Shown here in pieces: positions 1 through 64,000 of a stretch of 64,000 bases of DNA. The notes beneath the pieces are model-generated. The model was not told the DNA's origin. It saw nothing but the letters and a program-made list of their open reading frames with translations, and searched no databases. Origin of the DNA: an uncultured Candidatus Saccharibacteria bacterium. GTDB lineage: Bacteria; Patescibacteriota; Minisyncoccia; Phycocordibacterales; PALSA-1337. The position numbers and the translations under genes were made by a program. How positions within the stretch are numbered: the first letter of the stretch is position 1; every line of letters starts with the position of its first letter. The stretch spans positions 14,037 through 78,036 of the forward strand of contig CAYOER010000001.1 of NCBI GenBank assembly GCA_964403205.1, given 5' to 3'.

Positions 1-1988
1 TACCTTTTGAAGATAATGGGTATGTATATACTTCTGTGGATGCCGGAGTATCTTGGACAAGACGAGATAGTGCAGGACAGCGTGCTTGGACAGTTATTAC
101 TTCATCATCAGACGGTATGAGATTGGCTGCTGGTAGCTATGATAATATTAATAATCCTAGTGGATACATATATACGTCTGCAGATGGCGGAGCAACATGG
201 ATACAGAGAACAGGAGTGGGATATCGTTCATGGTCATCTCTTTCTTCATCAGCCGATGGTATGAGATTGGCTGCTGGTGAGTGGGGTGTTGGTGGAAATA
301 TATATATATCTTCAGATGGTGGAGTGACTTGGGTACCGAGTTTAGGGTTAGAAAGTAATCATTCTTGGGCAGATATTGCTTCATCGAATGATGGTATGAA
401 ATTAGCAACTAATAGTTATGGTGGAAACATATATACTTCCACTGACGGTGGTTTATCATGGATACATAGATTTAATACTGGAGGTATTACATTACATTCA
501 ATTGCATCATCAGCTGATGGTATAAAGCTCATTGCAGGAGACCTTTATCATAATTATGTATCTATAGATAGTGGAATATCATGGATAATACAAGATCTTC
601 CTGTACCAGCTGTTTGGTGGAATTCATTTTCAGTATCTGATGATGGTACACGATTTGTAGCATCTGTAGATGGTGGATATATATATACTAGTTATACAGC
701 TATTCCTTCATCAACTTTTGACTACTCTCTCTCTAATGGTGGTAACAGATATATAACTCCAGGAAGTACAGTTACAAATCCTATAACTGCAAATCTAGTA
801 TCAGGTACAACACAACCAATCAATCTGTATATTTCAAGTATAAAAAATAGTTCAAATGTAGAAGTATTCAATCAAGTAAATGGTATCGGTACAACATCGA
901 GTGCCTTAACAATAAATCCTGTAACACCTACTCAATCAAGCACACTCACTCTCTCTGCAACCGCTGGAGTACCTGCTGGAGTGTATACAGTGAATGTAAA
1001 TGGTATAGGAGATGGAGTAGCTCGCTCAACAAGCTTTACCGTAACTGTAGAATCATATAACCTAACTCTCGAAGATGGTAATACAGGAAATGGTGGTGGT
1101 GCAGCGGGATGTACCACTGGCTCTATTGTATTGACTTGGGATAAGGTAACTGGAATAGATCATTATAAAGTATATAGACAAGCTGGTAGTGATCCAGAGA
1201 TAGTAGTAAATGCAAATATAGCACAACCTAGCTCAGGTACTACAGTAACCTATGCAGATCAAGATCTAGCATCAGGTATATATACATATAGGGTAGAGGG
1301 CCTTCTCTCAGATAATACAATAGTAAGTAGTTCTCAACCGCAATCACACTTTGCTCCTGTAGATCCAGCTAAATGTCTATCATGTGATAATTTCACAGTA
1401 CCAGCATCTGTAATAAGTGGAGGTTCTGCAAATCTAGTATGGAATTCTACTAATGCCACTTCTTGCACTATAAAAAATGGATCTGGAACAACTCTATATT
1501 CAACTGAAGATGGAGATGAGACAATATCTAATATTACTAATCCACAGACATATAGATTATCATGTAATGGTCCAGAACCGATCGGAGAAGATAATATGTG
1601 TAGTATAAATCGTAGTCTGGTAGTAAGTGTAGAAGATACTTTCCCTCTATGGTTAAATGGAGATAGAAATGATATATCAGACAGAATAAGGGTTGGGCGA
1701 GAAATACATTTGAATTGGGAGACAACAGGTAAAGTTTCTGGAACTATAGTTCCTGATACATGTACTGGTAAAATTAAGAAAAATGGTAGTGATAGTACAA
1801 TGTCAGGATGGACAAATACAAATCTTTCTAAAGATAATATTATAAATCCTTTTGATTTAACATTGAGTGAAAGAGGGGATTATCAATTGACAGTACGATG
1901 TGATAGAGATACAGGTACATTAACAGATAGTGTTACTAGTAATCCAGTAAATATTAAGGTAACTCAAAGTACAATACAAGAAAGATAA
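1..1988 (+). CDS. BNR/Asp-box repeat surface protein with C-terminal Ig-like/fibronectin-like regions, 5' partial (reading frame is open to the window edge)
   Basis: Repeated S-x-D-x-G-x-(T/S)-W motifs (YIYTSADGGATW, IYISSDGGVTW, IYTSTDGGLSW and others) every ~45 aa. The frame upstream of the track start (nt 3-35) still encodes a repeat (YVYTSVDAGVSW) with no stop. The C-terminal half is Thr/Ser/Asn-rich and beta-rich. Confidence 0.6.
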   Translation, partial: PFEDNGYVYTSVDAGVSWTRRDSAGQRAWTVITSSSDGMRLAAGSYDNINNPSGYIYTSADGGATWIQRTGVGYRSWSSLSSSADGMRLAAGEWGVGGNIYISSDGGVTWVPSLGLESNHSWADIASSNDGMKLATNSYGGNIYTSTDGGLSWIHRFNTGGITLHSIASSADGIKLIAGDLYHNYVSIDSGISWIIQDLPVPAVWWNSFSVSDDGTRFVASVDGGYIYTSYTAIPSSTFDYSLSNGGNRYITPGSTVTNPITANLVSGTTQPINLYISSIKNSSNVEVFNQVNGIGTTSSALTINPVTPTQSSTLTLSATAGVPAGVYTVNVNGIGDGVARSTSFTVTVESYNLTLEDGNTGNGGGAAGCTTGSIVLTWDKVTGIDHYKVYRQAGSDPEIVVNANIAQPSSGTTVTYADQDLASGIYTYRVEGLLSDNTIVSSSQPQSHFAPVDPAKCLSCDNFTVPASVISGGSANLVWNSTNATSCTIKNGSGTTLYSTEDGDETISNITNPQTYRLSCNGPEPIGEDNMCSINRSLVVSVEDTFPLWLNGDRNDISDRIRVGREIHLNWETTGKVSGTIVPDTCTGKIKKNGSDSTMSGWTNTNLSKDNIINPFDLTLSERGDYQLTVRCDRDTGTLTDSVTSNPVNIKVTQSTIQER

Positions 1989-2014
1989 AAGGTACCTAGT
2001 ATGATATAAAAAAG

Positions 2015-2050
2015 GAAGCTCCCTGACCATGTGATAGTCTGGGAGCTTTT
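2015..2050. terminator. bidirectional rho-independent terminator hairpin between convergent genes
   Basis: gaagctccc-(17 nt loop)-gggagctt followed by tttt on the + strand; on the - strand the hairpin is followed by a U-tract (the A-run at 2007-2013). Confidence 0.5.
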
Positions 2051-2061
2051 GATAATGAGTG

Positions 2062-3102
2062 TCACAGTCCTTTCACTCGAAAGAAACTGCGCTGTGAACT
2101 CGGAAGGGTGATTTCGAAAGCCTGTTCTCCATAGTAATCAGGTATCCTCTCAACCCTATAGACCTCAGTCCAAGTGGTAAAGTTCGTAGACTCTTCTAAA
2201 AGGAGTGTTCTGAAGGAGTCTCCTCCTAATACCCTGATGGTAACTGTACCATCAAGATTATTGGTGATGCTCGTACGAATAGGGATGATCCCGGGTCTTT
2301 CGACTCCAGAACCATCTACTACTCTGTATGCACCATCATTTACTATGAGCTTGAATCTATTAGGCTCACCGGTAAGAAATCTGGTCTCAATGAACAACAG
2401 TTCATTTGCTCTATCAACCCAACCAATTTCTGGATCTGGATTGTTCTTGGAGTCCTTTACTCCCCAACTAATGATGTTACCGTTCTCGTCATAAGGCTGT
2501 TGAACAGCCCAACGGATTGTTGGAATGAAAAATACAAGTTTTGGTACGATTGGCATTTTGTATCCAGACAGATCTGGAATATTGTATTTTCCACTTACAC
2601 TACTATACTGAAATTCAAGAGTTGATAAGTATTCAAAGAAGTCAAAAAACTCCATACGCCCAGCTCTACCTACGAGACCATCAGCATAAGCATGGATAAT
2701 GAATTCCTTGCTGAAATCAGCATTGGTATTTGTAAGTGTTTGATTCAATACCTCACTGAGCTTCGATTGAAACATAGCATCAACTTCAGCTTTACTCTTG
2801 AATCGAGGATTATCAACGAAAGTTCTACCTGTAACAAAGAGTTGATTATCACTCTGTCTTCTCTGCATTGCAAAGATAACAAAGGATGATCTACAGTTTG
2901 TCGCTGCATAGTTTTCCACATCGTCGAATGGAAGAGAGAGAACTGTTCCACCCTGCACCACCTGAGCTTTTGCTTCGATGGTGATTGAGATGATGACTGA
3001 AATCGCGATCAGGAGGATCGCGATGAACCGAAACCAACGATTGATCGTGTTCACGATCTTCCTTTCTCTTTTAATTGTTATTGTTCCATAGATTTCACTC
3101 AT
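2062..3102 (-). CDS. hypothetical membrane-anchored/secreted protein (N-terminal TM helix), in a G+C-elevated islet
   Basis: 346-aa ORF with a single N-terminal hydrophobic helix (RWFRFIAILLIAISVIISITI). No recognisable catalytic motif. Its composition is clearly richer in G+C than the flanks. Confidence 0.45.
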   Translation of the reverse strand: MSEIYGTITIKRERKIVNTINRWFRFIAILLIAISVIISITIEAKAQVVQGGTVLSLPFDDVENYAATNCRSSFVIFAMQRRQSDNQLFVTGRTFVDNPRFKSKAEVDAMFQSKLSEVLNQTLTNTNADFSKEFIIHAYADGLVGRAGRMEFFDFFEYLSTLEFQYSSVSGKYNIPDLSGYKMPIVPKLVFFIPTIRWAVQQPYDENGNIISWGVKDSKNNPDPEIGWVDRANELLFIETRFLTGEPNRFKLIVNDGAYRVVDGSGVERPGIIPIRTSITNNLDGTVTIRVLGGDSFRTLLLEESTNFTTWTEVYRVERIPDYYGEQAFEITLPSSQRSFFRVKGL

Positions 3103-3261
3103 TAGACGTCAATGAGCTGAATCTGTCAAGATTATAGCACAGGTAAATTAAAAGTAAAGGAATTAATAAGTCAAGTGGAAAACTCTATATTTTAGCTATA
3201 AAATAAGACGCAATTATCTAATTTAATACAATTTAAACATAATTTATGATAATATGTATTT

Positions 3262-4125
3262 ATGAGTAAGGAAATTATAGAAAAATTGGAAAAATTGAAA
3301 CTATTTCTAGATACTAAAAATAATGTTCTAGCTGCATTTTTATTTGGTTCATATGCTAAGGATATGACTCATAGGGAATCAGATATAGATATTGCTATAT
3401 ATTTTAATCCGGAAGGTAAAGATGTGGAATACGAAGAAGAAAGACAATATGATGGAGAGGATGAATTATGGTCAGAAATTGAAAAAATATTAGAGATAAA
3501 GACAGATATGGTTGTATTGAACAGAGCATCATCAACTCTTGCAGACTCTATTATAAAGACTGGGAAATTACTCATAATGAAAGATCAAAAGTATTTTACT
3601 AGATTCACAAATGTAATAAATGAAGCTGCTGATTATTATAGAGATTATATGGATGATTTTCTTAAAATAAAAGAAAGATCAAATTCATTGAGTCTTACTG
3701 ATAAAGAAAGGCTAATTAAAATAACAGAATTTCTGGAACAAGAAATTAAGGATTTTCCTATTTTCAGGCAAATTGATCAGATAAAATATCAAAATGATAG
3801 AGGAACAAAAAGAAATATGGAAAGATGGGTTGAAAATATTGTCAATTCTAGTATAGATATAGCAAAGATCATTCTTGCTTCAGAGAAAAAACTTATTCCT
3901 AATACATATAAAACAATTTTAGAGAATCTAATTGAGGTAAATAATTTTGATTTAGAAAAAGCTAAGGCTCTTGGAAGATTTGCAAAAATTAGAAATATTC
4001 TCGCTCATGAATATCTTGATCTAAGGTTCAATAAGATTAGGGAATTCCTAGCTAATTCAGAAGAATACTATTCTTATCTCGTTTCTTTTTCAAGAGATTT
4101 TATTAAAAAAGATAAGGAAATCTAA
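3262..4125 (+). CDS. single-chain fusion of a minimal nucleotidyltransferase (MNT, Pol-beta fold) and a HEPN (DUF86/HepT-like) domain
   Basis: N-terminal LFGSYAKD...ESDIDIAIYF (GS-x9-13-DxD NTase signature). C-terminal FAKIRNILAHEY matches the HEPN Rx4-6H motif. Confidence 0.6.
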   Translation: MSKEIIEKLEKLKLFLDTKNNVLAAFLFGSYAKDMTHRESDIDIAIYFNPEGKDVEYEEERQYDGEDELWSEIEKILEIKTDMVVLNRASSTLADSIIKTGKLLIMKDQKYFTRFTNVINEAADYYRDYMDDFLKIKERSNSLSLTDKERLIKITEFLEQEIKDFPIFRQIDQIKYQNDRGTKRNMERWVENIVNSSIDIAKIILASEKKLIPNTYKTILENLIEVNNFDLEKAKALGRFAKIRNILAHEYLDLRFNKIREFLANSEEYYSYLVSFSRDFIKKDKEI

Positions 4126-4196
4126 CTAATTCTTATATATATATATTGTATCTATTATTCAATATTAATCAATTAGGTTAATATTTTATTAACATT

Positions 4197-5180
4197 TTAT
4201 TTTTTTAATATTTTCTTATCAAAAACATTCTTTTCATCAATATGCTGATGTAAATTCTTTATTTCCTGATATGCATTATTGAGGTCTTTTGTTAATTCCC
4301 TAATCTTCTCCATTTGATACATTCCATTTATTACATTTTTAATAAGGGTAATACCTATAAATATAGATATGATAAATACAGCAATACTTATGTATAGTTC
4401 ATTACTATTTTCAGAAAGAATTGTACGGAATAAAAGAAATATCCAAAGTATAAAAATAGCTGTTTCAATTGCAATGATTTTTATATTGAAAAGTCTGTGC
4501 TTTGTGATGGCGTAGGAGATAATAGAAATCCATATAATACTTGAGAGCGGGCTTGTCCAATCATAATTAAATATACCTAATCTCGGTAACACGAGACTAG
4601 TAATTAATGGTGGTATAAATCCAATTATAAATACTATAATCATGAAATTAAGATTTATTATGATTTGCTTATCAATAGTTTCTCTCAGTTTTTTATATAT
4701 AATATTTATCCCAATTAAAAAAATTGTAATAAAATTAATATCGAAAATAAACCAAAGTGGACCATATTCCCAACTTGGATAATTATTACTCTGTATCGTT
4801 ATAACATTACCAATAATTAAATTTGTAAAGAATAATAGATAGAAAATTAATATTAATGATAATATTAATGGATATACAATATTATCTTGTATTTTATTTT
4901 CATACGGGTATGAAATTACAAATAATAAGAATATATTAACCATTATAAATGCTAGAAAATAACTTAATTTTATAACTAAATTTGTCATATATATATCTTC
5001 TGTCATTACTGATAAATTAGCTATTCCTATAATAAAGCTCCACATAGAAAGAAAGAGAGATAAATATGAAAATAAACGTACTGACTGAATTTTTTTACCT
5101 AAATAATATAAACCTATTGAAAAAACAATAAGTATAGCTCCAGCTGACCAATCAATAATTGAATGTAAATTTGTATCCAT
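4197..5180 (-). CDS. polytopic membrane protein resembling the N-terminal sensor module of the adjacent histidine kinase, but lacking the kinase core
   Basis: Seven or more predicted TM helices followed by a coiled-coil tail. It shares the K(H/Y)RLFNIK motif plus a following TM helix with the histidine kinase at 6848-8440. No H-box or ATPase motifs. Confidence 0.45.
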   Translation of the reverse strand: MDTNLHSIIDWSAGAILIVFSIGLYYLGKKIQSVRLFSYLSLFLSMWSFIIGIANLSVMTEDIYMTNLVIKLSYFLAFIMVNIFLLFVISYPYENKIQDNIVYPLILSLILIFYLLFFTNLIIGNVITIQSNNYPSWEYGPLWFIFDINFITIFLIGINIIYKKLRETIDKQIIINLNFMIIVFIIGFIPPLITSLVLPRLGIFNYDWTSPLSSIIWISIISYAITKHRLFNIKIIAIETAIFILWIFLLFRTILSENSNELYISIAVFIISIFIGITLIKNVINGMYQMEKIRELTKDLNNAYQEIKNLHQHIDEKNVFDKKILKK

Positions 5181-5321
5181 AAGTTTTAATTTAACATTAT
5201 ATCCATTTTAAATAAATATCAATTATTTACTTAAATGTTGTACTTAATGTATAATAATAAGAAAATGACTGAGTTCTATTTAGTATTTTATAATATTAAA
5301 TAATTCAATAACTTAATTAAT

Positions 5322-6026
5322 ATGTTAACACCAAGATTTTGGAAGAGATATTTTGAGGAATATGATTTGTTAAATGAACTTACTCCGTACAGAGAATTAT
5401 TAGATGCGATTTGTGTACGTGCTAATATTAATACTGGTAACAACATACTTGATGTAGGTTCTGGTACTGGAAATTTATCTATAAAACTTGAGAAGTATGG
5501 TGCGATTGTAACAGGTATAGATTTTTCCAAGGAAGGACTAGAAATTCATAGGAAAAAATCAAATATAACAGAGTTAATTTATGGGGATATTAATCAACCA
5601 CTTCCTTTTTCTAATGACCAGTTTGAAACGGTTGTTTCAAATAATGTGCTTTATACCGTTTCTAGGAATGAACGTTTAACTGTAATGAAAGAACTTTATC
5701 GTGTTCTTAAACCTGGAGGTCGTATTATTGTTTCTAATGTGGTTGAGGGTTTTAGGCCACATGTTATTTATTTTGATCATGTCAATAGTCTTATTAAAAA
5801 AATAGGTATTTTTAAAGCTTTTATTGTTGTATTGAAATTATCTCGGTCGACGATTAAGATTTTATATTACAATTATAAGATTAATATGGAAAATAGACAC
5901 GGTGTGTATGATTTTTTTGGTTTAGGAGAACAGAAGAAATTACTAGAGGAATCAAAGTTTAAGAATGTGTCAGAAGACTATATTTTATATAGTGGTCAAG
6001 CTGTTTTAAATTGGGGTATAAAATAG
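5322..6026 (+). CDS. class I SAM-dependent methyltransferase
   Basis: Motif I ILDVGSGTGNLS, a post-I acidic residue (GIDFS), and LKPGGRIIVSN. Confidence 0.7.
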   Translation: MLTPRFWKRYFEEYDLLNELTPYRELLDAICVRANINTGNNILDVGSGTGNLSIKLEKYGAIVTGIDFSKEGLEIHRKKSNITELIYGDINQPLPFSNDQFETVVSNNVLYTVSRNERLTVMKELYRVLKPGGRIIVSNVVEGFRPHVIYFDHVNSLIKKIGIFKAFIVVLKLSRSTIKILYYNYKINMENRHGVYDFFGLGEQKKLLEESKFKNVSEDYILYSGQAVLNWGIK

Positions 6027-6089
6027 GTGATTATTTTCCATCATGTTAGGATTAAGATATATTAATAATAATGTTATAATATTTTTATC

Positions 6090-6842
6090 ATGGTTGTATA
6101 TAGAAGTTTAAAAATTTGCAGTAATAACTTATACGAAACTATTGTATTCGGAGAAGCAATAACAAATGAAGAACTTCAGGAAGTATATCGTTTCCGTTAT
6201 GATGTATATTCTGATAAAGATTATATTGACAAGGATAAATATTCTTACGGAATTGAAAAAGATGAATATGATGAACAGAGATTCTGTCGTTATTTTGTTG
6301 CAAAAATTAATGAGAGGTTAATTGGTACGATAAGAATTATTACATGTGACCCTCTTCCGACTGAGTATAGTTTTTCTTTTGAGGAACCAGAAATTATGAA
6401 ATCTATTCCACGATCTCAACGTGTAGAACTTGGTAGGTTTATTATAATTTCTCCGTACAAACAGAATGGAATTTATCTACCTCGTGGCCTAGTTATGTTA
6501 TTTTTGTTAGATATTCTAAGTTCATATGGTCTTAGAAATAATTTTTTAGGAGGTTATGCTTTTATTAAAACAAGCTTAGAGCGTAAAATGAATAAATTAA
6601 ACTTACCTATCAGAAAAATACCGATTTATCATCAAATATATCCTAAACAAGGAATTCTTTATAAATATTTTACACAAAAAGATGATCCAGTTATTCCTAT
6701 CTATTTTTTGACCAAAGATTTTGCAGATTATTCGAATTCAAGAATCAGAAATTCGTTAATGTTCAGTAAAATTAATGATAACGATTATGTGCTGCATAAT
6801 AATTTATATACTCAATTTTTGAAAATGCTTAAAATTATTTAA
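6090..6842 (+). CDS. putative GNAT-fold N-acyltransferase (N-acyl amino acid synthase / autoinducer-synthase-like)
   Basis: YRFRYDVYSD...YDE-x-RFCRYFVA...LIGTIRII...VELGRFIIIS resembles the LRY-VF/EDE-D/ELSR pattern of FeeM/PEP-CTERM-associated N-acyl amino acid synthases. The assignment is from memory of the family pattern only. Confidence 0.35.
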   Translation: MVVYRSLKICSNNLYETIVFGEAITNEELQEVYRFRYDVYSDKDYIDKDKYSYGIEKDEYDEQRFCRYFVAKINERLIGTIRIITCDPLPTEYSFSFEEPEIMKSIPRSQRVELGRFIIISPYKQNGIYLPRGLVMLFLLDILSSYGLRNNFLGGYAFIKTSLERKMNKLNLPIRKIPIYHQIYPKQGILYKYFTQKDDPVIPIYFLTKDFADYSNSRIRNSLMFSKINDNDYVLHNNLYTQFLKMLKII

Positions 6843-6847
6843 ATATA

Positions 6848-8440
6848 ATGGATACCTTTATTTTCTCAATTTTATCTGTAGTTGCTGTTACTAATATAAT
6901 ATTAGGGGGTATTATTTTTTCACGCGGTCTTAAAGTGTTTTCAAATATTTTATTTGGGCTTATAGCATTAACTGCAGCTATTTGGAGTATTGCCATTGTT
7001 GGCTTTTATTCAGAGCAATTTGGAGGAGCTATAAATTGGGTATTATTTACACATACTGCAGCTATACTCATTTCATCATTTTTTTTAGCATTTTCAGTCA
7101 ATTTTCCTCAAAAATTACCAAATAGAAATTATATAATTTCAATTTCAGCAATAGTTACTTTTTTATTAGTCTTTTTTATCTTCTTTAGTGATTATATTGT
7201 TGGTAACACAGAAAATAATACCTATTTTATAGGTATTGCTTATTCGGTCTATGCTTTTTTTATTAGTATTTTTTTTATATCAGGTTTTTTATTTTTATGG
7301 GAACAACTGAAATTATCTAATGATAGTAATCAAAAGAAACAAATTAAATATATATTTGTAGGCACACTTATTTCTTCTGTTCTTGCTATTATACCTGATT
7401 TGATTTTACCTTATTTCAATATTTTTCAATTTACTTGGTTAGGCCCTATTTTTACTCTAATAATGGTCGTTTCTCTTTTTTTAGCTATGCTTAAATATCG
7501 TCTCTTTAATATTAAGGTAGTTTTGACTGAAGTTATAAGTGTTTTGATTGTGATGGCTTTGTTAGTAGAATTATTATTAGCCCAGACACCAACAGAGATC
7601 TTACTTAAATCAGTTGTCTTAGCTATTGTAACAGTATTTAGTTTTTTACTTATCAAAAGTGTTATCAAGGAGGTCGCTCAGCGTGAAAATATTGAAAAAC
7701 TTGCTATAGAACTTCAAAAAGCTAATGATAGATTGAAGGATCTAGATAAACAGAAAAGCGAATTCGTCTCTTTTGCTACACATCAGCTTCGTGCGCCACT
7801 TACTGCTATGAAGGGTTATGCTTCGCTCATACTGGAAGGTGATCTCGGTAATATATCAGAGGAAATTAGGAATGCTATTTCGAGAATATTCAATTCATCA
7901 GAAACATTGACACATATTGTAGATGATTATCTCAATATTTCCAGAATCGAACTCGGTACTATGAAATATACTTTTGAAAATCTAGATTTGAGGGAGCTTG
8001 TGGATGATGTTATAGCAGAGCTCAAACCAAATATAGAAAAGAGTGAGACTAAACTTTCATTTATAGTAGATAGACAGAAGAAATTCCTAGTTCGTGCTGA
8101 TAAAGATAAATTTAAGCAGATTATTGCAAATATAATAGATAATTCTGTCAAATATACAAAGGCGGGTATAGTTACAGTCAAACTTGATAAAATAGATAAT
8201 ATTAAAATATTATTATCAATTAAGGATAATGGTATAGGTATAGCACCAGAGATTATGCCGAGACTCTTTGCAAAATTCTCCAGAGCTGATAATGCAAATA
8301 AGAAAAATATACATGGCACTGGACTAGGACTCTTCGTAGCAAAGGAAATAGTCAATGCACATAGGGGACGTATCTGGGCCGAATCCGAGGGAGAAGGGAA
8401 GGGCTCGATATTCTTTGTAGAATTGGAGGGAGGGGAATAG
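6848..8440 (+). CDS. sensor histidine kinase (polytopic N-terminal membrane domain, HisKA, HATPase_c)
   Basis: H-box THQLRAPLTAMKGY; N/G boxes DNGIGIAPEIMPRLFAKF and GTGLGLFVAKEIV; an N-terminal ~270 aa with multiple TM helices. Confidence 0.85.
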   Translation: MDTFIFSILSVVAVTNIILGGIIFSRGLKVFSNILFGLIALTAAIWSIAIVGFYSEQFGGAINWVLFTHTAAILISSFFLAFSVNFPQKLPNRNYIISISAIVTFLLVFFIFFSDYIVGNTENNTYFIGIAYSVYAFFISIFFISGFLFLWEQLKLSNDSNQKKQIKYIFVGTLISSVLAIIPDLILPYFNIFQFTWLGPIFTLIMVVSLFLAMLKYRLFNIKVVLTEVISVLIVMALLVELLLAQTPTEILLKSVVLAIVTVFSFLLIKSVIKEVAQRENIEKLAIELQKANDRLKDLDKQKSEFVSFATHQLRAPLTAMKGYASLILEGDLGNISEEIRNAISRIFNSSETLTHIVDDYLNISRIELGTMKYTFENLDLRELVDDVIAELKPNIEKSETKLSFIVDRQKKFLVRADKDKFKQIIANIIDNSVKYTKAGIVTVKLDKIDNIKILLSIKDNGIGIAPEIMPRLFAKFSRADNANKKNIHGTGLGLFVAKEIVNAHRGRIWAESEGEGKGSIFFVELEGGE

Positions 8441-8441
8441 T

Positions 8442-10250
8442 GTGATACAATATTTCCTTATGAAAAAATTAGGGGAAAATGTGTCCAATGCTCAAGTTAT
8501 AAAGCATATGTGGAACGGTACAAAATCATATCGTCCATATTTTTCTATATCCTATATTCTATTTAATTTAGCTAATATTATAGGTATATTAGTACCACTT
8601 TATTATAAAGATTTCTTTGATATTCTCAGTAAATCAGATGATCGTGCATTACTCGTTCCATCACTTATAAAGATTGTAATAATAATAGCTATTATACATT
8701 TTACAACATGGTTAATCTGGAGGATTGGTACATATTTCTATAATAAATCAGTATCAAGAGTTATGGCACTTTTGAAACAGAATGCTTTTGATTATATGAT
8801 GCGTCATTCTTATAACTTTTTTACCAATAATTTTACCGGTAGTCTAGTACAGAGATTAAATAGATTCAGCCGTGCTTTCGAAGCATTGAATGATACTCTA
8901 GTATTCAATATTTTCCCTCTGATTATAGCTATAGTAAGCTCTATAATAGTTACATATTTCATAGCACCTATTATTTCTCTTGTAATTACAATATGGGTTA
9001 TATTATTTATGATATTTAATATTTCTTTTTCAATTTGGAAATTGAAATATGATACAGCTGTGGCTGAAGCGGATTCTCGTACTAGTGGTTATCTATCTGA
9101 TTCTATTACTAATAATAATGCTATTATGCTTTTCACTGGTAATAGATATGAAACAATAGGATTCAATAAAGTATCAGATGATCAATCAAATAAAACCTTT
9201 CTAACCTGGACATTGAATGAAGTTTCAGATGCAGTGCAAGTAATTCTTATTGGTACTGTAGAATTTTTTGTATTTTATTTTTCTATTAAGTATTGGCAGA
9301 ACGGTCTAGCTACAGTCGGTACATTCGTATTGGCACAGACATATATTATAGGACTTTCACATCAGCTATGGGGTGTTGGTAGAGCTGTACGCAAGATCTA
9401 TGAAAGCTTTGCAGATTCAAAGGAAATGGTAGGAATATTAGAAATGCCATATGAGGTAAAGGATATACCAAATGCAAAAAATATTATTGTGAAAAATGGT
9501 GAAATAATCTTCAAAAATGTAACTTTTGCCTTCAATGAAACAAGAGAAGTAATAAAAGATTTAAATATTACAATAAAATCTGGTGAGAAAATAGCTATTA
9601 TAGGACCATCTGGAGCGGGGAAGACGACTTTTATTCGTCTTATTATGAGATTATACAATATAACATCTGGATCTATCTCCATTGATAATCAAGATATACA
9701 TACTGTAACTCAAGACAGTCTAAGAGATAATATAAGTCTCGTCCCTCAGGATCCTGTACTTTTTCACCGTACTCTCTTAGAGAATATCCGTTATGGAAAA
9801 AGAAATGCAAATGATGAAGAGGTGATAGAGGCAGCCAGACTAGCGCATTGTGATGAATTCATAGAAACTTTACCATTGAAATATAATACCTATGTCGGCG
9901 AGCGTGGAATAAAGCTTTCTGGTGGAGAACGTCAGAGAGTAGCTATTGCTAGAGCAATATTGAAGAAAGCTCCAATACTCATATTAGATGAGGCTACATC
10001 TAGTTTAGACTCTCATTCTGAAGCTCTGATACAGGATGCATTGGACAATCTTATGAAAAATTGTACAACTATTGTTATTGCTCATCGTCTATCAACAATA
10101 AAGAAAATGGATAGGATAATAGCCATGAAAGATGGGAAAATAGTAGAAGAGGGAACACATGATGAACTTGCAAATATGGATAGTGGATTATATAAAAAGT
10201 TATGGGATCTGCAGGTAGGTGGGTTTATAAAAGAAGAGGAAGGGGAATAG
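8442..10250 (+). CDS. ABC exporter, fused permease plus ATPase (MsbA/bacteriocin-exporter type without a peptidase domain)
   Basis: Six N-terminal TM helices; Walker A GPSGAGKTT; signature LSGGERQRVAIARA; Walker B ILILDEATS; H-loop IAHRLS. Confidence 0.85.
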   Translation: MIQYFLMKKLGENVSNAQVIKHMWNGTKSYRPYFSISYILFNLANIIGILVPLYYKDFFDILSKSDDRALLVPSLIKIVIIIAIIHFTTWLIWRIGTYFYNKSVSRVMALLKQNAFDYMMRHSYNFFTNNFTGSLVQRLNRFSRAFEALNDTLVFNIFPLIIAIVSSIIVTYFIAPIISLVITIWVILFMIFNISFSIWKLKYDTAVAEADSRTSGYLSDSITNNNAIMLFTGNRYETIGFNKVSDDQSNKTFLTWTLNEVSDAVQVILIGTVEFFVFYFSIKYWQNGLATVGTFVLAQTYIIGLSHQLWGVGRAVRKIYESFADSKEMVGILEMPYEVKDIPNAKNIIVKNGEIIFKNVTFAFNETREVIKDLNITIKSGEKIAIIGPSGAGKTTFIRLIMRLYNITSGSISIDNQDIHTVTQDSLRDNISLVPQDPVLFHRTLLENIRYGKRNANDEEVIEAARLAHCDEFIETLPLKYNTYVGERGIKLSGGERQRVAIARAILKKAPILILDEATSSLDSHSEALIQDALDNLMKNCTTIVIAHRLSTIKKMDRIIAMKDGKIVEEGTHDELANMDSGLYKKLWDLQVGGFIKEEEGE

Positions 10251-10271
10251 TGTTTTAATGAATGTATAATA

Positions 10272-10754
10272 TTAAAGTATTTTATTAATTTCATTAAAAT
10301 AATCTTTACTTAATCTATGTCCTGTATTAGGTACAATAATATCTCCTGATTCATTTTCTTTATCACCATACATTATTGTCTGTTTATTCGCTAGATGTAT
10401 TGGATTGATATTTTTAATTATATCATTTACAAACTTTAAACCAGTTATATTTATTAGTTCTTTTATCATTTTCTTATCTTTCCAATAATAATATGGTGTC
10501 ATAGAAGCTAATATTATGTGTTTACATTCATAATTCTGTGCTATTAACCATGCCAAAACTGCACCTAATGAAAAACCGATAATTATGGCATCTTTAGATA
10601 CAGGAAAAATCTGTGATGATAGTTCTTTATTCCAATCTACATTTTTATGTACCACTTCATAGCCCTTTTTTTCAGCAATTTCTGCTAGTAGTTGATATGG
10701 TTTACGTTTACAGGTTTCTTCCCATCCTGGTATGATATATATGATTTTTTTCAT
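10272..10754 (-). CDS. small alpha/beta-hydrolase-fold serine hydrolase (GxSxG esterase-like)
   Basis: Nucleophile elbow GFSLGA and a ~160-aa alpha/beta pattern with a C-terminal His (NTGHRL). Confidence 0.5.
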   Translation of the reverse strand: MKKIIYIIPGWEETCKRKPYQLLAEIAEKKGYEVVHKNVDWNKELSSQIFPVSKDAIIIGFSLGAVLAWLIAQNYECKHIILASMTPYYYWKDKKMIKELINITGLKFVNDIIKNINPIHLANKQTIMYGDKENESGDIIVPNTGHRLSKDYFNEINKIL

Positions 10755-10832
10755 AATGATTATTAATACTTTAAATAAAATAAAGAACGGGTAGAGATTT
10801 GTCGTCCTACCCGTTCACACCTTCTTTGGCGC

Positions 10833-11072
10833 CTAATTGAATTCACCGCCTTTGACGCCATTGACGAACGCTTTCCATTCGTCATGGCTAAAGAACAATG
10901 TCCGCTTTCTGCGGTCTTTGCTATCTCGGACAGCAACGCCCTCGAGCTTGGTCGCAACCAACACGCAGGTCTTCGGATTGTTTTTTGACCAGGAAGATTT
11001 GGTAAAATCCTGATCATCGACATCGAAACGACCATCATTTTCTGCACTGGTAGTGGAGTTTTTCTTTTTCAT
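10833..11072 (-). CDS. DUF397-domain protein (an actinobacterial-type small domain), solitary, in a G+C-rich islet
   Basis: FTKSSWSKNNPKTCVLVA...VAVRDSKDRRKRTLFFSHDEWKAFVNGVKGGEFN matches the DUF397 pattern (KSS-S..CVEVA ... VRDSKDP.GP.L.F....W.AF...VK.G.FD). Local G+C is around 50% against a backbone of about 30%. Confidence 0.65.
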   Translation of the reverse strand: MKKKNSTTSAENDGRFDVDDQDFTKSSWSKNNPKTCVLVATKLEGVAVRDSKDRRKRTLFFSHDEWKAFVNGVKGGEFN

Positions 11073-11223
11073 TCTATCTAGCTGTTTGTGTTGTTAGGTT
11101 GAGTCACCATGACTCATCTATAAATATTATATCCTAATAATTAAACATTCGTCAATATAATGAATGTTTAGACGAGTTGTGGTATTGAAAATAAGTGGAG
11201 AAGGGGGTAGGATAGAATAATAT

Positions 11224-11715
11224 ATGAAAATAACTGAGTTTTATAAAGGATACAGTCAAACAGAATATATTCTTGAATATCATGATGCGGATAATTTCGA
11301 TAATCTTGAATATGATAAATGTAAACAGTCTTATGGAATATGTTTCTATAATGGATTACTTGTTATTGGATTTGGTGGTAAAAAGAAAACATGGGGGCCA
11401 ATAGGTGGCACTATTGAGAAGGGAGAAACTTATGAAGAGACATTAATACGTGAAGTAAAAGAAGAATCAAATATGAAAGTTCTTTCCTATAAACCTATTG
11501 GTTATCAAAAGGTAATTGATGTTAAGGAAAATAGCTTTATATATCAGCTTAGATATGCATGTATTGTAGAACCATTTGGACCATTTATATCTGATCCAGC
11601 TATGGGAGTGAGTGAAATAAAACTTATTAATCCAAATGAATATAAAAAGTATTTTGATTGGAGACAGATTGGAGATCGACTTATAGATAGGGCTAGGGGG
11701 ATAATGAAAGTTTGA
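11224..11715 (+). CDS. NUDIX hydrolase
   Basis: Nudix box GGTIEKGETYEETLIREVKEESN (G-x5-E-x7-REVxEE). Confidence 0.7.
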   Translation: MKITEFYKGYSQTEYILEYHDADNFDNLEYDKCKQSYGICFYNGLLVIGFGGKKKTWGPIGGTIEKGETYEETLIREVKEESNMKVLSYKPIGYQKVIDVKENSFIYQLRYACIVEPFGPFISDPAMGVSEIKLINPNEYKKYFDWRQIGDRLIDRARGIMKV

Positions 11716-11743
11716 TATTTGTATATTTGCTGTCTTTTAATTA

Positions 11744-11782
11744 AAAACCCCCACAGCGATTAGAACGCTTGTGGGGGGTTTT
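11744..11782. terminator. rho-independent terminator (probably bidirectional)
   Basis: cccccacagcg-attagaa-cgcttgtgggggg followed by tttt; an A-run precedes it on the + strand. Confidence 0.7.
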
Positions 11783-11800
11783 AGACTGAAGCACTACGCT

Positions 11801-12025
11801 TTAGTCTCGTTCGTTTGTAGTGTAGAGCAACCTATTTCCGGTAAAGGGAATCTTTTCTGAAGATACCACTTCTCCGGAGAAGTCCACTTCAATTATTCGA
11901 GGTGGAGGCCATAGTGGTTTGACCATTGCTTCACATGGGGGTGGTGCCCCATCAACCACTTGATGCATTTGATTGAACCACCACTGTGCTCCAGCAAACC
12001 GTTTTCTCCGCACACATTTATTCAT
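11801..12025 (-). CDS. hypothetical small Pro/Trp-rich protein in a G+C-elevated segment (start chosen at an internal Met, MNKCVRR)
   Basis: An ORF in a locally G+C-rich segment between the terminator and the YqeY gene. No recognisable domain, so it could be non-coding. Confidence 0.25.
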   Translation of the reverse strand: MNKCVRRKRFAGAQWWFNQMHQVVDGAPPPCEAMVKPLWPPPRIIEVDFSGEVVSSEKIPFTGNRLLYTTNERD

Positions 12026-12080
12026 TGTGTCCCTTTTGGTTTGGATTATACGACATGCTTTACTAACTAATAGTATTATA

Positions 12081-12533
12081 TCACCTATTGACAATCTCGT
12101 CAACTACTTGTTTAACATCGTTACCATCTGCTTTACCTTTTAGCTCTTTCATTAGCATACCTATGAATTGCCCCACTTTTGTCTTATCTATTGCTCCTGT
12201 TTTCTTTATCTTTTCTTTTACAATTTTTTCTATTTCCTTTTTACTCATTGTGGCTGGTAGGAATTCTTCTAGAATTTTCAACTCCAATTTTTCTTGTTTT
12301 GCTAGATCATCTCTGCCACCTTTTTCGAATTGCTCAATAGAATCTTTTCTTTGCTTTACACTCCTTTTTATAAGAGTTATAACATCTTCATCTTTAAGTA
12401 ATGGATCATTTATACCTTTTGCAATTAATTCATTGCTAAAAAGAGCTTGGAGTCCACGTAGAACCTCTAGACGTACACTATCTCTAGCACGCATTGCTTC
12501 TTTTGTTTGGTTTTTTATATTTTCATGCATCAT
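12081..12533 (-). CDS. yqeY: GatB/YqeY-domain protein
   Basis: Whole-length similarity to the YqeY pattern (NIKNQTKEAMRARD..RLEVLRGL...IKRSVKQRKDSIEQF...ELKILEEFLP). Confidence 0.7.
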   Translation of the reverse strand: MMHENIKNQTKEAMRARDSVRLEVLRGLQALFSNELIAKGINDPLLKDEDVITLIKRSVKQRKDSIEQFEKGGRDDLAKQEKLELKILEEFLPATMSKKEIEKIVKEKIKKTGAIDKTKVGQFIGMLMKELKGKADGNDVKQVVDEIVNR

Positions 12534-12541
12534 ATTTATAT

Positions 12542-12589
12542 TGGTTTTATATTATTATTTTTGCTATATTATAGCATATGGAAATATTA
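12542..12589 (+). repeat. copy A of a ~48-bp direct repeat (tggttttatatt..ttg[c/a]tatattatagcatATGgaaatatta) immediately upstream of the glycan cluster
   Basis: An identical 25-mer, tatattatagcatatggaaatatta, at 12565-12589 and 19663-19687; the flanking ~20 nt are also near-identical. It contains a -10-like tatatt/tattat and ends in ATG GAA ATA TTA. Confidence 0.7.
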
Positions 12590-12660
12590 AATAAATCATT
12601 ATTAATATATTTAATAGAAACATATTGTTGTTCAAATGATAACATATACTATAAGTAATT

Positions 12661-13428
12661 ATGCAGACTCAATCTTCAGACAACTCGCTTCAGGAAATCA
12701 TCAATACACTATCGAAAAACAATAATGTCGATGCTTTGCTTTTGTGCGGTTCGACTGCGACAGAAACACAAACAAAAAGTAGTGATTATGATCTAGTCTT
12801 AGTCGTAAAGGAAAAACCTGAAAAGTTATTGTCGTTATTTACATATATAAATGCCATGCCTGCTGATATATTTTTTTACTCATTAACTGATATAAAGAAT
12901 ATTATCTTAAATAAGCAGGTAAAAGAAGGTGGTGAGACATGGCTTATGCACTGGCTTTTAAAAGGAAAAATTTCATTTGATAAATCTGGAGATTTGACAA
13001 AGTTACAGAGTATAATCTCAGAAATTCAATTTCCACCAGATATTTTTGCAGGAGCATCTGCTTACAAGATCAATTATAATTTGATCAATAATACTAGATA
13101 TTTTGAATCAAACGATCCATTATATCATTTATCTCTTGAGATTCGATTGTTATATTCCATTACCGAGACCCTAGTCGGATATTTCTCAATGCGCCATATT
13201 TATTGGGAAGGTGAGAAGAAAGCGATTCAATATTTAGAAAATAATGATTCTGAATATCTTTCAATTTTTCAAAAGACTATTAGAGCATCTAATCTACAGG
13301 ATAAATTCGCAACCTATCGAGATCTTGTGGAGAAATCTTTTACGAGTGAATATCCAAAATGGGACAAAAATGTTGTTGTGAGTATCGAGGGTGATTTTGG
13401 ATCATTTTGGAAGAAAATATTATATTAA
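12661..13428 (+). CDS. nucleotidyltransferase-fold protein (ANT/KNTase-like minimal NTase with a helical C-domain)
   Basis: LLCGSTATETQTKSSDYDLVLVV (GS-x10-DxD). Confidence 0.5.
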   Translation: MQTQSSDNSLQEIINTLSKNNNVDALLLCGSTATETQTKSSDYDLVLVVKEKPEKLLSLFTYINAMPADIFFYSLTDIKNIILNKQVKEGGETWLMHWLLKGKISFDKSGDLTKLQSIISEIQFPPDIFAGASAYKINYNLINNTRYFESNDPLYHLSLEIRLLYSITETLVGYFSMRHIYWEGEKKAIQYLENNDSEYLSIFQKTIRASNLQDKFATYRDLVEKSFTSEYPKWDKNVVVSIEGDFGSFWKKILY

Positions 13429-13432
13429 TAAT

Positions 13433-14713
13433 ATGGAAAAACATTTAGTGATAGCGACATATGATGGAATTGGTACGTATTATTCAGGGGTAGGTACTAT
13501 TGCAAAAAATATTGTAAATGCTCTTGATGGATTATCTAATGATTTGAAACTTAGAGTTAGTATTGCGTATGTGAATGTAGATAAAGAATCTAGAGTATTC
13601 AATAAACAATGTTTCGATTTGGCTTCAAAATTAGTTTCTAAAACTGATGGATATATGATACCGCTATGCAATACGACTAAAGGTCAAAGTGAATGGGATA
13701 TGTGGAGGAGTTTTGATGAGTGGAATTATACTTGTGTCTCATTGGTTACTTCTCTGAATTTGATTTTGAATCCGAATGATGAAAATTATATTATCCTAAA
13801 TGATACCCCGTTTTTATTTTTTGCTAAATATAGAGAGTTAATAAATGATAAAAATGCTAAATATTTTTATTTTCCATTAAGTACCGGTAAGAATCATGCT
13901 TTTGGAAATCAAGACTGGAGAAATAACCGTATTAAAGCAGAACAGAAATGTTTCGACTTGGTCTTAAAAGACCGCAACTCGAAAGTTATTGCTTTAGGGG
14001 AAAGGTTTGCGAAAAGATTGTCCAATGACTACGGGTTATCTTTTGAGGATGATGATTTTTTGCGTAATGGTCTATGTTTCGATAAATATTCGGATTTTTT
14101 AGACAAGGCATTTACGAATCAAGATTTAAAGAAGTTTGGTATAGAGATTGAAAAAGACAAAAAATTAATTTTTGCTTGGGGCCGTTGTTCTGTTGCAAAA
14201 GGTTTTAAAGAACTTGCAATAGCGTGGGTGAAAGTACACGAACAATTACCTAATCACTATCTTATTTTACAGATGCCGAATAATTCTGGTGAGTCGGATT
14301 ACTTTAGAGTGGTTCAGGATATCCTAGCAAAGACCTCGAGGTATGTGATTATAGATGATTTTAATCCAGAAATTTGGAAGACAATACTAAGGACAAAAAC
14401 TACTGATATGGTATGTGTACCCTCAATTATGGATCCATTTCCACACACATCGATTGAAGCAAAACTTTTTTCGGATGGTATGAACTATATAACCATCATT
14501 AGTGATGTGGATGGTGCCGTTGACGCCTTTAATGCTAATGAGGCTATCTATGTTGACCCGAGAAACTCAGGGTTATTCGTAGAAAAAATATTTGAAATTG
14601 CTAATATGAATTCTGAACAGAGGAGGAGAATTATAGACAGAAATAAGGAAACCATTAACAAGTTTAATTTTTCTAAAACTTTTGAAAACTTTATCAGGGT
14701 AAATATTCTATAA
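13433..14713 (+). CDS. GT-B glycosyltransferase (GT4-like)
   Basis: The C-terminal VCVPSIMDPFPHTSIEAKLFSDGMNYITI resembles the GT4 E-x7-E / PS..E.FG...EA motif region; ~430 aa with two Rossmann-like halves. The start is set at MEKHLVIATYDG. Confidence 0.45.
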   Translation: MEKHLVIATYDGIGTYYSGVGTIAKNIVNALDGLSNDLKLRVSIAYVNVDKESRVFNKQCFDLASKLVSKTDGYMIPLCNTTKGQSEWDMWRSFDEWNYTCVSLVTSLNLILNPNDENYIILNDTPFLFFAKYRELINDKNAKYFYFPLSTGKNHAFGNQDWRNNRIKAEQKCFDLVLKDRNSKVIALGERFAKRLSNDYGLSFEDDDFLRNGLCFDKYSDFLDKAFTNQDLKKFGIEIEKDKKLIFAWGRCSVAKGFKELAIAWVKVHEQLPNHYLILQMPNNSGESDYFRVVQDILAKTSRYVIIDDFNPEIWKTILRTKTTDMVCVPSIMDPFPHTSIEAKLFSDGMNYITIISDVDGAVDAFNANEAIYVDPRNSGLFVEKIFEIANMNSEQRRRIIDRNKETINKFNFSKTFENFIRVNIL

Positions 14714-14731
14714 TCTAAAATTATAAATAAG

Positions 14732-15502
14732 ATGATATTTAGATGGTCAATTTGGGGTAATAATAAATCAAAAAATCTTGAGTTGTTAAGGTATAGCATT
14801 CTTTCCTTTAGGAAACAATTTGGTGAAAATCATAGCTATTTATTATATACAGATTCTTCAGGAGAATTGGCGAATGAGTTTAGTAATATTGTTCAGGTAT
14901 TAGATTTCAATTCTACTAATAAAGACATATATAATATACAATCCAAAGCTACTTGGATGAAATGGTGTCCGACAGCAAGAATCGATATTAGTCAAACAGA
15001 ATTTTATGTAGACTCAGATGTGTTTCTCCTCAAATATCCAGTAGAAGTTGACGAATTTCTAAATAATTTAAAAATGAAGTTTGGGATTATGGATGAGTAT
15101 TACGGTCAATCTTGGCAACATGGTGCCATGCAAAGAAAATCATATAGTGATACGCCATTTGCAAATGCCGGTTTCTTTGTTCAAAAAGCAGGTTTCAGTA
15201 TTTCCGAGGATTTATTAAGAGAGTTAGATTGGTGGAAGAAAAATATACCAGAAGATCAACAAACACACCACGATGAACAGGGGGCTTTAGCTATTGCGTT
15301 AACTAAGTATTTAAGAAATGATGAATTATATATTTTTCCGAAAGACAAATACATGCTAATTGGTCCAAACGAAAACAAGGATATAAAGAATCTAGAAAAT
15401 GTAACTCTGTTTCATGCGGTCTATCCAGATCACCCTGCTTTCTATAATTTTAAAAGTTTTCTCGATAAGATCTTGAGAAATAACAATGGTTTAATACAGT
15501 GA
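14732..15502 (+). CDS. putative GT-A-fold glycosyltransferase (DxD motif)
   Basis: A YVDSDVFLL DxD-type motif in a ~250-aa protein, in a glycosyltransferase neighbourhood. Confidence 0.3.
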   Translation: MIFRWSIWGNNKSKNLELLRYSILSFRKQFGENHSYLLYTDSSGELANEFSNIVQVLDFNSTNKDIYNIQSKATWMKWCPTARIDISQTEFYVDSDVFLLKYPVEVDEFLNNLKMKFGIMDEYYGQSWQHGAMQRKSYSDTPFANAGFFVQKAGFSISEDLLRELDWWKKNIPEDQQTHHDEQGALAIALTKYLRNDELYIFPKDKYMLIGPNENKDIKNLENVTLFHAVYPDHPAFYNFKSFLDKILRNNNGLIQ

Positions 15503-17220
15503 ATGACTTTATGAAAAAAATAAATAATAATAATAAAAATACGATAGCAATCCTTATGACCGTTAGAGACGAGGAATCATATATTGATTTTAATATTTCA
15601 TATCATCTTGATCTTGGCTTTGACTATATATTTATAGCTAACCATTGTTCTACTGATAACACGAATAAGATACTGGAGTCTTACAAAAATGATTCGAGAA
15701 TCATAGTGATAGAAGAAAAAGACCCTGTTTTTGATCATGCAAAGATTGCTAACAAATTACTCAACTGTGCTAACTCAAATTACAAGATAGATTGGTTCAT
15801 CTTTCTAGATGCAGATGAGTTCCTTTCAATAAAAGATAAATTCATACACGATTTTGTGAACAGGTTAGAAACCAATGGAATCCCTTACGCGACTATTGGT
15901 TGGGCAAATGCACTCTTTGACCATACGCTTACTGACTATACTTGTGCACCATCAAATCCGATAGATACGATGAAATATTACTATCCTTGGTCAGAGAGAG
16001 ATTGGCAAGAGTTTGGCCACTTTAGAAAAGCTATTGTCAAGAATCATAAGAATATGGAAATAGTTGTTGGAGGGCACTATGTAGAGACGGGGAATAACAG
16101 AGAATTCTTTGGCGAGTATCATTGGAACCCATTCATTATTCCTAGAGATGAGGCTAGATTATTGCATTTTGAATTTAGAGACAAAGCAGATGTTATATAT
16201 AAAAAATGGGAGAAACTAGCATCGTTTGAAAATGATTCCACTTCCACTCCTAGTTCACCGTGGCTTGAAAGGATACAGACCATTAGAAAATATGTTAAGG
16301 ATTTCAAAGATAATACAGAAGAGATTAACAAGAGGTGGTTTTGCGAACATAGAACATTTTGGGGGACAATAATACCCAAGAACAGGATAGTACTCGATAT
16401 CACAATGGCCGTCTGGTATCAAAAATATTTTAGGAGAAAGTTAGAAAGTGGTAAGGTAAAGTCAGTCTGCTTGATTCGTAATGGTCATCTTGGTGATGTT
16501 ATTATGTCGGAACCAATTGCGCGATTTCTATCTAATTATGTCGATAAGGTCTGTCTGGCTACAGAAGTCGAATATGCAGGATTATTATTCCATTCTTACG
16601 ACAAGATTTATAAATACAATCAAATCAATTCCGGAGAGATCGATTGTGATATGACGATCAGATTGATCTATGAGCTTAGTGACAATAAAAAATCATACAT
16701 ACAGGGATATATGGAGTCAATTGGTTTCGGAGAAATTATTAATAAAGAGATCCCTATAATTAATAGCGACTGGGATAATATTATTGGAGAGGAATATATA
16801 CTTGTAGCTCCATTCACGAGTCCTTGGGAGGAGGAGAAAAGAAATTGGGGGTATAATAAGTTTGTTGAACTATCGAAATTATTAGAATCTGAATATAAGG
16901 TTAAATGTATAATCTTAGAGAAACACCATTCATTCAAGGAAATGATGTCTCTCATTAAACATTGTAAATTTATTGTTGGAAACGATTCTGCTCCCACGAT
17001 AATTGCTCAGAGCCTTAAGAAACAGTCTTTTATCGTTTTTGGGGCTACTCTGCCAGATTATATACATATGTTAGAATGTACTGTACCTATTTATGATAAG
17101 AATAGACATAAACTTTGCAAACATAAATCAAGACAGGAAGAGATAGATTGTTGCGAAGAGTTTTGTATGGATAGGGTAAGAGTTAGTGATGTCTTTAATC
17201 AGATTAAATCAAACATATGA
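15499..17220 (+). CDS. bifunctional glycosyltransferase: N-terminal GT2/GT-A domain fused to a C-terminal GT9 (heptosyltransferase-like) domain
   Basis: N-terminal IAILMTVRDEESYI...FIANHCSTDNT and FLDADEF (DxD). The C-terminal half begins LIRNGHLGDVIMSEPIARFL, like the GT9 R-x-GA-x-GD-x-L-x-P motif. Confidence 0.5.
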   Translation: MNDFMKKINNNNKNTIAILMTVRDEESYIDFNISYHLDLGFDYIFIANHCSTDNTNKILESYKNDSRIIVIEEKDPVFDHAKIANKLLNCANSNYKIDWFIFLDADEFLSIKDKFIHDFVNRLETNGIPYATIGWANALFDHTLTDYTCAPSNPIDTMKYYYPWSERDWQEFGHFRKAIVKNHKNMEIVVGGHYVETGNNREFFGEYHWNPFIIPRDEARLLHFEFRDKADVIYKKWEKLASFENDSTSTPSSPWLERIQTIRKYVKDFKDNTEEINKRWFCEHRTFWGTIIPKNRIVLDITMAVWYQKYFRRKLESGKVKSVCLIRNGHLGDVIMSEPIARFLSNYVDKVCLATEVEYAGLLFHSYDKIYKYNQINSGEIDCDMTIRLIYELSDNKKSYIQGYMESIGFGEIINKEIPIINSDWDNIIGEEYILVAPFTSPWEEEKRNWGYNKFVELSKLLESEYKVKCIILEKHHSFKEMMSLIKHCKFIVGNDSAPTIIAQSLKKQSFIVFGATLPDYIHMLECTVPIYDKNRHKLCKHKSRQEEIDCCEEFCMDRVRVSDVFNQIKSNI

Positions 17221-18251
17221 ATGAACAGAAACTAGAAATTAAATTATCGTTTATAACTGGCCTTAAGGATATTGTCTTAGACGAAATAAGTAAACAAGTT
17301 AATTTTCAGGTTCTTCGTGAATATGGAGATTCTTTATACCTTAGTTATGTGGAGGATCTTAGTATTATTAAACGTCTTAGAAGTGTTGCTAGGGCTTATG
17401 TGATAGTTCATGATCCTAAATATAACCCCCTTTATATTTTCAACCACAAATCTATTTTAGGAAGCCTTGTTAAAACAGTAATTGATAATAAAGGTCAAGA
17501 CACCTTTAAGACATTTAAAGTAACATGTGCTGGTTCTGATTCTAAAGAAGTTAATGATATCAATCGATATCTAAATAATACATATGACTTGATTGAAAAA
17601 GAGGAAGCGGATATTAAGATACATATAATTAAATTGGAAGATATCTGGGAGGTAGGTGTTCAAATTACCTCAAAGCCTCTATCTGTTAGGGATTATAAGA
17701 TTAAAAATATGAGAGGAGCCATGGACCCGACCATAGCATACGCAGTTAATTCCTTATGCGGATTAGATAAGGCAAATTCCTATCTGAATGTTTTTTCTGG
17801 AAGTGCAACTCTGCTTATCGAGGCGGCTCAGTGTTATTCTAAGCTGGAGACCTTAGTAGGTTTTGATAATAATAAAAAACATATTTCTCTGGCTATACAA
17901 AATATAAAGAAGGCCGGATTGATAAAAAAGATACAACTCAAGGAAATTGATATATTTGACAAACCAAACACCGGAAAATTTGATGCAATTACATCAGATT
18001 TACCTTTTGGTATGTCTATATCTAAAAATGAGGATTTGGGGAAATTATATAGACAGTTTGTTGAATATTGTCAGGACGTTTTAACTCCCTATGGTAATAT
18101 GGTTGTTTATACGAGCGAATACGAGATTTTTGGAAAAGCTCTTCTTGGATCAGAATTTAGGATTATAAAACAACTAGAGCTTAGATTTATTACTTCAGTA
18201 AATGCATATCTTCGTCCAAAAATCTTTGTATGCGAGTTAAGGCAAAACTAG
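17217..18251 (+). CDS. SAM-dependent methyltransferase of the THUMP-associated/UPF0020 (m2G/m6A, DPPY-type) family
   Basis: Motif I NVFSGSATLLIEAA (compare DPMCGSGT.LIEAA) and motif IV ITSDLPFG (a DPPYG variant). Confidence 0.5.
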   Translation: MNEQKLEIKLSFITGLKDIVLDEISKQVNFQVLREYGDSLYLSYVEDLSIIKRLRSVARAYVIVHDPKYNPLYIFNHKSILGSLVKTVIDNKGQDTFKTFKVTCAGSDSKEVNDINRYLNNTYDLIEKEEADIKIHIIKLEDIWEVGVQITSKPLSVRDYKIKNMRGAMDPTIAYAVNSLCGLDKANSYLNVFSGSATLLIEAAQCYSKLETLVGFDNNKKHISLAIQNIKKAGLIKKIQLKEIDIFDKPNTGKFDAITSDLPFGMSISKNEDLGKLYRQFVEYCQDVLTPYGNMVVYTSEYEIFGKALLGSEFRIIKQLELRFITSVNAYLRPKIFVCELRQN

Positions 18252-18282
18252 ACCGAAAGTCATTTCGCACAATTATATAATC

Positions 18283-19041
18283 ATGAAAGAGTTTGACTTA
18301 AAGAAATATATAAGGAAATACAAAAATGCCAATGTCGATTTCCTTCGATTTCCCGGTAATTATGGGGATTCTCTTATTTGGCACGGAACAAAGAAACTTT
18401 TATTATCTCTAAATATTTCGGAGCATTGTGTAGATATTTTCTCACCAAAATATAATGATGTGCTGTTTATTGATGGTGGCGGTAATCTCGTTGACCATTA
18501 TTCTGATATTAGGAATTTCCTGATTAAAAAACCAGCTTTGTATAAAGAGGTTGTTGTACTTCCACATACAATATTTGGTGAAAAACAGGTGGAAATTCTG
18601 AATAATGTCTCAAGCAAATTGACAATCTTTTGTCGGGAGAAAATTTCTGCAAAATTCTTAGAGGATAAACTAATACAAGCCGAAATATATCTGTGGCATG
18701 ACTGTGCGTTTTATAATAAGTTTGTTCAGGTACCTGAGGGAAATCGTGTTATGAATGTATTTCGTTCAGATATCGAATCATTATTAAACATACAGCCGGA
18801 GTCTAATAATGATTTATCGTGTAATGGATATGCCACTAAACCGCTTGATGAGTTAATCGAGATTTTACAAAAATGTGTACAAGTTAATACCGATAGATTG
18901 CATATAGCTATTGCTGCAACATTATTAGGGAAGAAGGTGAAGCTATTTCCTAATTCATATTATAAGAACAAGGCAGTTTTTGAATATTCTCTCAAGAAGT
19001 TTTCTAATGTAAATTTCATCGAGGATTTTAATGATCAATAA
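18283..19041 (+). CDS. polysaccharide pyruvyl transferase-like protein
   Basis: The N-terminal FPGNYGDSLIWHGTKKLL and FIDGGGNL resemble the PS_pyruv_trans G-x-x-GNxGD / GGG pattern. Confidence 0.4.
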   Translation: MKEFDLKKYIRKYKNANVDFLRFPGNYGDSLIWHGTKKLLLSLNISEHCVDIFSPKYNDVLFIDGGGNLVDHYSDIRNFLIKKPALYKEVVVLPHTIFGEKQVEILNNVSSKLTIFCREKISAKFLEDKLIQAEIYLWHDCAFYNKFVQVPEGNRVMNVFRSDIESLLNIQPESNNDLSCNGYATKPLDELIEILQKCVQVNTDRLHIAIAATLLGKKVKLFPNSYYKNKAVFEYSLKKFSNVNFIEDFNDQ

Positions 19042-19621
19042 TATGTATAATTTAAAGGTAATATCGAATATATTCTCAGATGTTCTCGGTGGTATATCAA
19101 CCAATTTTGAATCTAGGGATCAGTTAAGTCAACTGGTAAGATTGAATATGGAAACAAATTTAGAACTATGGGGTCTTGAAGATTCAGCAAGGATGACAGA
19201 GCTTGGTTCGGATCATGTAGCTAAGACTAAGCAGGAAATCGATAAAAATAATCAAATCAGAAATGATCTGATAAGAGAGATGGATATCGAGATTGCAAAA
19301 CAAATAGATATTTCACATAGCTTTCAAGAACAGTTTTATAGTGAAAGCCCAGGCATGATCATCGATAGACTTTCAATCATGTTTATTAAACTGGCAGTTA
19401 TTCATAGTTTATTGCTGGTGATTAAAGAGAAGGATTTACAGGAAGAGTATAAAGAAAAAGAAAATATAATGCTAAAGCAGATAGATCTTGTCGGTCAATT
19501 TTTAGATGCTTATTTTGCAAAACTTGAGCGCAAGGAGATTTTCTATGAAGTTCAACCAGCAATAAAGATTTATAATGATGAAAGGATTAGAAAATATATT
19601 AAAAATCAACACAATATATAA
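19031..19621 (+). CDS. DUF4254-like protein (a family often next to GT9 heptosyltransferases)
   Basis: LELWGLEDSAR ... KQEIDKNNQIRNDLIREMD resembles the DUF4254 W-H-L-ED..R ... KRRID.SNQ.R.DLVE.ID pattern (from memory). Confidence 0.4.
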   Translation: MINNMYNLKVISNIFSDVLGGISTNFESRDQLSQLVRLNMETNLELWGLEDSARMTELGSDHVAKTKQEIDKNNQIRNDLIREMDIEIAKQIDISHSFQEQFYSESPGMIIDRLSIMFIKLAVIHSLLLVIKEKDLQEEYKEKENIMLKQIDLVGQFLDAYFAKLERKEIFYEVQPAIKIYNDERIRKYIKNQHNI

Positions 19622-19640
19622 CTTAAATCATTCAGTATCA

Positions 19641-19687
19641 TGGTTTTATATTGTTATATTTGATATATTATAGCATATGGAAATATT
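19641..19687 (+). repeat. copy B of the ~48-bp direct repeat, overlapping the rmuC start codon
   Basis: See copy A; a 25/25 identity core. Confidence 0.7.
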
Positions 19688-20729
19688 ACTCATAATACTA
19701 ATAGTACTTGTAATCATCGCTATCTTTACCATGTTTATGGTATTTTCTCGTAAATCAAAGCCAATAGAGAAAGACGATACTGGTTTCAAACTTATTCTAG
19801 AACAGATAAATGAGCTCAATAGAACAGTAGATAAGAAAATGGGTGAAAGTAATAAAGATATGAGTACGGCATTACATCGTCAATTCAGCGAATCACAGAA
19901 ATTGATTCGTGATATTACAGAGGAGGTGACTCAGGTAAAGGAAATAGGTAAGCAGAGTTTATCTATTACTGAACAATTGAGAGAATTGCAAGATATTCTA
20001 AAGAATCCTAAACAGAGAGGAATACTAGGTGAATATTATCTAGAGACTTTATTGAAAAATATCCTAGCACCTAATCAATATAAAATGCAATACGCCTTTA
20101 CAAATGGAGAAATAGTAGATGCAGTAGTCTTTGTAAAAGATAAAATAATACCGATTGATTCTAAATTCTCTTTAGAAAATTATAATAAATTAGTAGAAGA
20201 AAAAAATCCAATAGAAAAAGAGAAATTGGAGAAGAGCTTTGTCAATGATTTGAAAAATCGTATACAAGAAACAGCAAAATATATAAGACCTAGTGAGGGA
20301 ACAATGGAATTTGCCTTTATGTTTATTCCACATGAAGCAATATATTATGATCTTCTAATAAATAAAATCGGCGCAATAACCGAAGAAACAGATAATCTCA
20401 TACAGCGCGCGGCAGGGAAGTATAAAGTCATAATAGTATCTCCAACATCTTTTCTTGCATATTTACAGACAGTCTTACAAGGTTTGAAAGCAATGCAAAT
20501 AGAAGAAACAGCAAAGGATATAATAAAAAGGGTGGATGAACTTGGAACTCATCTTAAAAGATATGAAGAATACCATTCGAAGCTCGGTTCATCGCTCGGA
20601 ACTGTTATAAATCATTATAATAATTCTGGAAAAGAATTGAAGAAAGTAGATAGAGATATTCTACGTATAACAGGGGATTCTCCAGGACTAGATACGAAAA
20701 CTGTTGACCAGCCAGAAGAGATAGTGTAG
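19677..20729 (+). CDS. rmuC: DNA recombination protein RmuC
   Basis: An N-terminal TM helix, a long coiled coil, and a C-terminal RmuC nuclease-like region (TMEFAFMFIPHEAIYYDL). Confidence 0.75.
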   Translation: MEILLIILIVLVIIAIFTMFMVFSRKSKPIEKDDTGFKLILEQINELNRTVDKKMGESNKDMSTALHRQFSESQKLIRDITEEVTQVKEIGKQSLSITEQLRELQDILKNPKQRGILGEYYLETLLKNILAPNQYKMQYAFTNGEIVDAVVFVKDKIIPIDSKFSLENYNKLVEEKNPIEKEKLEKSFVNDLKNRIQETAKYIRPSEGTMEFAFMFIPHEAIYYDLLINKIGAITEETDNLIQRAAGKYKVIIVSPTSFLAYLQTVLQGLKAMQIEETAKDIIKRVDELGTHLKRYEEYHSKLGSSLGTVINHYNNSGKELKKVDRDILRITGDSPGLDTKTVDQPEEIV

Positions 20730-20741
20730 TATGTATTCACT

Positions 20742-21059
20742 ATGGAATTTGCAGTAATACAAACAGGTGGAAAGCAATACAAAGTCCAAACAGGGGATAA
20801 AGTAAAGATAGAGAAGCTTCCAGGAGACCATAAAGAAGGCGATAAAATCGTCTTTGATAAGGTTTTACTAGTAGACAATGGCACAGATACCACTATTGGT
20901 ACACCATTCATAGAGAAGGCAAAAGTTACTGCAATTATCACTAAAATCGGTACTTTACCAAAGGTAACCGTCATAAAGTACAAACAGAAGAGTCGTTATT
21001 TCAAGAAAAACGGTCATAAACAACCATATTTCGAGGTGAAGATTGAGGGGGTGAAGTAA
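20742..21059 (+). CDS. rplU: 50S ribosomal protein L21
   Basis: MEFAVIQTGGKQYKVQTGDKVKIEKL is the canonical bL21 N-terminus. Confidence 0.9.
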   Translation: MEFAVIQTGGKQYKVQTGDKVKIEKLPGDHKEGDKIVFDKVLLVDNGTDTTIGTPFIEKAKVTAIITKIGTLPKVTVIKYKQKSRYFKKNGHKQPYFEVKIEGVK

Positions 21060-21215
21060 TTTTAATACAAGAAATATTACTATTGACTTTTTAGTCATTC
21101 TGTAGTAGTGTATTAATCAGAGCTCGAACTAAACACTCGGGCAGAAAAATCAAAAATAATAAAATTAACAAGAGCTCATGATTCTTTCTGCCTAAAAAGC
21201 AGGAGGATAGTGAGT

Positions 21216-21488
21216 ATGAACAATCAGTGTCGGTATTGTCAGGTCGCCGTAGGCCAGAATCATACGCCTAACTGTCCTATAATGGATGTGAATCCGGAAT
21301 GGGCAAAGAAGGAATGGCAGACTGGCTATGATCGAGGTTTCAATGATGACTTCGCACCTCGTCGCTTCCTCTCTCACTATTCACCTCATTTCCAAAGGGG
21401 TTATCAGATGGGGAGTGACGAGATTGATAGATTGGTTGAGAATGCAGAGTCAGATCGTTACCACGGTATTGGCGAAAGAGAATACTAA
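21216..21488 (+). CDS. hypothetical small Cys-containing protein (90 aa) in a G+C-rich islet with a strong SD
   Basis: AGGAGG sits 9 nt upstream of the ATG. A CRYC...NC cysteine cluster. G+C is clearly above background. The gene is flanked by a leader inverted repeat and a terminator. Confidence 0.5.
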   Translation: MNNQCRYCQVAVGQNHTPNCPIMDVNPEWAKKEWQTGYDRGFNDDFAPRRFLSHYSPHFQRGYQMGSDEIDRLVENAESDRYHGIGEREY

Positions 21489-21546
21489 CACAGGGCAAAA
21501 CGCCCAGAAAGGAGGTTCTCATGACCTAGCAAAACAAAAAAACACA

Positions 21547-21575
21547 GGGGCACTTCGGTGCCTCTTTGATTTTAT
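21547..21575 (+). terminator. rho-independent terminator
   Basis: ggggcac-ttcg-gtgcctc followed by tttgattttat. Confidence 0.6.
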
Positions 21576-21584
21576 ATATTAATC

Positions 21585-22187
21585 CTAAACCCCCTCTCTA
21601 TTCTTCAACGCATTCTTTATAGTCTCACTATCAGAATATTCCAATTCACTTCCGGTAGATAGACCTTTCCCGAGCACTGATACTTTAATATTCTGATTAA
21701 TATCACTTATTATTTTCTTTAAAAAGACTATAGTATTTTCACCTTCAGCATTTACATTTAATGATAGGATTATCTCATTTAATTTATTCTTATTTATTCT
21801 TTCTTTTAATTCTTTCAATCTAATCTTTTTTTCTGGTCCTTTATCAAGAATGGGAATAATTCCTCCAAGAATAAAGTATAAACCATTATAAACTTTACTT
21901 TTTTCTATTGATTCAAAATCTACATCTCTGGAGACTATCATGAGTTGATCGGTTTTTCTATTTTTATCTGAACAAATAGGACATAGGGTAGATTTCCCAT
22001 CTGGGTAGAAACGGAAGCAAGATGAGCATATTCTTATACTTTTCTTAATATCCAATATTAATCTTGCGATATCTTCTAGATATGCGACATTCCTAGTCAA
22101 AAGGAAATATACGAAGCGTCTAGCTTGTCTCGGACCGATGCCGGGGAATTCGCGGAAGTATTCTGTTAATTTAGAAATCGGATCCAT
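21585..22187 (-). CDS. recR: recombination protein RecR
   Basis: HhH N-terminus (FPGIGPRQARRFVYFLL), a C4 zinc finger (CSSC...CPIC) and a Toprim region. Confidence 0.9.
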   Translation of the reverse strand: MDPISKLTEYFREFPGIGPRQARRFVYFLLTRNVAYLEDIARLILDIKKSIRICSSCFRFYPDGKSTLCPICSDKNRKTDQLMIVSRDVDFESIEKSKVYNGLYFILGGIIPILDKGPEKKIRLKELKERINKNKLNEIILSLNVNAEGENTIVFLKKIISDINQNIKVSVLGKGLSTGSELEYSDSETIKNALKNREGV

Positions 22188-24867
22188 TATTTCCTGTATT
22201 ATCTATACCCTTATCGAAATCTCCGAAATCACTTTTATCAACAGTGATAAATGTCGTTTTCTTCTCATCGAAGAATAATTCTACTGTACCAGTTGGACCA
22301 TTCCTATGTTTCTCTATCATTATTTTCGCAATATTCGGCTTCGCACTGTCTTTATTATATTTATCTTCTCTGTGTATGAACATTACAACATCTGCATCTT
22401 GCTCGATGCTATTATGTACAATGAAATCATTAGCAAGGAAATTATGATAATTAGGTACAGTAGCATCGAAGACCTCTTCTATACCATTTGATTTTATAGA
22501 TATTATCTCATCCCAATATATATCTGATTCTGCAATATGCAATAATACATCACTTGAAAGAGCAGTAGCGACTGTAGTTAGGCGTTCTCTAGATATACCT
22601 GTAGACATAAGAGCAGTGCCATTGTATGAGACTTTCATACCTTCCGAGAGATCTCTCCATGACATATCTGCCTTATCTTTCTCTGTTTCAATAAGTGATT
22701 TCCATATTTCTTTAGGAATAGTATCTGTATTTGGATTCGAAACTATATTATTTAATTTTTCTTTCAAATCATTTACTATTTTTCCTCTTTCACCGAAGGA
22801 TCCTATTAATTCTAGGAATTTGATTTGCACAGGAGCACTTTGTATATGTATTTGATATATTGGACGATATTTATTTTGTAAAACTTTTTTAATATTACTC
22901 CATATACCTAATTTCAATAGAAGATGTTGTACTCCTGAAGCAAGTTCTTCACTTGTGGATGCATAATATATAGAAGCACTAGGTTTTCTATCTTCTAGAA
23001 TTTTCCATGAAATATTACCATCTGTAGCCCATAGATGATGTAAAAATAGGCATATTTGTTGCTCACCAATCTCGAAAAATGAATTTGGAATTTTCTTTTC
23101 ATATGATCTTACAGGTTTTATACCTAATCTTTCAAACCAGATTGTTATTGGATGCTTTTTACCTCTTGCTAATCTATATGGAGAAGGAAGATATATATGC
23201 CACCAATTTTCTTGTTTTATCCTACGAGCTTCTATTCTAAATAATGATTTTGCTGTTTCTTCTACTATTGCTAGATTCTCTTTATCTGCACTTGTATAAT
23301 GAATCGGTTGTTTTGGTAATACACAACCATCACCGAGAAGATGTGCTAGTAATATAATTTCATTATTATCTATTTTCTTTACTTTTTCTGTTTCAGGTAT
23401 AAAGCGAGGTAATGCTATTCTCATCTCTCCCTTCAATTCGTCTAGTCTTTTCCATCCTGATAGTGTGAAAAATTTATGATTTGAGGAGGCTTTTATTATC
23501 CTTCCACTTCTCGTCTGCATAGAGAATATTTCTTTTTTACCGCTTGGAAATATCTTTGTTGCTAGGGTATTTATAATTTTATACTTTTCATCAATTGCGA
23601 ATACTGGTACATTTTCATGTCCTACTAAATCTTTTATACAGATTCTTTCACCGGTATCTGCTCTTATTATTTTTGTATCACCAGTAAGACATCCAGAATC
23701 GCGTAAATCAGACAATCTCGGCTCACCACCTCTCTGCTCTACTGCACGGGAAAGCTGGGAAAGAGCGAGTACAGGAACTTCTAGCTCTCTTGCCATTTGT
23801 TTCAATGATCTAGAGATTTCTGTAACCTGTTGAACCATATTGTCACTATGGCGTGCCTGTGTAGGCACCATGAGCTGTAGATAGTCTACGACTATTAGCC
23901 CGAGTCCTTTTTCACTTTTCAATCTTCTAGCAACTGCACGCATTTTCAAAATATTATTTGCTGGCTGATCATCTATATATATCGGTGCATTGGAAAGTCT
24001 ATCCATAGCATCACGAATAGCTTTGAAATCATGATCAATAGATAGATTATGTCCTGTTCTTAATTTCCATGCATCAACCTGAGACTCTGCGGCGAGCATC
24101 CTATCTACTAGCTGTTGCGAGCTCATTTCAAGAGAAAATATACCAACAGGAATATTGTGATCTATTGCAGTTTTCCTAGCAATATCTAGCGCTAGGGAAG
24201 TCTTACCCATAGAAGGTCTAGCTGCGAGAATAATTAAGTCGGATTTTTGTAATCCTGCAAGTTTATTATCTAATCCAGAGAAGCCAGTAGGGATACCACG
24301 TAGTTCACCCTTTGTATTATGAAGTCTATCAATTCTCTCCCATGCTTCAGAAAGAGTGTCCTTCAAAGCTATGAATTTATGTGTACCGGTAAAATTGGTA
24401 ACTTCGAATATTTTCTTTTCTGCTTTATCTAGTAGCTCATCTAGTTCTCCCGCTTCATCGAAACCGAGCTCGCCGACATATTCTGATGCATTGATCAGAT
24501 CTCGCATAATATGTTTTTTCTGTACTATTTCTGCATAGTACTTTGCATTCGTAGAAGAGGGAACACCATTTACAAGTTCAGAAAGATAGCTCATCTCTCC
24601 TGCTTGTTCTAATATATCTTTTTCTTTTAATCTCGATGATAAAGATAGAAGATCAATAGGTGTGCCTTTATTATGTAATTCCATCATAGTCGCCCAGATC
24701 AGCTTATGCCTATCAGAATAGAAAGATCTATCAAATATAATATCAGTAATATCGTGCATCACTTCTGGGCGAATCATAATAGATCCGAGAAGTGCTTTCT
24801 CTGCCTCGATACTCTGCGGAGGAATGCGTAAATCTTTTGCTTTGAAATATGGTGAAGTCGAGCTCAT
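22171..24867 (-). CDS. dnaB: replicative DNA helicase DnaB interrupted by a 427-aa intein (898-aa precursor)
   Basis: DnaB N-domain (IEAEKALLGSIM); Walker A ARPSMGKTSLALDIA; the RecA-like core resumes after the intein with SIEQDADVVMFIHRED. Confidence 0.9.
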   Translation of the reverse strand: MSSTSPYFKAKDLRIPPQSIEAEKALLGSIMIRPEVMHDITDIIFDRSFYSDRHKLIWATMMELHNKGTPIDLLSLSSRLKEKDILEQAGEMSYLSELVNGVPSSTNAKYYAEIVQKKHIMRDLINASEYVGELGFDEAGELDELLDKAEKKIFEVTNFTGTHKFIALKDTLSEAWERIDRLHNTKGELRGIPTGFSGLDNKLAGLQKSDLIILAARPSMGKTSLALDIARKTAIDHNIPVGIFSLEMSSQQLVDRMLAAESQVDAWKLRTGHNLSIDHDFKAIRDAMDRLSNAPIYIDDQPANNILKMRAVARRLKSEKGLGLIVVDYLQLMVPTQARHSDNMVQQVTEISRSLKQMARELEVPVLALSQLSRAVEQRGGEPRLSDLRDSGCLTGDTKIIRADTGERICIKDLVGHENVPVFAIDEKYKIINTLATKIFPSGKKEIFSMQTRSGRIIKASSNHKFFTLSGWKRLDELKGEMRIALPRFIPETEKVKKIDNNEIILLAHLLGDGCVLPKQPIHYTSADKENLAIVEETAKSLFRIEARRIKQENWWHIYLPSPYRLARGKKHPITIWFERLGIKPVRSYEKKIPNSFFEIGEQQICLFLHHLWATDGNISWKILEDRKPSASIYYASTSEELASGVQHLLLKLGIWSNIKKVLQNKYRPIYQIHIQSAPVQIKFLELIGSFGERGKIVNDLKEKLNNIVSNPNTDTIPKEIWKSLIETEKDKADMSWRDLSEGMKVSYNGTALMSTGISRERLTTVATALSSDVLLHIAESDIYWDEIISIKSNGIEEVFDATVPNYHNFLANDFIVHNSIEQDADVVMFIHREDKYNKDSAKPNIAKIMIEKHRNGPTGTVELFFDEKKTTFITVDKSDFGDFDKGIDNTGNNGSDF
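22411..23691 (-). mobile_element. DnaB intein with a LAGLIDADG homing-endonuclease domain
   Basis: Begins with Cys (LRDSG|CLTGDTKI) and ends with His-Asn before the Ser+1 extein residue (FIVHN|SIEQDAD). Two LAGLIDADG-type motifs (LLAHLLGDGCV and LFLHHLWATDGNIS). The insertion follows the conserved RDSG of DnaB. Confidence 0.85.
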
Positions 24868-24961
24868 TTGCCCATTATATTTTATATGTAATCTTTTTGC
24901 TATATAGAAAGTTAATAAGATGTGGGTAAAATGGGGATATTGCTTTTATATTGTATTTACT

Positions 24962-26359
24962 CTATTTCTTTATTATTTCTGCACCATTCTCTCCATCTTT
25001 TACTATATATCCTCTATTTTCAATCTCTTTTCTTAATGCATCTGACTTTTCCCATTCTTTATTTTTTCTTGCTTCTTCGCGCACTTCTACTAGGGCCATA
25101 ATCTCTTCTGGTATATCTGTTTTTATTTCTGATAATTCTTTTAAATCAAGACCAAACACTTTATCAAAATCATTTATCAAATCTAATTTATCTTTATTTT
25201 CTATACTAGTATCTTTTATTAGATTCCATGTGAGAGCTAATGCTTCTGGCATATTGAAATCATCTGAAATTATCTTTTCAAACTCTTTTTTATAATCGAC
25301 TTTTTCATGATCTTCTCCATGATCTCCATGATGGTGATGATGTGTACTATCTTTATCTAAAGAAGTATTACCAAGGTCAATATAAGCCTCTAGAAGGCGT
25401 AGAAAGGCAGTCTGGGATGCCTGTAATGCTTCGAAAGTAAAATTTACTGGGGATCGATAATGTGAAGTCAATAACCAATATCGGAAAGCGAGAGGACTTA
25501 TGCCAGCATCTTTTATATCTTGTATTTTATAGAAATTACCCTTGGATTTTGCCATCTTTTCTCCACTAATATTTATGAAAGCCCCATGTATCCAATATCT
25601 AACAAAAAGTTTACCAGTACTTGCTTCACTCTGCGCTATTTCATTCGTATGATGAGGGAAAAGAAGATCAATACCACCAGTATGAATATCTATAGTTTCT
25701 CCAAGAGAAGCCTTTGACATTGCAGAACACTCTATATGCCAGCCAGGACGTCCCTTGCCAAATGGTGCCTCATAGTATATATCTCCATCATCTTCTGTAT
25801 GGAATTTCCAAAGAGAAAAGTCTCTGGGATTATCTTTATCATAATTATCATTTATAATTCTCTCTTTAACTTCATTATCTAGTTTTATATTCGCCATTTT
25901 CCCATAATCAGGGAATTTCTCAATACTGAAATACACACCGTCTTTTGTCTTATATGCTATACCCTTATCTAGAAGGGTAGAGATTATCTCTATCATCTCT
26001 TTTATATATACTCTAGCATTTAATATTTTCTTTGGTTTCAAAATATGCAGAGATTCTAGATCTTCTATAAAAAGATTTTCATAATATTTTGTTAATTCTT
26101 CCAAACTTTTATTTTCTTCTATACTTCTTTTTATAGTCTTATCATCTATATCAGTAATATTCATGACTTGATCTACATCGTATTGGAAATATCCGAAAAC
26201 TCTACGGATAATATCATCCATAATAAATGTTCGGAAATTGCCGATATGTGCGGTATCCCAGACTGTCGGACCACAATTATATATACCAACCTTACCTTTT
26301 TTTAAAGGTTTAAATTCTTCTTTTTTACCAGTTAGGGTATTGTATAGTGTTATAACCAT
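24962..26359 (-). CDS. cysS: cysteinyl-tRNA synthetase
   Basis: HIGH (CGPTVWDTAHIGNFRT) and KMSKS (KMAKSKGN). The start is set at MVITLYNTLTGKKEEF by alignment to canonical CysRS N-termini. Confidence 0.9.
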   Translation of the reverse strand: MVITLYNTLTGKKEEFKPLKKGKVGIYNCGPTVWDTAHIGNFRTFIMDDIIRRVFGYFQYDVDQVMNITDIDDKTIKRSIEENKSLEELTKYYENLFIEDLESLHILKPKKILNARVYIKEMIEIISTLLDKGIAYKTKDGVYFSIEKFPDYGKMANIKLDNEVKERIINDNYDKDNPRDFSLWKFHTEDDGDIYYEAPFGKGRPGWHIECSAMSKASLGETIDIHTGGIDLLFPHHTNEIAQSEASTGKLFVRYWIHGAFINISGEKMAKSKGNFYKIQDIKDAGISPLAFRYWLLTSHYRSPVNFTFEALQASQTAFLRLLEAYIDLGNTSLDKDSTHHHHHGDHGEDHEKVDYKKEFEKIISDDFNMPEALALTWNLIKDTSIENKDKLDLINDFDKVFGLDLKELSEIKTDIPEEIMALVEVREEARKNKEWEKSDALRKEIENRGYIVKDGENGAEIIKK

Positions 26360-27297
26360 TCTTTTTTCTTGAAATAGGTAAACATAGCAATAGCTAATAC
26401 TATCACTGTTCCAGTTAATATTTCCCAATCATAAGCTAAACCAATAATCGGTGTATGTGAAGTTGGTAAAGAGAAAATGTCTAAAAGTAAAGCAAGAGGG
26501 AAAGTAACAAAAGCTAAAATAGAAAATAATCTCAAACTATCATTTTGTTTTGTAGATAATAAAGAATCATTTGTTTCGCGAAGATCTGAAAGTAGCTCTT
26601 TATTGGAGATAATAAGATTATGTATTGATGAATATGAATGTTTAAGATCATCTACAAAATAATTAAAATCTTTATCAAAAAAGTCTTTTGGAATCTCTGA
26701 TAATGATTCTATTATTTCTTTATGTAAATGTGTGATTTGTTTAAAATCTATTAATTCTCTTGAGATAAGTGATAGATTCTCTACCATTTTCCTTTCATGA
26801 CCATTGAATATATGCTTTTCTGATTCTATTAAAGAGTCTTTTATATTCTCTAAATTATTTATCATATATTCATATAATCTCTTCATAATATAGAAAAATA
26901 TAATACCAGCATGATTGCCAATACCTTTTTTATCTAGTATGGAATTTGTTTCAAATATTTTAGAAAAACCATGAAGTGGTTCTATTATTTCATCATGTGA
27001 AGTTATTATAAAGTCTTTACCAATCACAAAATCTATTTCCTTACTTTTTACAATTCTCTTTTTATTTACACTTTCATGTATAGGAATATGTAATGCTAGA
27101 AATATATAATTATCGTAGATTTCTATCTTTGGTTTCCTGGTTGGGGAAAACAATTCTTCACCAATAAGCGGATGCAAACTGTATTCATTAATAAGAGAAG
27201 ATAGCTCATCTTTCGTTGGAGAAGAGGCATCTATCCAAGAAAGATTTTTATATTTATTGATATTTACCATGGTTATAGTATATAATACTTCAATCAT
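26350..27297 (-). CDS. CorA-like divalent cation transporter homologue with a non-canonical pore motif
   Basis: ~315 aa with two C-terminal TM helices and a terminal KKKEWL, as in CorA. SLP (DIFSLPTSH) occupies the position where GMN is expected. Confidence 0.5.
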   Translation of the reverse strand: MIEVLYTITMVNINKYKNLSWIDASSPTKDELSSLINEYSLHPLIGEELFSPTRKPKIEIYDNYIFLALHIPIHESVNKKRIVKSKEIDFVIGKDFIITSHDEIIEPLHGFSKIFETNSILDKKGIGNHAGIIFFYIMKRLYEYMINNLENIKDSLIESEKHIFNGHERKMVENLSLISRELIDFKQITHLHKEIIESLSEIPKDFFDKDFNYFVDDLKHSYSSIHNLIISNKELLSDLRETNDSLLSTKQNDSLRLFSILAFVTFPLALLLDIFSLPTSHTPIIGLAYDWEILTGTVIVLAIAMFTYFKKKEWL

Positions 27298-28557
27298 ATG
27301 GACAAAGAATCACAAAAGACAACAGTTCGCATAATAGTCGGACTCATAGTCGTTTTCATAATATTTTCTATCGGTAGATACACCGGTGAAAGATCAAATA
27401 ATATTTCTTCTAGAGATGTACCAATACCAGAAGGTGTAAATGTTACGGATAAACAATTCGAACCATTCTGGAAAGTCTGGAATATTTTGAGTCAAAAGTA
27501 TGTATCTGCTACGACTACAGATACAGATAAGAGAATCTGGGGTGCTATAGAGGGTCTAGCATCATCTCAGGGTGATCCTTATACAGTATTTTTTCCACCA
27601 GAAGAGTCAAAGATGTTCAAGAGCGATATTTCCGGTAATTTCGAAGGTGTTGGAATGGAAATCGGTATAAAAGATAATATGCTAATTATTGTGGCTCCAC
27701 TCAAGAATAGCCCGGCAGAGAAGGCAGGACTCCGATCAGGAGATAAAATAATAATGATAGATGATAAAAGCACCATAGATCTCCCTACAGATAAAGCCGT
27801 GAAGCTTATACGCGGTCCAAAGGGTAGTAAAGTAAAGATAACTGTTCTAAGAGATGGTTCTACTACTCCTATAGAAAAAACTATAATAAGAGATATTATA
27901 GATATACCTACAATACAAACAGAGATGAAGAGTAATGATAGCGGAATCGTATCAGAAGATAAAAGTGTAGGTCTAAGAAATGATGGAATATTCATAATTA
28001 AACTTTTTAGTTTTACTGCACAGTCCCCAGATCTATTTAGAAAAGCTCTGAGAGAATTCGTAGAATCAGGATCGAATAAACTTATTTTAGATCTACGTGG
28101 TAATCCAGGTGGGTATCTGGATGCTGCATGGGATATGGCATCATGGTTCCTGCCTCCTGGGAAAGTCATAGTTACAGAAGATTTTGGAGGTAAAAGAGAG
28201 AATATAGTTTATAAGAGTAAAGGTTATAATATTTTCACTAAAGATTTGAAATTTGTAATACTAGTGGATTCTGGTTCTGCATCCGCATCAGAGATACTCG
28301 CTGGAGCGCTACGAGAACATGGTGTAGCAACTCTTATAGGAGGGAAGACCTTTGGTAAAGGTTCAGTACAGGAGCTTATAGAGATTACTGGTGATACATC
28401 TCTCAAGGTCACCATTGCACGTTGGCTCACTCCGAAAGGTCACAATCTTTCCAATGATGGTCTCGTACCAGATATAGAGGTAAAACCAACAGCGAAAGAT
28501 ATAGAAATAAAGAAAGATGTAATTATGGACAAAGCAGTTGAATTTCTTAAAAAATAG
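27298..28557 (+). CDS. ctpA: carboxyl-terminal processing protease (S41 family) with a PDZ domain
   Basis: PDZ region (GLRSGDKIIMIDD) and the S41 motif LDLRGNPGGYLDAA, with the Ser in DSGSASASEI. Confidence 0.85.
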   Translation: MDKESQKTTVRIIVGLIVVFIIFSIGRYTGERSNNISSRDVPIPEGVNVTDKQFEPFWKVWNILSQKYVSATTTDTDKRIWGAIEGLASSQGDPYTVFFPPEESKMFKSDISGNFEGVGMEIGIKDNMLIIVAPLKNSPAEKAGLRSGDKIIMIDDKSTIDLPTDKAVKLIRGPKGSKVKITVLRDGSTTPIEKTIIRDIIDIPTIQTEMKSNDSGIVSEDKSVGLRNDGIFIIKLFSFTAQSPDLFRKALREFVESGSNKLILDLRGNPGGYLDAAWDMASWFLPPGKVIVTEDFGGKRENIVYKSKGYNIFTKDLKFVILVDSGSASASEILAGALREHGVATLIGGKTFGKGSVQELIEITGDTSLKVTIARWLTPKGHNLSNDGLVPDIEVKPTAKDIEIKKDVIMDKAVEFLKK

Positions 28558-28572
28558 TTTAATATAGAAAAT

Positions 28573-29019
28573 ATGAAAATAATATTATTGAAAGATACAG
28601 CAAAAATAGGTAAGAAATACGATATAAAGGATGTTGCAGAAGGATATGCGTTAAATCTACTCATACCCAATAAGCTAGCAATAGTCGCTACAAAAGACGC
28701 CATAAAGCGCATGGAGATAGAGAAGGCAAGAGAAGAAGGGGAAAAGAAAGTACATGAAGATTTAATATTAAAGAATATTGATGGATTAAAGAACACCCCT
28801 CTTATTATATCTGCAAAGACAAATGATAAAGGCCATCTTTTTGCTGGTCTTCATAGAGAAGATCTAGCAAAAGAAATAGAAAGACAGACGAAATTATCTA
28901 TTGATCCAACTTTTATAAAATTGGACAATCCTATTAAAGAAATAGGGGATTATAATATAGAGATAAATGCAATAGGGAAGAGTGTGAAGTTTAAACTATC
29001 TGTACAATCTTCTTCCTAA
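28573..29019 (+). CDS. rplI: 50S ribosomal protein L9
   Basis: [32 protein letters not shown]. Confidence 0.9.
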
Positions 29020-29260
29020 GAATAGAATTGTCAAAATGTACTTTTCTTTTTGTGCGGAATTCTACCTTACCTTCCTTCAATGCAAATAGTGTATGATCTT
29101 TACCTATTCCTATATTTCTTCCTGGTAATACATCTGTACCCCTCTGGCGTACTATGATATCGCCAATTTTTGCTGTACCACCATTATTTACCTTTATTCC
29201 AAGGTATTTTGGGCTGGAATCTCGGCCGTTTTTAGTTGTTCCTCCTGATTTCTTTGTTGC
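28991..29260 (-). CDS. rpmA: 50S ribosomal protein L27
   Basis: [25 protein letters not shown]...[10 protein letters not shown]. The start is moved to the conserved MATKK, so the track ORF is 5'-extended. Confidence 0.9.
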
Positions 29261-29346
29261 CATATTGAAGAATAGTATATAACAAAGCCCTAAAAAATGC
29301 AAATATATGCCTGTAAATAGGGCTAAATTAGGACACATTTACCCAT

Positions 29347-29375
29347 TGACAGCAACTATTTAGTATGCTAATATT
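29347..29375 (+). promoter_or_regulatory. sigma70-like promoter for the transglycosylase gene
   Basis: TTGACA-17 nt-TAATAT about 55 nt upstream of the ATG at 29430. Confidence 0.4.
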
Positions 29376-29429
29376 ATAGGGTAGTGAGGTATAAAAAGGT
29401 CATTCTTTGAATACCTCATTTTCAATTAT

Positions 29430-29873
29430 ATGATAGAAATTACTACAGGTATTGCATTCCTTTTGTCATCTATGTATGGTTCCGGTAATACAATCACTGT
29501 AGCAACAGTCTCACAAAGTGGTGTAGACTCTTCTACAGTAAAAGTAGAGACTGTGAATCTACAAGATCGCAAATCAGTAGAGAAGTATCTCAGAGAACAA
29601 TATTCAGACACTCCTATATTAGTCGATATTGCAAGATGTGAATCCACATTCAGCCAAGTCGATAAAGAAGGGAAGGTTATCCGCGGTAGAGTAAATAGTG
29701 CCGATGTCGGCGTGATGCAAATCAATGAAAAGTATCACTCTGTAAAGGCAGTAGAGCTCGGATATGATCTCCATACTATAGATGGTAATATCGCTTATGC
29801 GAAATATCTCTATGAGAAGTTTGGAGCACAACCATGGAAAGCTTCGTCTAAGTGTTGGTCAAAGAAGGTATAA
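29430..29873 (+). CDS. small secreted transglycosylase-like (SLT/Rpf-type lysozyme-fold) protein
   Basis: A signal peptide, then ARCESTFSQ ... ADVGVMQINEKYH (catalytic E-S plus a GLMQI-like motif). Confidence 0.6.
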   Translation: MIEITTGIAFLLSSMYGSGNTITVATVSQSGVDSSTVKVETVNLQDRKSVEKYLREQYSDTPILVDIARCESTFSQVDKEGKVIRGRVNSADVGVMQINEKYHSVKAVELGYDLHTIDGNIAYAKYLYEKFGAQPWKASSKCWSKKV

Positions 29874-30012
29874 GGGATTGGAAGATTAGATAAAATTAAA
29901 TAAAAAAAGAAATGGCAATCAGAAATGGTTGTCTTTTCTTTTGACTATTCTTAATCTTTATTATAGACTTCTCATAAACCTTGCTCTTCTAACAATCAAC
30001 CCCAATGCTAGA

Positions 30013-30471
30013 GTTATGAATAATCAAGTAAAGCCAATATCTTTTCTGCTACTTCAGAAAGAGTTTCTCTCAGCAATAAAGTCTCAGTGTCACATGCTAG
30101 GTGTGAGGGGCAGTAAAGATCTGTCTGTCAGGACCGGTATCAGTGAGGAGACTGCTACGGTTCTCTATAACTCTGCATATAGCAAAACGCCTATCACAAC
30201 GGTGCTGGTGGTGAATGGTAGGGAATGGGATGATGTTTTTTCCTGCCTCGGTATATCCTGGGCTGTAGTGGTGAATCAAGTATTAGAAATGTCTACAGAC
30301 GAAGCCATTTCCGAGCAGGACATTCTTGTGCCTATTGATACAGAACTTTCCATTTTCGGATACTATACTGCATTCATTCTCAAGGCGAGTATGATTACAC
30401 CCGCTATGATTGGATTTCACGATGGTGACACCAGGACTATGTCCGTCAGTCATCATTTTGGTGAATGGTGA
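30013..30471 (+). CDS. hypothetical protein (G+C-rich islet); start set at MNNQVKP
   Basis: An ORF of about 50% G+C with no recognisable motif. It is followed by a strong terminator at 30498-30530 (accgcgt-catgc-acgcggt plus a T-tract). Confidence 0.45.
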   Translation, partial: VMNNQVKPISFLLLQKEFLSAIKSQCHMLGVRGSKDLSVRTGISEETATVLYNSAYSKTPITTVLVVNGREWDDVFSCLGISWAVVVNQVLEMSTDEAISEQDILVPIDTELSIFGYYTAFILKASMITPAMIGFHDGDTRTMSVSHHFGEW

Positions 30472-30497
30472 ATTCTGAGGTGTGAACAAAAACACGG

Positions 30498-30530
30498 AAC
30501 CGCGTCATGCACGCGGTTTTCTTTTGTTTT
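30498..30530 (+). terminator. rho-independent terminator
   Basis: accgcgt / acgcggt stem followed by ttttcttttgttttt. Confidence 0.7.
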
Positions 30531-30568
30531 TATAATAGATATGATATTTATTGAATAATAACGACTTC

Positions 30569-30597
30569 TTGACATATATAGAAATATAAGTTAGCAT
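30569..30597 (+). promoter_or_regulatory. sigma70-like promoter driving a leaderless short transcript
   Basis: TTGACA (30569-74), a 17-nt spacer, TAGCAT (30592-97). An ATG lies 8 nt downstream of the -10. Confidence 0.45.
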
Positions 30598-30605
30598 ATA
30601 TACAC

Positions 30606-30689
30606 ATGACAAATTTTATCAACAACTTTAATACGTCACCAAATCCTGCACCTAAAGCAGGCTCTCTACGCTGTGTTCCCAGTATTTAA
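30606..30689 (+). other. candidate leaderless 27-codon small ORF (MTNFINNFNTSPNPAPKAGSLRCVPSI) or a ~130-nt sRNA/cis-regulatory leader, with its own terminator, upstream of an ABC exporter
   Basis: An ORF begins at the predicted TSS. An internal hairpin cctgc-acctaaa-gcagg. A terminator at 30714-30737 (acaccgc-gcagat-gcggtgt then tttt). Not in the ORF track because it is under 60 aa. Confidence 0.3.
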
Positions 30690-30713
30690 ACCATAAAACG
30701 TTGAATACCTAAA

Positions 30714-30737
30714 ACACCGCGCAGATGCGGTGTTTTT
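30714..30737 (+). terminator. rho-independent terminator ending the short transcript
   Basis: A 7-bp GC-rich stem with a 6-nt loop followed by tttt. Confidence 0.55.
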
Positions 30738-30801
30738 AGTTCTTTGATTATATTGTTCTTTCTGTTCTTAGACAATTCAAAACTCAACAAAAAGGTTAGA
30801 A

Positions 30802-32574
30802 ATGAAAATAATCGGTAATGACCCGATCAGTTATCTGTTTGGGAAAACGTGGAAGTATTCCGAAGGGAATAGGAAAAAGATAGTTGCGTACTGGCTGTGT
30901 TTCATCACTGCCAACGCTTTCTCTCTCATCACATATCCACTCACATTGTCGGAGTTAATCAATACGGTGCAGTTGCAGGGAATTACGAGCGATAACTTCG
31001 CATATTTATGCATGTTGCTCGCTATACTTCCTCTGACGAACTTCATCTTTTGGTGTTTCCATGGACCAGGTAGATACCTAGAAAGTATGAACAGCTTTCG
31101 CTGTCGGATAAATAAACGCAAACATCTCTTTAAGGGTGTTATGACGCTTCCTATGCAATGGCATGTAGATCATCATTCTGGGGACACAATCAGTAAAGTA
31201 GGAAAGGGCACACAGGCACTTTTCGACTTTTCATCGGAGGCATTTCTTGTCATACGACTAATTGTCATGCTCATCGTCTGTTGTTACATGCTCGCTCGAA
31301 ATAGTATTTCGATTGCACTCATCGTCGCAGGTACGGTACTACTTACTACGTGTATCACGATGTATTTCGATAAGGTCATCATGGCCTATCTCGAAATCTT
31401 GAACAAGCTTGAGAATGAAGCAGCTGCAGAAGTTCAGGATAACATTGGCAATATTGTCACGGTTATTATCCTTCGGGTTGAAAACTTCGTCTATGCTCGA
31501 ATCGGCAAGAAACTTGATGAACCGCTCGCAGTTCAAGGTAAGTATCGAAAAGCAATTGAGATGAAATGGTTTCTTATCAGTATGTCTGGTGTCGTACTTA
31601 CTTCAATGGTACTTCTCTCGTACTTCATCGAGCATCTTGATAGTCCAGAGAAATTGCTTGTCGGAAGTATTGTACTTCTCACACAGTATTTGGATAGACT
31701 TGAAAATGTCTTCTACGACTTTACAAGTATCTACTCCAATATTGTGCAGCAATACACGCAAGTGCAAGACTCGGAAAAACTCACAGAAGAGTTCCGAGAA
31801 AAAAGTTTGCAAAATCATCTTCTGCCGAAGGATTGGAGGGAAATAACAGTCAGAGATCTTAACTTTTCGTATCATCGTGAGAAGAGTCGGGAACAACACC
31901 TTACCAATCTCTCATTTTGGATACGTAGAGGCGAAAAGATCGCCTTTGTCGGTAAAAGTGGAAATGGAAAGTCGACATGCTTTAGTCTGATCATGGCACT
32001 TTACGATGCATTATCGGCTGAAATCTCTGTCGATGGTGTTACTGTTCCGAATGGCTTTGAGGGGATTTGTCGTGATATCGCGCTCGTCCCACAGGCTCCA
32101 GAGATATTTGCTACCACTGTGCGTGAGAATATCACAATGGGAGCAGATGTGAGTGAAGAGACACTTCGTCACTATACAGAGATGGCTTGTCTCACCGATG
32201 TTGTCGAACGCATGCCGAAAAAGTTTGATTCGAAGATTAACGAGAAGGGTGTGAATCTTTCTGTTGGCGAACAACAACGGCTTGCCCTCGCACGAGGATT
32301 GCTAGTCTGTAAAGACAAATCAATCATCTTACTCGATGAGCCTACTAGTAGTCTCGATGCTGTAACTGAATTCCGTGTATATGAAAATGTATTTCGGATC
32401 AAAAATACAGCTGTCATCTCCTCGATTCACCGTTTCAACCTACTACCACTTTTTGACTACATTTATGTATTTGAGAAGGGTAGGATTGTCGCTCATGGAA
32501 CTCTATTAGAACTTCGTAAGCGAAGCTCTGAGTTTCAAGAATTGTACAAGAGTTACGAGAACGCTCAGAAGTAA
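30802..32574 (+). CDS. ABC exporter (fused TMD-NBD) in a G+C-rich islet
   Basis: Walker A GKSGNGKST; signature LSVGEQQRLALARGL; Walker B IILLDEPTS; an N-terminal 6-TM domain. G+C is clearly higher than the backbone. Confidence 0.8.
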   Translation: MKIIGNDPISYLFGKTWKYSEGNRKKIVAYWLCFITANAFSLITYPLTLSELINTVQLQGITSDNFAYLCMLLAILPLTNFIFWCFHGPGRYLESMNSFRCRINKRKHLFKGVMTLPMQWHVDHHSGDTISKVGKGTQALFDFSSEAFLVIRLIVMLIVCCYMLARNSISIALIVAGTVLLTTCITMYFDKVIMAYLEILNKLENEAAAEVQDNIGNIVTVIILRVENFVYARIGKKLDEPLAVQGKYRKAIEMKWFLISMSGVVLTSMVLLSYFIEHLDSPEKLLVGSIVLLTQYLDRLENVFYDFTSIYSNIVQQYTQVQDSEKLTEEFREKSLQNHLLPKDWREITVRDLNFSYHREKSREQHLTNLSFWIRRGEKIAFVGKSGNGKSTCFSLIMALYDALSAEISVDGVTVPNGFEGICRDIALVPQAPEIFATTVRENITMGADVSEETLRHYTEMACLTDVVERMPKKFDSKINEKGVNLSVGEQQRLALARGLLVCKDKSIILLDEPTSSLDAVTEFRVYENVFRIKNTAVISSIHRFNLLPLFDYIYVFEKGRIVAHGTLLELRKRSSEFQELYKSYENAQK

Positions 32575-32593
32575 CCAAGAGCAAACTATCACA

Positions 32594-32627
32594 AGCAGTC
32601 TAGGACAACCTAGGCTGCTTTTTTTTA
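32594..32627 (+). terminator. rho-independent terminator
   Basis: agcagtctagg-acaa-cctaggctgct followed by tttttttt. Confidence 0.7.
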
Positions 32628-32813
32628 ATCACTCATCCCCAACAGGGAATAGAATATAAACTATTCAAATCAAAAGTAATATTTTTTAATAATTTACCGA
32701 AAACAAGAATCCAAGATTTTATTAGTATTATAAACAGGGAACCCCTTACAGCGCTCAATGTAGAGTGTCGCACAATCTTTCTTTTACGATGTGGTTAGTT
32801 TGGTAATCCCCTG

Positions 32814-33131
32814 TTATTGCACCAAATTTGGTTCTGCGAGCTTTGGTGCAAGCTTATCTATATCTGTAGGTTCATTGTTCCCCACTTTCTTTAGATTGTT
32901 CATAGCTGGATACCAAACAATTTTTAGGAATATTTCCTTCCATAGATATGTTACTGGTTTTTTCAAAAATCCATGCCAAGCTTTATAAGCTAATGTTTGA
33001 ACATAATTGAAATTACTCTGCGTCGTAGGTGCCTCTATAGCCTTCCTAATATCGAATCCATAGTATCCGAGTACTATAAGAGCTATTACTATTATTACAA
33101 TCCATTTTATAAAGCCTTGATTTGTTTGCAT
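32814..33131 (-). CDS. small signal-anchored protein; a paralogue (N-terminal module) of the 35839-36342 protein
   Basis: MQTNQGFIKWIVIIVIALIVLGYYGF...EAPT compared with METNQGIKAWQWIVTVIVIIILIVLGYYMF...EAPT. Confidence 0.5.
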   Translation of the reverse strand: MQTNQGFIKWIVIIVIALIVLGYYGFDIRKAIEAPTTQSNFNYVQTLAYKAWHGFLKKPVTYLWKEIFLKIVWYPAMNNLKKVGNNEPTDIDKLAPKLAEPNLVQ

Positions 33132-33208
33132 AAAAATTTTTTATTAATTTAATTATATTATTTATACTTAATATTTTATCATATTTAATAAAAAGGTTTA
33201 TAGGATTT

Positions 33209-34480
33209 TTAGAGATAAGATAGGGGATTCAAATATGCTTTGAGATCAGCTACAGGGACAGTCGCACCCTTGCAATTTTTACTATTCACAAATGTAGTAA
33301 TCTGCACACCTTGGGTAGCATATACACCATAGTGTAGATGTGGACCAGTAGTATAGCCTGTATTGCCACTATAGCCGATTATCTGACCCGTAGAGACTTT
33401 GTCACCCTTTGCAACAGTCTGGAGTGATAGATGAGCATATAGAGTCGATAGACCGTTTATATGTTCTATCATTATCCATTTACCATAGGAATAGCATCCA
33501 GGAACTAGATCGGTATTGGCAACTCCTGTGACAGTACCACTGAGGGAGGCCTTTATCGGTGTACCGACAGAAGCAGCAAAATCTACACCAGTATGACCTT
33601 TACCATTATATATTTGTGGATTCTTCGTAGAGAAAGGTGTATTACCGAAATATTGCGTTATCCTAATATTCAATAATGGCCAAGCGAGTATTCCTGAACC
33701 TGTATGTGGTATAAGACTAGGGTCTATAGCGATTCTCAAGGCGCTTTCATATTCCAACATTTCCCTTTCAAATGCCTCTTTCTGTGCCTTCTTTGAAGCT
33801 AGTATTTTCTTATAATTTGATTCTGTATTTTTTGTAGATTTTAAAAGATTATTTTTCTCTACTGTATTTTCTGCTACTATCTTTTTCTGATTAACTAGAT
33901 CTTTTTCTAATGATAATAATTCGGCTTTTTTTGCTTCCGTCTTTACTTTATTTTCTTCTAGAGAAACTTTTATATCTTTTAATTCAGATATTCTATTTCT
34001 CACACTGCTCTGTAGAGCATTAAGATTATCTGTTTCCTCCCATAATTCTCCAAAGCTTTTTGCTCCTAATATAGTTTCAAATATAGAATTAGACTCTGAT
34101 CTAGATATAGCTCCTAGGGACTGGGATATCACCCTCCTACCGTCTCCTATACGGACATTCTTATCATCTATTTGTAGAGATAACTCCTGTATTTCTAGAT
34201 TTGTAGAAGATATTCTATTTTCTGTAATAGATAGATCTGCCTCCAATTTTTTCTTTGTAAGATCTAGAGATGCTAAAGTATTTTTCAATGAATCTGCTTC
34301 TTTACCCAGGCTTTCTATTTGCCCTTGATATTTCTTTATTTCTTCTTCTAGAGCTTTAATATTATTACCCTTTTCATTTATTTTATTTTTCAATTCATCT
34401 ATTGTCTGTCCATAGGCAGTAGAATATGAAAGAAATATTAGAGTAAATATAAAAAGAATTTTAAATAATTTCATAGGCAA
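33209..34480 (-). CDS. M23/LytM-family peptidoglycan endopeptidase with an N-terminal coiled coil (EnvC-like)
   Basis: A signal peptide, a long coiled coil, and a C-terminal HTGVDFAASVGTPIKA ... HLH M23 motif region. Confidence 0.8.
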   Translation of the reverse strand: MPMKLFKILFIFTLIFLSYSTAYGQTIDELKNKINEKGNNIKALEEEIKKYQGQIESLGKEADSLKNTLASLDLTKKKLEADLSITENRISSTNLEIQELSLQIDDKNVRIGDGRRVISQSLGAISRSESNSIFETILGAKSFGELWEETDNLNALQSSVRNRISELKDIKVSLEENKVKTEAKKAELLSLEKDLVNQKKIVAENTVEKNNLLKSTKNTESNYKKILASKKAQKEAFEREMLEYESALRIAIDPSLIPHTGSGILAWPLLNIRITQYFGNTPFSTKNPQIYNGKGHTGVDFAASVGTPIKASLSGTVTGVANTDLVPGCYSYGKWIMIEHINGLSTLYAHLSLQTVAKGDKVSTGQIIGYSGNTGYTTGPHLHYGVYATQGVQITTFVNSKNCKGATVPVADLKAYLNPLSYL

Positions 34481-35780
34481 AAGTAAGTCTTTTAACTGTC
34501 TCTTCTTTGCCGAGTATATCTGCTAGTATGAATGGATCCGGACTCTTATCCTTCCCTGATAGGGCATAGCGCATAGGCCAGAGGATATTGCCCTTCCCTA
34601 TCGCTATTGCTATAGGCCATATTGCAGATTTTATATTGTCTTTTGTAAAATTATCATTATCTATTTTAGAAATTATCTCTATAATATTTTTCAAATATTT
34701 TTTTGTATTTACTAGATCCTTTTCTTCCTTCCATTTCAGAGATTCTTTTGTATATTCTTTCAATTGATTAGTAAAAGACAATTCCCCTTCCAATAGTTCA
34801 GGTATTTGACTAAAATATGATATTTTTTCTTTTAATAACAGCATTATCTTATCTGGTATTTCTTTTTTAGTGAAGTCGTTTACAGATTTTATAAAATCTT
34901 CAATATTCATTTTTTCTATGTATTGTCTATTTATCCAATTCAATTTTTCTTCATTGAATATTGCTCCGCTTTTCTGTACCTTCTCTAAACTAAATTTAGA
35001 GATAATCTCTTCTATTGATAGAATCTCTTGATCTGTACCAGGATTCCAACCGAGTAGCATCATATAGTTCACCAATGCCTGTGGAAGATAGCCTTTATTT
35101 CTATATTCTGTTATAGCTAGAGCACCTTTTCTCTTCGAAAGTTTTGATTTATCAGGAGATAGAAGCAGTGGGACATGGGCATACAGTGGTTGTGGTATAC
35201 CTAGGGCTTCTTGTATCAAAATATGTCTTGGAGTATTGGATATATGGTCCTCCCCCCTTATGATAAGTGTCACTCCCATTTCACTATCATCTACTACTAC
35301 GACTAGATGGAAGACTGGCTCAGTCATGCTCCTAGCAATGATAAAATCACCGAGTTCTGTAGTATCAAATTCTATTTTCCCTCTTATAAGATCATTCCAG
35401 CTGACTTTCTTATTTGGATTTCTGAAACGTATTACTTCTTCCCTATCACCCTCATTTTTTATAGTTTCTTTTGAAATATATGCATGATTGGAATCTATAA
35501 GTTTCTGAATATATGATCTATGTATATCTTCTCTGTCACTCTGTCTATAGAATTCATCATATTTTATTCCGAGCCATTCTAAGCTCTCTATTATATTTTC
35601 TTCATATTCTTTCTTAGAACGAGCTTTATCTGTATCCTCTATTCTTAATATAAATTTACCCTTATTCTGTAGAGCATAGATATATGCAAAAAGCGCTGTT
35701 CTATAGTTGCCAGCATGTAGGAATCCTGTAGGTGATGGTGCAAATCTGGTTATTACTTTTTTATCCATATTATCATGCAT
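34461..35780 (-). CDS. gltX: glutamyl-tRNA synthetase
   Basis: RFAPSPTGFLHAGN (HIGH-class) and KLSKRKGA (KMSKS). Confidence 0.9.
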   Translation of the reverse strand: MHDNMDKKVITRFAPSPTGFLHAGNYRTALFAYIYALQNKGKFILRIEDTDKARSKKEYEENIIESLEWLGIKYDEFYRQSDREDIHRSYIQKLIDSNHAYISKETIKNEGDREEVIRFRNPNKKVSWNDLIRGKIEFDTTELGDFIIARSMTEPVFHLVVVVDDSEMGVTLIIRGEDHISNTPRHILIQEALGIPQPLYAHVPLLLSPDKSKLSKRKGALAITEYRNKGYLPQALVNYMMLLGWNPGTDQEILSIEEIISKFSLEKVQKSGAIFNEEKLNWINRQYIEKMNIEDFIKSVNDFTKKEIPDKIMLLLKEKISYFSQIPELLEGELSFTNQLKEYTKESLKWKEEKDLVNTKKYLKNIIEIISKIDNDNFTKDNIKSAIWPIAIAIGKGNILWPMRYALSGKDKSPDPFILADILGKEETVKRLTFAYEII

Positions 35781-35838
35781 TATAACATAAAAGCGCCTTT
35801 TGGCGCCTATTATGTATCTTATTTATATATGAAGTTTA

Positions 35839-36342
35839 TTATCCCTTTATCTCTGTAATATTTGTAGTTGCTCTGAATGTTTTCATTATGATATTACCCT
35901 TTGAATCCTTTAATGGTAGATCTTTACTTGCATTGAATGTCTTATCCCCGTCATCACTATGAAGCATTGCATAATACATCTTACCATCTACTGTGTTCTT
36001 TGAAAGCATAACCTTGCCTGTATTTGTACCCTTATCAAAGTATATAGATCCTATTATATCTCCTGGTATACCGTCTTTGTCCTCATGTATGACGACAAAA
36101 CCTGGCTTTGCAAATTGTACGGATGATATATATGCTACATTTCCTGGATATTGATCATTTATTACTATTCTATTTATTTCATTGGAAGTAGCTGTATCGT
36201 CTGTTAATTCTGTATCATCGCTCTCTGTTGGAGCTTCTGCACTTTTACCGCTGAACATATAATATCCTAAAACAATAAGAATAATGATAACTATTACAGT
36301 CACTATCCATTGCCATGCCTTTATTCCCTGATTTGTTTCCAT
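35839..36342 (-). CDS. signal-anchored hypothetical protein (paralogous N-terminus to the 32814-33131 protein)
   Basis: See the paralogue; the C-terminal domain is of unknown function. Confidence 0.5.
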   Translation of the reverse strand: METNQGIKAWQWIVTVIVIIILIVLGYYMFSGKSAEAPTESDDTELTDDTATSNEINRIVINDQYPGNVAYISSVQFAKPGFVVIHEDKDGIPGDIIGSIYFDKGTNTGKVMLSKNTVDGKMYYAMLHSDDGDKTFNASKDLPLKDSKGNIIMKTFRATTNITEIKG

Positions 36343-36402
36343 TTTATTTTTATTAATTAAGTTATAATGCCGATCTCTTTATTTAATAGCACTATATCAT
36401 GA

Positions 36403-37554
36403 TTAGCTTTCATGTTCAAGACCTATTGAGATTAGAGCTTCAGCTATTTTTGCTGATGCATCAGAATGGCTCCATTGCTTGGCATTCTGGCTCATCTTCT
36501 CAGAAATATGCTTATTATTTACTATATTGTCAATTTCTCTGACTAGAATAGCGTCGCTGAGATTATTTTCTTCTATTACTATACAGGCACCGGTTTTTGC
36601 ATATGAAAAGGCATTATCTACTTGATCATGACTCACCTCCTTTGGTAAAGGAATAATAATAGACGGTATTCCCCAGTTTGATATTTCAAATATTGCTGAA
36701 CCAGCACGAGATACTATAACACTGGCTATACCTGCACTCATACGTATAGCTAGATCATTGAGATAATCAAATGGATGATAGCGATATGAATTTGGATTAT
36801 CTTTCAAGACTATTTTTACCATTTCTTTTATTGGTTCTAGATTCTTCCTACCTGTCTGATGTATAACTTCATATCTTTTTATAAGCTCTGGTAGAGCATC
36901 AACTATTGTATCGTTTATAATCTGTGATCCTTGTGAACCACCTAGTATAACTATAACTGGAGTTTCATTTTCTAAATGTAGGAATTCTCTAGCACCATTT
37001 GGTAGACTCTCTATTATTCCCTTTCTTATCGGTACTCCTGTGAGAGCGATTCTTTCATCTACGATATTATCGGCGGTCTTTTTTGTAAAATATTTTGCTG
37101 ATTCTGTATATGAAATTGCAATTTTTTTAGCAAATTTCCCTGCCCATGTATTTACCATTCCCGGACTACTATCTGATTCATGGATTATGACTGGAATATG
37201 TAGAAGTTTCGCTGCAAAGAGTGCTGGGAAACTAGCATATCCACCCTTACCAAATACTATATCAGGATAAATCCTATACATCTTTATTGTGGCGATTATT
37301 ATTCCATATATAGTTCTAAAGATATCTAGGAAATTGAGTATAGAAAAATATCTACGATATTTACCAGCTGGTACATGCACATACTCTATATCATTATCAA
37401 AAAGTGCTCGAGGATTGTATTGTGTCGGAGACATGAAATACATCTTCGGTTGTATTATTTTCTTTTCTTTTACTTTATCATATATTGCTTCAGCAATAGC
37501 AATAATAGGATAGAAATGCCCACCTGTTCCACCTCCTGTAAAAAGTATTTTCAT
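36403..37554 (-). CDS. murG: UDP-GlcNAc:undecaprenyl-PP-MurNAc-pentapeptide GlcNAc transferase MurG
   Basis: MKILFTGGGTGGHFYPIIAIAEAI is the MurG G-loop; the length is about 380 aa. Confidence 0.9.
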   Translation of the reverse strand: MKILFTGGGTGGHFYPIIAIAEAIYDKVKEKKIIQPKMYFMSPTQYNPRALFDNDIEYVHVPAGKYRRYFSILNFLDIFRTIYGIIIATIKMYRIYPDIVFGKGGYASFPALFAAKLLHIPVIIHESDSSPGMVNTWAGKFAKKIAISYTESAKYFTKKTADNIVDERIALTGVPIRKGIIESLPNGAREFLHLENETPVIVILGGSQGSQIINDTIVDALPELIKRYEVIHQTGRKNLEPIKEMVKIVLKDNPNSYRYHPFDYLNDLAIRMSAGIASVIVSRAGSAIFEISNWGIPSIIIPLPKEVSHDQVDNAFSYAKTGACIVIEENNLSDAILVREIDNIVNNKHISEKMSQNAKQWSHSDASAKIAEALISIGLEHES

Positions 37555-37576
37555 GGTTTTATTATACCCTATTATA

Positions 37577-38674
37577 TCAATTCTTTTGATACTTTGAAAT
37601 ATTGGCTATTATACCGGTAGCAGAGAGTATAACGATGAGTGCTGTTCCACCATGGCTTATGAATAATAATGGCATGCCGGATATGGGTATGATACCGAGC
37701 ATAGAAGAAATATTCATAAAGGATTCTATAATAATGAGTATAGCTATACCACTAGAGACTAGTCTAGCAAATACATCTTCTGATCTAGATGCAATACGGA
37801 ATGAACTAAAAATAAATAGTAGGAATAAAATAATAAGAATAATACTACCGAGAAAACCGAATTCTTCTGCCTGCACAGCAAAGACCGAGTCCCCTATTGG
37901 CTCTGGTAAATATTTGAATTTCTGTACACTCTGGCCGAATCCCCTACCAGTGAGCTCTCCTGAACCTATCGCTATGAGACTCTGTTGAACCTGATACCCT
38001 ACTTGTTGAGAGTCTAGTGTCGGATTCAAAAAAGTCTTTATACGATTAACAATATATGGTTTACTCATGATGATAACACTCAAGGCCAGAGACATTATAA
38101 GAAAAAGTAAAAGTATATCTCTTATCCTTCCTCCAGATATAAAAAACATAATAATCCCTGTTATAGATATCACTACGAGAGTATCCATATCGCTTTGAAG
38201 ATATAATAGTATTCCTAATACTCCTATGATAATCAAATATGGTAAAGCGCCATTGGAGAAACTCGCAACCCTATCCTTTACCATTGATAGCCAAGCTGCA
38301 AAATATATAATAAATGCAATTTTTAGGAATTCCCCTGGTTGAAAGGTGATAAAACCGAGATCTATCCATCTAGAAGCTCCACCATGTGTAAAGGAGAGTG
38401 AAGGTATAAATATTAATAAATTTATTATTATTGCGAATAAGAAAATATAGAAAGAATATTTGCGAATTATTTTATAATTGATTTTTGAAATTATAATAAA
38501 AGCGCCAATGCCTATAATTAGACTAATTAATTGTTTCAATACTACATTCTGGAAGCTAGCGCCATCACGAGCGAGTAGTCCTAGAGATGCAGAACTAAAT
38601 ACAAAAAATCCTGCTATAACGAGCAAGATCACTGAAGTTAGGAAGAATTTATCAATTTTTTGTACTATCCTCAT
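37577..38674 (-). CDS. ftsW: SEDS-family peptidoglycan glycosyltransferase FtsW/RodA
   Basis: A ten-TM profile with conserved SEDS blocks (GASRWIDLG, LPEPIGDSVFAV, ISHGGTAL). Confidence 0.85.
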   Translation of the reverse strand: MRIVQKIDKFFLTSVILLVIAGFFVFSSASLGLLARDGASFQNVVLKQLISLIIGIGAFIIISKINYKIIRKYSFYIFLFAIIINLLIFIPSLSFTHGGASRWIDLGFITFQPGEFLKIAFIIYFAAWLSMVKDRVASFSNGALPYLIIIGVLGILLYLQSDMDTLVVISITGIIMFFISGGRIRDILLLFLIMSLALSVIIMSKPYIVNRIKTFLNPTLDSQQVGYQVQQSLIAIGSGELTGRGFGQSVQKFKYLPEPIGDSVFAVQAEEFGFLGSIILIILFLLFIFSSFRIASRSEDVFARLVSSGIAILIIIESFMNISSMLGIIPISGMPLLFISHGGTALIVILSATGIIANISKYQKN

Positions 38675-39209
38675 GATGTGTTTCTGTTTTATAGTTTGCT
38701 ATATCTCTTTTTACATTTTCATAATCTGGTAATTCTGTTATTTTTGATATTCCTAGATAGGATATTAATTCTAGACTGGGTTTATATAGGAAACTTCTTT
38801 GGTCTTTTGGATTATCTACTTTCTCTATGAGTCCGCGTATGAGTAGATTCCTCAGTATAAATTGGGAATTGACTCCACGTATATAGTCTATCTCCACTCT
38901 AGATAATGGACCTTCATAGAGGATAATAGATAATGTTTCTAGTCCTGCTTTTCCTAAATCTTTTATTAATTCTTCTTTTGTTAATGTTTCTATAAGACCA
39001 GATACTTCTTTAGAAGTACCGAGTGTGTATTCATCTTCCCATTCTATGAGTGTGAGTCCTCTCTCTTCTAGATCATGTGCTAGCTCTTTCAAAGCGGACT
39101 TTATTTCATCATCATCCTTTTTAAAAATCTGACAGAGACGTTTAATAGGCAAAGGTTCTGCCTTATAGAAAAGTACTGCTTCAATTTTTGCAGAAAGTGA
39201 TAATGCCAT
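38652..39209 (-). CDS. scpB: segregation and condensation protein B
   Basis: The ScpB winged-helix pattern (IEAVLFYKAEPLPIKRL...), immediately downstream of scpA. Confidence 0.85.
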   Translation of the reverse strand: MALSLSAKIEAVLFYKAEPLPIKRLCQIFKKDDDEIKSALKELAHDLEERGLTLIEWEDEYTLGTSKEVSGLIETLTKEELIKDLGKAGLETLSIILYEGPLSRVEIDYIRGVNSQFILRNLLIRGLIEKVDNPKDQRSFLYKPSLELISYLGISKITELPDYENVKRDIANYKTETHHEDSTKN

Positions 39210-39264
39210 TTATATTCGCATTATAACATAAAAATACAAAATGTATTTAATAGTTATATTTATA

Positions 39265-40041
39265 TTAATTATATCTTGGTACACCTACATTCTTTGTTTC
39301 CATCTGTATATCTCCGAAATTGCTATTCTGTTCTACATAGATAGTTCCCTGCTTTACAAGCTCAAGCATTGCGAGAAAGCCCACAATAACATTTATCTTT
39401 TCACCCTTATGATTATTAGCAAAATCTTTGAAACTCATTTTGAGCCCTACTGTTATACGTTTCGTCAGATTATCTATCATTTCTTCTAGACTAATTACTT
39501 TTCTTACTATTGCTTTTGGTATATTTTCTTTTTTAGGCAGACTATTGATTATATCTTTTATACTTTTTGCTAGAGATAATAGATTCATACTTTCATGAGG
39601 AGAAAAGATCGGCTCAATATTTCTTGCCTGTGATTGAGAAAATATTACTTCTTTACAGAATATCTCTTTTATATTGAGACTTGCTTCTTTTATTCTCTTA
39701 TATATTTTCAAACGTATTTCTAGATCATGGACATCCACCTCTTCTTCTTCTGTAAGAGATAGAGTAGGTAGGAGTGATCTGGACTTTATAAGTAGAAGAG
39801 TAGAGGCAATGAGTATGAATTGGGCACTTTCTCCTATCGGTAATTTATCAAATTGTTCTATATGATGTATATAATCATCTGTAACCTTTGCCAGAGAAAT
39901 ATCATTAATAAAAAATTTGCGCTTTTCTATTAGTGACAATAGTAGATCTAGAGGTCCTTCGAAGACTTCGGTTTTGATTTTGAATTTTATATCTGGAACT
40001 ATCTTTTCTGCTTTTATAGCTTCTATGGAGGAGTTATCCAT
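39265..40041 (-). CDS. scpA: segregation and condensation protein A
   Basis: FEGPLDLLLSLIEKRKFFINDISLAKVTDDYI is the ScpA N-terminus. Confidence 0.85.
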   Translation of the reverse strand: MDNSSIEAIKAEKIVPDIKFKIKTEVFEGPLDLLLSLIEKRKFFINDISLAKVTDDYIHHIEQFDKLPIGESAQFILIASTLLLIKSRSLLPTLSLTEEEEVDVHDLEIRLKIYKRIKEASLNIKEIFCKEVIFSQSQARNIEPIFSPHESMNLLSLAKSIKDIINSLPKKENIPKAIVRKVISLEEMIDNLTKRITVGLKMSFKDFANNHKGEKINVIVGFLAMLELVKQGTIYVEQNSNFGDIQMETKNVGVPRYN

Positions 40042-40118
40042 GAGGGAAATTATAGCATAAAAATAAAAAGCCAGGAGGATAGAACTCCTTGGCTTTCATT
40101 AATTTCTCTGATTGCGAG

Positions 40119-40598
40119 CTAGCTCGCAATGCCACACATTGCCTGCCGACGCTTCTTGCTATGCCCATTTCTGCCGTTGCGCCCATGGGTGCTATTGGCG
40201 AGAGCGACAATTTCTTCATTTGAAATACCGCCTCGAATTGGAAGGACAAGGGCTGGCTTACATGGAAACCAATCCTCTGCAATCACATCGGATTGCTGAG
40301 TCGGGAAGACTGCATCCTCCACCGGCTTTCTGGCAGTTTTTCCATCGAAACTCTTGCGAGGTCCCCAGATCCAGGCACAGAGTTTGTTGTCTGTACTTCT
40401 ACCGTCTAGGATCAGGACGATCAGATCCCCAGTCTGTGGATGTTCGTCGAGGTGGTTTTCAGTGATCCACCCAGACTCAGTCTCTCTGCAGGAATCGATG
40501 TGGATATAGACTTCGCCTTGGCTGGTATTTTCCAAGCTAGCAAAGCCGAACCCCCGATTTCCGAATCGAGTCACTGTCGCAAACCTAATCTGTGCCAT
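40119..40598 (-). CDS. cold-shock-domain (CSD) protein with a ~100-aa C-terminal extension, in a G+C-rich (about 55%) islet
   Basis: The N-terminal ATVTRFGNRGFGFASLE...GEVYIHID matches the CSD RNP motifs (G.VKWFN..KGFGFI ... DVFVHFS). Confidence 0.6.
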   Translation of the reverse strand: MAQIRFATVTRFGNRGFGFASLENTSQGEVYIHIDSCRETESGWITENHLDEHPQTGDLIVLILDGRSTDNKLCAWIWGPRKSFDGKTARKPVEDAVFPTQQSDVIAEDWFPCKPALVLPIRGGISNEEIVALANSTHGRNGRNGHSKKRRQAMCGIAS

Positions 40599-40691
40599 AT
40601 ATATCCTTAATCGAATTGTGTTGTGCTAAAGCAAAGAGATAGCCTAAAATAAGGATCCCCAAGCTCGTTCTATATAACCCTAGCATACTAT

Positions 40692-40706
40692 TGACTAGTT
40701 GTCAAT
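40692..40706. promoter_or_regulatory. near-palindromic operator-like site TTGAC-tagtt-GTCAA upstream of the CSD gene
   Basis: TTGACTAGTTGTCAA (12/15 palindromic positions) about 95 nt upstream of the CSD start; it overlaps a -35-like TTGACA on the coding strand. Confidence 0.3.
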
Positions 40707-40783
40707 ATTAATTTAATATTACCCTACTTTTCTGTGGACATTATACCAAAAAGTTCGGATTTTTCGGCGGGCGGGCTTAAATT

Positions 40784-42562
40784 CTAATTACCAACAACCT
40801 CAAATAAGCACTTATTTTTTGTAACTATATTTTTGAGATATTCGTCACAGAAATTTACCATATCCTTGAAGGGTAAAAACTTTGGCTGGGTGTTGGTAAT
40901 TTTATAAGGGAAAATATAGAAATTCATTTTATTATCTCCCAGCACTACTCCGGCTCCAATGCCTTGATTAGTCTCTGATGTTTGCTGATCGAAGATTAAA
41001 CTTCCTAAGGAATAAAAAATTGTCCTGTTCTTATATATTTCTACTGACTGAATCACATGTGGATGGTGACCAAAAATGACATCCGCTCCATTATCAATAA
41101 GGCTATGTGCTATCTCTTTTTGGATTTTTGATTGAAGTTTATCGTATTCGTAACCCCAATGAATGTTTATAACAACATAGTTATTTTCTGACTTCAGTCT
41201 CTTAACGAGAGGATAAAAATTCTCTACGGGCACAGGTTGATTTGTTTGGTCTATGCCCACAAATGCAATATTCTTGTCATGAACCTTCTTAATTACATAA
41301 CTTGATTCGAGAGATCGGTTTCCAAAGTAGCCAATATTGTAATTACTCAAATATTTTTGTGTGCTATCAATTCCCGCTTGGTAACAATCAAATGAGTGAT
41401 TATTCGCAAGATTTACTAAATCAAAATTAGCGGCGTATAACAGCTTGTTGGTAGTAGAGGCAAACTGGAAAGTAAGTTCCTTATTTTGGCACTCAGCTCT
41501 AGGTATCTCAATAATTGGACCCTCAAGATTGCCGATAATAAAGTCCACCCCCTTTAAGAAATTACCTTCGGTCCCACGAATAAACTCGAACGGGTCCTTT
41601 CCTTTTTGAGTGTATACCCTTACTCCACGATCAAACATCATATCTCCAAAGTTAAGAATAGAGACGTTTTCACTCATTACTGGTTTGCCTTTTATGAAAT
41701 ATGAAAAGAGATAACTTGTTACATCCTCTGAATCAAAATTTGCGCCAAATATAGCTGAGTTTGTATTCTTATACTCCATTTTCTGAGCGCCTTTACCTTC
41801 AAGATATTTCAAGAGAGTATATATTGACGGAGGACTATCTATCTCAAGATTTAGGACCGTATCGTAATCAAAATTATCTATAGCAGATATACTTTTCTTA
41901 TCGTGAAATTCTGAAACAATCTCTTTACTGTGATGTGAGAAATCTACGCTAGCAAGAATAAGAGTATCAACAGGGAGAGTTTTATTTAAATCACTGACTA
42001 GCTGATCTAATTTTGCTTTCGATGTCGTTCTTTTGAGGATTATAGGTACTAATTTTGAATCAGGAAAAGCTTTTTTAATGTAAGAAACATCTGCAGCGAT
42101 TGAATGCTCTATTTCAAATGGCTGTTCGTTATTATGAACGATACTATCCTGGAGGAGTTGATCAATGGTTTTACTATCCGGCTCGAGTATTCCCCACGGT
42201 GTTTGGTATGGATATTTAGAAACCAAAATATCATCAGTTCCCAAACTATAATGATTTGGTCCTATTAGTACAATCGTCTTAGGGTGTTGTTTTTTTAAAC
42301 TAGCAAAGAATTGTGCAATTTCTGAGGCCACATACAGATGATGCGAAAGAATCCCACCATAAACCTTCTCATCAAACACCTTCTTGGGCACAATCTCTTC
42401 TACATCCCCGTAGAATGATTTATCCTTAAAAGAAGCGTAGTGGAAATTTGTGTATACAATTTCTTGCACCTTTTCAGCTTTCTTGGAATAGCCTATGGCT
42501 AGCAGTGCAACTAAAGCCACCCCTAAAATTATAGGTAATAATATCAGGGTGATCTTCTTCAT
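40784..42562 (-). CDS. membrane-anchored fusion of a MEMO1/AmmeMemoRadiSam-B-like domain and a CapA/PGA_cap metallophosphoesterase domain
   Basis: N-terminal half: YGGILSHHLYVAS ... TIVLIGPNHY ... TPWG ... EHSI ... LVPIILK ... SVDFSHH (MEMO pattern). C-terminal half: HWGYEY ... GADVIFGHHPH (CapA signature). Confidence 0.55.
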   Translation of the reverse strand: MKKITLILLPIILGVALVALLAIGYSKKAEKVQEIVYTNFHYASFKDKSFYGDVEEIVPKKVFDEKVYGGILSHHLYVASEIAQFFASLKKQHPKTIVLIGPNHYSLGTDDILVSKYPYQTPWGILEPDSKTIDQLLQDSIVHNNEQPFEIEHSIAADVSYIKKAFPDSKLVPIILKRTTSKAKLDQLVSDLNKTLPVDTLILASVDFSHHSKEIVSEFHDKKSISAIDNFDYDTVLNLEIDSPPSIYTLLKYLEGKGAQKMEYKNTNSAIFGANFDSEDVTSYLFSYFIKGKPVMSENVSILNFGDMMFDRGVRVYTQKGKDPFEFIRGTEGNFLKGVDFIIGNLEGPIIEIPRAECQNKELTFQFASTTNKLLYAANFDLVNLANNHSFDCYQAGIDSTQKYLSNYNIGYFGNRSLESSYVIKKVHDKNIAFVGIDQTNQPVPVENFYPLVKRLKSENNYVVINIHWGYEYDKLQSKIQKEIAHSLIDNGADVIFGHHPHVIQSVEIYKNRTIFYSLGSLIFDQQTSETNQGIGAGVVLGDNKMNFYIFPYKITNTQPKFLPFKDMVNFCDEYLKNIVTKNKCLFEVVGN

Positions 42563-42565
42563 GTG

Positions 42566-44188
42566 TTATCTAAGTAATACTCCACCCCATTCTGCGACTA
42601 TGAATCCATTGCGCTCCGGTGTTACAGGTAGTACCTGTGGCTTTATATCTTTTGCTTGAGTTAAACCTTTTGCTGTCAACATAACTCTTATAACTGTATC
42701 TGGATAAACAGGAGAAATCTTGAGAGGTGCCATTTGGTCAAGCTGATTCTTTGGCAAGAATGAGATCTGGTAATACGGCATATCACTGAGCTTCGTAACC
42801 CAATATTCTTTGAAGTCTGCAATTTCCTTAGTATTCAATCCGAGTATCTTTAATTTTTCATCGAGGAAGCTAGCAATATTTTCTTTCTTCACTATCCAGC
42901 CTTCTGTTTCGTTTATCGGATAATTAAGACCGATTCCAGACCAGTAAAGATAGTCGTAATTATTGCCCGTCTTAAGATCGACAACATTACCGTTTGGATT
43001 CGCTTCTACGTTCCACCCGTCATCAGTATATTGAGGGATGGTCTTAATGAATCCTCCATTTGGAGTAACTTGAACATTAAGATTAGTTTTCTCCGTAGGA
43101 TAGAGATAGATTACAGGTTTACACTTCTCTGCCGCAATAAGGAATCTTTTATTCTTAAACTCAATCCATCTTCCCAGTGGGTCCTTCCAGTACATCAAAG
43201 GATGAAAATTCGTAAATTGCTGATAAGTATATTTATTTGTCGCTACTTGCTGATAATTACCAGATTCGTTACTTATGTACGCAACAGTATTTTTGTCATT
43301 ATACAAAGCCTGAAGGGTTGGATCTGAAGAATTTTTATACTCGTAAAAATCTTCTCCATTTGATGCCTTACCTGCGAGAATTAATCTGTCGTTCAGCTTC
43401 AATTCTGTATCTTTTACATCGGCAAGATACATACAAACAGCTCCACATCCTCCTATGCGAGTGAATTCATATTGCTCATTATTTTGTACATTACCGTTAA
43501 AAGTAAGATTTACTTCTCCGTTTTCAGCATTCACAAACGGTATTTTAAAATCGTATGCAATTGCTGTGTGGTCAGGCAACTCAATCATGATGCAACCATG
43601 ATCTGTTAGATAAAAATCTCCGAGGCCCACCATACTAAACAATTTCTTTACAGGCTTTACATCTTTGTAAAGCATACTTGGGGAGTACCATTTCTTCATC
43701 TTGTAATTTGATCCGGGGAAAGCTATTTCTTCCGGTAGATCAGAAATCCCATGTATTGTAAACTTGTTTTCCTCTAAAGAAACCTTTTTACCATTTGAAA
43801 TAACATAGTGATCGTAATAATCGCCTCCCATTTCGCCTTGAGCACGCAAATATATTGTTTGACCCTTCAGGGCTCCATTTGTGATCTGGCCAACAATATA
43901 TTTAGTTGAGTAATCACAACCTGGTTTGCCTTCACAATTTTCAGATACATTCGTTAACTGATTTTGCCATGCAACTTCAACCAAATAGGGTGTAACACTG
44001 AATGATATGGATGGTTCAGGTTGGTTATCAGTAGGTGTGGTATTTTTTACTGGATTATTTACAACGGGACTATTATCCACTATTTTATTAAGGGACACAT
44101 CGCCTATTTTTTTGTTTTGGAATATAAAAAATCCTGCTACTACAATAACTATTATACCGACCACAACCCAAATATTTTTGTTATGCAT
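42566..44188 (-). CDS. hypothetical secreted protein (N-terminal TM/signal anchor), probably co-transcribed with the CapA fusion
   Basis: A 540-aa ORF with an N-terminal hydrophobic helix and no recognised motif; it is 3 nt from the downstream gene. Confidence 0.5.
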   Translation of the reverse strand: MHNKNIWVVVGIIVIVVAGFFIFQNKKIGDVSLNKIVDNSPVVNNPVKNTTPTDNQPEPSISFSVTPYLVEVAWQNQLTNVSENCEGKPGCDYSTKYIVGQITNGALKGQTIYLRAQGEMGGDYYDHYVISNGKKVSLEENKFTIHGISDLPEEIAFPGSNYKMKKWYSPSMLYKDVKPVKKLFSMVGLGDFYLTDHGCIMIELPDHTAIAYDFKIPFVNAENGEVNLTFNGNVQNNEQYEFTRIGGCGAVCMYLADVKDTELKLNDRLILAGKASNGEDFYEYKNSSDPTLQALYNDKNTVAYISNESGNYQQVATNKYTYQQFTNFHPLMYWKDPLGRWIEFKNKRFLIAAEKCKPVIYLYPTEKTNLNVQVTPNGGFIKTIPQYTDDGWNVEANPNGNVVDLKTGNNYDYLYWSGIGLNYPINETEGWIVKKENIASFLDEKLKILGLNTKEIADFKEYWVTKLSDMPYYQISFLPKNQLDQMAPLKISPVYPDTVIRVMLTAKGLTQAKDIKPQVLPVTPERNGFIVAEWGGVLLR

Positions 44189-44229
44189 AATTTTGACAAA
44201 AATTAGTTAATAATATCAAGAATTCAATT

Positions 44230-45618
44230 TTACCTAAGCTTAATCCCCAATTCCTTCAATTGCTTTTCATTTGCTTCGCTTGGTGCATTCATCATAAGAT
44301 CCTTCCCTTCTCCTGTTTTCGGATAAGCTATCACTTCACGGATATTAGGTTCCCCTAATAGAATCATCACTATACGATCTATACCAGGAGCGAATCCTCC
44401 ATGTGGAGGAGCACCGTATTTGAAAGCTTCTAACATATGAGCAAATTTTCTCTGTTGTTCTTCCTCACTGATTCTTAATAATTCGAATACTCTTTTTTGT
44501 ATATCACTTTGATGTATACGAATACTACCAGAACTTAACTCATAACCATTTAATACTAGATCATAGGAATTCGCTCTTATTGAGAATAAATCTTTACCAG
44601 ACATGAAATTTCCCAAATCTTCTTCTTTTATAGAACAGAATGGATGATGTGCCGCTTGTATATTTCCTTCTTCATCTTTCTCAAACATTGGAAAATCGAC
44701 AATCCATGCAAAAGCGAGTTCATTTGGATTATTTTTATCCTTTCTTAAATCTGGCTTATCTGAACCATATTTATCCACTGATTCTTTATATGTAAGTCTT
44801 GGAAAAGGGATCTGTGTAAAGGTTTTTTCTGGAAAAAGAGTTTTTACTAATTCTATAAACATCGGTTCTGTATAGCTTAATATATCCTCTTGATTTACGA
44901 ATGACATTTCGAAATCCAGCTGTGTAAATTCTGGCTGTCTGTCTCCTCTTAGATCCTCATCTCTCATACATCTCGCTATTTGGAAATATCTATCGAATCC
45001 TGCCACCATAGAAAGTTGCTTAAACTGTTGTGGACTTTGTGGAAGAGCATAGAATTTACCATTTTCTATTCTAGATGGTACTAGATACTCTCTAGAACCC
45101 TCTGGTGTACCTTTCATAAGAATTGGAGTTTCTATTTCTACAAAATTATTCTTATGCATATACTCTCTAAAGAAAGTGATAATTTTATCTCGCATTACTA
45201 TATTTCTCTGCATCCTCGGTCTTCGGAGATCTAGGTATCTATATTTCAATCTCACCTCTTCCCCTATTTCCCTTCCATCACTTTGTACATCAAAAGGTGG
45301 AGTTTCTGCTCTATTTAAGACTTTAATATTTAAAATTTCTAATTCTATATTGCCATTCTGTTTATCTTTTTGTGCATTCTTTTCTGGACGTTTATTTACC
45401 TTTCCTTTCACCTCTACTACCCATTCTGGTCTGATTTCTTTTGCTATTTCTAATGTCTCTTTATTGTTAGATAGAACGACACCTTGTATCTTCCCTGTTA
45501 CATCACGGAAATCAAAGAAGACCATTTTACCCTGATCACGCCGAATATCGATCCAGCCGGATATGCTTATTTCTTCACCTATTTTACTTCCTAGATCCTT
45601 TATATATGTTCTTTTCAT
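44230..45618 (-). CDS. aspS: aspartyl-tRNA synthetase (class IIb, lacking the GAD insertion domain)
   Basis: Motif 2 FRDEDLRGDRQPEFTQLDFEMSF; motif 3 GGFAPGIDRIVMILLG; a bacterial AspRS-type C-terminus (AYPKTGEGKDLMMNAPSEANEKQLKELGI). Only 462 aa. Confidence 0.8.
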   Translation of the reverse strand: MKRTYIKDLGSKIGEEISISGWIDIRRDQGKMVFFDFRDVTGKIQGVVLSNNKETLEIAKEIRPEWVVEVKGKVNKRPEKNAQKDKQNGNIELEILNIKVLNRAETPPFDVQSDGREIGEEVRLKYRYLDLRRPRMQRNIVMRDKIITFFREYMHKNNFVEIETPILMKGTPEGSREYLVPSRIENGKFYALPQSPQQFKQLSMVAGFDRYFQIARCMRDEDLRGDRQPEFTQLDFEMSFVNQEDILSYTEPMFIELVKTLFPEKTFTQIPFPRLTYKESVDKYGSDKPDLRKDKNNPNELAFAWIVDFPMFEKDEEGNIQAAHHPFCSIKEEDLGNFMSGKDLFSIRANSYDLVLNGYELSSGSIRIHQSDIQKRVFELLRISEEEQQRKFAHMLEAFKYGAPPHGGFAPGIDRIVMILLGEPNIREVIAYPKTGEGKDLMMNAPSEANEKQLKELGIKLR

Positions 45619-45687
45619 ATTAGGGTAATATTAGCATATTACTGTATTCATTTCATCTGGTAATAGATAATCTTTATTGCTATTATT

Positions 45688-45975
45688 ATGTCAGAAAGGC
45701 TCCCCATGATCAACTCCGAAATTACAGATAAAATCATGCAGGGTTTGCAGGTTTCTCTGGAAGCAATAGGAAAGGATGAGGATGAGATTAGAAAATTGAT
45801 GTGGCACTTCAGAAGTATGATGATAAATGTGAATCGAAATGTGTATATTCTGCCATCCGGCGATTACAAATTCACACTTGTCATTGCTTCTGTAGCTAAT
45901 CAACAAATTCGTTTACTTGTTGCAAGTGCTCTCAATCAATCAAGCCTCAACTTCTCCACTGTTTCTGCTGTATGA
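45688..45975 (+). CDS. hypothetical small protein in a G+C-elevated segment
   Basis: A 95-aa ORF followed by the hairpin cgccacgc...gcgtggcg; no recognised motif. Confidence 0.3.
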   Translation: MSERLPMINSEITDKIMQGLQVSLEAIGKDEDEIRKLMWHFRSMMINVNRNVYILPSGDYKFTLVIASVANQQIRLLVASALNQSSLNFSTVSAV

Positions 45976-46049
45976 GAAACACAGACTCAACTAACGCCAC
46001 GCTCTGAATTAACACTCAGGCGTGGCGAGGGTTGTTATGTAAGGTTATT

Positions 46050-46442
46050 TTATTTAATCTCCACTATCTCCACCCCACTTTCCCCTACCCTTACCTCTGC
46101 ATATCTATAGACATTTGCATTTTTATAATTCCCTACTGTAGTGATCTTATGAATATTCCCTACTTTTTCTACTTTTAGAATCTGACAATATAGCCACGGC
46201 ATATCTATAGATTCATCACCCTCTCTAATTTCAAAAAAATAATCATGAATAAGCATAAGTATTGCCTGATCTATACATGAAAAAGCATAATAATGATTCA
46301 TGGTTCTATACTCTTTACGTAGAGCTTGATCAAAAAATGTTGCTGATTCTAAAGATGAATAAGAAATAAGAGCTAATAGTATGCCTGATACCATGAGTAC
46401 AATTATTATGGCGATGAAACCTTTATTATTTTTCTTTTTCAT
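46050..46442 (-). CDS. pseudopilin-like protein (N-terminal prepilin-like hydrophobic segment)
   Basis: MKKKNNKGFIAIIIVLMVSGILLALISY has a charged leader, a Gly and a hydrophobic helix, but no Glu at +5. Confidence 0.45.
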   Translation of the reverse strand: MKKKNNKGFIAIIIVLMVSGILLALISYSSLESATFFDQALRKEYRTMNHYYAFSCIDQAILMLIHDYFFEIREGDESIDMPWLYCQILKVEKVGNIHKITTVGNYKNANVYRYAEVRVGESGVEIVEIK

Positions 46443-46584
46443 AATTTTTATCTATTTTTCTTTGTTCAAGATCAATAATCATATAGACAGACGAAAAAAC
46501 ACCAATCATTAGTATTGCCAATAAAGCTGTATATATTATTGTTTCTATAAGAGTATTCCCTTTTTTATTTTTTCTTATATTCAT
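46429..46584 (-). CDS. unannotated 52-aa type IV prepilin-like ORF (class III signal peptide)
   Basis: The reverse-complement translation is MNIRKNKKG|NTLIETIIYTALLAILMIGVFSSVYMIIDLEQRKIDKNYEKEK, with a G-N-T-L-I-E prepilin peptidase motif. Its ATG overlaps the TGA of the upstream pilin gene (ATGA), and its 3' end overlaps the next pilin-like gene by 14 nt. Confidence 0.55.
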
Positions 46585-47801
46585 TTTATTTTCATTATTC
46601 CTATTCCATGACTATCTCCAGTGGCAAAATAGAAAGTGTTTCTATCACAGGTAAAAGCATTCGGTAGAAATCCGAGAGCTCTATCTAATATTTTATTTTC
46701 TAGTGTTTGATCTAATATTTGTAATTCTTTACCAGGAGACTTCGTAGATATATAGATATTAGGAGGACGAATAAGAGTATCATAAACACCACCTGGTATA
46801 TCTCTAGAATATTGTGATGATGAGGAAAATAAAAATAATTCATGATTATTAATATTATTAAATCCACCAACTGTTCTACTGAAAGCGTAAGAATCTTGGA
46901 AAAATGATAGGGATTTCCCTTCTTGAGTTTCATATCCAGATGGAGAAAATGAATCTATTTCTATAATATTAGTATGATCAGAAATATTTAACACAATCAT
47001 CTGCTCTTCATTTGCTGTAGCTAGATAAGCGAGATTACCTTTCACATATATATCATTTACGAGTGTATCAGTCTCAAATCCCCCTAGATAATTTGGTAAA
47101 TATGGATTAGAAACATCTATAATAGCGAATTCCCTACCGTTCCATTTCCTAGTACCTAGATATATTTTATTTTTATAATAGAAAATACTTTCTGCCCAAG
47201 GCGCAGTTGTAGATGCCGTGGGTAATGGTAATTTCAAAGTAGAAATAAGTATTGGATTTTCTCTATTTTCAATATCCAATATTTGCATTTGACTGACTGT
47301 GCTCTGATTTGCAAGATACGCATAGTGTCCTGCAATCTCTAGAGAAGAAAGTCCAGGACTAGTATGTATAGATGAAATAATACTCGATGATGCAGGATCT
47401 CTGGCATCTATAATATAGAAATCTGGAGCAGATAAAATACTAGAATCTGTTGTAAGGTATATAATCCCATTTCTCACTTCTATATCTGTACTGATATTCC
47501 CTATTCCAAGATCTATACCTTGTGAATACAGAGTTATATTTTCTGAATTAAAATATATATTTTCATAACAATTATCTCTACCCCATTCTCTACTATAATC
47601 ACTTAATTTATATTGATTTTCTAGATTTGGTATTTCAGCTTCCAATTTCTCTAGATTTTTCTCTGCTTGATGGTATAGAGCTTGCATAGTTTCTGATAGA
47701 GTCAGTGAGGAAATGAGAAAAAGAGTCATGAGGGAGAAAGCAATCATGATTTCAAGTAAAAGAAAACCATTTATAAATTTTAAATTTAATTTATTTTGCA
47801 T
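46581..47801 (-). CDS. large type IV pilin-like protein (prepilin N-terminus plus a ~370-aa beta-rich domain)
   Basis: N-terminal KFINGFLLLEIMIAFSLMTLF (G-F-x-L-x-E). Confidence 0.7.
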   Translation of the reverse strand: MQNKLNLKFINGFLLLEIMIAFSLMTLFLISSLTLSETMQALYHQAEKNLEKLEAEIPNLENQYKLSDYSREWGRDNCYENIYFNSENITLYSQGIDLGIGNISTDIEVRNGIIYLTTDSSILSAPDFYIIDARDPASSSIISSIHTSPGLSSLEIAGHYAYLANQSTVSQMQILDIENRENPILISTLKLPLPTASTTAPWAESIFYYKNKIYLGTRKWNGREFAIIDVSNPYLPNYLGGFETDTLVNDIYVKGNLAYLATANEEQMIVLNISDHTNIIEIDSFSPSGYETQEGKSLSFFQDSYAFSRTVGGFNNINNHELFLFSSSSQYSRDIPGGVYDTLIRPPNIYISTKSPGKELQILDQTLENKILDRALGFLPNAFTCDRNTFYFATGDSHGIGIMKIK

Positions 47802-47809
47802 TTTTTATT

Positions 47810-48850
47810 TTAACGACTGAGATGATTGGTTATTTCATATATTGGTAAAATAATAGATAGAGCTACACCACCAACCATAATTCCCATAAAGATCATGAGT
47901 ATAGGTTCAATAAAAGATGAAATTTGTTTTATAAATGAGTCCAATTCATCTTCATAGACTCTTGAAAGATTTTTAAACATAAGACCGAGTGTCCCAGTTC
48001 TCTCACCGATAGATAGCATCTCTGGAATAAGTTTAGGAAAGAATCTATTATTCTTCCGCATATAATCAGATATCGATACGCCTTTCATTATTTCATCTAG
48101 AGCATTACCCCATACCTTTTTGTATGGTTCAAAGATAGCAAAGCTTTCGCTTTTCTCAAGAATTTTTGGAATTGATTGTCCATATTCCAGAAGTATCCCT
48201 ATGGAACGACAATTAATACTCAAAGAATATTTTTTCAATATTTCTCCAATAATTGGAAGTGAAATTATCATTTTCTGTATATTGAATTTGAATTTATCTA
48301 TTTTTTTATATAAAAATATGAATAGAAAAAATAAAATAATAATTGAAATACCCGTCCATAATCCATAATCAATAGAGTATTCATATATTTTCTTCACTAA
48401 TCTAGTAATAAAGGGCAAAGTAATATTGAGACTAGAAAAAAGTGGCATAATCTTGGGGAAAATATAAATAATAAGAAAAGCTGTCATGGCTAGAGTAGAT
48501 ATAGCTATGAAAGATGGATATACCATAGCTCCGAAAAGCCTTTTCTTTATATTTTTTGATTTTTCTAATATTTCTTTTGCTTGTTTTATTGATATAGACA
48601 ATATTCCACTTTCTTCACCATAGGCGATCATGGATATGAGTATTTGATCAAAGCGTGTACTAGATAAAGTCATGCTTTTTGAAAGTGATATGCCTTTTCT
48701 TATTTTTTCTCTTATTTCATTTATTATTTTCTTTATTTTTTTATTTTCTTCAGTATTCAGAATAATAGAAAGGGTTTCTTCCATAGATATACCAGAATCT
48801 ATAAGATTGGCTATTTTATCTATGAATTGTATTTGTCTATTTTTATTCAT
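47810..48850 (-). CDS. pilC: type IV pilus/T2SS platform protein PilC (GspF family)
   Basis: A polytopic T2SSF-like protein located between pilB and the pilin genes. Confidence 0.7.
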   Translation of the reverse strand: MNKNRQIQFIDKIANLIDSGISMEETLSIILNTEENKKIKKIINEIREKIRKGISLSKSMTLSSTRFDQILISMIAYGEESGILSISIKQAKEILEKSKNIKKRLFGAMVYPSFIAISTLAMTAFLIIYIFPKIMPLFSSLNITLPFITRLVKKIYEYSIDYGLWTGISIIILFFLFIFLYKKIDKFKFNIQKMIISLPIIGEILKKYSLSINCRSIGILLEYGQSIPKILEKSESFAIFEPYKKVWGNALDEIMKGVSISDYMRKNNRFFPKLIPEMLSIGERTGTLGLMFKNLSRVYEDELDSFIKQISSFIEPILMIFMGIMVGGVALSIILPIYEITNHLSR

Positions 48851-48865
48851 TTTTTTATTTAGAAT

Positions 48866-49996
48866 CTATTCATGTAGAACTCGTAGAACTTCTTCTTTTG
48901 TGGTTATTCCCTTTTCGACCTTTTCCATACCATCCTCATACATAGATATCATTCCAGATACTCTGGCATAGCGACTAATCTCTCCTATGGAAATACGAGA
49001 CATAATGTACTTTCTCATTTCCTCATCTATTACTAGAGTTTCAGAAAGCACTGTTCTGCCTTTGTATCCACTTTTAGCACAAATATCACAACCTATTCCC
49101 TGACAATTCTTACAGATCTTTCTGACTAATCTCTGTGCAACAATAATAGAAAGTGTAGAAGCAATAAGATATGGATCCACACCCATATCTATAAGTCGGG
49201 GTATGGTAGAAATAGCAGAATTGGAATGTAGAGTAGATAATAGAAGATGTCCCGTAAGAGAAATATTGGTAGCGATACGAGCTGTTTCTGTATCTCTTAT
49301 TTCTCCAACCATGATAATATCTGGATCTTGGCGGACTATAGAACGCAGACCATTTGCAAAAGAAATACCATGCTTCTCTCTTATTTGTATTTGTCGTATT
49401 CCAGCGATAGCGTATTCTATTGGATCTTCTAGAGTGATAATAGAGGTTTTCCCATCTTGGAGAAGTTTCAATAATGTATATAGTGTGGAAGTTTTCCCTG
49501 AACCTGTAGGACCAGTGACTAATATCATACCTTGATGGTGATTTATCCCGTCTCTTATACATCTCTCATCTCTTTCGCTGAAACCGAGTGCAGATATGGA
49601 TGGTATTGTATTGTCTTCTATGAGGATTCTAAGTACTGCATTTTCTCCATAATGTGTAGGAATAATAGAAACTCGTATATCACATTCACATACACCTTCA
49701 GAATATCGGAATCTTCCGTCTTGTGGTGTGAAATGTATATCTGTACGTAGTCCTGATAATATCTTTATCCTAGCTATTATTTCTTCATGATTATCTAGAG
49801 AAAGACTGTCAATATAAATAAGTGCGCCATCTATACGGAAACGTACAACAATAGCATCAGAAGATGGATCTATATGTATATCAGATGCATTCCGATAATA
49901 TGCATATACAATAAGCGAGTCTATAAGCTCAATAGTAGAGTGAATATCATGTAGAATTTTATTTTCTTTTATAATTTCATATATTTTTTCTTTCAT
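48866..49996 (-). CDS. pilB: type IV pilus assembly ATPase PilB/GspE family (short form)
   Basis: Walker A GPTGSGKTST, a His box, and the tetracysteine CKNCQGIGCDICAKSG typical of GspE/PilB. Confidence 0.8.
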   Translation of the reverse strand: MKEKIYEIIKENKILHDIHSTIELIDSLIVYAYYRNASDIHIDPSSDAIVVRFRIDGALIYIDSLSLDNHEEIIARIKILSGLRTDIHFTPQDGRFRYSEGVCECDIRVSIIPTHYGENAVLRILIEDNTIPSISALGFSERDERCIRDGINHHQGMILVTGPTGSGKTSTLYTLLKLLQDGKTSIITLEDPIEYAIAGIRQIQIREKHGISFANGLRSIVRQDPDIIMVGEIRDTETARIATNISLTGHLLLSTLHSNSAISTIPRLIDMGVDPYLIASTLSIIVAQRLVRKICKNCQGIGCDICAKSGYKGRTVLSETLVIDEEMRKYIMSRISIGEISRYARVSGMISMYEDGMEKVEKGITTKEEVLRVLHE

Positions 49997-50179
49997 GAGG
50001 AAATCCTAGCAAAGCAGTGATAAAGAAATAATAAAAAAATAATAAAATTTCGATAAAGTTTTTACTAGAAAATAGGTGTATCAGGCATGTCAATATAGTA
50101 GCCAAATAAACCTAGTATATTGGCAATTATATACAGTATTGACCAAACTAGCATTTGTATGCTTTACTGTATACTCGTT

Positions 50180-51982
50180 ATGGAAATTAGAAATATAGCA
50201 ATAATAGCCCATGTGGACCACGGGAAGACTACTCTGACTGACGCTATCATGACTCAATGTGGCCATGGTGATGAAGGTAGTATGGACTCCAATGCTCTAG
50301 AACAAGAGCGTGGTATTACTATTTATGCGAAAAATACTTCAATAAAGTATAAAGATACAAAGATAAATATTGTAGATACTCCTGGACATGCTGATTTCGG
50401 CTCTGAAGTTGAACGTGTATTGCGTTCTATCGATACTGTCCTCCTTGTAGTAGATGCTCAGGAGGGTCCTATGCCACAGACACGCTTCGTATTGAAGAAA
50501 TCTCTAGAATTAGGATTGAAACCTATTGTAGTTATAAATAAAATTGATAAACATGCAGCAAATCCTGAACATGCTCATGAACAGGTATTAGAGCTTTTCA
50601 TGGAGCTTGGTGCAAATGATTCCCAATTAGACTTCCCTACTGTATATGCTATAGGACGTGATGGTGTAGCTATGAAGAAATTAGCAGATGAAAGAAAAGA
50701 TATAACTCCACTTCTAGACACTATATTGGAACATATTCCACCTGCAAATAAAGATCATAGCAATGAATCTCCGCTCACATTGCAGACCTTCAATCTTGGT
50801 TATGACAATTTCCTAGGACGTTTGGCAATCGGTCGTATCTATGATGGGACAATTAAAACTGGACAAACTGTCTTTGAAAAGAAGATAGATGGTTCTGTTT
50901 CCTCAGGAAAAGTTACGAAACTCTTTACATTCGAAGGAAAACAGAGGATAGAAATAGAAGAGGCGAGTGCAGGAGATATTGTGACTATTGCCGGTTTCCC
51001 AAATATATATATTGGAGAGACTATTACAGATAATGAAGCTACCCCTGCTCTACCAGCTATAAGGATAGATGAACCTACTATTTCTCTAAACTTTTTTGTA
51101 AATAATTCCCCTTTTGCTGGACGTGAGGGTAAATTCGTCACTGGTAGGCAGATACGTGAAAGACTAGAGAAAGAATTAGAAGTCAATGTCGGATTAAAAG
51201 TAGATTTTACTTCAAATGAATATTATAGAGTTTTCGGTCGTGGAGAATTGCATATCGCTATTCTATTAGAGAATATGCGTCGTGAAGGTTATGAATTACA
51301 AGTCTCTCAACCACAAGTAATCATAAAAGATATAGCAAATGAAAAAGGTGAAATGATAAAAAGTGAACCATACGAGGAACTCACTATCGATGTACCAGAT
51401 GAATTCACAGGGGCTATTATAGAAAAACTGGGTCAGAGAAAAGCCGTAATGCTCGATATGAAAAATAAAAATGGACAAACACGTATGATATTCGATATTC
51501 CCACTCGTGGTCTACTAGGATATCGTAGTGTTTTCGTAATTGATACAAAGGGTGAAGGAATACTAGGTAGTAGATTCACAGATTTCAGACCTTATGTTGG
51601 AGAAATTGAAAGACATAATACAGGATCAATGACATCTATGATGGCTGGTAAAGCACTAGCATTCGCACTGTGGAATCTACAAGAACGTGGAAGAATATTC
51701 ATAGTGCCAACTACAGAAGTCTATGAAGGAATGGTAGTCGGTGATACATCTAAGGGTGATGATATGGATGTGAATCCATGTAAAGGAAAAGCAATGTCCA
51801 ATATGCGTTCTTCTGGAAATGATGAGCATATTATGCTCACTCCGGCTTGGACGCTAGATATAGAGAAGGGGCTTGAAACAATGCGTGAAGATGAATATCT
51901 AGAGATAACACCTATAAATGTGAGGTTGCGTAAGAGATTTCTGACTGGTACAGATAGAGCTAGAGCGGGGAGGAAAGAATAG
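50180..51982 (+). CDS. typA: translational GTPase TypA/BipA
   Basis: [21 protein letters not shown], the DTPGHADF G-domain, and TypA-specific C-terminal domains. The start is set at MEIRN rather than the upstream ATG at 50120. Confidence 0.9.
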
Positions 51983-52001
51983 TTATACTCCTATTTGGGT
52001 A

Positions 52002-52805
52002 TTAATAGCAAGTTGTCCCAAGCTTTAATGATTTTGTTAAGTAATACATAGGGTTTTTGAATAATTCTGGTGAGGAAAATCTGAATGAAAATTCCCTCAC
52101 ATATTTTTCTAAATTAGTTGACCAATGATGATGATACATTCTTCTAACAAAAGTACGGTAGTTTCCAAATACTCCTTCGATTTCTGATGTATGAGCAAAT
52201 TCAAATCTTTTATGTATATCTCTACTGTGTTTAACTGGCCACCATTTGTTAATTCCTTTGTAAATCGCTGCACCATCAGTCCACAGTTTAGATCCTGGTT
52301 TAACTTTTCTAAAGAGAAAATATCCTGCATGATGTCTCTGTACTGATGTCCCAATAATGACATCATATGCTAGTTTTCTAGTTCCTTTTTGTTTACCCAT
52401 AACCAATGTCATATCCTTGAAATACGCCTCGTCTAACTGCACTATACGCTCTAGAATGTGGGTTTCCCGTGGTAATTGTCCTCTGAATGTGTCAAACCAC
52501 TTACGTATACAAAGTGGAGATAGTTCTGTAAATGCAACCGTTTGTTTAACTGGTATCTCACAACTCTAACACCAGAGTATCATCCACCACTTTTGAAGTG
52601 GTAATTTTAAATTAGAAAGCCATGTGTGTGACAGGAGAGAGAATCTGATGCGACAATCTTTACACCTATATCGACCTGATTGTATTCCTATTCGTCTCGA
52701 CTTACATTCAGGACAAAATATGTTCTTGCCAAACAATATTCTGCGAATATATTTTCTAATTTGTGCCTCACTTGGTATTTGATTGTGTGTATACATAATG
52801 TCCAT
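52002..52805 (-). pseudogene. IS1595-family (ISXO2-like) transposase disrupted by a frameshift
   Basis: The N-terminal piece (52566-52805) has the zinc ribbon CPECKSRRIG...RYRCKDCRIRFS. The C-terminal piece (52002-52442) has VQLDEAYF (the first D of DDE) and HTSEIEGVFGNYRTFVRRMYHHHW...REFSFRF. The linking segment (KWFDTFRGQLPRETHILERI) is readable only in a different frame from the N-piece. Confidence 0.75.
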
Positions 52806-52828
52806 ATTCTAATATGTATGGGACAACT
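52011..52828 (-). mobile_element. IS1595-like insertion sequence (~0.82 kb) with perfect 10-bp terminal inverted repeats
   Basis: AGTTGTCCCA at 52011-52020 and its reverse complement TGGGACAACT at 52819-52828. The left IR overlaps the transposase stop and the right IR lies just upstream of its start. Confidence 0.65.
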
Positions 52829-52901
52829 GGTATATATTACCCTCCTATTTACTATTGACAAGGATACTAAATCATGATAGTCTCGCATATAGATTCGCAC
52901 C

Positions 52902-53189
52902 ATGAAAAATGCATATCAAATCCTAGGGGTTTCCCCTGCCGCTAGTATAGCGGAAATCAAGGATGCGTACCGAAAACTCTCGGTACATTGGCATCCGGAC
53001 AAAAACAAGAGTCCGGAAGCTGGGCACACCTTTGCCTCGATTTCGGAAGCTTATGGCATCCTCTCTGACTCGCGCAAGCGACAAGAGTTGGATGAAAAGA
53101 TTTCCAAAGGCCAAGTTGAGAATATCAATGAGGTCGTGGAGAGAGTCGTGGATTCATTTCTTGATTCGTTAACTGAACGGAAACACTAA
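52902..53189 (+). CDS. J-domain-only protein (DnaJ N-terminal domain, 95 aa)
   Basis: YQILGVSPAASIAEIKDAYRKLSVHWHPDKN with the HPD tripeptide. G+C is about 50%. Confidence 0.8.
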   Translation: MKNAYQILGVSPAASIAEIKDAYRKLSVHWHPDKNKSPEAGHTFASISEAYGILSDSRKRQELDEKISKGQVENINEVVERVVDSFLDSLTERKH

Positions 53190-53219
53190 TCAACAACAAA
53201 ACAAAGAGAAAGGATACGG

Positions 53220-53648
53220 GTGAGGACACTGAACGTAGTGGTAAATGAACTTCGTGAACAAATTGAGGAGGCTACAGATCCCAAGGATCCAAACAAGCTT
53301 CCACAATACACCGCTTCGCTGCGGGATGGTATTGATTCGTTTGTCTCGATGCTCACTGATGACCCGACGATGGCCGCGCTCGCATTCCACAATCAAATCA
53401 GATACGACAATCAGTCGGTTATGATCAAAATTGTGGAACACGACACGGTATCCGGTAGTGATTGGCCGCTTATCAAGCAGTCGATCCAAGTGCGCCCCGA
53501 TGCGCATAAGGCCGTCAAAACCCTTGAACAAGCTGGGCTCGAAGCAGTATTGGCGACCGCTGTGGCCGCCAACTTCAAGCTCACACAACAACGTCGCGCT
53601 CAACGCGAGGCGTTGGAACAAGAAGAGGAGTACCAAAATGTTGAATGA
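53220..53648 (+). CDS. hypothetical protein (G+C-rich cassette gene 2)
   Basis: A 142-aa ORF with no recognised motif. Its stop overlaps the next start (ATGTTGAATGA). Confidence 0.45.
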   Translation: MRTLNVVVNELREQIEEATDPKDPNKLPQYTASLRDGIDSFVSMLTDDPTMAALAFHNQIRYDNQSVMIKIVEHDTVSGSDWPLIKQSIQVRPDAHKAVKTLEQAGLEAVLATAVAANFKLTQQRRAQREALEQEEEYQNVE

Positions 53649-54351
53649 ACAAGACAAAATGAGTGAGCATGAAAAGCTCGTCACCGTACTTCGTTATCAG
53701 GGTGCATTGGCTGTCGAAAGTCAGCTTGTGGATCTTGCCAATAAGGAGGGTGATGAAGCCATTGTGAGAATCGCCGGAAATCTATCTGCTGCCGAAGTTG
53801 CGCAAGTAACTTCTGAGGCAGATATGGTCAGCCCGTCACTTCTGCATACTGCAGTCAATCTCGAACAGTTCCGCGGAGTATTTCGGCGCATAGGCGTTCG
53901 ATGGAGCTCTGCGGAACAAGAGGATTGCTCACCTGAAACACTTCAGGAACTTCAGGATGAACTCAAACAGTTCTTCTGTGCATTCATTCTTCTGAACGAA
54001 GACGGAAAGCGTCGCGTTGAACTGATGAATGTCATTCTGGACGAGCCGCACGGTATCCATGCCCTAGTCTTCAGTGTCGTCCACGAAAAGGACTTTCTTG
54101 AATTCCTAGAATCCAATGGAAGCACTAGTGATGTCGGGGATTGGCGCGAGGTTATTGGGATCTTGCGTAACAACTTTCCCGAACAGTGGGAACGGTTCAA
54201 GAAAATTTTACCGGACTGTTACAACGGTAATGATTACCTCAACTTCATTCATGAGATCGCCGCTGAAATCTATGCGGTAGCCGTGTCTCAAGGAGCCGTC
54301 AGACGAACAGAAGTCGAAAAAGCGGATGATCTATTTATTCCGCTTGAATAG
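53638..54351 (+). CDS. hypothetical protein (G+C-rich cassette gene 3); start set at MLNEQDK
   Basis: A 238-aa ORF. The longer track ORF from 53431 overlaps gene 2 out of frame and is taken as a 5' over-extension. Confidence 0.4.
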   Translation: MLNEQDKMSEHEKLVTVLRYQGALAVESQLVDLANKEGDEAIVRIAGNLSAAEVAQVTSEADMVSPSLLHTAVNLEQFRGVFRRIGVRWSSAEQEDCSPETLQELQDELKQFFCAFILLNEDGKRRVELMNVILDEPHGIHALVFSVVHEKDFLEFLESNGSTSDVGDWREVIGILRNNFPEQWERFKKILPDCYNGNDYLNFIHEIAAEIYAVAVSQGAVRRTEVEKADDLFIPLE

Positions 54352-54413
54352 GCATGCAAACCAACAGCCTCCCCGAGTGACCCTCCGGGAGGCTGTATTT
54401 CTGAAAGGAATAT

Positions 54414-55388
54414 ATGAATCTGCAAATTAGAGATAAACGAGATCCGTTCACCCAAGCGTTGGCATTTCTTTTCAGAAGCGAGGAGAATGTGCTGACATTA
54501 AGACGAAAGCTCCATAAGGAAATGATTTCTCTTGTGACTCAAGTCGCGGTGAAAATTGGTGGTATCGATACCGAAAAAGCTGTTCGTGATCGTGCATTAG
54601 CGGTATTCACTGGAATCGTAAGTCTCTATCTGATGAATCTAACAAAAGGTTCGAACAATCCTGAAGAATGGTCAAGGATTGTGAGCTCTGGAGATCTCAG
54701 AATACTTTTCCAGCGTGGATATACGATGATACATGAAATCCTTCATGGTCGTTGGAAATTGGAGATTGAAAAGGATGGCAAAAGAATATTCTACGAAACC
54801 AGGACTGAACGACTTGAACAATTCGCTGTTCATCGGATAAATGATCAATGGGCAGGGTATATTCTATACCTCAAGGAAGCAACTTCGCTGAAAGAGGAGA
54901 TTCTCTGGAGTGAATTCGCAAATTGGTTAAAAGACGATTACAGCGGAAAAAGAGAACATAGAAGAATTTCTGAACAGAGCCTTTTTCATGAAGGAGAACT
55001 TTTTGAAGAAGGAGAAATTATCAGAAGAGTGTTCTACCACATCCTTCATTCTGGTAAGCCTTCTTTTATAATGAACTTTCGAATAGCACGTGAGATTGTG
55101 GATCACGCACAGAAAGACAAAAAGTGGCTACAGAAGGCTACAATCAACTACTCCAGATTCGTTACTAGCTTACCACTTCGTTTTCAGGAATGCTTTCTCT
55201 ATCAAGTGAGAGAAGATGAACCGGGAAACAGTATAATGAGCGAAGTATCTTCTGTTTGGAGGAATGTGAAGTGGATATGCAGAAAACGCAAGCATAGCAA
55301 TAGATCAGAAGCAATCGATTCTGTTTGTATTAATACAGGAGTTCCATCTCCTGGACTTAGTAAATCAAACAGAACTACATTCGAATAG
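54414..55388 (+). CDS. hypothetical protein (G+C-rich cassette gene 4)
   Basis: A 324-aa ORF with no recognised motif. Confidence 0.45.
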   Translation: MNLQIRDKRDPFTQALAFLFRSEENVLTLRRKLHKEMISLVTQVAVKIGGIDTEKAVRDRALAVFTGIVSLYLMNLTKGSNNPEEWSRIVSSGDLRILFQRGYTMIHEILHGRWKLEIEKDGKRIFYETRTERLEQFAVHRINDQWAGYILYLKEATSLKEEILWSEFANWLKDDYSGKREHRRISEQSLFHEGELFEEGEIIRRVFYHILHSGKPSFIMNFRIAREIVDHAQKDKKWLQKATINYSRFVTSLPLRFQECFLYQVREDEPGNSIMSEVSSVWRNVKWICRKRKHSNRSEAIDSVCINTGVPSPGLSKSNRTTFE

Positions 55389-55437
55389 CTCAACACAAAA
55401 CCGAAAACTCGTAAGAGTGAGTAGGTTTTTTTTATTA

Positions 55438-56415
55438 TCACCCCCACTTCGTCTTTATATACTCCGTCGTCTCACTCATAGAGAATGGCTGAGTGGAGTT
55501 CCCTACTCTTACAAAAAAGTCTTCTTTTTTATCTCCATTTGTGAGATATGCTGGTTTATGACTTTCTTTTACATCTACAATACAAATCTCTTTATTTTCT
55601 ATTTTCTCAAATTTTATATTTATATATTTAGAAAAAGCTAAACCAATCATATTTTTTATAAGAGTATTAACATAATTTTCAAATCCGTCTTTATCTTTTC
55701 TCTGTTGCAAAGTTTTATAATCATTTTCTAGACCGATTATTTCACCATTATCTCTTACACCGATAAGCAGAATTCCACCAGAAGCATTGAGAAAACCTAC
55801 AATAGTTTTCATAATAGATTTCTCCATTTCCTTATTCATTTCATTCTTACGGATGTCATATCGCAATGTTTCTTTGAATTCTAAAAGTAATCCTTCACCA
55901 TCTTCTATTAAACTCTTTATATCTTTTATGAAAATCTTGCCAGATGAACTATGTACCATTTGCTTTATTATATATACATATTCTTCGAAATTCCCTATAT
56001 TCTTTATTTTTGTCACTCTCTCATTATTATGTTCAAGAATAATAGTGGCATGATTCATCATCCTACCTAGAGGACTCTGATATGTCTCTACAGATGCTAC
56101 GTCAGACAAACCTACACTTTTCTTTTTTCTAAACAAAAGCCCACTTTTCTTTATTATTTCTTTTTCTCTGATTTCATAATGAGAGAAGTACCAATCTAAA
56201 AAGAGAATACCAATATAGATAAATTGAAAAAATGAGAAGATTATTATTTCAAAGATATCAAAACGGATATAATCATGAAAACCAAGATTCCTAAACATCA
56301 TTTCATAATTACCAAGAAAAGAAACGGCAAAGAAGAATAGAGAAGCGATAATTTCCATAGCTATTAGATTGCGTAGGAAAACCAATGGTCCTTCTTTTAT
56401 TATTATTACTCTCAT
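55438..56415 (-). CDS. membrane protein fusing a bPH_2 (YdbS/YdbT-like bacterial PH) domain to a Schlafen-type AlbA_2 putative DNA/RNA-binding domain
   Basis: N-terminal two TM helices plus KKSGLLFRKKKSVGLSDVASVETYQSPLGRMMNHATIILE (bPH_2). C-terminal EGLLLEFKETL...KTIVGFLNASGGILLIGVRDNGEIIGLEND (AlbA_2 pattern EFK..FaNt.GG.lliGv.d.G.i.G). Confidence 0.55.
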   Translation of the reverse strand: MRVIIIKEGPLVFLRNLIAMEIIASLFFFAVSFLGNYEMMFRNLGFHDYIRFDIFEIIIFSFFQFIYIGILFLDWYFSHYEIREKEIIKKSGLLFRKKKSVGLSDVASVETYQSPLGRMMNHATIILEHNNERVTKIKNIGNFEEYVYIIKQMVHSSSGKIFIKDIKSLIEDGEGLLLEFKETLRYDIRKNEMNKEMEKSIMKTIVGFLNASGGILLIGVRDNGEIIGLENDYKTLQQRKDKDGFENYVNTLIKNMIGLAFSKYINIKFEKIENKEICIVDVKESHKPAYLTNGDKKEDFFVRVGNSTQPFSMSETTEYIKTKWG

Positions 56416-56419
56416 ATGG

Positions 56420-57115
56420 CTATTCTAACATAATTTTAGTCCTTTTTATCGAATACGCTATAGCACCTATTCCCATATCCTTCCCTATTCTATCCGCTAG
56501 ACTCCGCATATATGTTCCACTGGAACAAACAACTTTCAACTTTATTATTTTAAATTGATTTTTTGCAAATTTCTTTCCATACTTTTCCCATTTATCTATT
56601 ATCTTTTCCTGACGGAAATCCCCTTTTACTTTTTTTATTTTTTCTATACTTTCTCTAGCTATTTCTTCTCCACTTTTCTCTATTTCAACTAATTTATTAA
56701 TAGAATAAATCTGTACCTCTTTACTTGGTATTTCATCTGGTATTTCTTTCATTGCAATTATTTTTGATGAATATCTAGGATACTTTTGTATATATCTGCC
56801 TATATATTTTTCTAATTCAATCTTATTTATTTTATTTATATTTATATTCTTTATTAATCCAAGAATATCATAGCTATCAGTTTCTAAACCAAACAAAACC
56901 TCTATTTCATATTCTTTATCTAAACCTGTATATTTATCTTTATTTTTACACTCTTCACCGATGAGGATGATGAGCATTCCTTCTGCCATCGGATCTAGTC
57001 TACCTGCATAAGTCATAGACACACTCTTATCTATACCGTTTTCTATACGGATTCTTTCTAGACATTCTAGTGGTGTCTCCCCTATTACTTTATTGCAAAT
57101 AATGACATTTTTCAT
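56420..57115 (-). CDS. truB: tRNA pseudouridine(55) synthase TruB-family (short form)
   Basis: MTYAGRLDPMAEGMLIILIGEECK (G-x-x-G-TLDP-x-A-x-G-L-L). Confidence 0.7.
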   Translation of the reverse strand: MKNVIICNKVIGETPLECLERIRIENGIDKSVSMTYAGRLDPMAEGMLIILIGEECKNKDKYTGLDKEYEIEVLFGLETDSYDILGLIKNININKINKIELEKYIGRYIQKYPRYSSKIIAMKEIPDEIPSKEVQIYSINKLVEIEKSGEEIARESIEKIKKVKGDFRQEKIIDKWEKYGKKFAKNQFKIIKLKVVCSSGTYMRSLADRIGKDMGIGAIAYSIKRTKIMLE

Positions 57116-57136
57116 AACTTTGTTACAATATACCTT

Positions 57137-58399
57137 ATGAATAAGAACTTGGGAACAGATCCATATAAAGGCGTGCGGGATTTCTATCCTGCTGATATGG
57201 CCGTGCAGAATTATATTTTTGATATTTGGAAAAGTACAGTTAAGAAATATGGTTATGAAGAATACAATGCCTCTGTTCTAGAACCAGCAGATCTGTACAG
57301 GGCCAAGACCGGTGAAGAAATAGTCAATGAACAAACATACACCTTTACTGATAGAGGTGATAGAGAAGTGACTCTACGTCCAGAGATGACTCCTACACTA
57401 GCCAGAATGGTAGCAGGCAAAAGACGTGAGCTAGTCTTCCCTCTTCGCCTTTTTTCTATTCCCAATCTTTTCCGTTATGAACAGCCACAGAGGGGGCGAC
57501 TCCGTGAACATTGGCAACTCAATGTTGATATTTTCGGCATAGACGGCATACAAGCTGAAATAGAAATATTACAAATTGCTTATGATATTACAAAGAAATT
57601 AGGATTATCAGATACGGATTTTGAAATTAGACTCAATAATCGTAAATTGATGAATTATGTGACAAAGGAAGTATTCAAGCTCGATGATGAACAATCCAGA
57701 AAGTTAGGTAAATTAATTGATAAAAAAAATAAAATTGAAAAAAGTGTATTTGAAAAAACAGCAAATGAAATTCTAGGTGAAAATACTGATAACTTTATTA
57801 CTTTACTCAATTCTAAAAATTTTGAGGAATTTACTATTCATCTTCCACAGACAAAAGAAGAGCATGATGGATTGAAAGAAATAAAGAAAATAATAGAGGC
57901 TCTAGAAAAACTTGGGATTACGAATGTACGCTTTGATCAGACACTTATGCGTGGTTTCGACTATTATACTGGAACAGTTTTTGAAATATTTGATAATAAT
58001 CCAGAGAATAGACGTTCAATATTCGGTGGTGGTCGCTATGATGATCTTCTTTCCCTTTTCGGTGGGGAGAAGGTATCTGCAGTGGGATTTGGCGCTGGGG
58101 ATGTTATAGCTCGAGATCTTCTAGAGACTTATGGAAAAATTGTAGAAGCAAAGAATACAGTAGCAGATATAGCAATATGTACTCTGGGTGAGCAGAATAT
58201 TCCCTATTCTCTAGATCTAGCTCAAACTCTACGTAATAATGGCAAGAAAGTCATGGTTGATTTCTCTTTAAAAAAAATAGGCGATAAGATAAGTAATGCA
58301 AGTAAAAGAGGTATAGAGAAGATTATCTGTATTGGTGATGAAGAAGTAAAGACTGGAAAATATAAAATAAAAGATCTGGCTACTGGAATAGAAGAGTAG
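57137..58399 (+). CDS. hisS: histidyl-tRNA synthetase
   Basis: Class II motifs (REVTLRPEMTPTLARMVA, FRYEQPQRGRLREHWQLNVDIFG, GGGRYDDL) and a C-terminal anticodon-binding domain. Confidence 0.9.
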   Translation: MNKNLGTDPYKGVRDFYPADMAVQNYIFDIWKSTVKKYGYEEYNASVLEPADLYRAKTGEEIVNEQTYTFTDRGDREVTLRPEMTPTLARMVAGKRRELVFPLRLFSIPNLFRYEQPQRGRLREHWQLNVDIFGIDGIQAEIEILQIAYDITKKLGLSDTDFEIRLNNRKLMNYVTKEVFKLDDEQSRKLGKLIDKKNKIEKSVFEKTANEILGENTDNFITLLNSKNFEEFTIHLPQTKEEHDGLKEIKKIIEALEKLGITNVRFDQTLMRGFDYYTGTVFEIFDNNPENRRSIFGGGRYDDLLSLFGGEKVSAVGFGAGDVIARDLLETYGKIVEAKNTVADIAICTLGEQNIPYSLDLAQTLRNNGKKVMVDFSLKKIGDKISNASKRGIEKIICIGDEEVKTGKYKIKDLATGIEE

Positions 58400-58423
58400 A
58401 TTGAGAAAAATTCAGAAAAGATA

Positions 58424-59008
58424 ATGAGACTGATAACATTTGATATTGAAACAAAGAATTTCTTTCAAGATGTAGGATCAAATGATCCGAAAGCTCTTGA
58501 TATTTCTGTTTTATGTATTCATGATTCTCTAGATAATAGCTATAAGAGTTTCCAAGAAAAAGACTTTCCCCTATTATGGCCTATTATAGAGAAGACAGAT
58601 GCATTGATCACATGGAATGGCGATCATTTCGATATTCCTATTCTTAATAAATATTATTCAGGAGATCTTACAAAGATAAAAAGCATAGATTTGATGAAAG
58701 AAATGAAGGATGTATTAGGAAAAAGGCTGAAACTTGATACAGTAGCAGAAGCGACTTTGGGAAAAAAGAAAAGTGGGAATGGCATGGAGGCGGTGTATTG
58801 GTGGAGAAATGGTGAAATAGATAAAATAATCAAATATTGTATAGAAGATGTAAGGATTACGAAAGAACTCTATGACTATGCAATTGCAAATAAAAGCTTG
58901 AAATACAAGGATCTAGGAGCAAATGGAGCAATATACGAAGTGAAATTAAATACAGATAATTGGGAGAAAAAGGAGGATAATGCCATGACTTTTACTTTAC
59001 CGTTCTAA
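58424..59008 (+). CDS. RNase H-like 3'-5' exonuclease (DEDD/YprB-like)
   Basis: ITFDIETKNFF (Exo I-like) and ITWNGDHFDIPIL (Exo II-like). Confidence 0.4.
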   Translation: MRLITFDIETKNFFQDVGSNDPKALDISVLCIHDSLDNSYKSFQEKDFPLLWPIIEKTDALITWNGDHFDIPILNKYYSGDLTKIKSIDLMKEMKDVLGKRLKLDTVAEATLGKKKSGNGMEAVYWWRNGEIDKIIKYCIEDVRITKELYDYAIANKSLKYKDLGANGAIYEVKLNTDNWEKKEDNAMTFTLPF

Positions 59009-59072
59009 ATGTGTATAATACAAAATATTAATGGCGGTTTGCTTATAAGAAGATAATAAAAGATATAAAGAT

Positions 59073-59816
59073 ATGAAAAAAATAATATCAGTAATCGTTA
59101 TATTAGTAGTAGTGTTAATAATAATAGCTCTAGTAGGTAGCAATAAAGCTCCTGCAGTTTCAAAACAAGTAGAGAATGCAGAGGTAGTAGCAAGTTCTAC
59201 TTCTGTTGTAGTACCAAATGTGAATCTAGTAGATGGTTCATATAGTGTTAGTCCTAGCGATGCCAAGCTCACATGGACTGGAAAGAAAAAGATTTTAAAG
59301 AATTGGATAGATAAGGGTACAATAGCATTAAAGTCAGCAGAATTCGAAGTAAAGAACGGTGCTATAGTTTCCAATAGTTTCCTCATAGATATGACAAGTA
59401 TAAAGAATCTGACAAATGGTTCAAAGAAGAATCAGGATTTAATGGCAAAACATTTGAAATCAGCAGATTTCTTTGATGTAGAGAATTTTGCAACTTCTAC
59501 ATTCATAGCAAAGGAATTCACAGCTACGACTAGTGATACTTTCCTAGTAAAAGGTGATCTTACAATAAAAGGTATAACAAATGAAATCACAATACCAGCA
59601 AGTCTAAAGTATACAGACGGCAATATAATAGTAGTGAAAGGTAAGGCAGATATTGACAGAACATTGTGGGATATAAAGTATGGCTCAGATAATTTCTTCG
59701 ATAATCTTGGAGATAATGTTATAGAAAATATATTCACTCTAGAATTCGAATTACAATTGAAATTAAATACAGTTAAAGTTGAAGGAGTATCTACTAGTAC
59801 AGTAGAGAGTATCTAA
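59073..59816 (+). CDS. YceI-like polyisoprenoid-binding protein with an N-terminal membrane anchor
   Basis: A beta-barrel pattern with KLTWTGKK ... FFDVENFATSTF ... GDLTIKGITNEITIP, typical of the YceI family. Confidence 0.6.
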   Translation: MKKIISVIVILVVVLIIIALVGSNKAPAVSKQVENAEVVASSTSVVVPNVNLVDGSYSVSPSDAKLTWTGKKKILKNWIDKGTIALKSAEFEVKNGAIVSNSFLIDMTSIKNLTNGSKKNQDLMAKHLKSADFFDVENFATSTFIAKEFTATTSDTFLVKGDLTIKGITNEITIPASLKYTDGNIIVVKGKADIDRTLWDIKYGSDNFFDNLGDNVIENIFTLEFELQLKLNTVKVEGVSTSTVESI

Positions 59817-59858
59817 TACTAATAATAAAATAATACATAGTTATTTTATTAATTTATA

Positions 59859-60377
59859 TTAAATTCCTTTAAATAGCATACCAGCAAAATAAGCAATAGA
59901 TGATGCAAGGGCGCCGATAATAAGCGTCTCTATTGCTGTTATTATAGGATGTTTATGAGATATTTCTCCTCTGATGAATCCAATAGTAAGGAAAACTAGA
60001 GCTGTAACTATGATAGATATTGTAAAAGCATTTATAGATGTGATAAAAGCAGAAGCATAAACAAATGGAAGTAGAGGTATAGTACCAACAAAAATAAATG
60101 AAAGAAAAGTAATAATTGCAGTTTTCCATGGACCTTTTTTCATATCCCCAGATAATCCTAGAGCTTCATTTGTCTGTTGTGATAGGAAATTGGAAGATGC
60201 CATGGAGAAACCATCTGCAAAGACATTAGCAAATCCTAGAGCGAGTATGATAGCTGGTGCGAGTCCAGCACCAGATACAGCAGAAATAATAGCAAAGGTA
60301 GTAACAGTACCGTCTATAGAGCCGTAGATAAATTCTGCTAGATATTTACGGGAATTAGTGGTGGGAGGCATACACAT
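59859..60377 (-). CDS. VIT1/CCC1-family (PF01988) iron/manganese transporter, short form
   Basis: YLAEFIYGSIDGTVTTFAIISAVSGAG (compare Y-x-x-VYGANDGIVSTFALVAGVAGA) plus C-terminal TM helices. Confidence 0.6.
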   Translation of the reverse strand: MCMPPTTNSRKYLAEFIYGSIDGTVTTFAIISAVSGAGLAPAIILALGFANVFADGFSMASSNFLSQQTNEALGLSGDMKKGPWKTAIITFLSFIFVGTIPLLPFVYASAFITSINAFTISIIVTALVFLTIGFIRGEISHKHPIITAIETLIIGALASSIAYFAGMLFKGI

Positions 60378-60394
60378 ATTATAACATGAATGAT

Positions 60395-60964
60395 CTAATA
60401 CTTACGAATCACTCCTTTTACAACAGCAGCGATATTTAATTCGTATTCTGGATATATTGGTTTATACTTTTTATTTGCAGGCTCTAGAAAAATAGATTTA
60501 TCAGACTTTTTTCTCAAGAATTTCATTGTCCATCCCCCATCAACCTGAGCTATGACTATATCACCGTCTTTTGGATCCTTTGTCCTCTCTACAACAACAA
60601 GATCTCCCTCTCTAATTCCCTCTTCTATCATTGAATCTCCCCTTACCTCAAGTATGAAAGTTTTAGAAGCATCTCTTATAAGATAATCATCGAAACTCAT
60701 AGTATCTAGAAGTTCTTCCTCAGCCACTGTTGGTAGTCCAGCTTCTACCAATCCTAGAAATGGGGTCTCACTTCTTAATTTCTTTGGTATGAGTCTACCC
60801 TGAGAATCTTTTGATAATACATTCTCCGCAACCAGCTTGTTCACAAGCTTATATACCGCATTTTTTGATTTGAATCCGAGTAAATTCATAATCTCTTGAT
60901 AACTCGGCATTCTCCTCTTATCGGTATAGAAAGAAACAATTTTTTGCTTATAGTTATTATTCAT
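60395..60964 (-). CDS. lexA: LexA repressor (SOS regulator)
   Basis: An N-terminal winged helix (SYQEIMNLLGFKSKNAVYKLVNKLV), the Ala-Gly cleavage site (LVEAGLP), and the S24 Ser/Lys dyad (GDSMIEEGI ... WTMKFL). Confidence 0.85.
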   Translation of the reverse strand: MNNNYKQKIVSFYTDKRRMPSYQEIMNLLGFKSKNAVYKLVNKLVAENVLSKDSQGRLIPKKLRSETPFLGLVEAGLPTVAEEELLDTMSFDDYLIRDASKTFILEVRGDSMIEEGIREGDLVVVERTKDPKDGDIVIAQVDGGWTMKFLRKKSDKSIFLEPANKKYKPIYPEYELNIAAVVKGVIRKY

Positions 60965-60971
60965 TTGATAA

Positions 60972-61256
60972 TTAGAAAATAAATGTAGTTACGTATCGAC
61001 CAAGCATTCCGAAGAAGCTAAAGAGATTCTTATCCGATGTTTTCACTGGAGCTTTTGTAGCTAATACCGGAACAGGTTTCGGAGTCTTCACATATGAATA
61101 TTGCTTCATGGCTAGAGAATTGAGCTCTGATATTAGGAATTTATGTCGACGGGAAAGGTCTTTATATGAAATGCCTTTTATAATTCTCATATCAATAAGT
61201 GTATTGATATTTTTTATTTCCTTCATAATCTCTTTTTTTAAGGTGTATTTATTCAT
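60972..61256 (-). CDS. hypothetical small protein co-transcribed upstream of lexA (first gene of the SOS-box-controlled operon)
   Basis: A 94-aa ORF 8 nt upstream of lexA, with the SOS box about 60 nt upstream. Hydrophobic C-terminus. Confidence 0.45.
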   Translation of the reverse strand: MNKYTLKKEIMKEIKNINTLIDMRIIKGISYKDLSRRHKFLISELNSLAMKQYSYVKTPKPVPVLATKAPVKTSDKNLFSFFGMLGRYVTTFIF

Positions 61257-61316
61257 ATTTTTATTTTAATTAATTAATAATTTATTATTGATAATTTATT
61301 TATAGATACATTATAG

Positions 61317-61332
61317 GTGAACGACTGTTCAC
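61317..61332. promoter_or_regulatory. Cheo-type SOS box (LexA operator) GTGAAC-gact-GTTCAC
   Basis: A GAAC-N4-GTTC palindrome (61319-61330) upstream of the small-ORF/lexA operon. Confidence 0.6.
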
Positions 61333-61365
61333 CGTCAATAAAAAGTGGGGATAACTTAATAATAA

Positions 61366-61390
61366 TAGAAAAAGAGCCATAATGGCTCTC
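61366..61390 (-). terminator. rho-independent terminator for the small membrane protein gene
   Basis: The perfect palindrome agagccat-a-atggctct; on the - strand it is followed by a U-tract (the + strand A-run at 61366-61372). Confidence 0.6.
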
Positions 61391-61407
61391 TTGAGATGAA
61401 GGAATTG

Positions 61408-61749
61408 TCATGGTAGGCTATCCATCCATGTACTTTCCTTTGGATCTGGTCTACTCCATATAAGTATAAGTATGAGAATATAAATAAATCCCATAAAGAC
61501 TTGGACAGCTCCCATAAAGTATATACCAAGGCTGATAAGGATTAGTTCCTGCCAGAGACTGTTTGGCTCGAGTAAATATCTGACAGAGATATAGATGCTA
61601 GTAGGGGTCATGCAGATAATGAACCAGAGAAGTGTGGCCAATGGCCTACGATTATGAATCCAGGATAGGATATTACGTATAACAAGCCAGATACCGAGAG
61701 ATTTCACTTCTTCCACTTCCTCGACTTCACTTGCCTCTTGAGTTTTCAC
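61408..61749 (-). CDS. small hypothetical membrane protein (3 TM helices)
   Basis: A 113-aa ORF with three hydrophobic helices. Confidence 0.4.
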   Translation of the reverse strand: MKTQEASEVEEVEEVKSLGIWLVIRNILSWIHNRRPLATLLWFIICMTPTSIYISVRYLLEPNSLWQELILISLGIYFMGAVQVFMGFIYILILILIWSRPDPKESTWMDSLP

Positions 61750-62061
61750 TTGATTCCTTTTTGTTTGAGGTGCTGATTTATGATGATATTAGCACTATGA
61801 ATTTGTAGAGTCAATAATTATCTATTAATTGAAAAACCTATCTTTCCTTTTGGCTTATTTGGCCTCTCTATAAGTTGCTTAACTACTGCATGGATATTAG
61901 ATAATGGTAAATAACGACTACCACCATGTTTTGGTCTTGCAATTTGCAATATCAAAGTATCTAGATCATTTTTTGTGAGTTGAAATATAAAATCACTAAT
62001 AAATCAATATTGTGGATAACTTGCTACACTTTTCGGTTTCTATTCGGTTATAATATTACTA

Positions 62062-63633
62062 ATGTTAAATTTAACTAAGAAACAAAAAGTGGTCTTCGAT
62101 TTCATAAATAACTATATTTCAGAAAATGGTATATCTCCTACTATTGAAGAAATAAGAAGGCAGTTAAAATTAAAGGCAGTTTCCACTATTCATGAGCATA
62201 TAAAGACTCTTACAAAAAAAGGATACCTTTTAAAATCTGATAATTCAGCACGAGGTATACATAGCAAAGAAAGCTTAGACACAGTAGTAGAAATTCCGAT
62301 ATTAGGCAGAATATCTGCTGGTCAGCCTATAGAAGCTGTTGAGGAAATACAAGGTTATGCTTCATTGACAAATACAAATATTAAAAGTCCTCAAGGCTAT
62401 TATGCTTTACGTGTTATTGGAGATAGCATGATCGATGAAGGAATCTTTGATGGTGATCTTGTAATAATCAAGAAACAATCAGTTGCTGAAAATGGGCAAA
62501 CTGTAGTTGCTATAATTGATGAAAACGAAGCAACATTAAAGAAAATATATAGGGAAAATAGTGGATTCCGCTTACAACCAGCAAATCAAACCCTGCTTCC
62601 GCTTTTTAGAAAAGAAGTAGAGATACGTGGAGTTGTAGTACAAATAATAAGAAATATTAATAAGACTAGTAGTTTAGATACAGTAACTAAGAATGAATTA
62701 CATACTATTGATCTTTTTGCTGGAGTAGGTGGTATCAGGCTAGGATTTGAAAAAGCTGGATTTAAAACAGTCTTTGCTAATGATTTTGAAGCGAAATGTA
62801 AAGACACTTATGATATGAACTTTAAAGACTCTAAACTAGTAGTAGAAGATATAAGAAAAATAGGTATCGATGATCTTCCAGAATTTGATTTTCTATTGGG
62901 TGGATTTCCTTGTCAGGCTTTCTCTATTGCTGGATATAGAGAGGGTTTCAAGGACAGAAAAGATAGAGGGAATCTGTTTTTTGATGTGGCAAAGATAATA
63001 GAAGAGAGGAAACCTAAGGGTTTCTTATTGGAGAATGTAAAAAATCTCAGAAGTCATGATGGGGGTAGGACATTTGAAATAATAGAAAATACTCTAAAAA
63101 ATCTAGGTTATCATATAAAATCAAAAGTACTTAATAGCATGGAGTATGGGAATATACCCCAAAATAGAGAGCGTATTTATATTGTAGGATTCCGAGATAA
63201 AAATCATTATGATAATTTTAATTTTCCAGAGTCAATTAAATTAACAAAAAAGATTACTGATCTGCTAGAAGATGATGTACCAGAAAAATATTACTATAAT
63301 GGAAAGCCTCTATATAAAAAATTATATGGTGTTATTAAAGATGAAGGAAAAGTATATCAATGGAGAAGACAGTATGTTAGAGAAAATAAAAAAGGAGTAT
63401 GCCCAACTCTCACAGCTAATATGGGTACGGGTGGCCATAATATACCGATAATAAAAGATAAAAAAGGTATAAGAAAATTAACCCCCTTAGAGTGTGCAAG
63501 AATACAAGGGTTTCCTAATGATTTTAAATTACCAAATATTTCAGATTCAGCATTGTATAAACAATTTGGAAATTCTGTTAGTGTGCCCGTAATTGAAGCA
63601 ATAGCTAGGCAGATATTGAAAGCAATAAATTAA
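62062..63633 (+). CDS. in-frame fusion of a full LexA (HTH + Ala-Gly site + S24 peptidase) with a C5-cytosine DNA methyltransferase
   Basis: Residues 1-~200 align motif-for-motif with LexA: LTKKQKVVFDFINNYISENGISPTIEEI...EHIKTLTKKGYL; RISAGQPIEA (the A-G cleavage site); VIGDSMIDEGIFDGDLVII...ATLKKIY (Ser/Lys dyad); ...VVVQIIRNI (the LexA C-terminus). With no stop or Met, the frame continues into MTase motif I IDLFAGVGGIRLGF, motif IV GGFPCQAFSIAG, motif VI FLLENVKNL, and motif IX/X QFGNSVSVPV. Confidence 0.75.
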   Translation: MLNLTKKQKVVFDFINNYISENGISPTIEEIRRQLKLKAVSTIHEHIKTLTKKGYLLKSDNSARGIHSKESLDTVVEIPILGRISAGQPIEAVEEIQGYASLTNTNIKSPQGYYALRVIGDSMIDEGIFDGDLVIIKKQSVAENGQTVVAIIDENEATLKKIYRENSGFRLQPANQTLLPLFRKEVEIRGVVVQIIRNINKTSSLDTVTKNELHTIDLFAGVGGIRLGFEKAGFKTVFANDFEAKCKDTYDMNFKDSKLVVEDIRKIGIDDLPEFDFLLGGFPCQAFSIAGYREGFKDRKDRGNLFFDVAKIIEERKPKGFLLENVKNLRSHDGGRTFEIIENTLKNLGYHIKSKVLNSMEYGNIPQNRERIYIVGFRDKNHYDNFNFPESIKLTKKITDLLEDDVPEKYYYNGKPLYKKLYGVIKDEGKVYQWRRQYVRENKKGVCPTLTANMGTGGHNIPIIKDKKGIRKLTPLECARIQGFPNDFKLPNISDSALYKQFGNSVSVPVIEAIARQILKAIN

Positions 63634-64000
63634 AGCTTGCTTATTAATTTTTTCCAATCGTCATCTAAATTATGTAAATATTTTACAGATTTAACATATC
63701 TATACCCGTTACTAAATTTTTGACCAGGTATTGCTTTAACTTTTTCTAATTCTTCTGCATATGCAAAACCACAAATCCAAACTGGTATTTCCTCTAATTT
63801 ACCAATTTTTTTGAAATTTTTATTATCATCAATAAATTTTCTAACCTTTCCAAAAAAAGAATGGTCTCTTAATATTCTAAAAAGATGATCACTTGGTAAA
63901 CCCACTCGCGCAAATATATAAATATCACTCCTCCTTTCTTTTAGGTCTAATTCATTTGAACCCAATACAAGAAAAGCATTCTTCATTTTACTTGCTTTAA
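63630..64000 (-). CDS. hypothetical protein, convergent with the methyltransferase; probably 5'-truncated by the window edge
   Basis: The frame remains open to nt 64000 beyond the first Met (63986). No recognisable motif (not Vsr-like). Confidence 0.35.
   Translation of the reverse strand, partial: KASKMKNAFLVLGSNELDLKERRSDIYIFARVGLPSDHLFRILRDHSFFGKVRKFIDDNKNFKKIGKLEEIPVWICGFAYAEELEKVKAIPGQKFSNGYRYVKSVKYLHNLDDDWKKLISKL

Follow-up and report, generated by a model that had tools for sequence, protein, structure and literature searches.

The 64-kb stretch of Patescibacteria DNA analyzed here (64,000 nucleotides; hereafter, the window) carries a gene in which a complete LexA is joined in frame to a C5-cytosine methyltransferase (MTase), and its sequence and gene neighborhood identify it as the modification (M) gene of a Type II restriction-modification (R-M) cassette that is mobile. 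This LexA-MTase cassette is found in hundreds of Patescibacteria. We consider it probable (roughly 60%) that the encoded protein is an SsoII-like MTase-repressor of the cassette that is additionally cleavable through RecA*, whereby methylation would be derepressed by DNA damage. No description of a LexA-MTase fusion was found in the literature searched (full text and R-M reviews, with Sanchez-Osuna et al., 2017, on the SOS response of Patescibacteria, outside this scope).

Architecture and relatives of the LexA-methyltransferase fusion

The fusion gene (62062-63633, + strand) is a single ATG-to-stop open reading frame (ORF) of 523 aa that contains three Pfam domains. The first (aa 1-65, 62062-62256) is a LexA winged helix-turn-helix (wHTH) with the recognition helix ...AVSTIHEHI... 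(PF01726 LexA_DNA_bind, 63 bits), and the second (aa 79-193, 62296-62640) is a Peptidase_S24 domain (PF00717, 101 bits). Residues 3-198 align end to end with the LexA proteins of T. maritima (3k2z) and E. coli (1jhh), and the NCBIfam lexA equivalog model TIGR00498 matches aa 1-199 with 190.5 bits (cutoff 110.95). Alignment to A84-G85, S119, and K156 of E. coli LexA places the predicted autocleavage site at Ala86-Gly87 (gct ggt, 62317-62322) and the S24 dyad at Ser122 (62425-62427) and Lys160 (62539-62541), all on the + strand. The third domain (aa 214-520, 62701-63621) is a C5 DNA MTase (PF00145 DNA_methylase, 318 bits) that covers the full model (positions 2-324); the fusion also scores above the cutoff of the NCBIfam dcm model (TIGR00675, 350.7 bits) and matches PADLOC MTase_II with 423 bits. 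Its C5 motifs are FAGVGG, PCQ with the catalytic Cys284 (62911-62913), ENV (324-326), QNRER (367-371), and GNSV (503-506), which are invariant in relatives, and the closest solved structure to this domain is M.HhaI (220 bits). Between LexA and the MTase lies a variable linker (aa 199-213, 62656-62700), the least conserved segment of the protein, which contains neither a stop codon nor a Met. The initial annotation had described an uninterrupted linker between an entire, cleavable LexA and an MTase with every hallmark motif, and all of this is borne out; its further statement that the LexA part ends exactly where E. coli LexA does is inaccurate, as the latter extends four residues beyond the aligned ...IRN. 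An AF2 prediction of the full-length protein from a 24-sequence alignment gave a pLDDT of 49 and a pTM of 0.43, values too low for domain packing to be read from the model.

Besides a search with the three profiles, all of which matched, the initial annotation had proposed looking for homologues of the same architecture. The in-frame fusion is present in more than 120 protein clusters, the best 120 of which are 73-79% identical to it and about 525 aa long, and in 80/80 loci taken from the genomes of species representatives; identity is 65-79% throughout many classes of the phylum. In 81 aligned fusion sequences, the residues predicted to act in autocleavage are fixed or nearly so (A86, S122, and K160 in 81/81, G87 in 80/81), as are C284, E324-N-V326, R369, R371, and N504 of the MTase (81/81). 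The best-conserved part is the MTase target-recognition region (0.88) and the lowest value is that of the linker (0.45), whose length varies by about 2-15 residues; the hinge and linker drift freely. A search of IMG/VR for phage carriage recovered separate MTase or LexA relatives and no full fusion.

The same module occurs on other enzymes. All of the 57 nearest long relatives are LexA plus S24 fused to N6_N4, Eco57I, D12, N6_Mtase, MmeI, or C5 MTases, and all 57 of these fusions to other MTase families keep the cleavage Gly, Ser, and Lys, at a module identity of about 35-55%. The LexA module is joined to at least five MTase families besides that of the fusion. At a related locus, L098, two separate ORFs that overlap encode a LexA-like protein and an N6_N4 MTase.

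C5 MTases with an N-terminal DNA-binding region are already known, namely M.SsoII, M.Ecl18kI, M.EcoRII, M.MspI, and M.ScrFIA. However, the SsoII-type enzymes carry a simple HTH of about 70 aa and no protease domain, whereas the addition in the fusion is a complete LexA of 200 aa, wHTH plus S24, a distinction that the initial annotation had drawn correctly. Unlike the SsoII-type HTH, this addition is also found on five other MTase families.

The restriction-modification cassette and its putative target site

The initial annotation had taken the gene for a lone Dcm-type enzyme and overlooked its neighbor. The 3' part of a convergent gene for a putative Type II restriction endonuclease (the C-terminal ~123 codons of 274 aa) occupies 63630-64000 (- strand), the rest being cut off by the end of the window; the two genes share 4 nt at the stop codon of M. 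A convergent, abutting partner gene is present in 76/77 loci, and a solitary or orphan MTase is ruled out by this near-universal nuclease partner. The partner in the window matches PADLOC REase_II (E 2e-8) and has a PD-(D/E)XK fold with an N-terminal HTH, belonging to an unannotated family distinct from the Bsp6I and NgoFVII types. Overall, the partners fall into eight BLAST clusters and about seven families unrelated by profile comparison, including RE_Bsp6I (25 loci), RE_NgoFVII_C (8 loci), and PDDEXK_5 (Pfam). Among these families, hhalign linked c9 to c20 (82%) and, weakly, c9 to c12 (10%), and found no relation for the other pairs; Pfam and NCBIfam searches of c3, c7, c9, c12, and c20 returned no matches, and PADLOC matches were limited to c9 and c1.

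The flanks of the cassette are otherwise random: the upstream neighbors are unrelated singletons in 55/78 loci with a called upstream gene. Vsr is encoded at 8 loci, and at 17 the nuclease gene (R) is preceded by an HTH_3 gene resembling that of a C protein. The cassette in the window has no C gene, and in L001, where the 274-aa partner spans 4833-5657, a NUDIX hydrolase gene lies 128 bp away, upstream of R. No intrinsic terminator was found between the convergent M and R genes, and the R genes either have dedicated promoters of the TTGA..-TAGAAT type or come with a C gene. This layout differs from that of SsoII-type systems, in which R and M are usually divergent and share one control region.

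The most likely target of the M protein, as predicted from sequence, is GCNGC, modified to G5mCNGC. In 832 kb, GCNGC ranked below every other 4-mer and NNxNN palindrome tested, with an observed/expected ratio (O/E) of 0.56 (z -17.9); the O/E was 0.67 in the 64-kb window, and GCNGC was depleted in every partner group, all of these figures coming from cassette-bearing genomes. GCGC, taken as a control, gave an O/E of 0.99-1.06, and CCWGG and GGCC were depleted too (0.65-0.67). Given that the closest solved relative, M.HhaI, recognizes GCGC, the case for GCNGC comes solely from partner identity and site avoidance. The Bsp6I and Fnu4HI systems (GCNGC) and NgoFVII (GCSGC) share with the cassette their partner families, an M.HhaI-like MTase core, and GCNGC avoidance, but their M proteins, as described, lack a LexA module.

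The fusion promoter and the nearby housekeeping lexA

A tandem direct repeat, CTTTTCGGTT / CTATTCGGTT (62029-62049, + strand), precedes the fusion gene and is a candidate operator. Its TTCGG copies (62032-62036 and 62043-62047) have an 11-bp period, TTCGG-N6-TTCGG, and the repeat abuts the -10 hexamer TATAAT (62049-62054, + strand). The ATG follows 7 nt further on, so the M mRNA is probably leaderless here. The promoter of the window has a poor -35 and was missed by a sigma-70 scan; its assignment rests on the anchored consensus of 60 loci (TTG.. / TTCGG N6 TTCGG / TATAAT), in which the repeat fills the -35/-10 spacer. Just upstream (62011-62019, + strand), TGTGGATAA matches the DnaA-box consensus exactly (TTATCCACA on the opposite strand), and the window holds one exact copy of it; in 846 kb, 50 of the 76 exact copies are at fusion promoters, where about 0.25 would be expected. 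At L082 and L084, the same unit of DnaA box, repeat, and -10 precedes LexA modules fused to N6A MTases.

The tandem repeat occurs almost nowhere else: the copy at 62029-62049 is the sole exact one in the window, and of the 65 exact copies in 846 kb, 63 belong to fusion promoters and none was found upstream of R. It also co-varies with the recognition helix, being present in 59/62 loci with an ST[IV]H[EQ]H helix and in 0/6 with an STA[HY][HY][HY] helix. These findings point to the LexA module as a private autorepressor acting on the candidate TTCGG operator. LexA operators are normally palindromic, and a direct-repeat operator is unusual for LexA. GAAC-N4-GTTC was considered as an operator of the fusion and rejected, being absent from every fusion promoter examined.

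A housekeeping lexA operon (60395-61338, - strand) lies outside the cassette and comprises a 94-aa ORF (60972-61256) and a 189-aa LexA (60395-60964; TIGR00498 113.3 bits, cutoff 110.95) that matches at least 4956 homologues of ~188 aa named LexA. Its promoter, TTGACG-17-TATAAT (61338-61310, - strand), contains the SOS box GGTGAAC-N4-GTTCACC (61316-61333), which is kept in 4/4 orthologous housekeeping lexA loci. The fusion had been described as divergent from a canonical lexA operon with an SOS box. The box is real, but the two are not directly divergent, as a 113-aa ORF (61408-61749, - strand) and its terminator separate them. The adjacency is also not conserved in other genomes, and with upstream neighbors that are mostly unrelated singletons, the closeness is coincidental. 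As suggested, two LexA-type proteins are present in the cell, and their candidate operators differ: GGTGAAC-N4-GTTCACC for the housekeeping LexA and tandem TTCGG for the fusion.

The fusion resembles LexA in its end-to-end homology to 1jhh and 3k2z, with the same cleavage site and dyad, and in a putatively autoregulated promoter with the candidate operator between -35 and -10, a layout that matches the housekeeping lexA of Patescibacteria. It differs in being covalently joined to an enzyme and in its direct-repeat, non-palindromic candidate operator. LexA proper acts on a palindromic SOS box and controls a damage regulon; the fusion promoter has no GAAC-N4-GTTC, and in the 846 kb plus the 64-kb window, the candidate operator was found at the fusion's own promoter only, with no regulon evident.

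A proposed damage-responsive control of methylation

We propose that the LexA module dimerizes through its S24 domain, binds the tandem TTCGG-N6-TTCGG in the spacer of its own promoter, and thereby would repress M transcription, as SsoII/Ecl18kI/EcoRII-type MTase-repressors do. SsoII-type repressors bind their own promoter, repress M, and balance M and R; for the fusion, operator binding is what we infer. The invariant Ala-Gly site and Ser/Lys dyad indicate that the module is probably still cleavable, and contact with a RecA*-ssDNA filament would trigger the cleavage. A scan of the 64-kb window for a RecA-like Walker A motif was negative; RecA is assumed to be present in the genome, as in Patescibacteria in general. 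The trigger would be DNA damage, including breaks that the partner nuclease makes at sites lacking methylation. SOS induction by unbalanced Type II R-M activity is established (PMC3874152). Cleavage would detach the DNA-binding domain, freeing the M promoter and increasing the MTase level, and since R and M converge with no terminator found between them, a burst of M transcription could interfere with that of R, a step that would be unneeded in the 17 loci where a separate C protein already controls R. The net outcome would be damage-triggered restriction alleviation in a Type II system. The initial annotation had predicted a damage-responsive switch, which the invariant autoproteolysis residues make reasonable, and had left open whether cleavage alters MTase targeting or derepresses the gene itself; self-derepression fits the operator evidence better.

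The same operator evidence, its exclusivity and its position, would suit simple negative autoregulation, in which the LexA part serves for DNA binding and dimerization, is blind to damage, and keeps its S24 residues for structure or for slow constitutive self-turnover. S24 members that abandoned cleavage commonly lose cleavage or catalytic residues. Protease-free MTases with a dual function as repressors are well established (PMC12707154), but Ala-Gly, Ser, and Lys show little or no variation across the 81 fusion sequences or the 57 fusions to other MTase families, while the hinge and linker drift, and we regard a damage-blind autorepressor as unlikely, although it deserves serious weight.

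Cleavage may instead serve suicide or abortive infection, by exposing degrons that destabilize the MTase, so that methylation drops and the nuclease attacks the chromosome of the damaged or phage-infected cell. ClpXP recognizes the ...VAA C-terminus of E. coli LexA 1-84, and the N-terminal fragment of the fusion would end similarly, in ...I(A/S)A. R-M systems also act as addiction modules (PMC3874152). However, cleavage removes the DNA-binding domain of the repressor, so M synthesis would be expected first to rise rather than fall, and the MTase would remain joined to the S24 domain in a C-terminal product with no evident degron; we consider this outcome rather improbable.

It is far more doubtful still that the fusion is the main SOS regulator, or a solitary Dam/CcrM-type epigenetic regulator that couples methylation of a regulon to LexA. 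The fusion does outscore the standalone LexA of the window on the lexA equivalog model (190 vs 113 bits), and its 65-79% identity is held across many classes of the phylum, but the cell also has a housekeeping LexA, conserved phylum-wide, whose promoter bears a classical SOS box, the candidate operator was found in the 846 kb and the window at the fusion's own promoter only, and the gene is nearly always paired with a nuclease in random genomic contexts. Finally, a frameshift or a chimeric assembly joining two genes can be set aside, as an independent Logan assembly contains an identical protein, the same junction recurs in the 80 loci and more than 120 clusters from many studies, and nothing was found in favor of an artefact, even though L098 does have its two genes as separate ORFs.

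The proposed damage-derepressed MTase-repressor can be set beside other controls of restriction. To our knowledge, damage-triggered restriction alleviation has been worked out for Type I enzymes only, via host proteases, and how Type II R-M spares the host at unmethylated sites made by repair or recombination is only partly understood. In Type I alleviation, in which ClpXP degrades HsdR of EcoKI, the outcome would be the same, namely that restriction is damped while the DNA carries unmodified sites; however, a host protease acts there on the R subunit, whereas the sensor proposed here would lie inside M and act on transcription. The C-protein systems (PvuII, Esp1396I, and AhdI) likewise use a dedicated small regulator to time R versus M, but C proteins are free-standing XRE-type HTH proteins on C/R promoters, whereas the LexA module forms part of M and would act on the M promoter.

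A broader reading is possible, although we hold it only tentatively: LexA-MTase fusions may form a third general class of R-M controller, besides C proteins and SsoII-type repressors, built on a portable promoter-operator-LexA unit that at least six MTase families across Patescibacteria have acquired. Such a unit would wire R-M to RecA*, and possibly, via the conserved DnaA box, to replication status, and Type II systems would sense their own autoimmune breaks and respond with more methylation and less restriction. The gene pair of the cassette suggests, at the level of sequence, that immune systems may sense DNA damage directly.

The fusion proteins are currently annotated as either 'LexA' or 'cytosine methyltransferase', and this split can mislead reconstruction of SOS regulons in the genomes of Patescibacteria (CPR). 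A compact, orthogonal LexA/operator pair that is insulated from the housekeeping LexA could become a damage-responsive genetic part. If the proposed mechanism is true, an MTase that carries its own RecA-responsive LexA switch would solve host protection in a self-contained way and represent a new control logic for bacterial immunity. This would matter for the CPR in particular, as these bacteria are largely without CRISPR and appear reliant on R-M systems.

Architecture and recurrence of the fusion protein

The initial annotation described a complete LexA fused in frame to a C5-cytosine methyltransferase, and profile and homologue searches both bear this out. Window positions 62062..63633 (+) hold a single uninterrupted open reading frame (orf) of 523 aa, on which LexA_DNA_bind (aa 1-65, 63 bits), Peptidase_S24 (aa 79-193, 101 bits), and C-5 DNA_methylase (aa 214-520, 318 bits, entire model covered) were placed. 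The NCBI lexA equivalog model matched aa 1-199 at 190.5 bits (cutoff, 110.95 bits), and the NCBI dcm model scored 350.7 bits. Residues 1-198 can be aligned with no large gaps to the sequences from the T. maritima and E. coli LexA crystal structures; the alignment puts the E. coli cleavage bond on Ala86-Gly87, Ser119 on Ser122, and Lys156 on Lys160, confirming the Ala-Gly site and Ser/Lys dyad read earlier. The nearest solved structure to the methyltransferase half is M.HhaI (220 bits). All sequence features of a LexA are present in the fusion; no LexA regulon is evident in the window or the 846 kb of loci.

An artefact was ruled out by an identical protein in an independent assembly (Logan SRR5855237) and by the recurrence of the fusion: the best 120 database clusters are all ~525 aa with the same three domains (73-79% identity to the fusion), and a one-genome-per-species scan gave at least 495 related stretches, with the same in-frame fusion or a contig-end-cut copy in all 80 loci retrieved from among the matches listed. 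The loci come from metagenome-assembled genomes (MAGs) labelled Nomura-, Moran-, Yanofsky-, Staskawicz-, Kaiser-, Giovannoni-, Uhr-, Falkow-, Shapiro-, Nealson-, Zambryski-, Taylor-, and Vogelbacteria, among others; a few fusion-bearing MAGs, mostly short contigs, carry non-Patescibacteria labels. Among 81 fusion sequences, Ala86, Ser122, Lys160, and the methyltransferase residues (catalytic Cys284, ENV, R369/R371, and N504) are all conserved in 81/81, and Gly87 in 80/81. The target-recognition region is the best conserved segment (0.88), and the hinge and the S24-methyltransferase linker, the latter variable in length, drift (commonest-residue frequencies of 0.54 and 0.45). The sole exception to Ala-Gly, the retrieved locus L019, has Ala-Ser (…IAASKP…) and may encode a non-cleavable variant.

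Promoters, candidate operator, and the housekeeping LexA

Upstream of the fusion, the sequence shows phylum-wide conservation and reads, in order, TGTGGATAAC, a short spacer with the −35 (TTGnnn), TTCGGTTT-N3-TTCGGT, TATAAT, and, in most cases, a leader of ~40 nt. A tandem TTCGG-N6-TTCGG repeat with an 11-bp period (62032-62047) fills the −35/−10 spacer, a classical repressor position. The 64-kb window has a single exact copy. Of the 65 exact copies in 846 kb of loci, 63 lie at fusion promoters and 2 inside the fusion gene, with none upstream of nuclease genes or elsewhere. Loci with the recognition helix ST[IV]H[EQ]H have the TTCGG tandem in 59/62 cases and AGAAAA repeats in 0/62, and those with STA[HY][HY][HY] have it in 0/6 and TAGAAAA/TCGAAA tandem repeats instead. 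Short of a binding assay, this exclusivity to fusion promoters and the helix co-variation give the strongest available indication that the fused LexA domain would bind TTCGG repeats as a private autorepressor, regulating its own gene only.

The STA[HY][HY][HY] clade (L064, L073, L075, L076, L080, and L045) is divergent, and its upstream repeats also have an 11-bp period. They are arranged in L064, L073, and L075 as two oppositely oriented pairs that flank the −10, a hint of looping or of binding as a tetramer. In most loci (e.g., L003, L022, and L028), the −10 and the ATG are separated by a 5′ leader of ~40 nt (AAATTGTAGCnnAAATAAATTTTTAAnnCAAT-ATG) that is conserved and shows no obvious Shine-Dalgarno sequence. 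The leader is missing from the window's copy, where only 7 nt lie between the two, so this transcript is probably leaderless.

A separate 189-aa S24 protein (60395-60964, −) that shares 30% identity with the LexA module of the fusion is the housekeeping LexA; source databases give the name LexA to its family, which numbers at least 4,956 members of ~188 aa. The promoter of its operon (61338..61310) is TTGACG-17-TATAAT with GGTGAAC-N4-GTTCACC in the spacer, and this box has the same position in 4/4 orthologous loci. The early proposal of two LexA specificities in the cell is supported, with GGTGAAC-N4-GTTCACC for the housekeeping lexA and the TTCGG tandem as the candidate for the fusion. The reported placement of the fusion beside the lexA operon stands only in part: an operon with an SOS box is nearby, but a 113-aa orf intervenes and the cassette neighbours differ in other genomes, so the adjacency is coincidental. 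Ahead of lexA, the SOS-box-controlled housekeeping operon always carries a small conserved orf (65-94 aa, …IDxRIIKG(I/V)SY…RHKFL…) with no Pfam match (window 60972-61256 (−); L094:1104-1301, L095:466-669, L096:492-698, and L097:420-659).

Just upstream of the −35 of the fusion promoter is an exact DnaA-box consensus (TTATCCACA/TGTGGATAA, 62011-62019); 50 of 76 exact copies in 846 kb are at LexA-methyltransferase promoters (~0.25 expected). At the housekeeping lexA promoter, the corresponding position is taken by a TTATCC(A/C)CA box in the window (61346-61354, TGGGGATAA, 1 mismatch) and in 4/4 orthologous loci (L094:1021, L095:380, L096:389, and L097:334), and the DnaA box is retained even where the operator repeats differ. 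This pattern suggests that LexA-type promoters in Patescibacteria are co-regulated by DnaA or another factor.

The restriction-modification cassette and its proposed control

Orfs were called and clustered in the 80 loci and the window, revealing a restriction-modification (R-M) context missing from the initial annotation. In 76 of the 77 loci having a downstream gene, that gene (R) is convergent with the fusion (M) and abuts its stop codon (−22 to +38 bp). These partners fall into eight BLAST clusters, of which profile-profile comparison found only c9 and c20 probably related (82%), leaving about seven unrelated families in the slot; Pfam families include RE_Bsp6I (25 loci), PDDEXK_5 (10 loci), and RE_NgoFVII_C (8 loci; GCSGC is given for NgoFVII in the family description). 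Upstream neighbours are unrelated singletons in 55/78 loci with a called upstream gene, and we therefore regard the pair as a two-gene unit in random chromosomal contexts. Vsr and C-protein genes are typical accessories of m5C R-M systems: a divergent Vsr mismatch endonuclease gene is found in 8 loci, and in 17 loci, which cover four different nuclease families, the nuclease gene is preceded at a distance of 2-11 bp by a gene for a 72-aa HTH_3 C-protein-like product (L022, L023, L024, L026, L028, L029, L038, L046, L047, L050, L061, L065, L068, L069, L071, L075, and L078; e.g., L061:8126-8344, −). The latter is absent from the window's cassette.

GCNGC, the Bsp6I cut site (PMC2790894), shows stronger depletion than any other 4-bp or NNxNN palindrome across the 832 kb of loci (913 observed/1636 expected; O/E 0.56, z −17.9). 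The depletion is seen in every partner group (0.38-0.77) and in the window, where GCNGC is among the most depleted palindromes (0.67) and its GCWGC subset is the lowest (0.61). GCGC is not depleted (0.99-1.06); CCWGG and GGCC are depleted too, and the site counts come from cassette-bearing loci. Based on the convergent partners, the accessory genes, and the GCNGC depletion, we assign the unit to the mobile Type II R-M systems with good confidence and, with moderate confidence, take GCNGC as its target.

The sequence data show the fusion's architecture, the cassette, the operator-like repeat with its specificity, and the retention of the autoproteolysis residues. In the mechanism we propose from them, confidence is highest for self-repression, followed by RecA* cleavage, M derepression, and lowering of R. 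The fusion would dimerize via S24 and repress its own promoter, providing M homeostasis of the kind known for SsoII, Ecl18kI, and EcoRII (PMC12707154). Contact with RecA*, the activated RecA-ssDNA filament, would lead to cleavage at Ala86-Gly87, which we infer because the site and dyad are invariant in more than 130 divergent sequences joined to six enzyme families. Alternatively, S24 may have a purely structural role, or cleavage may destabilize M as a suicide switch; a third reading, in which the fusion serves as master regulator of SOS or of epigenetic state, is contradicted by the privacy of the candidate operator and by the existence of a housekeeping LexA of its own. With RecA* cleavage as a derepressing step, M expression would rise. 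Imbalance in a Type II R-M system is itself an inducer of SOS (PMC3874152), so autoimmune breaks made by the cassette would be detected by it and answered with more methylation. Because M and R converge with overlapping 3′ ends and no terminator between them, a surge in M transcription may reduce R as well.

Several nearby or viral genes were also observed. Two IMG/VR viral contigs (L085:4965-6029 and L086; 75.9 kb and 505 kb) carry a standalone C5 methyltransferase with no LexA module, 55% identical to fusion aa 211-523, which may be a phage anti-restriction methylase directed against the cassette's widespread specificity. Small IMG/VR viral contigs (L087:1-600 and L088) encode a free-standing 199-aa LexA (LexA_DNA_bind and S24) with 54-55% identity to the LexA module of the fusion; the 271-aa orf downstream of it has no PADLOC match. 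About 6 kb from the cassette, a 325-aa protein (55438-56415, −) with a bacterial PH domain (bPH_2) and Schlafen AlbA_2 could be another defence-related gene.

Relation to known systems and portability of the LexA module

In function, the fusion is like the dual-function methyltransferase-repressors; however, their add-on is an HTH of ~70 aa rather than a full LexA with protease, and their gene orientation differs from the convergent M and R, which places the fusion outside that group on both counts. LexA-fused methyltransferases are unmentioned in R-M reviews of 2013 and 2025 (PMC3874152, PMC12707154), as are LexA, S24, and fusions in a 2026 preprint on CPR methyltransferases, and the fusion is undescribed in the full-text literature searched, a scope outside which the 2017 Patescibacteria SOS paper lies. 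LexA-methyltransferase fusions, already in public databases under misleading single-function names, are widespread, unreported in the literature searched, and directly testable.

The LexA module alone (aa 1-205) was searched against 1.84 billion representative proteins. Its nearest relatives are mostly longer proteins of 233-890 aa in which the module spans residues ~2-200; only under ~165 bits do ordinary ~200-aa LexAs predominate. All 57 long relatives examined contain LexA_DNA_bind and S24, with the cleavage Gly, Ser, and Lys invariant; their C-terminal methyltransferases are N6_N4_Mtase (31), Eco57I-type (7), D12/Dam-type (5), N6_Mtase (5), MmeI-type (4), and C5 (3), and the named members are from Patescibacteria. 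One such locus, L082, has a LexA-N6A-methyltransferase gene and then a convergent gene; another, L084, combines a LexA-Eco57I-type methyltransferase, a second C5 methyltransferase, and a convergent RE_Alw26IDE nuclease, by its predicted genes a typical Type IIS system. Both have a DnaA-like box, the TTCGG tandem, and a −10 upstream. The two nearest "standalone" relatives are a split fusion with an overlapping methyltransferase gene (L098) and a contig-end-cut copy. In L098:1155-2671, the LexA-like gene (222 aa) and the N6_N4 methyltransferase gene (286 aa) are on the same strand with a 13-nt overlap, either a truly split form of the fusion or the result of a frameshift. Because L082 and L084 share the upstream unit and the "standalone" relatives are split or cut fusions, the promoter, operator, and LexA module act like a single controller that can be transferred among R-M methyltransferases.
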